Origin: Sarea resinae
Lineage: Eukaryota
Reading direction: 5' to 3'
NCBI GenBank assembly: GCA_026026165.1
Contig: JAPEUD010000011.1
Coordinates: forward strand, 372,001-436,000
Length of the DNA stretch: 64,000 nucleotides
The notes below the pieces were generated by a model. The model saw nothing but the letters and a program-made list of their open reading frames with translations. It ran no database searches and had not been told where the DNA came from. The position numbers and the translations under genes were made by a program. This document shows, in pieces, positions 1 to 64,000 of this stretch. Position 1 is the first letter of the stretch; the number at the start of each line of letters is the position of its first letter.

Positions 1-1499
1 CGCCCTAGAGCTTGCCGCCCCCAGTGTCATCCCTCTTCCCGCCATCAGCCCTGCCGGTCTAAGCAGCTCTATCGTCAAAGAAAACAACACCGGACAGCGT
101 TCGGAAACTCTTGAGCGTGCCCAGACTATTTATAGTGCAGTCAGCAACGGCCGCTGCAGCAACTACGCGGTCAAATATCAATCAAGCACTCTGGATGTGA
201 AAGAAAGAGTAGGTTAGCAACAAAATATTCATAGGTCTAGCTAAACATCGCCTTGCAAAAGGCCTCGCCGAGGCTCCTCGCTCGCAGATCTCTCACCAAA
301 CTCCTACTTGATCGCTATGTCTTCGCCGATCAAGCAAAAGACCAGCACGGAATTACTATATATAAAGCGAGCAAGGCTAGATCCTCGAGCAAGCGCCTCG
401 GATGAGGTTATATTCAGTATATATCAAGAGAGAGTTTCGTGCCTTTTACCAGACGACCGTTACAATATCTACGTTGTCATGGTATCCATCGAAACTGTCG
501 AAATTACATTCGCAATATAGAAGAGGTGATCCGCGAGCTACTACAAGATATAGAGAAGCTCAAAGAAGCCATCATTGACTACTCTAAAACTGACTCATTT
601 GCTAGTTTAGGCAACGCACAAAGGAGCGATAGGTTAGACATCAGCATCACGAGGGACCTTAGAGTAGTAAAGCTGCCCCCGTAAGTCTTTCTTATCCTCG
701 TTCTTAACGACGTTTCTCAAAGTTAGTTCATCTAGCGCATCGACGAGCGAATCAGTGGACTGTAAATCAACTAAATCGTTGTCTTCGAGGTGAGTGGTTT
801 GCATCTCTGCTTTGACTACCATGGCTAACCTTAACTCTTCACAGGTCGCTGACGGACTTTCTAGCGGAATTACTCAGAATGATATGTGACAAATACGTCA
901 AGGATCTACCGACGACGATTGTTCTGTGCCTAGCCAGCAAGCATGCCATCAGCCTCCTCCACGTGAGTAGGACGTCCCGCTAACTCGTTGGCCGGCGACT
1001 CGTCCGCCAAGCAACTGTGTACTGTCTGTCCAGCGAATAGGTCAGAGCGCGCTTCCTTAAGAAGGTATTCAAGGCTGCCTGGCCAATCTGTTCCCCTTGG
1101 CCACAATGTTCGGCAAGATGACAGTGATATGGATCGATATAGAAGCCGATCTTGCTCTCAGTCCATGGGGCTCGAGGCTAGAGTCGTCACTGAGGAGCAG
1201 AAGCTAGCTAAATACATCACACTAGCAGCTACGAGGGTCTTGAGGTCCGTTTCAGACACTTCTCTCCACGATTCAGGGTCTCCCACGAATTAGCCAAGGC
1301 TCTTCGTCATATCTTGCAATTCCGATGCCAAGAAGCGAAAAACCTCCAAAAAGCCAACAGATGAAAACTAAGACTTATAATAGCCTCTATAAAGACTAAG
1401 AAGCCGCAAATGTCTAAGAAATACACAGGCGCTCTGAAGCCTTAGGACAGCTGCTACCGAGATGAGAAAGACGCTAGTATTTCAAGTATAAGAGGCTGT

Positions 1500-2120
1500 A
1501 GACCTCCAAAAAGCAAGAAACCCCCTGACCGTTTCCTCTTTATAGGTGGATCATATGCATGGAGGTTCTATAAGGCTACCATATCAGATAAAGCCGTTAT
1601 GTTGCACGTCCCAGCGGCAGGAGAGGGGTACGAAATTGCCCTTGACATGCGGCCGGGAGGCATCAGGCGTATGGCAGTCAACATTTTACATCCAGAGGCT
1701 GTTTTGTGAGGCATGACCCAGCTTGCCATGAAAGCAGATTGCGTCACGAATCTGTTCCTTGCAATGGCAGGCGTGCGATCCGATAACTTGTCGGAATGTT
1801 ACTTTACCGAGCTGTCTTTGACTCGAAGTTATAACTCCTCGAGATTGCTTTCGACATGGCCGACGAGTGCGAGAGGACACGCGTGGAAAGCAATGTCTAT
1901 TCAAAAGCTCGAAGAGTAAGTGAACGTGAACGATCTGACTGGAAATTTCTACAGGTTGTTGTTTATCGTGGGCCGAGGAATACATTGGCGTGTCGTTTGA
2001 AGAAGCTTCCTCCAGAGGGGACAAGATGGCAGACTTAGTTCTGTGTAAGATGAAGATCTGAGCACAAATACACTGTATTGAACGCGGCGTGGTACACGAA
2101 CTAACGCCTCCTGGGTCCAC
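1500..2120 (+). pseudogene. Decayed copy A of an unknown ORF family (paralog of 3805-4443)
   Basis: About 1520-1650 aligns with about 4070-4197 (gccgttatgttgcacgtcccagcggcaggagaggggtacgaaattgcccttgaca vs gccgttatgttgcaagtcccagcggccggggagttgtacggaatcgcccttgaca); continues as LDMRPGGIRRMAVNILHPEAVL and is interrupted by stops. Confidence 0.55.
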
Positions 2121-2491
2121 TGGATTGCTGGCTGTTCAAACCCGGACGATGAATCTTGCACGGCAAGGAACCATAATACGACAGTACTGGTACGACGAAA
2201 AAGTCTCTGTCGGTAAGAACGGGGATACGCGGATGACCTATGGGGTTACAAGACGGTCTGTCAAAATCAGACTAGGTAAGACGTTCGGGAGTCAATTTCA
2301 TGACAAGCTGACAAAAATATACTACTTGACTCCGGCATTGAGATAAAGGTAGCAGACGAAAAGGTGTGGATGCGGACAAGAGGGGAATTATCAGTTTTGA
2401 AGGACGGGGCTGATCTTCTTGAAACACTAGATAGAGAGCTGTGTCATCTTGCTGAGTCTGACTGAATGTGCGCAGTTTGGTCCCTTGAGCT

Positions 2492-2620
2492 TCTGCTCTC
2501 TTGCTCTTGGGTTTTATTTCCTTGCTCTTGCATTTTGCTTTCTTACTCTTGACTTTTGTTTCCTTGCTCTTCCATTTTGCCTCCTTGGTCTTGATTTTTG
2601 CTTTCATGCTCTTGACTTCT
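2492..2620 (-). repeat. About 6 x 21-bp tandem repeat encoding heptads (RSQEHES KNQDQGG KMEEQGN KSQE*ES KMQEQGN KTQEQES)
   Basis: 21-nt periodicity of cttgctcttg-like units; one unit has TAA (2543-2545) where most others have CAA. Confidence 0.75.
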
Positions 2621-3804
2621 TCGGAGGGACTACTCGAATGGCGTAGCGTGTTGCTTCTGGCGTGTTGCCTCTAATGCGCTGCTCGTCTGAATACTTTGGC
2701 ATCTGGTGCATATTCCAAGTACATTCCGCAGTCTCGTAGAACGTCCCAGGCCGAGCTTCCTAAAGTTTGAGAGTTAACTTAGTCCGGCCTCTCGTAAGAG
2801 TTGATGGCCGTGAAGCGTTGCTTTGCTGAGGGCATTGATCGCCAAAGGCCGGTCTTGCACAGCAATGCGACCCTCTTTTGCTATAATTCTTAGCAGTCTT
2901 TTTTACCACAAGGAGTTGTACTTAGTAGTCTCTTTTACATTGAGAACTACTATCTCTCTCTGCTTTTTTTACGAACGTCACTACTTTGAGAGAAGCTTCT
3001 TTACTAATCAAATATAGTGTTTAGTTAAGATTTTCACGACAGGTCAGGTCCAAGTTTACAGTGGCTAGCAGAAGTGGTTATATTCTGGCTAGTATCTCCT
3101 TTCAGCGCCTGCGTCAAGCAGAGCTCCTTCATAAGGAGGTAATCCAGGCAGACGTAAAATGCAGTCTGTATGAGGTCTACACCTGAGTTCCTTCTGAAAT
3201 AAAAAAAGACGAGCCATTGGGGAGGCAGGAGCGATACCTCGATGCTGTTCTGGGAAACTGCGTCCTCGAGCTGGCCGTCCGTGGGTATAGTCGTTGCCAT
3301 CTTCGAGGATTCCTGGCCACAGCATCACAGCCGTTGATCTTGAATATTGCCGCGGACAGTTCGTTGGTTCGTCTGTAAGTCCGTTCATCAATATCATCGT
3401 TACCATTCTCAAGTCCTTGGCCACAGGGTCACAGCCGTTGGTCTTGAGCATCAGTCTCGACATCAAATTAGCTCGTCTGACGGAGTAAACACTGTCGTGA
3501 CGATGTCTACAAAAAGGCTAGAGCAGCTAGACAATAGTGAGGCGGGGCAGGAAGTCCAGGAGTATGGCTCAACCAAGTGCCCAATATCAGAGGTAGACAT
3601 GTTCGACTGCTTGTGGCAGGTCAAGAAAACTCAGCCAGTTTATATTCATGCTGCACCCGAGGATATCATCCGACCCAGCATGGTACAAGAATTTCGGCCT
3701 TGAGGACCCACCAGCGAACCTGCGGAAGTTAGAAAAGATGCTGAAAGGCTTTGAAGACGAACAGATATTGATCCATCTCAAAACGCCCGAAGGAGCACCT
3801 GAGT

Positions 3805-4443
3805 TTGCCTTCTGGTGATACATATAGCTCGATCGGGTCGGCCCTTCATTACCCGCCTCTGAATGGTTCACCACGAGCATTTCTCGACCACTCAAATTGC
3901 TGTATCAGGCCAATTATCAGCAGAGGCCTGAATGAAGAGACAAGGTTCGGATTCGATTGGCACTATCGTCGGGAGACACCACCTAAAAGTAGGACATGGC
4001 CGACAGCTCTATACGACGCAGAGCTTAAAAGGTGCCATGAAACGATGACAATGCAGATCCTAGAGATGCTGCCCCTGCCTTTTCTCCTTGTAGTTGGGTT
4101 ATGCGCGTGGGGGTCATACAATCCCACGCTATCAAAGAACGCCGTTATGTTGCAAGTCCCAGCGGCCGGGGAGTTGTACGGAATCGCCCTTGACACAGCA
4201 GCTAACTCCTATGATGCGCACCTATTTAACAATCAAACAAGAATCCGTGAAGGCAGACTCTGTAGTCTTAGCACGTGGGATGCGAAGACTTTAGAAGTCG
4301 TACCCGAGGAAGATGCAATTCGCATCTATGCCCAATGCCATCGAGTGATGCGCAGGAAGCTAAAACTCAACAGCTACAACAAGGAGAGATACACGGCCAG
4401 ATTCAATATCTGGAAAGATTGTCTTACAAAGCTGCTGCTGTAG
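3805..4443 (+). pseudogene. Copy B of the unknown ORF family (partial ORF, no ATG start)
   Basis: 212-codon ORF containing ALHYPP...GLNEETRFGFDWHYRRE...LPLPFLLVVGLCAW; lacks the IRR...HPE segment seen in copy A. Confidence 0.5.
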
Positions 4444-4829
4444 CAACTTCAGTACTAAGCTAAGAGATAGGCGTTTAGAGCCAGACAACGTCTCTTGCTA
4501 GCGGTAGTACGGTGCCACAGAGCTGCGATTTCAGGTGGCTCTGCCAAACGGATTGATATTTTACAAAGCCCATCACGAAGACGAGAAGTTATGTGTGCCT
4601 GACGGTCCACTCGAGCAAGATATACATGCGTTAGGTTATGATTACCGGTAACATGCAGGTTTTCACCGAGCATACGCCACAATATTCCAATCGATGATCA
4701 TTCCCCGCATGTCTAGGAGCCTCCGCCACTACATCGCCCATTGCCCCCAACCTCAATTGAACTGCACTTATCGGCTGCTAAGCTTATGCCCTTAAGAGCG
4801 CCAAAAATAGGGAACACTTATAGTTAGGT

Positions 4830-5723
4830 GGTTTGTATCAATGATTACTTCCTGTTCAAGAGGCCGCTTATGAGTATCTTAGAGGACAATCTCAAGTTTA
4901 TCAGTGGCTCGGATGATATAAGGGAGGAGAATATCAAGGTCAAGATTGTCTTCGATAATCCCTTAGCTAACAGACAATCCCCAGCAACTTCTTAGCTAAA
5001 TACACTACTTGAGCTGCATCTTATTAGACTAACTCTAAAGGACGATACTCATGACAAGACAGCGTTTGCTTTAATTTCCAGTATCGATGTAAAGAACGTG
5101 CTGCAACTGACAGGGTTGCTAGACGCACTTCCTCTTGGTTCAAATAATTTGACACCATCCCCTCAACCTCTCCTTAGTCTTAGCAATAGGGTCAAACCAG
5201 CAATTCTCGGCACTTGGCCTTCGGACAACCTAAGCATTAGAGGATATCTATTAAGCTTAGAGATATAATACTTTAGGTGGAGTTGCGGCTTTGAAAGGCT
5301 TTCTTGGCACCGGGAAGACGCATACCACGGGCTATCTCCTGGCTACATACTCTCACATCAAATGGCCGAACTAGAGATGCTCGCCACAAGAGACGACTGG
5401 AGCTGTCGGATCGCGACTTTCGGTTCCTTCCACGACGAGAGGACGGGCTAATCATTGCGACCTTCACAAAGTCGCAAGGGAGCTTGGGTTTTCTCCAGTC
5501 CAGACGTAGGATCAATGTAGCGACGTCGCGTGCTCGTGAGTGCTTTTACGTCGTTGGGAACTACGAGTATTTCACGGCATCAAAAGACTTGCCCAATCCT
5601 TTGCTCAATATTATCCGCGCAAACGAAGCTAGACTCCGCGAGTTGGGAACTGGGATCGATTTTCGCATCCCATTTCGGGAAAGCTGGTACTTTTGTGATC
5701 ATTTTTGTGGTACCGTAGCTTAA
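4830..5723 (+). pseudogene. UPF1/DNA2/NAM7-like superfamily 1 helicase relic (AAA_12 C-terminal domain)
   Basis: FQYRC near 5080; LLATYS/HQ near 5340-5360; RIATFGSFH-[frameshift near 5434]-REDGLIIATF matches TVDxFQGRE; LGFLQSRRRINVATSRARECFYVVGN matches motif VI. Confidence 0.8.
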
Positions 5724-5954
5724 TTAGAATTCAAGTAAGCTCAATCACTACAAATGCTAGCCACTGTAGACTCGGACCTGACCTGTTGTAACAATCCTAA
5801 AGTAACACGGTCAAAAACACCAAGAGATTTTACACATTCAAACATAGGCTGGTAAATAACAAAAGTAAGAAAGACAGGTGAATAGTGGAGCTCATGCCAC
5901 AACACCGCAAGCAGCGGCACTGCGAGGAAGGGGGATAAAAAAAGGGGCAAAAAT

Positions 5955-6044
5955 TGTCGCTTGTGTGGATCGAACACACTACCTCCAGATTTTTGACCAA
6001 GGTGGAACTTCAGTCTGGCGCTCTCCCAATTGAGCTAAAGCGAC
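5955..6044 (-). tRNA. tRNA-Phe(GAA) with 17-nt intron (5991-6007)
   Basis: Reverse complement reads GTCGCTTTAGCTCAATTGGGAGAGCGCCAGACTGAAG-[intron]-ATCTGGAGGTAGTGTGTTCGATCCACACAAGCGACA; paired acceptor, anticodon and T stems; T-runs downstream fit a Pol III terminator. Confidence 0.96.
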
Positions 6045-6587
6045 TGCTTGGTGATACAAGGCTGAGGATTTATAGAATATATGAACTCTTGACGAGATTT
6101 CACCGCGAGTAGATAAGTACTGCGTACGGTACCTCATCCGCGCCATTCGAGACTACCTTAGGTATGTACTACTGCGGTGGGCGTTCCTCTATCAAGTGCC
6201 TGCGTTCATGTTCGACATCATACCTTATCCATGGATATTTCCTTCTCCAAGGTCTTTTGCTCCGAGAGTTTCCCTCTGGCTTATCAGAAACCTTTTTCCC
6301 GCCTTCTTCTCTTTTTATAGTATGATTGTATGATACCTCGCACCGGGCAGGCTGAATCAATTGATTCCCAATCTATTCTGTGCCCGCTGCCCCTCTGATG
6401 ACGTGATAGCTATAGCATCACGACGCGGGGTCCCTATCATCTCCGTGCTCATCCCACGGCTGAGAAGTAAACACCACGGAAGCGTCCACTGCCCAGCTCC
6501 CGACACCAGCCATCACAATCTAAAACGCAAATTTGCTTCCTTCTTCCGTTGTCCATCAATTGATCACCTCCATACTCGCCGCCGAAA

Positions 6588-7694
6588 ATGGCCACGCCAA
6601 CAATCGAGCTCGCGATCCTGGACGACTACCAGAACGTCGCCTTCGCGCACTTCGAAAAGACGCACCCACGCCAACTGCAAATCACATGCATCCCGTCGAC
6701 CCTGCCCCCCTTCTCGCACCCGTCGACGACGGCCGCGCAGAAAGCCGAACTGATCGCCCGGCTGCGCCCGTTCCAGATCATCTCGACGATGCGCGAACGC
6801 ACGCCGTTTCCGCGCGAGCTGCTCGCCGAACTGCCCAACCTGCGGCTCCTGCTGACGACGGGCCCGTACAACGCGGCCATCGACATGGCGGCCGCCAAGG
6901 AGCTCGGCATCGCCGTGTGCGGCACCACGGGCGGCGGCCGGTCCGATAGGCCTGCCCCCGCGGCCCCCTCGAACGGCACCGACTCGACCACGCAGCACGC
7001 GTGGGCGCTGATCCTGGGGCTGGCGCGGCACATTGCGCGCGACGACGCCGTGGTCAAGGCCGGCGGGTGGCAGACGGACCTCGCGGTGGGACTGGTGGGG
7101 AAGACGCTGGGGCTGGTGGGCCTGGGCCGGCTGGGCCCGGCGGTCGGCCGGATCGGCGTGCTGGCGTTCGGCATGAAAGTGGCGGCGTGGTCGTCGTCGC
7201 TGACGCAGGCGGGCGCGGACGAAAAAGCCCGCGCCGCCGGCCTGCCTGTCACGGACCCCTCGACGGGCGAAAAGACGTTCCGCGCCGTCAGCAAGGCCGC
7301 GCTGTTCGAGACCGCCGACGTCGTGAGCGTGCACTACACCCTGAGTCCCCGGTCGGCGGGCATCGTCGGCGCGGCCGAGCTCGGCGCGATGAAGAAGAGC
7401 GCGCTGCTGGTCAACACGTCGCGCGGGCCCGTCGTCGACGAGGCCGCGCTGCTGGCCGCGCTGCAGGACGGCGCCATCCGCGGCGCCGCGCTCGACGTGT
7501 TCGAGCTCGAGCCCTTGCCGCCGCACAGCGCGTGGCGCACGACGCCGTGGGGCCAGCACGGCCGCAGCGAGGTCGTGCTGAGTCCGCACATGGGCTATGT
7601 CGAGGAGGCCACCGTGCACGCCTGGTACGACGAGACGGCCGAGAACGTCGAGCGCTGGATCGACGGCCGCGAGCTGCGGTCGAGGATCAATTGA
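6588..7694 (+). CDS. D-isomer-specific 2-hydroxyacid dehydrogenase (PGDH-like), intronless
   Basis: AILDDYQ N-terminus, MRERTPF, Rossmann GLGRLG, catalytic NTSRG / DVFELEP / SPHMG. Confidence 0.92.
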   Translation: MATPTIELAILDDYQNVAFAHFEKTHPRQLQITCIPSTLPPFSHPSTTAAQKAELIARLRPFQIISTMRERTPFPRELLAELPNLRLLLTTGPYNAAIDMAAAKELGIAVCGTTGGGRSDRPAPAAPSNGTDSTTQHAWALILGLARHIARDDAVVKAGGWQTDLAVGLVGKTLGLVGLGRLGPAVGRIGVLAFGMKVAAWSSSLTQAGADEKARAAGLPVTDPSTGEKTFRAVSKAALFETADVVSVHYTLSPRSAGIVGAAELGAMKKSALLVNTSRGPVVDEAALLAALQDGAIRGAALDVFELEPLPPHSAWRTTPWGQHGRSEVVLSPHMGYVEEATVHAWYDETAENVERWIDGRELRSRIN

Positions 7695-8039
7695 GTGCCG
7701 TTCCTGGAGATGCGGAATCGAGCGTGCTTTATCAAAACATGGCGTCGGGTCAATCGGGGGTTTTTTTTCTCTCTGCTGAGCTTGGACTGAGCTAGGGACG
7801 GTCGTGCTCTACTCGCTGTGGAATCGGAATCAGAATGGGAAAGGAAAAGGGGGAGGGGCTAGGGGCGGTTTGCTATCCGATCAGAGCGCTGTCCGTCTCG
7901 GTGGACTACACTTGCAAACAAACCATAACTACAGCCATACCTACAACCATACCTATATACTTATATGTAAAGCAGAGCGTCGATCTTTCTCTTCCCAACA
8001 AACAAGCAAACAAAAACAACCAGCAAGATTGGCAACCAG

Positions 8040-8360
8040 ATGAGGACCACGAGGATCACGACGGGACCACGAAGATCAGGATCAGGATCAGTATCCGGTC
8101 CAGGAGCAGGAGCAGGAGCAAGAGACCTAGCTAGGCGAACAGAAAAATGACGATGACGACGATGATGACAATGACAATGACAACGACAATGACAATTACA
8201 ATGACAATAATCTCGGCAGTCAAACCCGCAATTTCTGATTCTCAATCTCATTCTCATTCTCAATCTCATTCTCATTCTCAATCTCATTCTCATTCTTAAA
8301 AACCCCCGTTTCATGCCACCAGCCTAGACTACCTAGACTACCTAGACTACCTAGACTTGA
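8040..8360. repeat. Compound microsatellite cluster (gatcag, ggagca, gacaat, ctcatt, tagactacc units)
   Basis: Directly visible tandem 3-, 6- and 9-mers between convergent genes. Confidence 0.9.
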
Positions 8361-8714
8361 ACTCAACTACCCTTCAACATTTCCCAAACGCCGTTCCCAG
8401 CTAGCTACCTATAAAATACTCAGATGAAAGCAATACAAACCAAGCAACATATTCAACCCCTTGTGCTGGTGTGGTGTGGCTGGCTGGCTGGCTGCTGGCG
8501 TGAGACGAGGTGAACATGGGAAAATTGCACGGAATTCGGGACCCGTGAAGAGATTCTTTCCGTTCGTGTCGTCTTGCTCCCCGCCCTCCTTTCCGAGCCC
8601 GTCCGTCCCTTGGATCGCGTGTCCTTTCGTGCTTGGCGTAGTTTGGAACACACTTCCCATGTAGGCTCTCGACGTTGATGATGGCGAGGATGGCATCATA
8701 TCGCAAGCAGCGCA

Positions 8715-10563
8715 CTACCCCTCCGTTATGCCAGCAGCGACATCGGCAGTCAAAGTATCCGTCGGTTTGCCGTCCGCGTCCGTGACGACGACGTAGTCGC
8801 TCTCATCGGCCTCGGGCTCCGCGGCGCCAATCCCGACTCCAGAAGAAGGCGGGTCGGCAGCGCGATCGGTCTTGTCGTGTTCGTCGTGCATGGTTTCTCC
8901 CACGACGTCAGCCGCGTCGGCGCTCTGGTCTGGCATGTCCGTGTCCGAGGTAGTGGTGGTGGGTGGTTCGGCGCTCTGACTGCCTTCTGCTTCCGCTTCC
9001 GCTGGCGCGTTCGTCACGTCGGACATGTCTTCGTTGGCCGCTTCATCGGCATGGGCGTCGTCGGCGCCGTCGAGACCCCCATGACCTCGAGGCACGCTTC
9101 GGCCCAGCGCGGCCTCGACGTCGAATCCGCCGCCCCGAGATGTAGACGGCGGCCCCTGCGGTCCCATGTCCGCCATGCCAACCTCCTCGGGGCCCCTGGC
9201 GTGCGGGTGTTCCGGCTCGTCGTCGGGTGGTGTTGCGTCCGTGCCGGTTGTCGCGGGAGTGGTATTAGTGGCGGTGTTGGCGGGGTTCAGCTCGGTCAGC
9301 AGCGGGCCACCGGCAGCAAGGGCGGAGCGCGTGCGGTTGGAGGGAGAGGACGACGAGTTGAGCGTCGAGATCGGCACGACGCCCGCTTGTTGTTCTTGAC
9401 GGAGGAGCTCGCCTTGGGTGACGGCGCCGGCGGAGCGGAGGGGTGGTGACGTTGCTGTAGGCGTAGTGTTGGCAGACGAAGAGGATGGAGCGGATGTGTC
9501 TTGCTGTTGATGGTGCGGGGACTGTGGAGACGAGGAACTGGATACGCCGTTGACGGAAACCGTGACGGTCTCGATGCTGCCCGTGCCGTTGGGTCCGTCG
9601 ACCATCTCCGTGCTCTCGGTGTGGACTTCGCCTTGTGTATTTTCTGATGCCGCACGGAGCCATGGGATCGGGGTCAGGAGTGCGCCGCCGAGGCTCTCGT
9701 CGCTGCCGAGGGAGGCACTGGTAAAACTCGAGCCGGCGCCTCGTGGCGGGGGCGAGCTGAGTCCCGATGCGCCGTTCAGCACGCTGTTGACGTCGCCGTT
9801 GGGAAGCGGGGTGTTGGGCAGCGGGAAAAGGTCGGCGCCCGAGGAGACGGTGACGACGCGGTCGAGGGCGCGCAGGTAGGAGGGCAGGGTGCGGTAGTAG
9901 GTTCGAGGGTGGAGGAGGAGCTCGGCGAGACGCTGGATGGTGTGTGGGGGGCTGGCGGCGAACTGGGAAGTCAGGGTTGTTTTGATAGAGGAGAGCAGCG
10001 AGAGGAGTGCGGGTGGTAAAGTGCCGTCTGGCGGTTGGAAGTTGTTGGCGTCGGCATCGGTGCTGAGCGGAGGAGGCGTGGGTTGCTGCGTCTCTGGGGG
10101 AGGAGCGTTTTCTTTATTGGTGGCTTGCGATGCTTGCGACGAGTCTTCTTGGCTGGAAGGGTCTGGTTGCTGCTGTTGCTGTTGGTCGTCTGGCTGCGTC
10201 GGCAGTATCGGTGCTGGTGGGAGAGCTTCTGGTGGTATCGTGGGCATGGGAAAGTCGTTGTATGCTATCTACTCGATGGTCAGAGGGGCCGCGAGGGAAA
10301 GCCGCGAGAGACTCACTCGGTCCAGTCGCGGTAGTATCCGTTCCAGTAGAGCAGGCCATTCCGGGCTGTAGAGACGGTCAGCCAGCATACCGACAGGACC
10401 AGCTCCTCCACTTACTAGTCCATCGAGCCATCTCGAGCTGCTGCTTGAAGCAGCTCGTCTTCTGTGAGTGCCATGTCAGCAATCCATCTTACGGTCCGTG
10501 GCGCAAAGAAGCCTGAGCAGTTCTATTGAGCCAGACAGCAATCGCGAACTCACCAAAACTCAT
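8715..10563 (-). CDS. Protein phosphatase 4 regulatory subunit 2 (PPP4R2/Psy4-like), 3 introns near the 5' end
   Basis: PPHTIQRLAELLLHPRTYYRTLPSYLRALDRVVTVSS core; spliced N-terminus MSF/EDELLQAAARDGSMDY/PEWPALLERILPRLDR/IAYNDFPMP; alternative in-frame ATG at 10474. Confidence 0.85.
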
Positions 10564-12229
10564 CTTGGCGTGCCTGTCTGGTGGTGAATGTGAACGAGGT
10601 AAAAGCAAGGCGAGGGCGATGGTGGGGTAGCTATGCTCGGTACAGCGTCGTGTTGGAGAGGATCGAAGGCGATGTCATCAGGCAGTGCCGATCTATCGCG
10701 ATCCCCCAATCTCTGTTCCCGCCAGAAATGAAGCCGGCTTTCTAGCACGGCGAGGGAATATGTGCGATGCGATGAGATCTTGATGAGGGGAGTCTGTGTT
10801 TGTTCCTCGTCATCCGTCATTTCTCGACGGTCGAGGTCGGTATTGGTAGGGGTTTGCGATCAAGGTAGAGGGAGGGAGGCAGCTTCGCGATCGGGCTCGG
10901 GCTCGATGATGGGCGGCGGACGAAGCCATCACCAATGGAGCGTGGTGCTGTCTACGTCTTGTCTACGATTGATGGTTTACGGTTCTCGTTTCATGGAGAG
11001 GCAGGAGAAAATGACGAATATCATTCCTTCCAAGGGATATCTGATATCTCGATTGCTCCCGTCTACTACGTCGGCACGCTCGCACATTGCAACATGCCCC
11101 TCGAAGATCATCACGCCTCTACCTGTTTGCTTCGGCCTTACGATGCAGACCATGGCGTTGTCTTGACTCCGTAGTGTCTACCACGGAGTATCTGTTGCGG
11201 TTGACATGGCGGTGGTGACTGCAAAGGGTTGGAGGAGTGGAGGCTGTGAGAGACGGTTGGAGGCTGATGGCCGAGGGCTTGGACTGCCGAGCCGCTCGGG
11301 ATGCCACTATGCTACCTAGAAAAAGGAAAAAGGAAAAAGGACCTCGAGGGACTTGGACGAGGGTAGAGAACACTGCCCGCCGACAGGTATCTTGTGGTCT
11401 CGTTCCCCATGGGCGGCCCTGTGCTATTTCAAGCGTCCGTCAGCCTCGGACCCTCCGTCCATGTCTACATACATACTACAGTAGCTGCGGTGGCCGGTCA
11501 GGTACCAACGCCCATGTTCTCCGACCGTCAAAGGGATCATCCGTCATCCTGCAAATACCGAGTCTATCACCATCATTGTATTGTATCGTCGGAATGCTCG
11601 AATGAATGGAAGCCGCCTCCATCTCAACACCACCGAGCATTAAAGTCAAGCCTCCTCGATCATCCAACTCGCCCGCTCGCCCGCCCACTGGCGACCCTCC
11701 AACCTCAGCCCTCTCTCTCCGACCCGGCGACCTCAGTGAATTCTCTTCCTATTGATCTCTTCCATTATACCTGATCCCACTCGACAACAATACATCATTA
11801 CAGACTCCCCTCTCCGCCGCGGGACGAACAGTCGGCGGGAGACGTGACTCGACCTGCTTACCTTCGTTGGCGTTGGGCCACTCCCTGCCTTCGCTTGCTG
11901 CGACGGTCAACGGCCAAAGACGAGTCCCTTCAGGCACGGCTCGTATCGTTTGTTTCAGCGCCTCACCACCAAGCCCGTTCTTGCCTAGATCGAGCAGCAT
12001 CCATCGCAAATCCCCGAAACCCGCGACGACCACCTCAACGATAACAGAAATCATCGTGAGATTGCCTGATTGCAAACCTTTCAGCTTCCGTCGCTCGCTC
12101 GCTGCCTGAAGTCAGCCAGAGTCGGTCGCCTCAGTCCATCAGCGGGCCTGCGCGGCAAGGCAACTGGTTTGGTCGAATACCCGTACCTCTCCCCGAGACT
12201 GGGCATTGTCCCTTGGACATCTCGAAAGA

Positions 12230-13543
12230 ATGTATCAACATGAGTCCCGGGCTTCCCTGCTGGGTGGCCCTTCCCTGGACCGCTCATATCAGCCCTTTGG
12301 AAGCGGATATCATCATCGAGAAGGCTTGACGGCGGCCACTGCGGGCAGGAGGTCGCCACATTCAGCCCTGTGGATTCCTCATTCGAAATGGTCGTGGTCG
12401 TTTGTGACCGTCACCTTCGTCCAGGCCGCTATTGCGTTGGCCTTTGAAGGGTGAGTGGAGATGAAGTCGTTGGATTCTTAATCGTCGGTGTGCTGACGGT
12501 CCCTAGTTATGTGTTTGCTCAGTTCCAGATCGATCTGAATGGGCCCGCCCACCGAGGGTCTCAAGCCCGCGCCATCTCGACATATTTGACATTGTTCATT
12601 TTCGGCTTCGTCTACGAACTGCTTCTGGTGTGGGATGCCCTGCGCCTGAAGAACACCATTCAGGTCATTGGATTGTGCATCTACAACGTTGGATTGCTCG
12701 TCTACGCGGCCGTGCAGATCGATCAGATCCACGATGCCGCCCTGGTCTTGGAGGATCAGCACGCCGCCACGTCGAGCATCTGGCAGCAGACGCGCCCGTT
12801 CCTGGTGGCCGTTCCCTGTGTCCTCGGGCTGGGGACGGTGTTGATGTCTTTCATCGCATGGAAACTAAACGACGAATTTGCCTGGACCATCTACAAACAT
12901 ATCAGTGCCGATGTGCGCATGAAGCGCCGATATCTAACCTATCAAGTAAGTCGCCCGGAGATTCTATCGACAACACTGGCTGATTTTGGCGTCAAGATCT
13001 ACATCGCCCTCCTCAAGTTTGACTTTTTCTTCTTCCTTGGATTTACCGTCCAGTTCGTCGTCATCGTCACCAATACGACGACGGTCGAGTTCGCCCTCAC
13101 CATTGCCGCCATCCCCGTGACTATTCTGATTCTGGTCATGGCCGCTTACTGGACTCGCAAAGAAAGCAAGCCGGGCATGCTCGTCATCATTGTTAGTCCT
13201 TCATGTCCACTTCCGCATGGCAACCCCACTCATCATGCTATAGGTTCTCTACTTTGCCGCGCTAGCTTATTTCCTCTTCAAGCTCGTCCGTATGTACAAA
13301 AAGTCGGCCCGCGAGCAGCAATACCTCCCGGCGCGCCGCTCCCTGACCATCTTCGCCGTCATCACGGTCGCGCTCATCATCCTCACCATCATCAACGCCT
13401 GCATCTGCACGGCCAACTTCAATCGCGGCCTCAAGCCCCATATCACGACATCGAAGCTGGAGTCGGATGACGAGAAGGTCATCTTGACCGAGATGCCGAA
13501 CCTGCCCGCGTCACAGGTCGCGAATAGAATGGTGATTGACTGA
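12230..13543 (+). CDS. UPF0658-like multi-pass Golgi membrane protein, 3 introns
   Basis: WDALRLKNTIQVIGLC, EFAWTIYKHISAD, IYIALLKFDFFFFLGFTVQF, NFNRGLKPH; GT-AG introns near 12451, 12946 and 13192; start codon uncertain. Confidence 0.85.
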
Positions 13544-14189
13544 TTGGATGATTCTTCTTGTTGGGTATCTCTTGGGCGAACGACTGCTTGGCATGGATTG
13601 GGTTGGATTGGAATGGAGCACTCCGCGGCGTTTTGATGACCTTGGAGCCGACCCCCTCGGTTTGGGCTCTCGTGATGGATTGGACAGGGGGCGGCGACTT
13701 GTCTAGGCCGTCCTGCCTCTCTTCCCCGCTTCTTTCCTCTTTTTCCTTGCACCAGTTTTCCTTTTCTTCTCTCCCATCCGTCTGGCAATCTAGAAGAGAG
13801 CACCGGGCTGGGGGAGACGAGACGACCTTTTAACGATTTCTTTCCCATCTCGACGTCTTCTCATACCCCCGTTTCTGTCGACACGATGCGGCGTATTTCT
13901 CTTGGACGTCCGAAAGCTTCTAGGCCATCTTTTCTTTCTGCTGTAGTGGTGGTTCTGGAGACGAATTCACCTTTTTAAATATTCCCCATTTACTATACCG
14001 TCGATACCGTGCTTGGTGAACCTCGGGCTAGTGGGGCCGTGTGTGTGTGTGTCCATGGTAGCTGTCGCAGCTGCAGTACCTGAGCCACTCATTGCGTAGT
14101 CACTGAACCTGCTCCTTGAAAGTAGCCATGTCATGTCATTGCGCTGGCTTTTTCCCTGGGGCCTTTTTGCGTGGGGGATGGACGGTGAG

Positions 14190-14967
14190 TGTAGGTAGGT
14201 AGGTAGGTACGAGGAAGGAAGGATTAGTTGTGCATGTGTCTACATATGTATATATATGTGTAAGTGTATATGTGTATGTGTGTGTGTGTATGTGTGTCCA
14301 TGGTAGCTATCATGGCTATCATGGCTATCATGGCTATCATGGCTATCATGGCTATCATGGCTGCAGTAGAGTAACTGCGGCACTCCGAGAAGTAGTATCT
14401 GATGCCTCGTCGAAGTAATAGCTCATGCGCCGTTGAAGTCGATAGCTGAGAGGCTTCGTCGAAGCAGAGAGTTGACCCCTCCCTCCCTCCTTGACGTAGA
14501 GTAGAGTAGAGTAGAGTAGTAAATAGCAGTTGACCCCTTCCTTGAACTTGAACTTGAACTAGTAGCCCCCGCTCCCTTTTTCCCTTTTTCCCTTTTTCCC
14601 TTTTCCCTCGTCGGTCCCGTCCCGTCTCATTCTCGTCCCCCTTACAGATCGTAGATAGAGACGTAGACATGGAAATGGGCCATGGCCAGAGAGGAGAGGT
14701 GCGGCGTGCGGAGTGCGGAGGATGAAATGAAAAAAAAAAACCAAAAAAAAAAACCAAAATGGAATTGCTTCTGTTCTGTTCTGTTTGGGGCCTTTGATGA
14801 TGATATGGCTATGCTGTGCTGTGCGGTGCTAGGCGGTTGCTATGCTATGCTATGCTATGCTAGGCGGTTGCTAGGACGGGCGGTTGCTAGGACAGGCTGG
14901 GCTGTTCAGCCCCCTTTCTTCTCCTCTATTTTTTCTTTTTTTATAGGGAGCGAGGAAAGCGGCGGAA

Positions 14968-15026
<59 letters not shown>

Positions 15027-15530
15027 AGGAGTCTACGGAGTAGTAGCTTGTCTCTTGTCTTATATCTCTGTCTCTTGTCTCCGTCTTATGTCTTTGTCTT
15101 ATGTCTCTTGTCTCTTGTCTTATATCTCTTGTCTCATGTCTCATGTCTCTTGTCTCTGTCTTATGTTTCTGTTTTATAGATCATCGTTATCATCATCATC
15201 ATTTCTGTACCTGATTGTCTTAGACACCCGAAGGAAAAGCAAAAGGGAGCAGAAAAAGAAATATGGAAGAGGGGTTGAATGGATGAAAGGATATGTGGAT
15301 ATGTGGATATGTGGATATGTGGATGGTGATTATATGATTCAAGAAGACGAAGATGAACTTGTAAAGTCTTTCTGTCTTGCTGGTGGATCTGAAAAGCCAA
15401 ATGAACATATCAACGCCGGTCCCCCGCATCAACGCCGACCCCGCATCGACGCCGACCCCGCATCAAAGCTGAACTCTGCATCAACGCCGATCCGCATCAA
15501 CGCTGAACCTCGCATCAAGCCCAAACCTCA
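14190..15530. repeat. Microsatellite/low-complexity spacer: (TAGG)n, (TG)n, (catggctat)x6, G58 at 14968-15025, (tgtctct)n, ~18-bp repeat at 15410-15530
   Basis: Directly visible tandem arrays. Confidence 0.9.
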
Positions 15531-15533
15531 TGG

Positions 15534-17207
15534 TCATCCCCTGATCGAACCCCGCCCTCTCGTCTCGTCTCCCCCATCCTGCCCCCTGTCGAGCGTCCGT
15601 CTTAGAAAATCATCCTGCCGGCTCTTCGCCTTCTCCCTACCAGCCTCCAAACGCTCGACGCCCAGTGCGATACTCTCCAGATGCACGTCGAGCGGCACAT
15701 CGACCGAGTCGGCCAGCAGGCCGGGCGCGGCGACGCGTTCGCGGAGATCCTCGAGCCCGGCCCCCATGGCCTGCAGCTTCAGGATGGCGCCGCTGACGTG
15801 GGCCCAGGCGGTTTTGCGGTACGCCGACACGTGCTGCAGCAGGGCGAGCTGGCGGTCCTGCGAGGCCAGCGCGGCGCGGTTGGCGCCGAGGAAGGTCCAG
15901 AGGTCGGCGAGGATCTCGTCGCGCGACGTCGAGGCGTGCAGCTCGTCGCGCGTCGTCAGCGTGTGGATCGTGTCGAGCCGGTCGTCGAGGTTCTGGAGGA
16001 GCAATAAGAGCGCCTGCGCCGTGTTGACGAGGCGTTCAATCTCCGTGGAGAGGAAAGTGGTGTGCGAGATGTATTGCGTCGTTATTGCTTTCTGGACCTG
16101 GATCGTGTCCGCAGACGTCGTAAAGGGGTTGAGGGAGCCGAGGAGGGAGGTCCGGTGCACGGGGGGCAGAGAGCTCAGGATTCGCGTCGTGTAGCGTGTG
16201 CTGGCGAGCACGTTGTCGACGGCGCGCGAGACGTGCGAGTTGAACTTTTGGAGGTCGTAGGATGCCATCCGAGCCGTTTCGATGAAGCCATCGAATTCCA
16301 GGCCGAGTTCGTTTCTGGTGTCGAATGTTAGATTCGGCGTTGCAGCACGAGAAAATAGAAATTACTTGGAATGGAGGTTGCTGAATCGGACTAATTGACG
16401 AAGGTCCCTGATAGAGGCCTCTCCTCTCTTCATATCCAGGGGCAGATCGATTCCCTCGGTACTGTCTTCGAGCACGACTTCGAATTGCGACTGTACTTCC
16501 ATCAATCGATCAAACTCCACGGGACCAGTCTTCTTCACAGCAGAGCAGAGAGGAGTCTGCGCGATTCCCGGGATATAGCAGAAAATGGACAACTGAGACT
16601 TGAAGTGGTTGAAGGCCATGTTCATGAACATATATGACAGCCACACGATCAGGAAAAGGGATAGTAGAACAGCCAGCGGTTTCTTGGCCCATTTAACCGC
16701 ATCACCAAGGACATCGAGCGAGTGGCGTATTACGATCCACAGACTGCCGGTGATGGCGAGGAAGACTTCTATCACGCTGCTGCTGCGGCTGTCCTCGGCC
16801 TCACGGGCTGGAGCTGTGGTTCGCCGTGTTCTCTTACTGCCCTCTGCTTCTCGAGAAGGGGTTTGCCTCGGTGCTCGCCGCTTGGCAGGCTGTGCCCGAT
16901 TGGCAGAACTCATAGATCCTGCACCCAGCCATGACCCGTCTAGATTGGCTTCTTGAAGCGAGGGCATGATCAGGTCTGGCTCAGTACTCGGGCGAGACCT
17001 TGCACGAGCTGCTTTCCGTCGCGGGCTCTTCGGCTGGATAGGCGGGTCGAAGATATCTTCTTCGACTTTGAGATCTTGCTGCGCTGGGTATACGTGCTCT
17101 TCTGGAGTCAGCTCGTCGTCGTCGTCTTCTTCATCTTCACTGTTGTTTTCAACCACCCATGAGTCTCCTAGCGGGGCTTTGGCTGACTGGCGACGTGTGC
17201 GCTGCAT
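15534..17207 (-). CDS. Fungal hypothetical protein with a TM segment and coiled-coil C-terminal half, 1 intron
   Basis: Two long ORFs joined by an intron (about 16316-16365) reading LHSRNELGLEFDGFIETARMASYDLQKFNS; hydrophobic LAVLLSLFLIVWLSYMF. Confidence 0.8.
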
Positions 17208-17730
17208 CCTGCACCACTGGGTTGGGAAGGTAGATGGTAGATTCAAATTGAAGAGACTGATGGTAGCAGAGTCTTAGGAATAGCATCGAAGACAATAAAT
17301 TATCGTAGATCAGTAGGTGTAGTTGATTGCAATGCTGTGGCGATAGACGCGTTGCAGATGATAGTAAACAATGGCAGTGTCGTCATACGAGGTCAAGATC
17401 TACTTCTCCTAGATGCGCACCGTCAAAGACAGATAAAGTCAAGCAATTTGATGTCAGTGATGTGTCCTTGCTGGCAGAGGGAGAGAAGACGGTCGCGTCC
17501 ACGAGAGGAATGATTGTATCACCGTCGTGGCCGCTGCAGCGCCGACTCCAAGCCGGTTTCGATGGGGCGCGTAGATTGCCTGCAAGCGCCTAAGCGCGCT
17601 GTATCCCTACCGCGCTTCAAAGTGTGACGCGCTTCAGTCTCCGCTGTCCGCCGGCAGAAAATGGGAATAACATTGAGAATTAGCTGAGCTGGCGACCTGG
17701 TCAATCCTCAATCGTCCGACCATCATCCCA

Positions 17731-19299
17731 ATGCGCTCATTCAGAGCTGCCTACCTCTTGCCCTCGCATGGACGGCCTCTGAGCACAATCTACAAAGACG
17801 TGCGATGGCAGTCGCTCTGTCCGCGCCGCCATTGTTCATCCTGCGCTCCACCTCATCCACCCCCAACCCTGAATCCGACAACCAAGGACCCCCCCACCCC
17901 CCCAGCCGACCATCGAATTCTTGCTGTCGAGCAAGATCTTTTCACCACATCCCCCTACAGTCCTGGTTCCCCGCTCCTCCTTCCTAACGGCGCCCGGATC
18001 TTCAACAAACTTCTCTCGTTCCTCCGGGCCCAGTACAACCTCTTCGGCTTCCAGGAAGTCATCACGCCGACCATCTACAAGAAATCGCTCTGGGAAAAGT
18101 CCGGCCACTGGGAAAATTACAAAGATGACATGTTCGAGGTGCGTGGGCGCGGGGCGTCCGGGCAGGCCAAGGACGCCGAGATCGGCGAGGACGAGGAATA
18201 CGGCCTCAAACCCATGAATTGTCCTGGCCACTGTCTGCTCTTTAAGGCACAGAAGCGCAGTTTCCGAGACCTTCCAATTCGCTTTGCCGATTTCAGCCCC
18301 TTGCACCGAAACGAGATCTCCGGCGCCTTGAGCGGCCTGACGCGGGTGCGCCGGTTCCACCAGGACGACGGCCACATCTTCTGTCGACCAAGTCAAATCG
18401 CCGAGGAGATCTCGCGGACCCTGGATTTTGTGGCTTTAGTCTACAAGACGTTCAACCTCGGCCCGTACAAGCTCCTGCTCTCCACCAGACCCGCAGATCA
18501 CTACATCGGCACCATCGAAGAATGGGACCGTGCCGAGGATCAATTGAAAACGGCACTCGACAACAGCGGCCGCCAATGGGCGATCAATGCCGGCGACGGC
18601 GCCTTCTACGGCCCCAAAATCGACATCATCCTCAAAGACTCGGACGGCAAAGAGCATCAAACCGCCACGATCCAGCTCGACTTCCAGCTCCCTCAGCGCT
18701 TCGAGCTGGAATACCAGGCGCCCGCCCCGGAACTGGAACAAAAGGGCCTCCACACGGACGACGCGGCCCTGCTCGACAAAAGCGGCCCCGTCACCCCCGT
18801 CATCGTGCACCGAGCCATTCTCGGGTCTCTCGAGCGGTTCATGGCACTCCTGATCGAGCACTACAACGGCCGGTGGCCCTTCTGGTTATCTCCACGCCAA
18901 GCCATCATCGTGACCGTGGGCCGCGGCGGAGATCTACAGCAATACGTGCAGCAAGCCCAACAGACCATCTCGGGCGTGACCACGGCCACGGCAGACAGCC
19001 CGATGCAGCTCGACGTGCCGACCTTCGCCGTCGACATCGACGACAGCGATCGCGCGCTGGGCAAAAAGATCTCGGAGGCCAAGAGGAAGAAATACGCCGT
19101 CGTCATCGTGGTGGGGAACAAGAGCGCCGAGAACGGCACCGTCGAGCTCGATCTCCGGGGCCAGCGGGACCAGGAGGCCACCAGGGAGGTTCTCGGCGAT
19201 CTGTTGGCGGCGGATGCGCTGGGGGATGGGCGCTCCGTGAAGATGACGCCAGAGCAAGTGTATGAGTATTTCTGCGGCTTGGGGGAGCGCTTTGCCTGA
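17731..19299 (+). CDS. MST1: Mitochondrial threonyl-tRNA synthetase
   Basis: Arg/Ser-rich presequence; LWEKSGHWENY, LKPMNCPGHC, HRNEISGALSGLTRVRRFHQDD, GAFYGPKID, HRAILGSLERF; no N-terminal editing domain. Confidence 0.93.
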   Translation: MRSFRAAYLLPSHGRPLSTIYKDVRWQSLCPRRHCSSCAPPHPPPTLNPTTKDPPTPPADHRILAVEQDLFTTSPYSPGSPLLLPNGARIFNKLLSFLRAQYNLFGFQEVITPTIYKKSLWEKSGHWENYKDDMFEVRGRGASGQAKDAEIGEDEEYGLKPMNCPGHCLLFKAQKRSFRDLPIRFADFSPLHRNEISGALSGLTRVRRFHQDDGHIFCRPSQIAEEISRTLDFVALVYKTFNLGPYKLLLSTRPADHYIGTIEEWDRAEDQLKTALDNSGRQWAINAGDGAFYGPKIDIILKDSDGKEHQTATIQLDFQLPQRFELEYQAPAPELEQKGLHTDDAALLDKSGPVTPVIVHRAILGSLERFMALLIEHYNGRWPFWLSPRQAIIVTVGRGGDLQQYVQQAQQTISGVTTATADSPMQLDVPTFAVDIDDSDRALGKKISEAKRKKYAVVIVVGNKSAENGTVELDLRGQRDQEATREVLGDLLAADALGDGRSVKMTPEQVYEYFCGLGERFA

Positions 19300-20461
19300 G
19301 GCGGTTGATCAAGGCTGGCGCTTTGCTTGGGTCTGTTGGTCATATCTGCTACTATACGATGGACCAGGTATGTATATATGATGTATACGTGTATATCTAC
19401 GATAGATATCTTAGATAAGAAAGGAAGCTAGAGTGAGAAGTGCATTTGCACCCAAAATAAAACTCACCACCTGCGCGGCGGAGCTGGAACCCCGGCATTT
19501 GGTTGTGGGTTTGATTGACCTTGCAAGCCTAGATGAGGTTACCTTATTGCATTCTATTTTACTAACCCCGTGAAGGTCCAAAGCGAGTGTGAATGATATC
19601 CTACAGTATTTCCTCACCCACTCACTTAATCAATCACTCAATCACCCAACCAACCAACCAACCAACCAGTTAACAGCTACGTTGGCCTACCTAGCTGGCC
19701 GACCGGCTGGCTGTCATACTAGGTATCTTTGGCTCACCTACCCTATCTCTACAAGATAAGGTAAGGCAAGGTAGTCTGCCATTTGGCCTGGTCGTAGACG
19801 TCTACTTACCCTCAGGTAGGTGAACTCCTGGGGTAGGTAGGTTTCTGGGTTTAGATGTGTCGTGTGTCATGGTGTGAAATACCATGAGTCTTGGGTCATG
19901 GGTCATGGGTCTTGGGTCTGGTGGGCTTGGGTGAGGAAGGTCTTGGTCAGAAGGAGAGGTGTATGTGAAGTTGGAAGGAGACGGGAGGTTCGTATGGTGG
20001 GCTGGGTGGGTGGATGGCCGCATGGCTGGATAGATGAATGAATCAACGTTTACTTATCATTTGATGTCGACTGCACTCGAGTGGCTTTCGGAGATGATGA
20101 CATGGGAGGCACTCAAGCAAGGTGCTGACGTTAGGCAAAGCGGTTCCTATTGGCGTCTAAGGAGAGGACAAAAGAAAAGAAAGGAGAAGAAAAGAAAAGA
20201 GAGAAAAGAGACTAGTACTGTGGAACCCGCAGGACCGCCAGGGTTGAGACGAATTTGCCTAGGGACCGCAGTACAGTGGAATATAGCAGCGAGGCGCACA
20301 GCGGAGGAAATGCGAGGTGAACAGAAAAGGATGGATGTCGGTGAGATACTATCATCACTACTCCTCCGTGACCGCTTTCACGAGCAGTCCGATCTGGTGA
20401 TGACAGGAAAGAAAATAAAGAAACCCTTCAAAGAGGGTGCTGTTCGATGCAGGAGAACCGA

Positions 20462-21646
20462 CTACAGGTGCAGCCTTTCCAGCAAGTCGCTAAGCTCCCC
20501 TATCTTCCCATCCACATCATTCTCATCAATCAACGCCTTGGTCGCCGTCTTCTTCACCTTCTTCGTGCTCGGTGTCTCCGGGGCCACGACGACGTACCAG
20601 CCCCGGCCGTTGCTGCGAAGCTGCATCCCGGAGGGCTTGAGCCTCGACTCGAACACTAGGACACTTAAATGCTGGGTCCGCTTCAACGGCTCCAGCGCAC
20701 CCATGACCACGTTGATGTCGCGGCGGTTGGGCAAGGGCACGAAGTCACGCATGGCGATCTCGACGCTCAGCAGGGACTTGGTGCGCCCTTCTCCTTGACG
20801 CTGGCCCCTCGAGGACATTAGGCGGTGGGCGAACATGGCGAGCTGCTCCTCCAGGTAGGGGACGTGAAGCCGGCCGGGGCGATTGTTGAGACGGATGCGG
20901 ACGAGCACGGAGACGCGGCGGAGGCGGGCCAAGTAGGTGGGCGCGACCAGGTCGAGCGAGGACCTGATCTCGACATTGGCGGCTGCAGAGCGGTTGGGAG
21001 AAGCCGGGCCCTCTGGGAAGCCGTCATGCAAGGCAGAGGCCATGATGACGAAGCGGAAGGTATTCTCTTCGTAGAAGACGGTCGAGGCTTCGGCGTGCAG
21101 CTGCTTGGCGGCTCGGAACAGCGCGAGCGGGAACGGCGATCGGACGTTGGTGTCCAGGCGCGTGCCGTATGAGAGACGACAGCTCCCTATCTGGACGCTG
21201 CGGCTGTGCGCGCCGGGATCGAATGCCAGGTCGAGAGGTTCTTTGTCCACGAGCGCGAACCGGTAGATTTTGATCCTCAGTTCGGAGGGCAGGCGGAGGA
21301 AGGGGAAAGGCGATGGCTTGGGTATCGACGTATGCTTGGGCGTATGCCTGCTTTTCGGCTTCGTCTTCCTCGTCGTCCTCGTCGGCCTCGTCGGTCGTGA
21401 CGCGGTGAGGAAGAGTGATCCCAAGTCAGAGGGACGCGGGAAAGAAAGTTGAGAAGGTAGCGGAGAGGACTGGAAAGTATAGAAATCATCGGATGATAGA
21501 GTAGGCAGTGCCATGGTGATGATACCTGGCGAGCTTGCGGTGGGTCTTGTAATTCTTTCGATCCGATGTCGTGATGCTTTGAGCCGAGAGAAAGTGGGTG
21601 AGCCATCGTTCGATCTTTTCTTTTGTCTGCTTGCTGTCACCGGCAT
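20462..21646 (-). CDS. Hypothetical protein with an F-box-like motif
   Basis: 394-aa ORF; FPFLRLPSELRIKIYRFAL and KQLHAEASTVFYEENTFRF; start may be 21514. Confidence 0.75.
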   Translation of the reverse strand: MPVTASRQKKRSNDGSPTFSRLKASRHRIERITRPTASSPGIITMALPTLSSDDFYTFQSSPLPSQLSFPRPSDLGSLFLTASRPTRPTRTTRKTKPKSRHTPKHTSIPKPSPFPFLRLPSELRIKIYRFALVDKEPLDLAFDPGAHSRSVQIGSCRLSYGTRLDTNVRSPFPLALFRAAKQLHAEASTVFYEENTFRFVIMASALHDGFPEGPASPNRSAAANVEIRSSLDLVAPTYLARLRRVSVLVRIRLNNRPGRLHVPYLEEQLAMFAHRLMSSRGQRQGEGRTKSLLSVEIAMRDFVPLPNRRDINVVMGALEPLKRTQHLSVLVFESRLKPSGMQLRSNGRGWYVVVAPETPSTKKVKKTATKALIDENDVDGKIGELSDLLERLHL

Positions 21647-22252
21647 TCACCATCTTCGTCATCATGGCCCCTTGATAGGGTGGCGTCTCGTGTGGGCAAT
21701 GACGGTCATGGTCATTCATCGATCAATCATCACAGCATCAACAAGAAATGGCAGACCCGAGAACATCGACTAAACGTCTGCCAAACCTATGCTTCGGAAG
21801 GTCGACAGCCGAAATCGAATAACGAAACAGTGGAATGGTTGGCTTGATATAGGGGGTGGAATGGGTTTGATACCGTTGATAGTCTGTACAGTTCGAGAGG
21901 CGGAGAGGAGAAGGAAGAGGATCCTAAGGCGCGGACCTATGCCGAATCAACAGCCATGGCCGTAGTAGTGAGTAAATCAGTAGCTACAGTAGTGTCATCT
22001 TCTAATTGTCTGTGTGCCCTTGAGTCTCAGTTTCAGTGCCTTTGGGGAGGCCGTCACGCCAGAGCGCCTAGGGAAGTTATGCTCTCGAAGCTCACTAGAG
22101 TCATTCATTTGATAGGTCCATAGCACCATGCTGTCACGTAGGGACCAATTCAGGTTGAGGACGATCGTTGTTTCATTGGCATCGTACAAAGTCATGTCTT
22201 AATCATTTTAATGTGCCCATCTCCATGCTGTCGTGATCGAGCCAATCATATC

Positions 22253-23472
22253 TCACAGCTTTGCCACCTTGTCCGCCTCCTCACTTTGCGCCTGTCAGCA
22301 ACTGTCAAATGTTCCGCGTCCAAGGTTGAGCTGTGTAGAACAAAGGGGGAACGGTGGGAGAGAAACTTACATCCAAGTCCGCAATCTTCAACACGGCCTT
22401 GCCAAAGTTCTTGCCCTGCAGCAAACCCAGCAGTCCCTCGACCGAGTTGTCGATGCCGTCCGTCACGGAGATCTTGGCCTTGAAGGACCCGTCGTGAAGC
22501 CATTTTTGTACGTTCTTTTGGTGCTCGGCGCTGTATTTGGGACCAAAGTTCTCGTCGAAGACAATGAAGCCCTGGAATCGGATTCGTTTTGCGACGATCA
22601 GCATGACGTTCTTGACTCCGTAGCCTTCCGAGGGCTTGAGGTTGTACTGGGAGATCATGCCGCAAGCGACTAGAGACAGGATTAGCCGATATGATGGAGC
22701 TGGTATTCCTCAAAGACATACCGATTCGTCCAAAGTTGTTCATGGCCTCAATTGCGGCATCCAGATGTTCACCGCCCACGTTTTCGAAATAGATATCGAT
22801 ACCTTGCGGGGCAAGGCGCTTCAAGGCGTCTCTCGGCTTTTCCTTTTTGTAGTTGAATCCGGCATCGAAGTTGAGCTCCTTGGTGATGAATTCTAGTTTT
22901 TTATCGTCGCCGACGCTTCCGATGACCTTCAAGCCCTCATGCTTGGCCAATTGTCCGACGAGCTGACCCACGGCTCCAGAAGCGGCGGAGATGAAGATGG
23001 TCTCGCCCTTCTTGGGTTGGCCGATCTCGTAGAAGGACGAGTACGCGGTCAGACCGGGCATCCCCAGAGCGCCGAGGAAGAACTTCGGATCGAGCTTGTA
23101 GGGGTTGTCCAGCTTCGTGAACGTGGCTGCCGTCTGTCCATCGATGACCGAGTACTCCTCGGTTGCGAACTGGCCGAGCACCACATCTCCCTCGTTGAAT
23201 TTGGAGTTGTCCGACTTGAGGACCTTGGCCACGCCACCGTTCGGGATGGGCTTTCCGAGCTCAAATGGGGGGGTGTACGACGGGGTGTTGGGGGCCCTCA
23301 TGCGGCCTCGCTGGTAAGGGTCGAATGAAAGGTACAAGTTCTTGGTGACGAGGCCATCCTTGGGCGGTTGCGTGTTCAAGTCGAAAGGACGGTCCTCGAC
23401 CGTCAGGTCCTTGCCGGCCACGGGGAAGCCTGATGGCACGGACTTGAAGATGAGACCTTTGTTCTGCACCAT
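22253..23472 (-). CDS. NADP-dependent enone/alkenal reductase (MDR, prostaglandin reductase-like), 2 introns
   Basis: MVQNKGLIF start; YLSFDPYQRGRM, LGALGMPGLTAY, ISAASGAVGQ, DIYFENVGG, GRIVACGMISQY, GKNFGKAV; introns at 22670-22721 and starting at 22370. Confidence 0.92.
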
Positions 23473-23739
23473 GATGACCGTTGCGTGGTGACTGCGGATG
23501 TATTCAGAATCTAGACACTGGGCAGCTAGTCGTATGTACGGGGAGGGGGGAGGGGGGAAGTGAGGGCTGTTTGCAAGAATGTGACGGTTGGATTCCAAGG
23601 TTGATATCGACGGGCTATGGGCAGGCAACCTTTTAAAGTACAAACAAAGCCCCGCCGCATTCCTCCACACCTTTCAGAGCCCGTCTGCTCGCCATGTTTT
23701 TCCTCCTGATGGCGGGCGGGAGAACGAGAAAGCGTTCCC

Positions 23740-24300
23740 GTAGTAGCAGTAGCAGTAGCAGTAGCAGTAGCAGTGGCAGTGGCAGTAGTCGGTAGTGGCA
23801 GCATGATTGGAAATCATAATTGGGTCCCCTCCCTCGGCCACTACGGAGTACGATGAGATGAGCTGATTAGCGCGCGGAGGAGCAAGAGGTCGCCAAATCG
23901 GACATGATGTCGGCAAACGTCATCGGAGCGAGACCATGTTCCGGCTAAAGCGCACCCAGAACAGTGGACACGGTGGACACGGTGGACACGGTGGACACGG
24001 TGGAAGCCAGGGCCGGAACAGACTCCAGATGGACTGATCCGTGATCCGTGATCAGTGATCAGAGAGCCCGTCTCAGTCAGCCCTCTTCTTCTATTTCTTC
24101 TTCATTCCTTACATGATTGCCTCCTGTGAGGCTGCAGGGTACGGAGCACGGAGCACGGGCACGGGGCACAGGGCACAGGGCACAGGGCACAGGGCACAGG
24201 GCAGGGGCAGGGGCAGGCGGTGGCAGACGGCGGCGTAGATAGGCGTGGATAGGCGTGGATGGTGGACATGGTGGACATGGTGGGCATGGTGGACATGTAC
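23740..24300. repeat. Microsatellite cluster (gtagca, gtggacacg, gggcaca, ggtggacat units)
   Basis: Directly visible tandem arrays in the divergent intergenic region. Confidence 0.9.
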
Positions 24301-25296
24301 GAACGTAGTCGAGTAGCTGCCGGGGCCGATCGTAGAGTATGAAGTACTTCCGTAGTGGGTATCAGTATGATCCGAACATGTCGCAATGGCCGATCTTCAC
24401 GTCTAGAATCGGTTCACTTGCCCCAACTAGAGCCTTGGCCGGCGGGGAGGCCAGCGAGGGCCCGCGAGGGGTGGAGGCGTGGGCCGGACATTTCTGCGTC
24501 TCGAGCCTCTGCTCCGAACGGGCGATCATGTAGGAAAGGTAATGCTGCCGTGATGGTGGACGACTCCCGGACGGATCTGACGGGGCTGAGGGGGCTGAGG
24601 GGGGGAAGCTTTATTATTGCACCCTTCCCACAGTACCTTACGCAGTACTTCATAGGTGCTTGTACGTAGTCACGCACCTGCACTGGCCGTGAAGATCTAG
24701 AGCCCAGGTACTTCGTACCCGAGCAACCTCGGCTGAGGTAGACCCCACCGATGATCTGCGGACAGGGTACATCATGTCAGGTCTCACGTATGTCTCGTCT
24801 TTACTATGAGTACTCTACTCATAGTACAGTACTGCCCACTGCCCAGCCCTGCCCAGCCTGGCCTAGTCCTGCACAGTCCTCCGGAGTATTCGTACATTCA
24901 CGTACGTTCGACGCACAGCGTACAGCTCAGTCCGAGTCGGGCTTGCGTCCGCATTATTCAAAAGGGGCCCGCATCGATTGCTCCGGGGCTGACTAATCTG
25001 CCATGTACTTCCGCTACTCCCAAAAATACCACAACGCCGTACTACGTACTCGTCGTACTGCACCAGCTTGTTGACGACTCTCCCTCCCCTCCCCTCCCGT
25101 TATGCGAACCCTCCACTCCACCGCCTGCAGTCGAATGTCTTGACTCCGACGATGATGCATCATCCACCAGAGACTCGCGCAGCCCCCACTCCGCCCATTC
25201 CGCCCGCTACCACCTCAATCAGACTCTAGACTCCACCTCCACCTCCCCCTCCACCACCTCTCAGATTAATCAACATCCTGCCATCCCAGATCCATC

Positions 25297-26271
25297 ATGT
25301 CCGACACCAAATACATGCCTGTTCCTGCCCCGACGGAGCCACCGCCGAGCTATGAGAACTCCAAGCCCGTCCCGCCCAAGCCCGTGGGCCCTCCTCTGCG
25401 GGCACCCCTGCCGTTGGACCTGCCCGCGCTGAACGTGGTGCGCGGCAAACGAGTGATATTGGCCTCTGCATCCCCGAGGCGGAAGCAATTGCTGGCGCTC
25501 GTATGATTCCCATTTCTGTACTGGTCGAGGCCATGGCACTAATCGTGACGACGATGCGTGCAGCTTGGCCTTCCGAAATTCGAAATCATCCCGTCCACCA
25601 CTCCCGAAAACCTGTCGAAATCTCTCTCGCCCTTCGAGTATGTTCTGCAGACTGCAACCCAAAAGGCCCTGTCCGTCTATGCACGCGAGATAAATAATGA
25701 GGAGCTGGGTGAACCAACCCTCATCATCGCCGCCGACACCGTCGTCGTCGCCCACAATGGCAATATCCTCGAGAAGCCTCGCAGCGAGAAGCAGCATATC
25801 GACATGCTGACATCGCTGCGGGATGGGGAGGAGCACAAGGTATACAGCGCCGTGGCGGTCATGACGCCTCTGGAGAGCGCAAGAGACCCTGGCTATGCTC
25901 TCGAGACGGCGGTGGAAGAGACAACGGTGACATTTGACAAGGCTGGTAGGTTTGGATCGTCCCACTCATAGACTCAATGATTTGCCAGAATGTGATCGTG
26001 CTGACTCGAAACCTACTACTCTCCAGTGACCAACGAGCTCATCATCGCATACGTCAAGACACGGGAAGGTGCTGACAAGGCAGGCGGCTACGGCATCCAA
26101 GGCATTGGCTCCATCCTGATCGAGAAGATCGATGGTTCTTTCGATAACGTTGTTGGCCTGCCTCTGCGCACCACCCTGAAGCTGATCGAGAAGGTCATGA
26201 CCCATGCCGATGATGATGAGCTCCCGGCCGAATTTGACGAAGACGGTGAAGTTGAAGACGTTGCTCTTTGA
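25297..26271 (+). CDS. Maf-family nucleoside triphosphate pyrophosphatase, 2 introns
   Basis: VILASASPRRKQLL, IIAADTVV, ILEKP, DKAGGYGIQG, NVVGLPL. Confidence 0.92.
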
Positions 26272-27044
26272 TCTGAAAATGATCTGCTAGGTTTGGATGG
26301 GTCTCTTTACTATTGCACAAGATCGGATGGAATGTTGTGTCTACTTTCGCTTTGCAGGCTATGCTGCATTGATATCATGGTGATATTAAGGTGTTGGGTG
26401 TTATATCTTCGGTGGGTATATTGTTCATATAGATCTTAAAAGTGCAGCATAAACTGCTCTCCGCCGCTTTTGGATATCCATACAATACATAAATGTGCCT
26501 GCACGAATCGTGCTGGCCTTGGCTTCCTCGTTATGCTCTTTCATTCTGATGCGGTACCCCTCTTTCGTGCACTTTGGCGCATTGTTTTCGTTCTCTATCT
26601 TCATATAGAGCCAATCTGATAGTCCGTTCGAAACCGAGTGGCCCTTCTTTCTCGCAGCGCATGTACCCAGCCGGTCAGTGAAAGCGTGTTGATCCTCTTA
26701 GTGCTGTACAACTAGACTGCATATGCTGGGCATTCAGATGAAGAGCCAAAGTAGCTTCAGACTAGAGTGAGAGCACGGCGCACAAATATGCAGGGCCAGC
26801 TATGCACCAGTCAGTAAATTGATTCAGGCAAATGTCCTTGTTTCCACGCATAGATCAGAGAGATATTTACTGACCTTTGGCGGGACCTGATCTGTACTGA
26901 ACTTTGTCCAATGCAGCCTTCGCTCCGATACTGTAGGTATACTTGCTTCCAGCATGATCGGAAATTTCGACCACTCCCCATCTATCACACACCCACGGCA
27001 CCTCGATCCCATAAAACTCTCGGCCAAAGTCTGGCATCACCCTC

Positions 27045-27389
27045 TCAGACGTCCAGCCCATCGCCCACTCTCCCACCGCTCCTCTCCACCTCCCTCACCA
27101 GTCCCCTGCGCTCCTCGAGTACCTCCCGCATATAATCCACGGTCCGTTTCAGTACCACGCCCTCGCTGCGGCCCTGACCCTCTAGCCCTGGCACTAGCTC
27201 CGTCAGCCTATCGAAACCATCACGTATAGCGGCGCGTCTTTTTTGCTCCGAGGCGATGTGGTTATTCTTCTTCTCTTGATCGGTCAGGCGTGGCTTCTCG
27301 GGGTTGAGAGAGAGAGCTGCGCTTGTGGTGGTGCCGTTGGTGGGTGCAGCGGGAGGAGGGGCAGAGGCGGGGTCGGTTGGTGAGGACAT
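27045..27389 (-). CDS. Small bHLH transcription factor (Ino4/Mlx-like)
   Basis: EKKNNHIASEQKRRAAIRDGFDRLTELVPGL...SEGVVLKRTVDYM. Confidence 0.88.
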   Translation of the reverse strand: MSSPTDPASAPPPAAPTNGTTTSAALSLNPEKPRLTDQEKKNNHIASEQKRRAAIRDGFDRLTELVPGLEGQGRSEGVVLKRTVDYMREVLEERRGLVREVERSGGRVGDGLDV

Positions 27390-27733
27390 GGCTTGTTTTG
27401 ATGTGGTCGATGGAAGGCTGGGAGCGGCAGGATGTTTCGAAGATGAGGCTTCAAGAAAGTCAACAAGCCTTCTTGTTCGTCTGAAGGGAAATGTGATAGA
27501 TCTTCTGGGCCTCTTAGTGATGCTGCGGTTGCGAAGTTGCTTCACGATAGACGGCGATAGTCCAAGAAGCACTGGTGCACGTGCATTGGCATCACGGTTG
27601 TATTACGTAAGCAATGATTCACGCCGCTCTTCGGCCCCAGTGTGCCGCCCCACTGCTCTAGAGCGAGACATAGGATGATGCAGCACGATACCGTGGCTCG
27701 ATCAGAAAAATCAGAAAAATCAACACTTCTTGA

Positions 27734-27740
27734 TGACTCA
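27734..27740 (+). promoter_or_regulatory. Gcn4/CpcA recognition element TGACTCA upstream of HIS4
   Basis: Perfect TGACTCA about 100 bp before the ATG; variant TGATTCA at 27615-27621. Confidence 0.7.
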
Positions 27741-27840
27741 ATTGATCGTTCTCTTGAACGAACAACGTCAGACCTCGAGGTGGAATCTTCAAGACCTTCA
27801 ATTGCGACGAGATTGTCGCTGAGACCCGACACTGCCCATC

Positions 27841-30653
27841 ATGGCCGCTCCACTGCCATTACTGCCCTCGATTGACTTTCGGAACTTCCATGCCCAGGAC
27901 CAGCAGGGTTTGGACGCTAAGTCATTGTCCTATCTGGGCCAACTCTTCACCGTCGTCACGCCAGAAACCCTCGACAGCGCCTTTGTCTTTCTTCAGGCGA
28001 CTCTCGGTGGCTTTGCTGTTCACCTTGATGTCAGGACTGTGACTGCATTGGAAGATGTCGTCTCTTTGTTGGATGCCGGGGCGGCCAAAGTCTTCGTTTC
28101 GTACGCGCAGTTGAAGGAGCTGGAGCAGGCTGGCAACCTCGATCTCGAGAGAGTGGTTCTGGCCATTTCGGCCGTGCAGCAGGCCGCGAATGGGCAGATC
28201 ATTGATGTCGTTGGGAATACTTCAGTGGGAATCTATTTTGATGAGGTAAAGGACACAAAGCAAGTGGAGGAATGGCTCCGCGAATACGGCGCAGATCGGC
28301 CTCCAGTCTACGTTTCTATGCTTCAGCCGACATTGGAGACTGTCACCCGAATCGCCAGCGCGTCGGCGACTCCAATCATTCCAGCGACACATTTGACCAC
28401 ATCCTCCAAAGCCGCCCCAACCTTGATCCCAATTGCGGCCCTGCTGCTCGCAAACGCAAAGTCCGATCGAACGGATGGTCTTTTCACAACGGTAGTGACG
28501 GATGCACGAGGGGTGGCGCTGGGTCTTGTCTACAGCAGCCCCGAGAGCGTGGCAGAGAGCTTGAGGACAGGAACGGGCGTGTATCAAAGTCGCAAACGGG
28601 GATTGTGGTACAAGGGGGCAACGAGCGGAGATACGCAAGAGCTTGTCAAGATCGAGCTTGATTGCGACCAAGACTGCTTGAAATATGTCGTCAAGCAGCA
28701 CGGTCGAGGTGCGATACTATGCGTCTTTGGTTTATGGCACAAAGCTAATTATAGATAGGATTCTGTCACCTAGGAACCCCTACTTGCTTCGGCCCCTACT
28801 CTGGTCTTTCACGTCTGCAGAAGACTCTTGAGTCTCGAAAGGCATCCGCCCCTGAAGGCTCATACACGGCACGGCTGTTCAACTCGCCCCAGCTTCTAAA
28901 CGCAAAGATCATGGAGGAGGCAGAAGAGCTTTGCACGGCAAAGACCAAGGAAGAGGTGGCTTTTGAGGCTGCAGATTTGCTGTACTTTGCGTTGACCAAA
29001 TGCGTGGCTGCCGGGGTTAGCTTAGAGGACGTGGAGAGGAGTCTCGACGCGAAGAGTGTCAAGGTCAAGCGGAGAAAGGGTGATGCCAAGGGCCCGTGGG
29101 CTCAAAAGGCTGGACTCACGGACGGGGCGACCAAGGAGACGGAGAAGAAGGAAGCTTTAAAGGAAGCAGCTTCGGTACCAAAGACTGTCGAGGATCCAGC
29201 TGGTCTCCAAAACGGCAGGATCCAGATGAGGTCTTACAGCACGACCGAGACATCTCCTGAGGAAATCCAAGCAGCGTTGCAGCGACCATCCCAAAAGTCA
29301 ACAGAGATGATCATGGGCATTGTCAATCCAATCATCAAGGGCGTCCGTGAAGGCGGTGATGCTGCCCTCCTCAGCTACACGCACAAGTTCGAAAAAGCTA
29401 CATCCTTGACCTCGCCCGTGCTCCGTGCACCTTATCCCCGAGCCTTAATGCAGCTCCCCAAAGAGACCATCGAGGCCATCGACATCAGCTTCGAGAACAT
29501 CCGGCGCTTCCATGCCGCCCAAAAGGAAGACACCCTCATCGTCGAAACCATGCCGGGCGTGGTCTGCTCGCGCTTCACGCGGCCCATCGAGCGCGTAGGC
29601 CTCTACGTCCCAGGCGGCACTGCCGTCCTTCCGTCCACTGCTCTCATGCTCGGCGTGCCGGCCCTCGTCGCAGGCTGCAAGAAGATTGTCCTGGCATCTC
29701 CACCGCGCGCGGATGGTAGCATCACCCCTGAAATCGTGTACGTCGCGCACAAGATTGGCGCCGAGAGCATCGTACTAGCGGGCGGCGCACAGGCTGTGGC
29801 CGCCCTTGCCTACGGCACCGAGTCCGTCAGCAAAGTCGACAAGATCCTCGGCCCGGGCAATCAATTCGTCACGGCGGCTAAGATGATCGTCTCGAACGAC
29901 ACCAATGCAGGCGTGAGCATCGACATGCCGGCTGGACCGTCGGAAGTCCTCGTCATCGCAGACGCGACGGCCAATCCGGCCTTTGTTGCCTCGGACCTGC
30001 TCTCGCAGGCCGAGCACGGCGTCGACTCGCAAGTGATCCTCATCGCCGTCGACCTGACGCCCACGCAGCTCGGCGCCATCGAGGACGAACTCCACGCCCA
30101 GGCCAGCGCGCTGCCGCGCGTCGATATCGTCAGGGGGTCCATCGCGCATTCCATCACGCTGGTCGTCAAGACGCTGGAGGAGGCCCTGGCGTTGAGCAAC
30201 GATTACGCGCCCGAGCATCTGATTCTGCAGATTGCTGATGCCGAGGCTGCTGTTGAGATGGTTGAGAATGCGGGTAGTGTGTTTGTGGGTCAATGGACGC
30301 CCGAGAGCGTGGGCGATTACTCTGCCGGGGTCAATCACTCGTTGCGTATGTTCTCTTTTCTTCCTCTCCCCGTTCTTCTTCCTTTCCTGTCCCCAACATC
30401 CCATCCTCGCAACACCGCAACCCAACTCAAAACAACCACCGTCACTAACGATGCAAAAAAAAAAACAGCAACCTACGGCTACGCGAAGCAGTACTCGGGC
30501 GTCAACCTGTCCAGCTACCTGAAACACATCACCAGCTCGAACCTGACGCGGCAGGGGCTCAAGAACGTCGGCGCGGCCGTTATGCAGCTCGCCGGCGTCG
30601 AGGAACTGCATGCTCATCAGAGGGCCGTTGCGGTGAGGTTGGGCTTGCTATGA
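27841..30653 (+). CDS. HIS4: Trifunctional histidine biosynthesis protein (PR-AMP cyclohydrolase / PR-ATP pyrophosphohydrolase / histidinol dehydrogenase), 2 introns
   Basis: LWYKGATSG, DCDQDCL, GFCHL, AKIMEEAEEL, EAADLLYF, VGLYVPGGTAVLPST, IDMPAGPSEV, DLLSQAEHG, YAPEHL. Confidence 0.97.
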
Positions 30654-30679
30654 TGGGATGGTAATCGAGCTACCGGGTA

Positions 30680-31720
30680 AAGAAAGGAAAAAAGAGGAAA
30701 AAAAACAAACAGCAAACGAGATGGAGAAAGCTGGAAGTGGGAAGAGGGAGGGGAAACGGAAACAGAAAGGGGAATGAAGAGGGGGGAAAGGCAAGAGACA
30801 AAAGTGCACCTTTCCCCCCCCAAAAAAAAGTTTTCCTTTTCTTTTATACGAAAAACGGAAATCCATGCTTTTCTATTTCGGCATCTCGGTTTCCAGACTT
30901 TTCTTTATTCCTTTTCACCAGGACCAAAAACAGAAATCATGCTTCCTTTTTACGAAAAACGAAAACGGCTTTCACGCTTTTCTATTTCTATTTTCGGACC
31001 TCGATTTCGGATCTCGGTTCTCACCAAACTTTTTTGGTCTTTCTTTTTGCACTATGTCATGACCAGAAACGGAAACTCCTGCTTTTTATTTCTATTCTTA
31101 TTCTTATTTCGGATCTCAGTATCTTGTTTTGTTTCATTTCATGTTATTTCTCTCCCATTTCCGGGGGTTACGAGTGAGAGAGAGAGAGAGAGAGAGAGTA
31201 TGTGTGTGTGTGTGTGTGTGTGTGTGCCTGTGCAGTCAGCCCATAGGTCAGCTAGGCTATCATAGGGTAGGCTAGGATAGACTGGACCAGAGTAGGGGAG
31301 GAACGTTTCAGTCATGAACTATCAACACGGAAAACTCTTACCATTCTTTCTTCCTTCTCGGGTTCTGCAGGGGCCGGTGATGCGCGTGTGTGCATGTGTG
31401 CGTGTGTGCGGGCGGTGCCTAGGAGAGAAGTTAGAGAGTATTCTTCTCCTGAGAGATGGAGGTGCAAAATATTAAATACCTGGTAGAGTATAGAGACAGA
31501 CACCAGACTACCTTACCTAGGACCAAGAAACCGGGAGAGAGACTGGGCACGGATTGGTATACAGAAAAAGAACCAAACCGGATCTTGGTTCGTGGACTTT
31601 CTAGATGTCTGTCTGTCTGTCTATCTATCTATCTGTCTATCTAGCTAGCTAATGAGACGTCTAGCCAGCGATCGGTTGGTTGGCTGATTGGTTGATGGAT
31701 AGATGGGTTTAGCTTGGGGT
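30680..31720. repeat. Low-complexity spacer with A/T runs, (GA)n(TG)n and (TCTG/TCTA)n
   Basis: Directly visible between the convergent HIS4 and PAF-AH genes. Confidence 0.85.
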
Positions 31721-31825
31721 ATCATGATTGTTTAGATCTGAAGATGCAGATATGTAACGATGGGCCCATGGCTGCATCGTGCCATCGTGCCTTTTGCTGT
31801 CAGCATGAGCCATGAGCCATGAGCT

Positions 31826-33984
31826 TCAAGTCGGCGGCGATGGGTCTAGCTGCTGCGACGACGACGAGACCTTGCCTTCCTCCGCCTCCTCTTCATTTTC
31901 CACGACGCCCTCTATCTTCTCCTCGTCCTTGACCGCGACCTTGATCTTCGGAACGACATGCATCCAGATCTCCTCAACCTCGCCCGCATCTCCGCGCGCC
32001 CTCTTAGCCTTCCGGCGCAGCTTCGGCGCCACCCGGGCCGAGAACTCGTGGTTGATCTTCAGGCGCATGCCGATCCACTTCTCGTCGGGCCGGTGCTCGG
32101 CGGGGAGATCGTCCATGTGCTTGAGCAGTTTCTTCGCGTCGGGGTTGTCGTCGAGAAAGGACGCCAGGAAGCGGTCGTGGGGGTCTTGGGCCCGGCTGAA
32201 GAGCGCCGTCTGCTCGGCCGGCAGCGTGTGGCTGAGGGAGAGGAACTCCAGCGAGGCCGAGAGCGTGATGTCGATTGCCCGCTGCGGGTTGACGGTCATT
32301 TTGAGGAGCAGCGAGGCGAGGTGCGGGTAGAGGAGGGGAAAGTCGGATTGCGAGAGATGGATCGAGCCGCCTGTTTTTGTTGTTTGTTGTCAGCTGGGGA
32401 CCATTGGGCAGCGCGGAAAAGAAATCCATACGGATTGTCATGAGCCAGCAGAGGGTGCCTTGGTCGCGGGCTTCTTGGCAGAGAGCCATGACGGAATTGA
32501 AGTTGTCGGGCCAGTACATAAAGGCCTCCGAATTGACGCCCAGCAGGGGTGCGGTTATGCGGTGACGCTTGTCATCTTCAGGTGGTTTGACGATCGCTCT
32601 GCCATGAAAGTCTGCGCGTTAGCTGATGCTATGTCAGAGAACATAAGAAGATGGCGTAGATCTCCGTTATTCGACTAATAAATTTCTTACCCCCAGATAT
32701 CGTATATAATGCCCTGGGAAACCCAACTGAATCGCTCAGCATGTCGGAGCACTTCGACAGTCGTAGCCGCTCCGAAAGAATGTCCAACCATAGTGACTCT
32801 CTGCGTATCGAACCGCCCCTCCCACGCATTCCAGTCGATACCCAACAATCCTCTCGAGCTGGATCCGACCCCTCCATCTTTGCGGAGATTCTTCTTTGCG
32901 ATCGTCTCGCCTTTGCCCTGGCAGATTAGACATAGCAAGTGATACGTCTCCTCGAGCTCTGCCAAACGCATCTCGATTTGGGCAGCCCGTAAGCTTTCGT
33001 CGGGATCATTGCCTGGATCTGTGTCTCTGGGGTTGTCTAGGCCGATATCAGCAAATCGAGCTGGTTTATACTAATATCAACGGAGAAATCACGCACCTTT
33101 TGGGAAGATGTAGTCAATCATATCGTATTCCTTTTCCCGCTCCGTATCCCAATGATCCAGCCCACCACGCTGTTCCCTCTCCTGTCTGCTACCTTCTCCC
33201 TCAGCTGGATGGTTTATGAACGTCCTCGGTCCGCTTCCGTCGCGATGCTCCACAGCACAGACAATGAAGCCGTAACTCGCAAACTCCCCACAAATAGTAC
33301 TGTAGCTCGTCCTTGTTCCTCCTAGGCCATGACTGAACAATAGCAGAGGATGACATGGCATCTCTTGCCCCTCGGGAGGTGGACGACCCTGCTCATTCTT
33401 AACCTCGAACCCTCCTGTCCTGGTGTTTTTGGCGGCCGCCCAATGGCTCGCTAGAGGAGCGTTTCGATATGCCGGCATTTTGGTGAACCAAGTCGAAGAC
33501 AAGAAAAATACCATCGTCGGCCATTCAGGTAGACCCGCGAACCGTGCATATCCCTTGGAAAGCTTTGGTCGAGGTCGCGGCAACCACGTTCCTCTTGACC
33601 AGCGCTCATTTCCTGCGGGATCGGGACCCGATCCTGCGCCAAAAGCGGCAGGGTACCAGATCGTGACGAGGACGGTTTCTAGCTGAAGGATATGGCGGTG
33701 ATGCCTCGTGATTGAAGAGAACGGGCGAGGGTTCTCCACGGGGACTTCGATCTCCATGGTGCCCACCTATATAAGAACTGTTACATCCATTTGCTCGCCC
33801 TCGACATCGAAATCCACAAGGGTCTCACGCTGTATGGACCTGAGTAGTTTGGCAGAGTTCCCGTGAAAGGAATCCTGTCCCGCAGGCTACGGGCTGGCCG
33901 AGTCTTCGGCTTCTTACTATGAGGAACATCGGTCGGTCGCTGACAGGACTTGGGTGTCCCTCTCAGACGTGAAGGAAAAGTCAT
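31826..33984 (-). CDS. Platelet-activating factor acetylhydrolase-like (PAF-AH II) alpha/beta hydrolase, about 4 introns
   Basis: YSGPYS/VGTMEIEVP, FSHGLGG, VEHRDGSG, nucleophile GHSFG, YDIW, GSIHLSQSDF. Confidence 0.9.
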
Positions 33985-34596
33985 GATTGGATGGGTATCT
34001 TCTATGTCGAATCTGTTTCAGCTAGAGAGAGGTCGACGGCTCGTCGCGCGTTAGGGATTGCGCGGTGGTGACGGAGCCAGCACGACATGGAGGTGCGGTG
34101 AAGGCAGGGCGAGAGTCTGGGGATGAGGGATGAGGGATGAGGTCTATCAGAAGAAGCAGCCAGTGCGTGGAGATCTCTCCGGCTGCGCGGCTCGCGGCTC
34201 GCGGCTCTGCGGCTCTGGGAGGCTGCATGACATCTCGTTCACTGTGCCCGCGACTCTACGCCATATGCGCTGCAAGTCCAGATTGCGGTGCAGCTGTTTT
34301 CCATGTCGAGTAGCATTAATCGACGATGTTTTCTGACGTCACGCTTCGCGTATCACGGCAGCTGTCTCGCGATTACTTCATTGCCCGACCTATTTTGCAA
34401 GCCACTGACTCGTCAGACCGAACCCAATGCATCGATAAATTGTCCATCTATCATCGTGTCCTAGCAATGATATATACACATCCCAGATCCATCCTATCAG
34501 GATATATGTATGGGGGGATAGTTTCTTATATCAGGATTCCGGTCTGTATGATTCGTATCCCTCGGCCACACATCTGCATCGTACATTTCCTCGCCA

Positions 34597-36364
34597 TCAA
34601 TAAATCGCCGTGGGCTTCCAACCTACCTGCACTACCCTGGCCGCCGAGAAGGATACCAATCCCATTGTATAGCAGAGGCCTGTGAACAGGATGAGCCCCC
34701 AGTATCGCCCATTTGTAGCAGACAAGATAGCTCCGGCGATGGGGATGCCTGTGAGTGTACTGGAGCAACCAAAGACCATACTGTCAGTCGCAAGCTGAAT
34801 AGGTTGACGATGACGACAAGAAGCTGAAGCGTAACTCACCCAAAGCTGACGACCGTATAACATGTTGCGTAATAGCGGCCGTACTCGGCAGTCCGACACA
34901 GCTGCCCGACACAAGCAGGGGTCAAGCTAATATTGCTGCCGCTCGCGAACCCAAACACAACCGCATACACAATGATGAGGGCCACGGAGTCCCGAGCTGG
35001 CAACCACAGCGCAAAGGTAGATAGTACGCACAGACTCACAGTCAGCATCATCGTATTGAAGCGTCCGAGACGGTCAGCGGCGTGCCCTGGGAGCCACCGG
35101 CCAAAGCAAGAACCGGCGTTTAGAACGGCAAGGAGCTGATATGACAATGCAGGATTGACGGCGTGCGAGAGAGCGTAGGTGCTGATGTAGGTTAGGGGAA
35201 TAAAGAGGCCCCACTCGATGAAGAAAACGCCCGCTGTCGTGAGTGCGAAAGGTGCAGAAGCAAGGATGCGAAAATCAGGGAGGAATGCCGCCCACTTCTG
35301 GAGCCTGGCTGGCTTATTCTTACCAGTCCTTCCCTCTTCTGCAACCTTCAAGGGGCTCGAGGCAGGTGGGAGTCGAGATCGAATTAAGAGGTTGGCGAGA
35401 ATCACGAGTAATATGAAGATGAACCCCATGCAGCGCGTACTCCACGCGAAACCAATTTTGGGGATCAGCGATTGAAGCATTAGTGGAAAGATGACGCCGC
35501 CCAGCGATCCACCTGTTGCAGCCAGGCCTGTGGCGTAAGCTCGACGAGTGAGGAAGAAATGGCCAATAGCGCCAACAGCAGGTGTGAAGATTAAAGATGT
35601 GCCTACGCCTCCGAGGATGCCCCAGACGATTATGAAATGCCAGTAGGCTAGAACTTTGAGTCAGCGTGTTGATGCCGAAACACAACTCCTCCCATGGGTA
35701 GCGTTGTCAACAAACGGGTTTGTCGATGATGACGATAATCACAAGCTGTGCTCAATACCAACATCGGTATAGAGCGAAGAAGCTGCAAAACACGGAAATA
35801 AGGAGCCCTCATACCTGTGCAAACTCCTAGTAGCATCATGCTCGCCACGACCAAGATGCTGCCAACGAAAACGAGAGCTCTCGGTCCTTTGGCATCAAAT
35901 ATAGGTCCAATCTGAATGCCACAAAAAAAGGACAAGAAAACATAGACACTAAAGATCCAGCCCACGTCGCCCTCGCTATAGTTTTTCAATTGATGTGTGC
36001 CAAGGTATGCTTGAAACGTGCCGCAAGTATTCATCATGCCAAAACTTGCCAGCATGCCACAAAAAGAACCAAATACGACGGACCAAGCTTTGAGGCCGCC
36101 TTCCGGGTAATCGGTCTCGTCGTCTTTGGACGAGGGACTTGGAGAGGGCGAGGAGCTGATATCGAGTCCTGTATCTTTGGCGGTATTGTCATTGGGCGCA
36201 TTCCCAGGGTCTTCGACGGCAGCATTGCCATTCTTTTCGGCCAGCATTCGATGGGACTTTACATGACCATTTTCGTGTAAAGACAGGCCTGTACTGCTAG
36301 CCTCAGTGGTGGTGGTTATCGGTTCTCCATGATCAGTCTGCTGGTCGCAGTGAGACTCTGGCAT
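34597..36364 (-). CDS. MFS monocarboxylate-porter family transporter (Mch-like), 2 introns
   Basis: [43 protein letters not shown]; multiple TM segments. Confidence 0.92.
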
Positions 36365-37467
36365 TGATATGCGCCTCGGAATGTACTGAAGGACAATGTA
36401 TGGGAATCTAGTCAAGGACTTCACGGGAGACGCAGATAACGCAGATGATGCAGATGGACGGATCCTGCTTGACGATCGTTAGAGAAAAGGCTTTCGTTAG
36501 CTCGAACTGAAGCGGAACATTGTTTTCGGAGACAAGATGGATGGGCTCTCTCGAGCATCCCCACAATCCATGGCCGCGGAGACAACTGGCACTCATCAGA
36601 GCGCTTCGGCTTCCAAACACAATGGAGAACTACGTAGAGAAACGGCGGTGGCCGGCCTCGAATGGCAACGTGAATCATGTGGGGTTGAGGGGCTGGAGCA
36701 TGGATGATGGCGGGCGGGGTTTCACGATTGCCCAAGGTACAGCGTAGGTACCCGAGTCGGGTAGATTCGAGACGGCCGTGTACGTTGTAATCAATTTCCT
36801 TATCAAATTCCTTGGTACGAAGATCTCATCTCAGCCACCGTCGTTGCCGATTCAGTATCAAGTACGTCCTTGGTCTTAGATTTGCTGCGGTGCATCTTAA
36901 TAGTATATTGCTTTCCAGCCAGACCTTGGGACTCATTGCTTGCCCCTACTCCGCCGCGTGAACCCTATTGCTTTCTATCTAGATCGAGATGATATCCCAG
37001 CTGGCCATCATGATCCGTGAAGACATAGAAAACCACCTGCGACCACTGCTTAAAAGAAAGGGACCTCTGATTGAAAAGTTTGTTCACAAGATCGAAACAC
37101 CGTGCAAACCGTAGCCTGAGTGACCAACCATCCTATGCTTTTCCATCCATATTGTTACGGAACGCCATCCGCCCATATAAAGACCGCCCGAGGAGCACCT
37201 CATGAAGCAGAAAGACCCTAGACTATATTTGACTCGAAAGTGAAGAAGACAATGAGCCGAGAAATGTTCAGAGAAAATGAAAGAGCATGGGATTTGTCAC
37301 GTGTCAAAATGGGCGCCGACAGCTCCTGTCGACTGCTGGGACATGGTAAAAGGAAGCCACAGGATGAATGAGGATCGGTCTCTTGACATGACCCCTCGGC
37401 AGCGAGCAGTAGCATAGTCTTGCGAGAGAGTATGATGAACGATATCGACGATGCCGATTATGAGTGC

Positions 37468-40400
37468 TCAGGGATTCGGAAGCGAGAAAGGTGAGACTGC
37501 TGGAGAATCGCCTGCGGGAGCCGCAAGGCCAGGCTTGTGGAGTTCAGCCGAACCATCAACCTCTTCGACTTCTGGTATGGTAGGACAATAGGTCTTCAAG
37601 ACCTGTTTCAATGCGGGACGGCGAATCGGCTTAGCCAAGAAATAATCCATGCCAGAGTCCATGCATTCCTTAACGTTACTTTCTTCAGCAAATGCGGATA
37701 ACGCCACGATCGGTGCAGAATAGCCTATTTCTCGTATTAATCGAGTACTCTGGAGTCCGTCAAGGTTTGGCATCTGTGATGATTAGCGGGGCGTTTGCAG
37801 ACCGCATGCGATTGACTGACCTGAATATCCATAAAGATAAGGTTGTACAGTTGACCTTGATTCATGCTCTCCTTGACCATGTCCAAGGCCTCTTGGCCGT
37901 CCTTGGCGACAGTAACGTCTGTGGATTATCGTCAGCGATAGTCACTTTCATTTGTAATAGAAGTGGACTAACCGTAGATGTCCTCAAGTTTCAGCATTCG
38001 CAGGACGACTTCCTGATTGACTTTGTTATCTTCGGCAACAAGTACTCTGATGCGGTCTCCTCGCTTCGTCGCCTCTGCCGCAACTCGCTCCATGGCTGCC
38101 ATTTGCTGTTTTGGGGTATCCATGGGTGTGTCAGAAGCAAAGAAAGGTTGACTGAGACCAACGAGACGCGGCTTGGGATCCGAAGTAACTGCATTGGAGT
38201 TCGCGTTGCCATGAGTCGACGAAACCGAGACGACAGACCTTCCATCATCTGCTTCCACCTTCAGCATCGAGGATTCATTAGCTATGCTATTTCGACTTGA
38301 GTCAAGGTTGATGCTCGAACTCCTGGTGCTCGTTGTGCGATCTCGAGTGTATTTCAAGGGTATTCGCAGACTGAAAGTGCTTCCAGCGCCAACTTGACTG
38401 TGAAGAGTAATGGTGCCTTTCATGAGGCCCGCAAGCTGTGTGCAGATGCTGAGGCCGAGTCCTGTGCCACCGAATTTCCGGCTGAGTCCGAGATCGCCCT
38501 GGACAAATGGCTCGAAAACTCGCTGCTGCAGATGCTCTGGGATGCCAGGACCGGTGTCCTCAACCTCGAACTCAAACATCAGGCTCCGCGCGTCTGCTGG
38601 GGGAGGTGACGAGGTACGCTCCTCAACCATGACATGCGAGGCCTGTTTCGAATTATGTGCGCGATCGAGGGCAGCCGCGACATCTATGATTTTTTCTGCG
38701 TCGGATACCGAGGTGCTAGTGGCGGAGCCCATCCTAGAGCGATTTCTCGATTGTCTAGAGTCTCGAGCGGACCACTGTCTTGACAGCCTCGATTGTATTG
38801 AGGCCTTGCGACTGTTTGGCTGTTCTTCAACCTCTCCCAGGTATTTAATTCGTAGGGCGACAGAACCTCCAGGAGGCGTAAATTTCAGACTGTTGCTGAC
38901 CAGATTGATGATCACTTGTAATATTCTGTGTTGATCACCCCATAGGCACATGTCCTTCACTCTGCCAGATCCGCGACTGTAATCTTTTTCTCCCAGCATG
39001 CTCTGAGACGGTTCAAACGGGCCCTGAAAGCTCACTTTCACGTCTATATTACCTTCCTGTGCCTGTTTGTCAAAGATTGAGAGTACTTGGGTACTAATGT
39101 CTGCCAGCCGGAATTCTTTCTCATCTAAGCTGAGTTGTTGACCAATTTGGTTCTTACTGAAAGTCAACAGATCTTGCAAGAGATGGAGCAGGAGGTCTCC
39201 GGACTTGTAGATGATGCCTAGAGATCGTTTGATCTTCGTCTGGTCCTCTTCCTGCATGCAGACAGCACACATACCCAAGATTCCGTTCAACGGGGTTTTC
39301 AGTTCATGACTGCACCAAAGAAAGATTAAATTGACGGTCTGATGACTATTGAACATCATGCAAGACTTACCTAAGATTTGCAATGAAAAGTGTCTTGCTC
39401 TCGTTAGCTGCCTCGGCAGCCTTTTTACTTATCTCCAATTCCTGTGTACGTTCTTTGACCCTTTCTTCAAGGCGCTCGTACTGCATCATGAGCTCATCTG
39501 ACATTTCGTTGAAAGTCTCGGTCAAGTCTGTAAGTTCGTCCTTGACAGCATGCTTTCGTTCCGGGACCTTCCCTGGTATTCGGAACACATGTTTTCGACG
39601 CTCTGCTTTGCGCTGCGCTCTAGGTTTGCGAGCATCTTTACGCCATGCTAAGAGGCCAGCCAAAAGGCCTTCCTGCTTCAATTTCTCTCCGATCGCTGTC
39701 TCGTCACCTGAATGTGGTTCCCCATCTGAATTGGTGGTGCGTAGGCTCGAGTGATCTGGTGTATAGCAAGCGGGACCAACTGTTCTCTTGGTCGCTTCTC
39801 TAAGCTGTCTAATCGGTCGAACAGATAAATGCGCGATAGGAAGAACGAGCACGAGAATGCCTCCAGCTGTCCCGAACACACAGGCGACGAGGGTGTTCCG
39901 CAAATGATGGATAGGGGCAAAGACTGCAGCGCGCGAATGCTCAACCAAGAGAGCCCAATCACAGAAAGAAACCTGAGGCAAGGCGTAACCAACAGAAACA
40001 CTCTTGTTGATCTCATTCATCGTAGATATAAGGCTGCCTGCGTTGTTGAGGTCCCCACTTTCGCGACTGAAAGCATCGAGCGCGGCAGGGTAGCCATGAA
40101 GTTGAAAGGGAGGGGGTGATGGATCGTGTCTCTTACCCCGAGACACATTTTGAGAAGGGGGTAAGAGAAATCGCACCTCTTGGTGGTATGCAGATGAGAT
40201 TTTGTCTGGATGCCGACTGTTGAAAGTCACACCTGGAGGGAAACGGTGATCTGGAGTGTTCGGTGTCACAAGAAGCACTATACCAGTGTCGTCTAAGCCG
40301 GTGAGTGAGTCGATGATATCGTAAATCATTCCAGCATTGATGATTACAGTAGCATAGCCAAGGACATCCGTTGCTGAAGTATTGTTGATGATGGGTAGTG

Positions 40401-41188
40401 TAAGTGACAAGAGGGCGAAAGAAGAGTTGATTTGCAACGGACCGAGGAGAAGAGTGGAATTGGGATATAGCGTAACAGTATTATTGAGGACGTGGGCGAG
40501 AGTCAGATTGTTCGTACTGTTGAGGACCACTGATGAGTAGGAAATATTAGGGTAGAGCTCTCTTGGGTAACCGGGGCCAACATCTCCCAGCCTCACGTTG
40601 GAGCCGTTCGGATAGCTATAGGGGAGCATAAGATCCCGAGGAATCGAGTCGCTCGTAACGTTGAGCAAGCCATACGGGCCACCCAATCCAGTGGCATTGT
40701 TGGGAAAAATTATCGCTTGGACGAGAGCGTTCTGACCGCCAGCCGCAAGCGCTGTTCCAAGATCAGTTACCGCACGAGACCAATTTGCGTCCGTGTTATT
40801 TCCTTCCCCGTATCTCTGCAGTGCATTTTGAAGCAGTACTCGACTCGCTATTGATTTGGCATTCGATTCGATAATAGACAGGCTGGAGGTCAGCTGAGCT
40901 GCCTTCAACGAGGCTGTGAGAGAAAGACTCGACGATCTTCGAAACCATACACCGTCAGCGCTTGGGCTATATCTCATGAAGACATGAAGAGCCATACCTA
41001 ATGTGTACCACGTAATTGTGATTGTTGACCCACTGCTCGGCGCAAAGATGGTCAGCATGGAACGATAGATGATGTGATGGGGAAACGAAAAGGAGCGCGC
41101 GCACTGTTACAATGGCAATCACAGCCAGCGCAATCAACGAGGTCAGCATCACTAGAAGACCCAGCTGCTCCCGAATTGGAATTCGCAT
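37468..41188 (-). CDS. SLN1: Transmembrane hybrid sensor histidine kinase (SLN1/TcsB type), 5 introns
   Basis: [12 protein letters not shown] start with TM; HAMP-like [14 protein letters not shown]-box [25 protein letters not shown] and GGTGLGLSI; receiver [22 protein letters not shown]. Confidence 0.93.
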
Positions 41189-43854
41189 CTTGGAAATAAT
41201 AACGGTGTCGATGGCCCCAAAGAGCCTTCGATCCTGGCCGTCTAAAGAAGTCCCGCACTGCTGATCTCCTCTCCGATCCTCTTTGCTCAACTGTCTCCCT
41301 CGCGCGACTCCTAGGAGCCCGGTCCCTTTGAGACCCGAGCAAACCGTCGGTTGCCCGGTCTGTCAATGAGGGTATTTGGAATGGTCCTGCGGTCTTCGAT
41401 CGGATCCCATCCTCGTGCGATGGCTGCGCCTTTTCTGCCGCCGTCGATCGCCTTTGAAGGTAGGACGAACTGGGTTGTCCGAGCAAGGTACAATACCACG
41501 GAAGCAGGATTCACTACGGGACGAGGCGGGAAGCCACAGAACGAGAGAAAGCCACCTCCTCAAGAGTGTCGAAGCTTGTCGGCGAGAATAAAGAATGGGA
41601 TCTGAGCTACGTTCTCTCGACTGCTCTTAGCAGTGGCACAGTTGTCCGAATAAAAGTCGAACGGACGACGTTCGGTTGGATGTTGGACTGTCGGGTGGAA
41701 TAGCTGGACGCAATAGCTGGGCGTGGCGTGGGTGCCATGCCCTTCCACGACGACCAGAAACGACCACCTACTGCGCAGTAGCTTAAGAGGGTGTTTGAAG
41801 AGTACGACGGAGGTATTCTACAGCCATTCTTTCCACGGAAGCTACCTCCCTACCTTACCTTGCCTTGCCTGCACTGCACTGGACTGCCCGAACGCCTGAA
41901 CGCCTGGATGCCTGGACGCCTGAACTCTGTACGGCGAACGAACGGACCGGAGCACAAGCTACTCTAGAGTGCTAGGACAAGCCAAGGCAGGTTAGTACCT
42001 ACTGCGTAAGGTAGGCATGGATCGGATTTTGCAGGGAAACAAGGGACCGAGACATGGAAGACCGACATGGCCTACTTGGTGCGCGTATGGCATTCTCTCC
42101 CTTTCGCCCATGAAGAGCTTAGCAGATACAGAGCCAGGGAAGGTAGCGTGGGGATTCAGCCAAGGTACCTAATCGACTACTAAGGTACCTAATGTACGTG
42201 CTCGATACTAGGCCGGTACAGCCAGAGACCTCTGGGCGGGGGAAGATAGCGGGTACCAGTACTCGAGCACACGCGGATAAGGGCCGCGAGAGGCATGGTC
42301 GCCAGGTACCAGAAGACGGCCAGAGAGAGGATCCTGACAGGTAGCGCTACCCGGTCGAATGGCCTTACTGCGTAGCGGGGAACATCGTTCGAGTCGCCCC
42401 GGGGCCAGACCGCCAACCGACAGGGTAAGGACCTAACACTAAAAGCCCTCTTTTCAGTCTTCTCAGCCGATGCAGATGTACCATTTCCCTTTCGAGCAAG
42501 CCAATCTCCTCGTCCATGGTGAGACTCCAGACTCCTCCAGGATCTAGAAGATGCATCCATTCGAGTGTCGACCACCCGCGAGCGGAAGATTTGAAGATGG
42601 CCACATGAATAATGTCACCATTGTTTCATCAGCTCTTCACCAGATCTCAGACGTCTCTGCTTACATGCCTACCTACTACCTTACCTACTAACCTTGCAGT
42701 GAAGGTCGTACATCTCCAGATTCTCCGACTTTACCTCTCATAGTAGTGCTACCCCAGCCCTGCCTCCGAGCTTGAATCTCTGAGTTCTCCCAAGTCCGAG
42801 TACTTTGCGATTTCACTTTGGAGTGATCAGGTGAATTTACCTTGCGGCGGATTTCAGAGCTCCCCGATAGGGCAGACGGCACAGCGAGGCCGCCCGTGAT
42901 ATGTCTAGCACATCCCATTGTTCATCATCATCGTCATCTTCTTCTTCTTCCTCTTCCCCCCCCTCCTCCTTCCTCTTCCTTCCTCAGACAGTCAGTAAGT
43001 GAGGTCCCAATCAAAGGGACTCCTAAACATCTCACTCCATAGTACTCAAGGTGTGTCATAAGGTGTCACCTACTTCAGCACCATTGAGGCCGTCTGGAGC
43101 AGCAGGAGCTGGAGTCCTCTCGCCTGCAGCTTTACTCGGTACCCGACCCAAAAGCCAATGCCTCCAGGCTATTCGGTACCATTGGCCAAGACCTTGCCGG
43201 TTACCTTGTGCATTTCTTGCACCTCCAGGGCGCTTGTAACTTCGTACCAATCGTTGATCAAATCCACCAAATGCTCCCTGCATGTAGCAGCCCTGTCAAC
43301 CGATGGCCAAGGCCATTCAGTGCCTTCTCCACGCCAAAGCCCGAGGATCGCGGGGCGGGAGAGTCGCGATAAACGCGTGCAGCACAGGCTCTCTTGCAGC
43401 GACCGACATTTCTTTACCTTCGTTGAGCGTTGGCCGTATCTCTTGAAACGCTTCCTTTGACTCATACGTCGATCGTATGTTGACCATGATAGCGATGGCA
43501 GGAAGGGCGCTGGATTCCCTTGGTTTCGGATCCAAACGTATCAACTCATGTATTTAAACAGAAGGTCATGAGGGGATCAATCGGATCAGTCGTAAAGGCT
43601 CACGATCAATCTCACGACTCAAGCAATTTTCAGCATCGGTTACGATTTTCGCTGGCCGAAAATCCGTGCTCCATACTTAATCCATCTCAACTCATTCAAA
43701 GTTCTAATTGACTGAAACCGTTGCTTTTGGAGAGCGAAAATACCTTGTCGCCGCACTTGCGTTGGATACTCAATGTAATCTTTCACTGCTCTAGATCGCT
43801 CAGGCGACTATCATATGCCAATTCATCTGGATAGTGCTAAACCAGACCGGTGCC

Positions 43855-45204
43855 ATGCAGATTCTATCGGCCATGTCGAAGACTCCAGCCTTCTGCAAGC
43901 TTTTGCGGATTTTGGAGATTCGGACAAGCATTGCCTCTTGTCTCTCGAAAAACGATCTTTGCTCCTTAAGCCTCGTTTGCAAGGAGAATAGCGCAGGGGT
44001 CGCTCCTCTGCTCTTTGAGACCATCACAGTCAATTTCTGTACCAGCACATTTACTAGGCCCGCACGCATGGCTGCCCTGGAGCGAATTGGTCATCACGTC
44101 AAAGCCTTTACTTTCGAGATGCCTCACTCCTCGAAGACGTTTCTTCCCCCACTTATTGATCCAGCGACGGGAAAGGAAAGAACTTTCATATATCGACCCG
44201 GGGCCTGTCAATCTCCCGGCAGCCAGCACCCGGCCAACCTGAAGTATGGCTCAAAAGACATCACGGATCTTCTGATAAGGCAATACCCCCCTCTATTTCA
44301 CGCAGCTACAAATGTCCGGGCATTTATCCAAGCGCTGAGTTCGATGCCTCGCATAAGCCATCTCAGAATCAGCTGCCCTGGTCAGGATCCTGCGCAACGA
44401 TATCGACGCAGCATTGTTGACTACGCGTTGATGAGCCTGCGAATTGCAGTGGAGCGCAGCCCTTTGTCGTCGCTCGATACCCTTTCTCTTGTGCATCTTC
44501 ACCCATCAGGAGCAGTTTACTTGGACCCGCGATCTGGCTTCGGCTCAATGCCTAATTCGACAAGGAGATGGAGGCAGATTCGAAATCTTAACATCTCGAT
44601 GACTAGCCCTTCCTTTGAATTTGAAGGGCCGAGGGACCACCTGAAGCTTCTGCATTCTTATATCCAGCTCTTCGCTGCATCACTCGCGAGTTTTTCCTTT
44701 CGTTGGGATGGCCAAAAAGGCCCGTGTCCGCTGTCGCTTGATAGTGAAGCCTGGATTCGGACCTCCAATCGAGTTACGACAACCAATAACGGGTCTGGAT
44801 TGCAAGCCCTCATATTTCCTTACCTTCGCTTCATGAAGCTTGAAAATGCCTCGATGAGTGTTTCTCAAGTCAGCACGTTTATCGAACGCCACAGCCACTC
44901 CCTTCGGGACTTCAATTTCGAGCACGTCTCTCTGCGAGACGGCTGCTGGAACGACGCTTTGGCTCCCTTGACGAAAATCAGTGGCGACGAGCAATGGAAG
45001 GAGCAGCAGGAGGAGCTAATGGACGTCCCAATCATGATGAAGAAGGCCGACTATGAGCTTGTCACGAGGAAAGAGCAGGTCAAGCCGAAAGAAACGAGGA
45101 GAAGAACGTCTAAAAGTCGAGTTTCACGTAGGGTCGATCTATTCAGAGAGAGTTCGGAGCACGTGAAGCGGTTTTTCAGGCACTCGGTCTTTAGCTGGAG
45201 ATAG
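43855..45204 (+). CDS. Fungal hypothetical protein (F-box/LRR-like architecture suspected)
   Basis: 450-aa ORF; DLCSLSLVCK then APLLFETITV; QYPPLFHAATN; YRRSIVDYALMSLRIAVE; 5' end uncertain. Confidence 0.78.
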   Translation: MQILSAMSKTPAFCKLLRILEIRTSIASCLSKNDLCSLSLVCKENSAGVAPLLFETITVNFCTSTFTRPARMAALERIGHHVKAFTFEMPHSSKTFLPPLIDPATGKERTFIYRPGACQSPGSQHPANLKYGSKDITDLLIRQYPPLFHAATNVRAFIQALSSMPRISHLRISCPGQDPAQRYRRSIVDYALMSLRIAVERSPLSSLDTLSLVHLHPSGAVYLDPRSGFGSMPNSTRRWRQIRNLNISMTSPSFEFEGPRDHLKLLHSYIQLFAASLASFSFRWDGQKGPCPLSLDSEAWIRTSNRVTTTNNGSGLQALIFPYLRFMKLENASMSVSQVSTFIERHSHSLRDFNFEHVSLRDGCWNDALAPLTKISGDEQWKEQQEELMDVPIMMKKADYELVTRKEQVKPKETRRRTSKSRVSRRVDLFRESSEHVKRFFRHSVFSWR

Positions 45205-45643
45205 AGTCATGACAATGGGTGTATCTGAAGGAATTACCATTATAGATCGCCCATTGCGAAAGTTTTGGCCATGTCCCTCCTCCAGACTGCCTTATGTACC
45301 AAACTCTAAAGTATAGATCGACGGTTGGTGCCTCGGCTGTTGCCGGTGCCGAGCTTGACCAAGCGTCGGCGGTCATTCACATGCATTCCCCGGACTTTCA
45401 GAAGTGCTCCAGCTATGATCCACCTGTACCGTATTCATCATCATCCCGCATTAGCTATCGTCTCCTAGAAGTCGCTGGAAGACATACATATGCCTTCATC
45501 CCACCATACCAGCAAGTATCATAACGAGATATACGACCAAGACCAACTCCGAGTAAGACTTGCGGTCAGCTTATAAATAACTCATCATCTCGCGTGCGCA
45601 CAACGATCACATCAGACGCTGCAGACGAGCGCTAGAACTCACC

Positions 45644-46152
45644 ATGTCTCTGAAGAACGGTATGGACGATCCTGAGCAATGGATGGAAAACGGCACTGAT
45701 TACATTCCGCAGACGCTTTTCCGTCATCGGCAGCCTTTGATCTCATCAATACATCACTTTCATCTGACGACGCCGACCGAAAAGACGCCATAAAGAAAGG
45801 CAAAGCCATCTTCGCATTCACTATCAAAAATAAAGAAGGGCAGACCGAGAGCTGGTATATTGATCTGAAGGAAAAGGGCGTTGTTGGGAAGGGACTAGCA
45901 CCGGATGGCAAGAAGAATGACGGTGAGCTTGGCATCATCCGACTTTGAAAATCCAAGACTAGCGACTGACTGATGATTGCCCTGACAGTGACTCTATCGC
46001 TCTCCGACGACGACTTTGCCAAGTTGGTCAGTGGGAAGGCGAATGCACAGAAGCTCTTCATGTCCGGCAAGCTAAAGGTCAAGGGGGACGTCATGAAGGC
46101 TACGAAGATGGAACCTATTTTGAAAAAGGCTCAGACAAAGGCGAAACTGTAG
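45644..46152 (+). CDS. SCP2 sterol-carrier / fatty-acid-binding protein with PTS1, 2 introns
   Basis: MSLKN/DAFPSSAAFD, ESWYIDLK, NAQKLFMSGKLKVKGDVMKA; ends AKL-stop. Confidence 0.93.
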
Positions 46153-47043
46153 ACCAGCACCTTGCACTACCACATAAAGCTCTCTGAATAGTGATCAAAT
46201 GACAAGTGACTCCACTCTCGATCGCAAGCTTTTGAGGAAGATCAACATATTACCTTACCTGTCTATCTCATAATCCATCCATGGATACCTAAGGTATCAT
46301 CAAAGTGTTCCCACCTTACGTGGTACTTGGTACTCTGTACCCTGCATCTACCGCAGAAAGATGCGACTTGCGGCGCAATCCCACCAGGAACGCAAGTACT
46401 CTTCGAGTTCCTTATACTCAAAGGTCCTCATCAGAGTATGGCCCTTAGCTAAGCTGGCGATAATTGGTCGCCGAGTCACGTGAGTGTCATCTTTCCTCAC
46501 TGCCAACTTGCACGGCAACCACTGCGCCAAAATTTCCCCTGTAGATGAAGAGTGACGACTTGTCGAGGCTGCTCTATCGAACGTCGGACGAAATCACTCC
46601 AACCAGCTCATCAAGCTTCTTCCTCCACCAGGACGTCGCCGATAGCTCATCCTCTTCAATCTCCTAGAGCCACCACTCTCGTCGAGTCACGCGACCTCGG
46701 AATAAACACATCTCTGTTCGGATGGCGCGAAAAGGCCCGAGGACTTTGTTGTCATAGACCGCTGCGCCGGTTCCTTCCCAAAGCGGCTACCACGACTTCC
46801 ACCTTACTTCGAAATAACAACAACCTTGAGATCGAGACTGTTTTGGTCGTCCTTCGTGTCATCACAACATCCTCTCGACATCGTCACAGTAGCATCGATT
46901 TCCATCGCTTCTTCGCCTCATTCATACACCTTCATATTCGCGCTCACGGTAGCAACTCGCGACGAAGATCTCTCTTCTCAAAGTCTCGACATTTGCATTT
47001 GATCATTCGTCACCCTCGACTTCGGTCGTAGGTCGTTCTGTCA

Positions 47044-50000
47044 ATGTCTAAACGGAGTGCGGAGATTCAAGGCGGTAAAGACAACCCGGGGTTTCAAGGC
47101 GAAGGAAACGGTTGGGGATCCACGATGGACGATAAAAAGCAGGCAACTGCTGCTCAGTTGGCCCGTAGAGTGTAAGTCTGAAATCTGTTTGCCTGTGATA
47201 CGCCTGAAAAACTCTTGTGAATGTATGGCGACGCGACTCTTCCAGCCATGCCGATAGCCAGTCCACATTCAACCTTGTTTCTCACTACCTTTAACTGACT
47301 GCCTTGACAGAATCAAACGCCCAAAAGGAACACGGCGCGGCGTATCACCTTCTCCCGCCCCTAGTGGTCTTGAGAATCGCAATCCATTTACTGCTTCTCA
47401 AAACGCTCCCCAAAACACCGGTTTCGGTGCTAGTGCTGGCGCAACTGGCTCCAATTTCAACTTTACAGCTCCGTCAAGCGGGTTCTCTTTCTCAAATCCG
47501 AGTGCGAGCAATCCTTTCAACAACGCGAACGGCGTGCCAGGATCTCCTGCTGCGACGGCCGGCTTTCAGGGATCAATATTCAATATTTCAGCGCAACCGA
47601 GCAATACCGCCCCCCAGATACAACCTCCTTCACCTACCAAGAATCTATTTGGCCAAGGTGCCGGCTCGCCACAGTCAAATCCACCTTCAAATCTGTTTGG
47701 GGGATTCACTACTCAGCAGTCACAACCTGCAGTGAATATGTTCGAACAGTCCACCCCTTCCCAGAATTTGCTTGGTCAAGCAGCCAACTCGCAGCAGCCA
47801 AAGCCGACTGTTAATCTGTTTGGCGGGTTGGCGGCTCAGCAGTCACAGCCTTCTGTGAATCTATTCGAGAGATCAACTCCATCGCAGGCTCAAAGCAGTC
47901 TGGGGAGCCCAACAGACAGCATGCAGACTTCACCTGATAACACTCCTGCGAAAACCAGTGCGAAGCCTAGCTTGTTCAACCTCGGTTCTACTGCTACTTC
48001 ATCACAGCCTCTCAACTTTCCCAGTCGGCCAGACCCTTCTACGACTGAGAACGGTACTTCGGAACAGTCAGGCGCGGCTACAAATTCTAGTGCTCAGCCA
48101 CAACTGTTCAACCCTTTCGCCTCAGCCACACAGCCTGCCTCAGTCGCCCAGCCTCTAAAACCAAATTTGTTCAACCTTGCTCCAACCACGAACTCGGATC
48201 CTCCAGCCCAAGCAGCAAAGCCGAACCTGTTCAATTCTCCTTCGACCACCGTCTCTGATACTCCAGACAAGGGGCCAGAGCCAAACATATTCAACCCCAC
48301 GTCAACCAATAATCTTAATTCACAACCTCAGCCGTCAATGCCGAATATGTTCAACCCTACCTCCAGCACCAGCTTAACTTCACCGACCGCGTCGCCGAAG
48401 CCAGATCTTTTCAATCCGTTCAGCCCAACACCAAATTCAAGCACTGCATCAAACTTTGGATCTTCGATATTGAAGAAGAAAACATCAGCACCTATGGGGA
48501 AAGAGGAGTCCTCAGACAAGGTCGGCGATGTGCCTTCCAGATTCACCGATGGGCAGAAACGTGAATATGTTACACAATACCGTTTGCGCTCGCTTAATTC
48601 AGAGGTCAAGAAATTATTGGCCGAGGCTCCCATTCATGCAGACTTTGGCGACCTATTCCTAAGCTACATTGGCATTCGGGACAAGGTTCTCCATGGAGAA
48701 GGGTTGCCCGCAGATGCCATTGCAGGTCTAAAGAGGAAAGCAACCCAACCGCTTGAAAATGGGGTCTTTGACAATGGGAAGAAAGCCCGCGTGGAGCAGC
48801 AACCTATTCCGGCGATCAACAAGCGCAAAGCGGACGATGAAACCACAAAGAGTAATGCGAATGGAAATATGGACTCTGGAAAAAAGTCAAAGAATGGCGA
48901 CCATATTGCGTACCCATCTCTTCCCACAGCAAGCGAAGCCCAATCTGGATCTCAGACCTCCAATATATTTAAGAACATCCTAAATGGGTCCAAATTGAAT
49001 GCTTCGCCGAAACCATCCAACGGCGCCCCAGCTTCCTCTGCAGAGTCTACGAAGAGCTCATCCGATGCATCGAGCTTCAAAGTCCCAGCTTTCTCTGCCG
49101 AGTCTACGAAAGTCGCATCTAATACACCAGCCTTCAAGTCTCCAGTCCCTTCTACAGAGTCTGCAAAGACTTCATCCGGTGCATCGGGTTTCAAACCCCC
49201 GATCTTCAGCACAGGGCCAGTCAACTTCATGGCCCAATTCGGAAAGGCGGCTAACGAGAGTGCCGAGAAGGAGAAGGCAAAACGCAAAGCAGAAGATTTT
49301 GATTCAGACGAAGACGATGAAGCTGAATGGGAGCGCAAAGACGCCGAGGCGCAAGAGGAGAAGCGGCGTAAAGCCGCAGAACTTGTGAAGCAGAAGAGTG
49401 CGAAATTCATCCCAGGAAAGGGCTTTGTGATTGAAGAAGAGGCTGAAAAGTCGGAGAAAGAGGCCCCTAAGAGCAATTTGTTTGGATCGCTGCAGAGTCC
49501 CTCGAAAGAGGCTCCTAAGTCCAACATGTTTGGTTCGTTGCAGAGTCCCACGAAAGAGGCTCCTAAGTCCAATATGTTTGGTTCATTGGAGAATCCCGCA
49601 CCTGCTGCTCCTTCGGCCAGTATGGCTGCTTCCTCAGAGGGTCCTACAAATGAGGATCCAAAGGCCAGCCCATTCGCTTCCCAAAAGAGTCCTACAAACG
49701 CAGCCTCTACATCCAATATCTTCGCCCCCTCGACAGGTCCGACAAACGACACCCCAAAGGCAAATCCATTTGCTTCATTGAATGGTCCTGCCGGCGATCA
49801 GACGTGGAAACCAGAAAGTCCCATTAAGTTTGGTTCAATCCAGACCCCTGCAAAGCCTACCAACAGCGATGGCAAAGATACCCCAAATCCGTTCGGCAAT
49901 CTGTTCGCATCACCACAGAACCCCTCCACCGAAACACCCCCCAAGCCCCCGACGTCGAATTTATTTGGATCGGCAACGTCCTCTCCAACCATTGGATTCT

Positions 50001-50701
50001 CCTTCGGAGGACCTAAATCCCCGTCTAACGAGACACCGTCTAAGCCACCGCACTCCAATCTCGTTGGATCCACGTCAAAGACTCCTAATATTGGTTTCTC
50101 ATTCGGCGGACCGCCCAAGAATTCCGCAACCTCTCTGTTTGCTCCGTCCACCAATACTTCTGCCTCGACATCCGCTTCGGAATCTCGTGCTAATTCTCCC
50201 GGCACGACGACTGAAAATGGTGAAAGTGCAAACGAATCCGCAGCTGATGGAGCTACGGGCAATAGCACTGCGGACGAGAATGCTGAAGGTGACAACGCCG
50301 CACAGAACTCTAAGCAAATCAATCTCGCGTCTTCCGGTCCCGGTGAAGAAAATGAGGACGTCGTCTTTGAAGTTCGTGCGAAAGCCATGCTGTACGAAGA
50401 AAAAGAAGGTAGCGACAAGAAGTCGTGGACCAACAAGGGTGTCGGACCTTTCCGTGTCTTGCGTCATCGCGAGACGGGCAAGCATCGCATTTTGCTCCGA
50501 CAGGATCCCAGTGGAAAAGTCGTCATCAATGCGGCCGTGCTGAGTGGGGTTGACTATAAGTACCAAGCGACGAAGTCGGTAATTCTGCAGACGGCCAATT
50601 CAGAGCGCAAGTTTAGCCTTTGGGCTCTCAAGGTTGGGAAGGACGACGACGCTCATAAGCTCGCGGAGCTTCTCGAGGAGTGCAAAACGAAGAAGGGATA
50701 A
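47044..50701 (+). CDS. NUP2: Nucleoporin Nup2/Nup50-like with C-terminal RanBP1 domain, 1 intron (47172-47310)
   Basis: MSKRSA...ATAAQLARRV/IKRPK N-terminal motif; many xLFG/FSFG/LFN repeats; GEENEDVVFEVRAK...WTNKGVGPFRVL RanBD. Confidence 0.88.
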
Positions 50702-52441
50702 GTATCAACTTGCAGAGACCGAGCCAAGCCTCGTGGTGCGGTTGGCGATTGACCGTCGTGTCCACCACTATGGATGGCCATGGTGTCGTGTTTTTCTTTT
50801 TCTTTTTCTTCTTGTGTCTCTCATGGCAGGCCGGGGGTGGGGGGCCATAAACTCGTCTCGTCTTCTCACTCACACCGTGTTTACTTTTACTCATTTTCTT
50901 CTCTTTCCCATACTCGTGTATCCTCTTATCCCCCGGAGCGACGTTTCTTCTGGCTGGCCACGTCATCGCCTTGTTGGGTACGCTACATCACTTCACATCA
51001 CATTACATTACTTTACACCACATTACATGATCATACACGACGCAGAACTCTTGGGTGAGTGTTTTGTGTACGTGTGCTCTTGTTTAGGTGGGCTTATAGT
51101 CTAGCTTGGCTTAGCTTGACTTGAGTTGGACTTGACTTGGCTTGACTTGGCTTGGCTTAGGCTTGGGTTTGAGCTTGAAACTTTCTTTTTCTTTCCAAAA
51201 GGGTAGTCTATAGATAATACAAACATTCAAAGAATTGATCGATGCTGTGGGTGATTTGGGGAGTGAGTGAGTGAGTAAGTAAGTAATAGGGTGTGGAGGC
51301 CAACACTGCAAGCACAAGTCATGCCATGCCATGCATGATGGATACCTGAATAAGACATTCAACAGATAGACAGCCAGACACCCATCAACGAGCAATCTAA
51401 TAACGATCCACAATCCGAAAACACCGCCAGACCGGCTGGGGTTTGAAGTTTTCTTCTAAGAGAGAGAGAGAGAGGATCAATTATATTAGGTTTAATATTA
51501 ATTTAACAATGATTTATGATGATAAGAGCGGGTGTTGCTATATATATAGATTTACATCTATGTTGGTTGGTCCCTCCCGTCCTAGGATAGGACTTGGATG
51601 GATTGATTTGGAACCCCCGTCTTTGGAAGTGCGGGCGGGAGATAGGTGGTCTTGCAATTCGCCCGCCCCTCTCGCTTTCTCCATCCACTGACAGAAAATG
51701 TCTGGGGGCTCGTTTGCTTGATTGTGCGATCCAGTGCTGTGCTGTGCCCCATGGCCGTTGCGCACATAGGCAGATTGCGGATATCCCGCTGTACTGGCTG
51801 GACCTCTCGGGGACGAGTGATGTCACTGTAGAGAGAGAGAGAGGGAGTGAAAGCGCTCAAAAAATAGCAAAAAGCCAACAGCAGAAAACATGTTCAAGAA
51901 CTCGTAATAGAAAGAGAGAAAAAAAGACAAGACAAGAATGATACGTCCCTCCTCCACACATTCGTACATGGCTGACTGAATAGACTATACTATACTATAC
52001 TATGCTATACTATACGCGTTTCGAATTCTCGATTTTCCGCACCCGAAAGAAAAACAAGGAGAAGAATATATAGGCAATAACCACTCCGTGCTAGGAAGCA
52101 GATAGTCGGAGGAAAGATAAACGTGTTGCCCGCATTTACAATCTTTCGGGCCGGCTGTATTCCGGAAACGGTCGTGGGTTCGCTGCTTTCTGTTGTCCTG
52201 TGGTCCTTTTTCTTCCGTCGTGTCCGGGTTTTAGGGTACTGTTGTTGCTGGTTGCAGGGAAGGTCGCAATAGGTACATGAATGGAATAACAACAGATGAA
52301 CGGGGTGTTGGAAACGCGCAAAGAAAAAAGGGAAAGTCAAAGGAGTATAGTAGGCACAGTAAACTATGATGAATCGAGAAAAAGCGCAAACGGAAATAAA
52401 GGTAAATGCAAACTCAAAGTCAAAACTATAATCATGAAATC

Positions 52442-54223
52442 TTATGAATCAAACAGGGCGCCATAAGCCGGAATGCCCCTCCCCTCGAGCCCCTCCACGA
52501 CAAGCGCGGTGACCTTGGGATTGCTGATCACGAAGACGGCTTCGGCGTCGCAGGACCGGTAGAGGTTCCACGCCAGCTGAACCATGTTGGGCCGCCATCT
52601 TTGGCTCGCTGGGCTTCTGGCCGGGTTGCTTTTGGCCTTCTTCTCGCTCTCTGCGCCTCCGGCTTTGCCGTTGTGTCCCGCTCGCGTGTCAACGATGACG
52701 GCGTCCTTGTCGAGCGCGTGGATCTCGTCTAGGATCCCTTGGCCGTATGTCTGGAGCGGCGACGCTGTTGACCAGAGGATGCGGCAGAAGTTTTGTTGTT
52801 GAGCCGCCCTCTTTGTGCTGTCATGATCGTTGTCGGTGATGCGGGTCTTGGATTTATTTCGCGGAGAGTAGCGCAGTGCGAGACAAGGTCCGATACCCGA
52901 GCCCGTTGCCACTATGACGACGCGCTTGAAAAGTCGCGTGGCATGCAGGAGATTGCGGGTGGGTGCGCCGCGGATGTAGATGTGTGATGGCGGGGAGCTG
53001 ATTATGCGGTTGGTCCAGTCGCCTGCATTGGAGACGACGCAGGAGAAGCCGCGGGGTTGGGTCTTTTTGGTGACGGTCGTGACGGCGTTGTTGGGTAGGG
53101 GGAGAGGTGGGTCGGAGGCGGGAGGTTCTGGGATCGTGGCAAAGGCGTGCCATTCTTTCAAAGGCGAATCAGAGATGCGGATCCCTGTGAAGAGGGGCAC
53201 TGAGGCGTGGTTGAAGTGGAGGCGGATGACGTGGGAGGAGGGACGAGTGGTGGTAATGGGAACTTTGACGAGTACGACCCAGGGGTAGACGATGCTCAAG
53301 GTGATGGCGGTCAGGAAATAAAAGGATGGAGTCGTAAGGAAGAAGGCGACCAGGGTCTTGGTTGGGTGGGAGTGGTAGGTTTTGCGGAGGGTATTAGAGA
53401 GGATGATGGCGTGGGTCCAGAACAGTATTAGAGCGGTCCAGCCGGCAAAACGATGAATGCGCTCGAAGCTATTGTGAGCGACAGCGCGGATACGAGGGTG
53501 GGCAGATATAGAGATTGCGATGAGAAGAGATAGGAGAGCGTATGTGATGATGAGGATGGAGGGGTCGGAGCGGATTTCCGGCGTCGTTGCGAGGATAAAA
53601 TCTTGAGTTAGGAGAACGGCGAAAACGAGGAACCAGAAGGTGGCCGCAACGGCGCATCCACTGTGGAGGCCGCCGAGATGATAGACTTTTGCAGCACGGC
53701 GGCGGATAAAGAGGGGTGCACACCTCGGGACGGCACAGCAGATCAGAAAAAGGAGGTTGATCACATGCTCTTGGCGCATAAGGATGGCGACTAGGAGATT
53801 TGCAGTAGTAATTGTAGCGATTTGCGATAATGTTTCACTGGATATGCCTGTGTGGCGGGCCAGCATGACAACTAATGCAGTCATATTTGCGACGAATACA
53901 ATCGAGAAGAGTCGCCTGTACACCGGAAAGAAGGTATGCCGGATATATCTCCACCATGCTGGTCCGTGGGTTTCCGGCAATCCTTGCTGTGGAATTGCCT
54001 TCTCCAGGTCGATCTCAGGCATCGAGGATACCGATCCCTCGGAAAGGGCGCAATTTTTCGAAGGAATGTGCGGGACTGCTATTGCTCTAGGTCTCTGGAC
54101 CGTTGGGCATTCTTCGGATCCCGAGTTCGTCTTCTCGTCCAGATCCTGAAGGTCAAGCTTCGATCGATGGACTGGACGCTCATCGATGGAGCCCTTTTCC
54201 CCCAGACATTGAGTGGTCTCCAT
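52442..54223 (-). CDS. TmpA-like membrane flavoprotein (ferric-reductase-like TM plus FAD/NAD-binding domains), intronless
   Basis: YRRLFSIVF, ILMRQEHVIN, YHLGGLHSG, HNSFERIHRFAGW, EWHAFATIP, AGDWT, VATGSGIGP, AYGALFDS. Confidence 0.85.
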   Translation of the reverse strand: METTQCLGEKGSIDERPVHRSKLDLQDLDEKTNSGSEECPTVQRPRAIAVPHIPSKNCALSEGSVSSMPEIDLEKAIPQQGLPETHGPAWWRYIRHTFFPVYRRLFSIVFVANMTALVVMLARHTGISSETLSQIATITTANLLVAILMRQEHVINLLFLICCAVPRCAPLFIRRRAAKVYHLGGLHSGCAVAATFWFLVFAVLLTQDFILATTPEIRSDPSILIITYALLSLLIAISISAHPRIRAVAHNSFERIHRFAGWTALILFWTHAIILSNTLRKTYHSHPTKTLVAFFLTTPSFYFLTAITLSIVYPWVVLVKVPITTTRPSSHVIRLHFNHASVPLFTGIRISDSPLKEWHAFATIPEPPASDPPLPLPNNAVTTVTKKTQPRGFSCVVSNAGDWTNRIISSPPSHIYIRGAPTRNLLHATRLFKRVVIVATGSGIGPCLALRYSPRNKSKTRITDNDHDSTKRAAQQQNFCRILWSTASPLQTYGQGILDEIHALDKDAVIVDTRAGHNGKAGGAESEKKAKSNPARSPASQRWRPNMVQLAWNLYRSCDAEAVFVISNPKVTALVVEGLEGRGIPAYGALFDS

Positions 54224-56817
54224 TTTATCGTGAGCAAGAAAAAAGGCAACTCGGATCCACCGAGGAAAATAAATAAACAAGACGGTATATAGCTATGATG
54301 TAGGAGCAATGTATCTTTACTCGCGCGGCGAGCAACAAGGGTATGCAAGGGATGGCGTACTCGACAACGAGTTCCTGAATAATGTGGGCAAGCAAACGTG
54401 GAAGCAAATCGACCTGCGAGCTTCCTGGGTCGCGTTTTTATATTAAAGATCCCTCCTGTTTCGCAGTAATAGACAAAGAACGCGTCAAAGTGGTGCATTT
54501 TTTTTGAAGGCGTACATTTGGCACGCAACAAGGCTGAAGTAGTAAATGCACCGTTGAGGACGTCATGTCGGTAATGTAGCTCACTGCAACTCCCCATTGA
54601 TCCACTCATGGCTTTCAGGTGGGCTTATCGAGGGGCCCCGGCCGAAAAAAGTTTTAATCGATTGCGTGACAATGATCTTTGGCAGCGGATTGGATGCCCT
54701 GCTTGTCTGGGCGTCTAGAGAGACGTGGGAGAAAAATGTGGACAGGCGTCCGAGGCCGAGTCGAGGAGGAAGCCAGCATTCAGCGTTGTAGAACCTCTCT
54801 GCTGTTTACCGCAATAGGCCCGTGGCCTTTGAAATCAAAGGTGCGGAGACCTCCCCTCACCTTGTGGGTTGCACATTACACAGCGACATGGCGTCGCGTG
54901 TTCCTGGATTCCAGGTCTTGCATTCTCCGTCATAAAAAATTCCTCACACATGGCTCGCGCTTGTGTCTACCTCTCGCTTGCTCGACGAAATAACAGCGTC
55001 TGTGAAAAGAGTTGCTCTCATTGTTATATCGCAGACACTCGGACTGATCCATTCGAAACGAACAGGCCATCATCTACTCCTAGGCTCGGCGGGTTATCCC
55101 CACTTCCATCGTAAGACAATGAGTAGAAAGTCTGGCTGGTAAATGGCATGGAGCAGAATGAGCCCATGGCAGGCAGCATGGGCCTTCGCTGGTAGAGTTG
55201 CCCACACGTGGGCTCTCGTGCGTGAGGCATGCACCGTGATGGATCACTAACGCCCCGATCGAATATCAGAATGTGCTTGCAAAGCTCGGATCCATATCAC
55301 ACACGGCATGGATGAATATCTCGGTCGAGATGATGATGATCGCGTATCTCCTGGCTGTATCGTTTGGTACAACGTTAATCGCGGTTGACTACTGCAATAG
55401 TCGAGCAGTCTCCATCGACCATGCAACAAGCCGCTACCCCCGTCCCTGAATATCGAGACGGCTACAGCGTGGCTTGACTGATGCTACCAATTGTTGAGCA
55501 ACTTGAGCACCCTCGGACACGGTCCCGGAGCTGCTCGGTCTCACCTAGCAAGGAGGGAAACAAATTGGTGTTCTGCCCAACTAGTGCCGGCTCCCCATGT
55601 GCCAAAGGCCGACGCAAGGACGGAGTCAATCGCGCGCGAAATAAAGGGCGAAGGGCAGATTGATCATTATTCTCACTTGAGCAGAATTGCTTCCATTGGC
55701 CGCGGATGTCAGGCAGAGCTAGACCATTAGTAGTAACACCCGTTGAAGTTTCGGCCGTGTGAAAAGGCTAACATGAGGCGAACAAGGGATGAGAGTCAAT
55801 TCAGGAAGTGTACCGGGTTCACAACATGAAGTGAACCTGGTACTCAGAAAGTAGACGATCGTCGATAACGCAGATCAGATATGAAAAGCCGCCTGGCTCT
55901 CGACTGGAGCCTTCCGGACGGTCGACGAGAGATGAAAGGTGAGAGATGATGTCTCGTATTCGAACCTGATAGACGGACGACTCAGGCCTAAAAAGAAAGC
56001 GCTTCCACACGCCCGACGTGGGACGGTATAACGAAGGAGTCCTTGTTAAGAGTATTGAGCGTCTCATTTGGGATATAGAAAGGGATGGCCGGTCGACCAT
56101 CCGGGTCATCAAAGCATTCTCATCCCCCATCCCAATCCCAATCCCAACCCCAACTCCAACTCCAACCCAACCAACAAATGAAAGAGGAGGGGGTCACGGC
56201 CGGCTATCTCGGTCGGGAGGAGATCAGATCAGATCAATGCAATGTGAATCGCGAGAGATGCCCACTGGGAGGCTGGTGGGATGTGAGCTGTGAGCTGTGA
56301 GCGGCTACAAAGGAAAGGGTGTGCAGCGTGTGCAGCGTTGTATGATGTACGAATACGCATAGTGAAGTAGATAGTGCGCATACTACGAAGTAGGAGGCGG
56401 ACGCTATGAGATTGACGGACCCCGGATTTGCAGGATCCATGGCTGCCCAGGCGAGATGTACGCAGTACGTACTTTGCACTTACCATTACCACGGTCGGTC
56501 ACCGTTCGGGCTAGCCTGCACCTGGGCAATGGGCAGCTCCGAGGGCTCCATCGCCCGGGCTGGACGTACGTACTCTGTGGTAGTACCCGAGACTTGCTGC
56601 AACCGCCGCTAAGATAAGAAGGTACCGCGTACTGTGTACCTTGCTGTTTATTAGCACCCTCCCTCCCTAATGCCCTCCTCCTCCCCCTCCCCCACCACCA
56701 CCACCACCACCACCACCCTCCTGCTCCGCCAGAGTCTGCCTCACGGTGTAACGCAGCATACCCGCTCCATTCTCTCCCTCATTCAGCGTGTCTCTTTGAT
56801 CCATATCAACCAGCATC

Positions 56818-58862
56818 ATGATCGACCGGCTTCCCTCTGAATTAATCCTCCACATATCAAGCTGTCAGTCTTTCCCGATCCCCATGTTCCCCCCCATCCC
56901 CCCCTTCCCCTTCCCTTTCCCACCGTCCCCTCGCCTCAGCTCGACCTGCCAGCTGACTCGCATTGACGCTTCTCTCATAACTCAGTCCTCGATACGCCTT
57001 CCCTCGTCCACCTCCAGCTCGTCTCCCACCGTTTCTTTGCCCTTTTCCGCGACTCCAAACTCTGGAAGATCTACGCGTTCGAGAAGTCGCAGCCCGAGCA
57101 GCATTATGCATCAGGGGGATTTATGCGCCGACGAGGGGGATCACTCCCACTCCACGCTAACGCCAAAGAGGGGGAGGCAGTGAACCCGAATCCTCGGCCA
57201 AATGCGGAGATGCATTCCTACAACCGCGTTGCCAATGAGCGGGTTCGCGCAATGGCCAATTGGGACCTCTCCTACCCTGCGGAGAAGGTGGACTGGTACG
57301 AGGAATACAAGCAGCGTTATGCCCAGATCTCATTCTCCTGGCTGCAGCAGCCAATCAGTAGGATTGGTCATAGCCGCCACCAATGGGAGCCGCGCGATGT
57401 TCTTGGCATGGGCTTGTTCGAAGATACCGATCCAGGGGGTGCTGGGTCTTTGCTCGTTGCGCCTTTGGACGACGGCAGTGTGTGCTTGTGGGATATCAAT
57501 GACGGAGGTCATGGGCGAGACCGAGATCGCATGGGCAAGATCATTGCCCGGAGTAAAGCAGGGCTCTTATCTGTCAATGGGCCTTACAATCCTGGTGACA
57601 GCCAGGGTGAAATGTCGGCGAGTGGGGCAACAAAAGCGAACATGACCAACACGGGCGTCGTCGAGTGCGTGAGCGTGGACAGCGCCAGGAAAAGGGCATA
57701 TTTTGCCGTCCAGAGTGGGCTAACGGAGGTAGATCTGGAGACCTTGCAAGCGGTCTCGCACGAACGGTTTCCCTTTTCTATATCCGCCTTGTCAGAGGCG
57801 CAGCATCCTACTCCGCTGACCGTAGGCACGACATTAAGTCTACATCTACATGACCCGCGAATGAGCCAGAACTTGAGCTCAACAAGCAATGGCTCAAACA
57901 TGACAACCGATCGATGTGAAACTGTAGTTGTTTCCTCCCCGGGCAGTACGAGACGAAATGACTTCCATCGACTTCTGACTGGGGACCAGCACCTAGACTA
58001 CGCGCCCCTCTTCCAGCCTGGACCCCTGTCCATCCTTCACCTACCCCCTTTCACCTCAAGTAGCTCATGGGACGGCAATGGCTCCATCTACGTCGCCGGT
58101 CGTTTCTCTAGCATCCTCAACTACGACCGACGAACATTCCCCAAGTTACGTGGCCATCTCCACTCGGGCGCAAGTCTGTGCAGTCTCACATCGCTGCCCC
58201 ACCCCTTTGCATCTCTGGAGTCGGACCTGATGCGGCATAATCAGCTTTCGATTGATGCTGTCAATGAAACCAAATCCCTCCCAGGCCAGACCCTTATCGC
58301 TTGTGGTGAGTACAATACCAAAGGCTCACTGGAGCTGTACGGTCTCTCTTCGCTGCCGCAGTACAACAACAATTCGTCGGACTCGTATGCCGGTCGTCAG
58401 CAGACCTCAACGTACAAGAACAGACAATCGGCCTCGAGCTCAAAGCTTTTATCCGTCGCCAACCATGGTACCCGGCTCGTCTTTTCAGACGGCAATGGCA
58501 CGCTGAAGTGGGTGGAGCGGGACGGGTCCACGGAGGTCCGCACGTGGAATATCAACCACCGCAAAGACGAAGAAGCGGAGATTGGTTCAGCTGATGTGAT
58601 CCGGAAGATCTTGGCAGCACCAGGCATATCGAACGGAGATCGCTTAGGTCAGAAGAATCTGCTCCTGTGGACGGGCGAACGGATTGGGTATCTGAATTTT
58701 GAGATCAATCCGGCCTTCACGGCGAAGGACTCTGAAGAGTATGCGAGGCCGGAAACAGAATCCTTGAACTTGAAAGAAGAGCGAAGATACGGAGATGCCA
58801 TGCGTAGGGCATTAGAGAGGCAGGCAAACGAGGTCAAATTTGTAAGAGGACTCGGATTTTGA
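56818..58862 (+). CDS. F-box domain protein with a probable beta-propeller region, 1 intron
   Basis: MIDRLPSELILHISS/FLDTPSLVHLQLVSHRF; APLDDGSVCLWD; YVAGRFSSILNYDRR. Confidence 0.87.
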
Positions 58863-59347
58863 AGTGAGCATAACGTGAGAATATCTGAGCATCGGGGGTC
58901 GCCATGAAGCTCAGCATAGCTTTGGTTTTGGAAGCGTTTGATTTGATACAAAGCGTCGGACCAAGCACCATAGACTCACTGGCTGCATTCATGTTCTCTG
59001 ACAGAATAAGAAAGGGCCTCAAATCAGCACAGCTGCAAATAGCTGCGCTTTAATGCTCTCCTTTGCAGGGCAGCGACTTGTGATTATTCAACAAAGTAGC
59101 GCTCAGCGATATTTTCTGACTGCAGTCCTAGTCGTACTTCGCCTGTAGCGGTGTTTATGATCAGCTTAGCTGTAGCTGTTGAATGAGAAGTATTACTACT
59201 CGGTAGCGCTCGATCCTAGTCGGCACAATCATTCGAAAAATATCTGTGTTCGCCAATTGACCGTCGGAGACAAACAATTGATGCGTGTCAAGCTGTAGGG
59301 ACGACGAGCCTAGAAGAGATACCCTACCGCTTTCAAACCCGGGCCTG

Positions 59348-60221
59348 TTAGTTGTTCGGCCCCTTCCCAATGGATCCTTGCTGCCATAACTGCTTCAAGC
59401 TCTTCCTTGCAGCAACAGCTTCCTGTCGCTTGAACAGCAGACGCTTGGGCATATCGCCCCTCTCTTTCGACAGATCCACCAAGCCCGGAAAAGGAACGGA
59501 GGATGCCAGATCCAAAGCTGCTGCGTCCTTCAGGCTGGGGGAGAATTGGCCGTGCATGAATTGGCCCTGGATATAAGCCTGGTGATCGAAGTAGGAGCGG
59601 TCGGCCGCGATGTGGAATTCCCGCTTCTCGGCAGCCTTCTCGGAGGAAAGACTGTGGTCTTCACCAGACGATGAGGAAGAAGCTGTACTGTCGCCAGCCT
59701 TGCCTTCCTGTTCGGAAGTTCCATGTTGACCTGACTGGATTTGAGCTGCGGCATGCGGACCAAGTGTGAATCTGAGCGGAGAGGCAGCTAACAGGCTTGA
59801 CGCTGCTTGTTCGTGTCGGTAGATAGCCAGAATATTGTTAGGTGCAGGGGCGCGATTTTCGTACTACTCGTTGCACAAGACAAGCCGTCAGCCGCAAAAG
59901 AAGATTTAAAAGGCAGGATTGAAGGAGCCACTGCAGCTGAGTATGCTTGACAGCAGCCGTTGCGTTTTTCAAAGGCCGGGTTCCAGCGTCTCCACATTTG
60001 GTCTCCTGCATGGCTCTGGCGCTATATGACGAGCCTGCAAACAGGAAACTCACCTTGAGGTTTCTGTAGGTGACCACTTCGCCGAATTGCTCGAGCTCTC
60101 GAAGCACTTCTCGACTCTCTCTCACGCTGCGGGGTCGTGGATGGATCTTGACACGCACGGCACAAGCAGCCCAGGGTTTAGTATTTGTTCGAAGCTGTTC
60201 AACCTGTCGGCGAGCGGCCAT
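59348..60221 (-). CDS. Fungal hypothetical protein, 1 intron
   Basis: Exon 1 AVRVKIHPRPRSVRESREVLRELEQFGEVVTYRNLK; GTGAGT donor near 60053; exon 2 YENRAPAPNNILAIYR...ASPLRFTL open to 59348; start uncertain. Confidence 0.75.
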
Positions 60222-60802
60222 TGTGACTTCGGCAGCACAGAGCAAGATTTGGAGGTTGAATTGTTTGGGCGTGGTCGATGTTCGTGAAGTTGGTGATGCA
60301 AGTGAGGGCCGCGTAGTCCTTAGCATCTTTGCATATCGTGGTACGGGTACGGGTACGGATACTGGTACTGACTGATCCAACATCGCCAATGAGAGCTGTC
60401 TGGACGCAAGATAAATCCAATGCGCATCGGTGCAAAGCGGTCGCTGTTCGAAAGGAGAACTATGTGGCAGGGCACATGATCGAAATCTAGGGATTATGCT
60501 TCTGCAGATTGCACACTCCAAGATTTGATCGCACGCCCGTGCATCAATTTCAATCTAGATACTGTGAAGCCTGAGTGAGACGCCCAAAAGATATCTCCCG
60601 CCAGAAAGAATGCAACATATAGCACCCACATCAAGACACCGACAACAAAACCGGTTGCACTTGTACATAGCAATCCCATACGCCGAGCCATGAACCCCTT
60701 CTATGTCGTCTATCCTTGCCGCATCCAAGATCACAAAAGACGCCCCCCTCCCGTGGATATCCCCCAAGCTTTGCAGCACACATGCGAACCCAAGAAACCC
60801 TT

Positions 60803-61519
60803 TCAAGTCGAACGAGCAGCACTGGTACGATCTCCCTCCTTTCGCCGAACTGGCTTCCTCATCCTGACTCCTCTCGTCACGCAAGCCCCATTGCCGGTCC
60901 AATCACTAGCCGACCTGAAAGTGATTGGCGGTTCTTTCTCGATCTTCCACCTTCCCGGTGCCTGCGATGCGCTCGGTCTTCTTGGAGTGATCCCTTCTGC
61001 TGAATCGGCATCCATCAAAGGTCCATCCCGTGTTGGCGGAGGGCTTGTAGATACGTTTGACGATGGATACACACAACACTGACTTCGATTATTGACCATG
61101 TCCTCGACAAGTTTCGACAAAGTTTTCAGGTGCGATGGATCGCACTGGAGTTGGGAGGATATTTGGCGCTGAAGACGAACAGAGGCTGAAAAGGAACGCG
61201 ATGGTAGCGGGGCAGGACATGCAGCCCTCCCTTCAGATCCGGAACGCCTCTCTCCCGATGTAACGACCGAGTTGCTGATGCGACGAGCTCTCGTAGCCGA
61301 CGGCTGGAGACTCTGCTCACTGAGGTGTTGTGACAGATCCGATACGGATTGCGAAAGGGAGGATGGCCCGTGTGTGGAACGTTCGAAGCCGCAAGGAGAG
61401 GCGCACGGCGACGATCGAGGTGACACATCGTCAGGCGCAACGTTGAAAGCCGAATTGGCAGGTCGGCCGTGGTCTGTCCGTTGGCGAGGCGCGCTATCGA
61501 AGGAAAAGTTCTCAAACAT
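60803..61519 (-). CDS. Fungal hypothetical Ser/Pro-rich protein
   Basis: 238-aa ATG ORF; MFENFSF start; RLQRQISSQLQC...LVEDMVNNRSQC core; basic C-terminus. Confidence 0.72.
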   Translation of the reverse strand: MFENFSFDSAPRQRTDHGRPANSAFNVAPDDVSPRSSPCASPCGFERSTHGPSSLSQSVSDLSQHLSEQSLQPSATRARRISNSVVTSGERRSGSEGRAACPAPLPSRSFSASVRLQRQISSQLQCDPSHLKTLSKLVEDMVNNRSQCCVYPSSNVSTSPPPTRDGPLMDADSAEGITPRRPSASQAPGRWKIEKEPPITFRSASDWTGNGACVTRGVRMRKPVRRKEGDRTSAARST

Positions 61520-64000
61520 GTCGCAATCCGATGCGACGGCGACGGTCGCGAAACACTGTTAGGTAGGCAGAGAGAAGTTTGGACCTTGAAGCAGGGTTTG
61601 AAGCAGGGCCCGATCGCAAGTGAGACTGTCCCGACAGAATATGGCAGCAGCTTGGAGGTAAAGCAGTGTCGCTGGAGGACGCGGCGTAGGTAGGTAGGTA
61701 GGTAGGTAGGTACTATTAAGGTAGGTAGGCAGATGCGAGGTCTTCGTCAGAGCGACCAGACTTCGAGTACGATGTCGACGTCGCGATGGAGTAAAGACTC
61801 GTCGCGGTCGAAAGGCAATCGCCAGGTATTTAGGATAGAGACAGGACAATCGGGAAGGTGAGTGCAGTGGACAAGGTGGAGTAGCACTAAAGGGAGATGG
61901 TGGGTTGGTAGGAGGATTGAGTGGTAGTAATAGTGGCAGTGATAGTCTGGACAGTCGGGAGAGGTGGAGATTGGAACCGAGATAGGGCAGGGAATGGTCG
62001 CAAGTTGGAGGTTAGAGGCAAGTTAGAGGCAAGGGAAGAGGGCAAGGGAGAGTCCCTGAAGGGGGAGAGAGCGCCCTGAAGGATGCTCGTTGCGAAGGTC
62101 AAGTACTGCTGAGGTACCTCCCGACTCGGATCTACCGTGCAAGTACGGTGAAAGACTTGGTCGTGGCCAAGTACCGATGGAGTACCTGAATGACCAGGTT
62201 CTGAGAGGTGTACTATTCCGTGCTCAGGTGCTCCTCCAAGTGCTCGACGATGCTTTCCATTCCTTCGAGCTCAAGAGGTTCAGTTGCTTCGACGGCGTCA
62301 GACAGCGTCTCCTCGATCATATTTACGACAAGTCTTCTCTCCTTCTGAGCCATCAACCATCAACCATCAACACTCAACCCTGCTCGCGTTCAGAGTTCGA
62401 AGTCGCAGATGCAGCCGTGCAGCTGCGGGCTCATTCGACACTGCAGCAGCAAGCAAGCAATCAAGCGCACGCCTGGCCACCCAACCCGTCGGGGTGGCAA
62501 ATCGATCGTCAGGCGGTACCAGACGCACTCGTACTTGCAGGTGGTCGGTCCAGTACCGAACATCGGAGTCGAGACTGCTATGGTAGGGGCCAAGGTACCT
62601 CGCCTGGACCTTCGCTACCTACTTCATAAGCTGCAGCATCCCCTTGCCTTGAGCCGTTCGCTTTCAAGACGACGGGCCAACGAAGGTACCCGGACTACTT
62701 CACGCTTCAGCAGTACTGATGGCCGTTCTTGACTCTGTCTCTCTCTTCCAGAGCATCATCCGCCTTCGATCCGACCGCTCATCCGGCTCATTCGACCCCT
62801 TGATGGAGCAAGGTACCTACTGCGTACTCCGTGGGGATCACGGTACTCCACAGTACCTTACTCATAGACTGGAGTACTCCGTAGTGGAGATGTCCTGCGA
62901 GGTACCTTTTCCCAGCCAAACGGCTAAATCGACGGCATATCATCAGCAACCAATCACGCGCCTAGACCCATCACACCATCATCGGACCCACGAACGCCAC
63001 GCCCGCTAGCACCGAAGCGCTAGAAGCCTTCTCGAATCCTTCCTCGAATGATCTTCGATCCTTCTGCCACCCGCCCACACACCCTGGCCCACCCAGGCTA
63101 CCAGTTCGAGTCAGCCCAAGACATCGCGGCTCTGATCACATCGATGCAAGCCAAACCCCGTGCCCCTGCGCAGTTGATTATGTTTATGTTACACCCGAGT
63201 CTGAAGAATTGAAAATGGTTCACGGCTTACGGGCCAACTGCGATCCAGAGACAAGTATTCCATCGAAAGCGTAGAGTCTGCCTTGCATGCATGCCACCGC
63301 GATCTTCACCCTATCGAAACGCAGAATCGCCGACTTGAGATCTTCGCGATGGGAGATATCATAATTGGCACCTGCATCCAATAGGGAGCTGCTCTTACCT
63401 AGATGCCAGAGCTCTTTTCCAAGTTTCTTCATCGACGAGCTGGCAAGAACTGAATTGAATCAATACCGCATCCACTTCGAGGGATCATCCCTGTCCCCAG
63501 CTGTCTCAGCTGCTGGGTATCTGCACGATGATAACGTTGATCGTTGTGGACAGCGATGGCGGCAGCCTCGGCAGTACGACGCTGATCCCCGGTTGAGTCC
63601 AGGCATCGGCCGGCCGCATGCATACGCTGCAAGCCTGCAACGACCCGTCAGAGCGTTTGGGGCTTGCATGAGGATGGATGATCTTGTTTGAGTTTCAGTC
63701 CGACTGATGTGATAAATAAAAGGTAGGGGGCGACGAGGTTGCAACATAACGATACTGTGTCGTCTGCATGTCTTATTCTATATACGGACCCTCTAGGATG
63801 ATGATTGTGCGGCGGAAGAGAAGAAAATGAACATGACCGTAGACCCAATACAACAGTCGCCTATAGGTTATGACTTTACAGGGCTAGCAAACCAGTCCAT
63901 CATTCGGGCACGGCAAGCAATTTGTTCCGTCGTCGGATCTCCGTCCACCGGCTCTGCTGCCCCAGCTCAAGCACACTCATCCTGCGCATCTTGCCACTCG

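Follow-up and report, generated by a model that had tools for sequence, protein, structure and literature searches.

A candidate tandem splice acceptor overlapping the stop codon of a fungal alkenal reductase gene may expose a hidden peroxisomal targeting signal

Results

The reductase gene and its product

The window, a 64,000-nucleotide stretch of Sarea resinae DNA, carries on its reverse strand a two-intron gene for an MDR reductase, and the features of this gene are collected in Table 1. The product of coding exon 1 matches the Pfam families PF16884 (ADH_N_2; 9.6e-21; 74 bits, cutoff 31) and PF00107 (ADH_zinc_N; 1.9e-14; 54 bits, cutoff 31.8). Over approximately residues 2-347 the full product also aligns with solved double-bond reductases, the closest among the structures listed being 6eow (2e-87). 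The 2-alkenal reductase-like structure 6ysb (3.9e-82), Arabidopsis 2-alkenal reductase P1 (2j3h; 1.1e-81, residues 3-347) and the PTGR1 structure 1v3t (1.6e-55) are matched as well. Judged by this homology, the product is an MDR 2-alkenal/double-bond reductase of the LTB4 12-HD / PTGR1 / AER subfamily, in agreement with the initial annotation, which had called it an MDR enone reductase, and its predicted activity is the NADPH-dependent C=C reduction of 2-alkenals and enones. Because the homology stops at about residue 347, the fold probably ends near ..KIA, and any tail past ADLD would be an appendage to it. The position of intron 1 is also occupied in three orthologous loci (L032, L034 and L026).

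Table 1. Features of the reductase gene (positions are those of the window)
Feature	Position	Strand	Basis or remark
Start ATG of the MDR alkenal/double-bond reductase gene	23472	-	translation
Coding exon 1	22722..23472	-	250 codons + 1 base; boundary backed by RNA-contig joint 22669/22722
Intron 1, 52 nt, GTATGT .. CTAAT .. TAG	22670..22721	-	removed exactly in the relative's 1303-nt RNA contig
Coding exon 2, last residues ..NFGKAVLKIADLD (..KIADLD), phase 0	22371..22669	-	translation
Terminal intron (proximal AAG splicing), 87 nt, phase 0	22284..22370	-	donor and stop-at-junction product seen in the relative's mRNA
Donor GTAAGT of the terminal intron	22370-22365	-	sequence, directly after ..KIADLD
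Branch-like motif TTGAC	22308-22304	-	sequence
Branch-like motif CTGAC	22298-22294	-	sequence
Upstream acceptor CAG (-8), 79-nt intron, extension AQSEEADKVAKL, 362 aa	22292..22294	-	sequence
Proximal acceptor AAG, 350 aa, ..ADLD end	22286-22284	-	TGA (22283-22281) adjoins
Distal acceptor GAG (+4), 91-nt intron, EADKVAKL, 358 aa	22280..22282	-	sequence
Hidden ORF EADKVAKL + TGA, opened by the +4 acceptor	22253..22279	-	AKL codons 22264-22256
Stop ending AKL-frame products	22255-22253	-	sequence
3' UTR, minimum extent = reach of the relative's contig alignment	22167..22252	-	RNA contig

Acceptors of the terminal intron

The terminal intron offers several possible acceptors, and the choice among them would decide how the protein ends. 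The proximal AAG lies 11 nt past the A of CTGAC, and in the orthologous loci L032, L003 and L021 the corresponding proximal AG lies 9 nt past the branch A. The G of the -8 CAG lies 3 nt past the A of CTGAC and 13 nt past the A of TTGAC. The +4 GAG overlaps the stop codon, and its use would therefore take the stop out with the intron. Two AGs past the +4 GAG, namely another GAG and an AAG at 22270-22268, are in the AKL frame too, such that splicing at the +4, +7 and +16 acceptors would append EADKVAKL, ADKVAKL and VAKL, respectively, to ..ADLD, and splicing at the -8 CAG would append the 12 residues AQSEEADKVAKL. For all four of these acceptors the predicted product terminates in AKL followed by a stop, which fits the PTS1 pattern [SAC][KRH][LM].

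Much of this arrangement had been described in the initial annotation, and that description agrees with the sequence throughout: the GTAAGT donor after ..KIADLD, the AAG that yields ..ADLD and a stop, the spacing of this AAG from the CTGAC branch consensus, the CAG that yields an AKL-ended extension, and the three later AGs in the AKL frame. The donor and the form with its stop at the junction are seen in RNA from a close relative as well.

Two simpler routes to a PTS1 were considered for the window and rejected. If the terminal intron were retained, the unspliced frame would read VSFSPTVPPLFYTAQPWTRNI and then a stop, with no PTS1. Readthrough of the UGA, as in fungal PGK or GAPDH, is a common mechanism for cryptic PTS1 signals according to the portions of the literature that we consulted (PMC4207609, PMC9549241), but here the frame past TGA continues as GGGQGGKAVRYDW.. 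(GGGQGG..) and holds no PTS1, AKL being in another frame. Moreover, the stop stands in the context TGA GG, and not in the TGA CT context that the available sections of one of these reports describe (PMC4207609). We thus consider it exceedingly improbable that readthrough exposes the signal.

The abundant mRNA of a close relative

RNA evidence was taken from one metatranscriptome run (X1, share 0.18) in the form of contigs, which tend to drop rare variants, and 22 of these matched positions 21900-23700 at 85% likeness. One contig of 1303 nt (depth 60), from a relative that is approximately 93-94% identical, spans the gene. Besides removing intron 1, it joins 22371 to ten letters, whose coding strand opens with TGA, before resuming at 22267. 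The relative's mRNA hence runs from GAT directly into TGA, with the TGAG kept, and its open reading frame (P0002) encodes 350 aa that are 93% identical to the window's product and end in KIADLD. The terminal intron and its donor are therefore real in this close relative, and the abundant mRNA carries its stop codon right at the terminal junction.

The hidden ORF of the relative differs from that of the window by an in-frame deletion of 6 nt that leaves TGAG, VAKL and the stop in place. Positions 22167-22267 show 5 differences in 101 bases, and the coding sequence shows 18 in 299. In this relative the 3' UTR is thus as conserved as the coding sequence, and the presence of AKL in both species consequently proves little. 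No junction to the +4 GAG or to the -8 CAG was found among the 22 contigs, although such contigs cannot exclude minor isoforms, and none of them covers the terminal intron or any alternative junction.

All of this would also be expected if the gene made a single product from the proximal acceptor, with the AKL ORF being nothing other than 3' UTR that carries a chance match or a decaying PTS1 relic. The sole RNA evidence is for the short form, and many orthologues end exactly at the position of ..ADLD without a PTS1. The orthologous DNA described below nevertheless speaks against this explanation.

A public gene model with the AKL tail

The sole protein record that carries the AKL form is P0234, a 362-aa NCBI model found in the 90% cluster of P0002, where its label names a metagenome-assembled Sarea resinae protein. 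Letter for letter, it is the window product that the -8 CAG would give, including the tail AQSEEADKVAKL. A search weighted towards the AKL tail turned up no other protein extended in a similar way, P0234 itself sitting inside the cluster of P0002.

Taken at face value, the model would make the -8 CAG the main acceptor and nearly all of the protein AKL-ended, and hence constitutively peroxisomal. In addition to the exact match, this possibility is favored by the TTGAC located 13 nt 5' of the CAG and by the general superiority of CAG over AAG as an acceptor. However, P0234 is an automatic ab initio prediction from a metagenome-assembled genome and not expression evidence, and it may simply reflect a tendency of such predictors to avoid terminal exons made up of nothing but a stop codon. 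Furthermore, the abundant mRNA of the relative is spliced directly before TGA, and the -8 CAG is much closer to the A of the stronger CTGAC motif than is the proximal AAG, and than the proximal AGs of the orthologues are to their own branch A. A constitutively peroxisomal enzyme is, on balance, quite unlikely.

Automatic models of this reductase gene disagree with one another, giving versions of 350, 355, 356 and 362 aa. Such inconsistent models hide or misstate the major product, and proteome-wide PTS1 predictions for these fungi will therefore miss or overcall the reductase.

A candidate stop-codon tandem acceptor in orthologous DNA

Metagenome contigs were scanned with P0002, and 80 loci were kept. 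The 3' ends were examined for the fungal-type matches, leaving out approximately 40 of the 80 loci that look bacterial (40-48% identity). In five loci representing three lineages, a phase-0 donor is present at the homologous place and TGA adjoins the first usable AG. The first lineage (L032/L034; 74% identity), for which the nearest proteins are those of lichen fungi, has GTGAGT, CTGAC and CAG/TGAG, with the slash marking the junction, and its +4 frame reads VGNGKARL and then a stop. The second (L003/L004; 66% identity, Pleosporales-like) has GTGAGT, CTAAC and TAG/TGAG, with a +4 frame of NLKESKI and a stop. The third (L021; 62% identity, lichen-like) has GTAGGT, CTAAT and TAG/TGAT, and lacks both a +4 AG and a PTS1. 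Together with the window, in which the tandem reads AAG/TGAG, three of the four lineages with DNA at hand combine AG/TGAG with a +4 frame that ends in a PTS1-like tripeptide; the downstream products end in AKL (window), ARL (L032/L034) and SKI (L003/L004). In all three lineages that carry a hidden PTS1, and likewise in the relative, the base past TGA is a G, which creates an AG; in L021, the one lineage lacking the signal, it is a T. No counterpart of the -8 CAG is present in the L032 or L003 lineages. The SKI of L003/L004 is counted as PTS1-like after a widening of the last pattern position to I.

Endings of this kind are rare by chance. Within the window, in all six frames, [SA][KR]L precedes 10 of 3633 stops and [SAC][KRH][LMI] precedes 25 of 3633, and in 11 fungal loci with 3650 stops the latter pattern occurs 36 times. 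At p = 0.01, simple arithmetic gives a chance of about 3e-4 that two of three further lineages would carry such an ending, a figure to be read with the fact that the +4 frame was chosen after the hypothesis had arisen on L032. In a FastTree phylogeny built from 147 rows after removal of the tails, the window, P0002 and L032 fall in a starred lichen-like clade of 33 rows, and L003 falls in a starred Pleosporales-like clade of 48 rows. The terminal layout is common to these separate clades, which makes it old and maintained. Sequence comparison thus argues strongly that the hidden PTS1 is conserved well past chance in orthologues with a like architecture.

This conservation is what makes a single product unlikely. 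The PTS1-like ends recur in the +4 frame behind AG/TGAG in both other lineages, even though the nucleotides of the hidden ORF are unalignable among lineages apart from TGAG. The background is below 1% per stop, and a decaying relic would not outlast divergence at the level of classes. Since the +4 GAG is the acceptor common to the lineages, it is probably a selected device, and the likely conserved switch is this GAG rather than the -8 CAG, although the -8 CAG may add to the AKL form in the species of the window.

The +4 frame is, in all three lineages, also the +1 frame of the spliced mRNA, and conservation alone is therefore no proof of a splicing route. An antizyme-like +1 ribosomal frameshift at the UGA of the spliced mRNA would reach the same hidden ORF, and conservation of that ORF fits frameshifting and splicing equally well. 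We nevertheless consider frameshifting very improbable. The codon before the stop varies among lineages (GAT, AAG and TCG), so that there is no shared shift site, and a frameshift would need neither the G past TGA, which tracks the hidden PTS1 (3/3 lineages with it versus 0/1 without), nor an intron at this exact spot.

PTS1 endings and putative intron-derived tails among orthologous proteins

A constitutive C-terminus of the form [SAC][KRH][LMI] is present in 20 of the 147 tree rows. Fourteen of these are in a Capnodiales-like clade and end in ..LEVSKL or ..LEIAKL, and five are in a Helotiales-like clade with tails that are mostly SRL or SKL. The Capnodiales-like clade includes models labelled Hortaea, Ramularia and Friedmanniomyces.

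The Helotiales-like tails resemble translated introns. The residues past the exon end are V and then S, G or R, as given by translation of a GTNAGY, GTNGGN or GTNAGA donor, and 6-9 codons lead to S[KR]L or PKL and then a stop. Among distinct donor read-through tails, 16 of 50 end in a canonical PTS1, a number that rises to 23 of 50 when position -3 may also be P or T. The 90% cluster of Cadophora contains both a long form, with 356 aa ending in ..PEVS[SGH]SKL, which comes from genomic contigs and NCBI models, and a short form, with 350 aa ending in ..PE, on contigs of 1.2-2.3 kb. Four further 90% clusters are split in the same manner, and the contigs of one pair measure 1336 and 1282 nt. Such a split fits a stop-adjacent intron with a PTS1 in the intron-retention frame.

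Not every fungus with such an intron appears to carry a signal. At the protein level, Botrytis forms of 350 aa and of 355 aa (..VSFVH) indicate an intron without a PTS1 in the retention frame, and the same holds for Parmeliaceae, where a 352-aa form ending in ..EEMK occurs with a form that reads through into VS... No PTS1-bearing isoform was found in the lichen and Didymellaceae clusters that were looked up, in which short and donor read-through forms are present. As L021, Botrytis and Parmeliaceae all have the intron and stop with no visible PTS1, the device seems to be patchy. Among the representatives, just one near-identical pair of proteins with different tails was seen (Candelina), because the database is clustered at 90%. 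PTS1 endings are common in the orthogroup, and a division of the enzyme between cytosol and peroxisome can therefore reasonably be proposed.

Discussion

We think it probable that this gene yields a major cytosolic short form and a minor AKL form that arises through the +4 acceptor, the -8 acceptor or both and is imported by PEX5. The proximal AAG, as the first usable AG past CTGAC, would join ..ADLD to TGA and give the major 350-aa form, which has no targeting signal. A minority of splicing events would use an AG of the other frame, most likely the +4 GAG, and would add EADKVAKL to the protein. In Sarea resinae the -8 CAG may serve too, by means of the weaker TTGAC, adding AQSEEADKVAKL. The products with AKL, a canonical PTS1, at their end would be carried to peroxisomes via PEX5, and one gene could thus supply both compartments. 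A suggested role for the peroxisomal enzyme is the NADPH-dependent removal of reactive 2-alkenals. Acceptor use at +4 and -8, import and this peroxisomal role are the steps of the proposal that we infer. GAG is the least-used 3' splice site, and the share of the +4 form may therefore be very small.

The initial annotation had already proposed that the intron partitions the enzyme between cytosol and peroxisome. The intron, the proximal acceptor (in the mRNA of the relative) and a conserved hidden PTS1 now stand behind that proposal. Its emphasis on the CAG as the first source of the AKL form is not supported by the comparison, in which it is the +4 GAG, named in second place by the annotation, that lineages share.

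A broader and more tentative possibility, which we put at somewhat below even, is that a single ancient stop-adjacent intron of Sareomycetes, Lecanoromycetes, Leotiomycetes and Pleosporales-like Dothideomycetes is an evolvable targeting switch from which a PTS1 has been exposed in three ways. In the window and in the L032 and L003 lineages, a +4 tandem acceptor would splice the stop codon off. In Cadophora, Rhynchosporium and other Helotiales, retention of the intron would expose a signal in its first 6-9 codons, V-S-x-S-[KR]-L and then a stop. In still other fungi the device would have been lost in favor of a constitutive SKL or AKL. A small share of mis-spliced or unspliced mRNA, possibly regulated by stress or carbon source, would determine how much of this detoxifier of lipid-peroxidation alkenals enters peroxisomes.

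If a dual location is true, an NADPH-dependent alkenal/enone reductase joins the short list of cytosolic enzymes that are partly sent to fungal peroxisomes, and this would point to reactive-aldehyde detoxification or some other C=C reduction as a peroxisomal function. We found no report of this reductase family in peroxisomes in the open-access full-text literature, which is in keeping with the initial annotation, whose author knew of no such partitioning in the family. The kind of mechanism, in contrast, is known, as the example of Yarrowia MDH2 demonstrates.

Comparison with known systems

Plant and animal NADPH 2-alkenal/double-bond reductases and prostaglandin reductase 1 (2j3h, 6ysb, 4hfj, 1v3t and 2y05) are alike to the window's enzyme over their full length and have an identical Pfam architecture. 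These solved homologues stop at the end of the fold, whereas the 8-12 residue AKL tail of the window falls outside the alignment.

Among cytosolic enzymes with a cryptic signal, alternative splicing produces a PTS1 in Ustilago maydis GAPDH and Aspergillus nidulans PGK, according to the parts of two reviews on which we draw (PMC3798809, PMC9549241). The mention in the initial annotation of cryptic peroxisomal GAPDH and PGK isoforms made by splicing or readthrough in fungi matches these sources and the sections used of a third (PMC4207609). As in those cases, a cytosolic enzyme would here acquire a C-terminal PTS1 in a minor spliced isoform, and the trait is patchy among fungi. The enzyme is a different one, and the likeness is drawn from the review text and not from details of the splice sites.

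Genes with UGA CU readthrough provide a second parallel. Such readthrough sends a small share of the protein to peroxisomes, and the set includes the NADH-dependent aldehyde reductase Art1, as stated in the portions of that study used here (Stiebler et al. 2014, PMC4207609). The reductase resembles these genes in that a hidden PTS1 lies just past the annotated stop. It differs from them, as far as those portions extend, in its TGA GG context and in the frame of its PTS1, which is not that of the stop; the mechanism must therefore shift the frame, by splicing or by frameshifting.

The closest parallel in layout is MDH2 of Yarrowia lipolytica (YALI0E14190g), whose terminal intron has two 3' splice sites at a distance of 4 nt (Kabran et al. 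2012, PMC3372373). In the sections of that paper available to us, the upstream site yields ..PAN and the downstream site ..AKI, an accepted yeast PTS1, and both forms are proven by cDNA clones, by RNA-seq (1181 versus 648 reads) and by eYFP localisation. Common to both genes is a pair of acceptors separated by 4 nt, of which the upstream site gives no signal and the downstream site shifts to a frame that leads to a PTS1 (AKI there; AKL, ARL or SKI here), and the reductase may likewise serve cytosol and peroxisome. Yarrowia MDH2 is an NAD-malate dehydrogenase, however, and the gene of the window encodes an MDR alkenal reductase. On the evidence of the same sections, both frames of MDH2 run on for a few codons, whereas the proximal site of the reductase lands exactly on the stop and its distal AG is built from the stop codon itself (TGAG). 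The distal site of MDH2 is proven, and that of the reductase is a prediction. Finally, in contrast to the Yarrowia case as presented there, the layout of the reductase is conserved across classes of Pezizomycotina. In the reductase, non-yeast fungi may hence have a clean and conserved case of acceptors in tandem at 4 nt, the second of which would be formed by the stop codon.

Gene models and the stop-adjacent intron

The public 362-aa model P0234, labeled as a Sarea resinae protein from a metagenome-assembled genome, is identical to the product that the minus-strand reductase gene (22253-23472) would yield with the upstream, -8 CAG acceptor, but the only RNA evidence, which comes from a relative with 93% identity, backs the 350-aa form. 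The main product of this gene is probably not the one in the deposited model. That annotation pipelines treat a stop-adjacent intron inconsistently is shown by the Botrytis/Monilinia cluster, because public models of a single gene disagree there at the 3′ end (see table). Several short tandem repeats are also present upstream of the reductase gene, at 23770-24200.

Features of the reductase gene region and its orthologues
Feature	Position or records	Description	Basis
GCTACT-unit run	near 23790-23750, minus strand		sequence reading
CCACCGTGT run	near 24000-23965, minus strand	about four copies	sequence reading
CCCTGTG-like unit run	near 24200-24150, minus strand		sequence reading
Botrytis/Monilinia models	P0313-P0326	350 aa (..ADFE); 355 aa (..ADFEVSFVH, donor read-through); 376 aa; 389 aa	
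Helotiales-like orthologues	P0246, P0289-P0300, P0211/P0303, P0240/P0307, P0261/P0308, P0212/P0310		protein sequences only
L026 3′ end	L026:1818-1930	coding end ..EPLEQ, then TGA TCG, then GTAAGC donor	
Stop before donor	L066:516-570		DNA reading
Stop before donor	L071:1088-1130		DNA reading

Terminal introns and targeting signals in orthologues

When the equivalent phase-0 donor is translated through in Helotiales-like orthologues, the tail begins V-S/G/R and, after a brief linker, reaches S[KR]L or PKL and a stop, and at the protein level 16 of the 50 distinct read-through tails carry a canonical PTS1. Long tailed forms and short forms ending in ..PE or ..AE moreover co-occur within single clusters at 90%. 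Because such tails exist and both forms share these clusters, the sequences suggest that retention of the terminal intron may expose a PTS1 in this group.

Other arrangements are found at orthologue loci on metagenome contigs. Locus L026 has a second, weaker candidate donor, GTGATC, 7 nt upstream of GTAAGC, and its stop therefore sits between the two. Read from the DNA, joining the upstream donor to a CGACAG acceptor would keep the frame and give a product ending in ..GVSKM before a stop, which could be an alternative-donor variant of the hidden PTS1, or could have arisen by chance. At L066 and L071 the stop codon with a single following G (GAT TGA G) precedes a GTGAGT donor rather than trailing the acceptor, a layout resembling a 4-nt shift of the intron; in L071, a transcript-like contig, GAC TGA G is followed by different sequence.

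Some Dothideomycete orthologues (P0217, P0137, P0165 and P0123) end in ..EISKLQ, ..EVSKPQ or ..EISKIEQ, and sister sequences terminate in ..SKL. The former have the look of a PTS1 that one or two added residues have masked or eroded.
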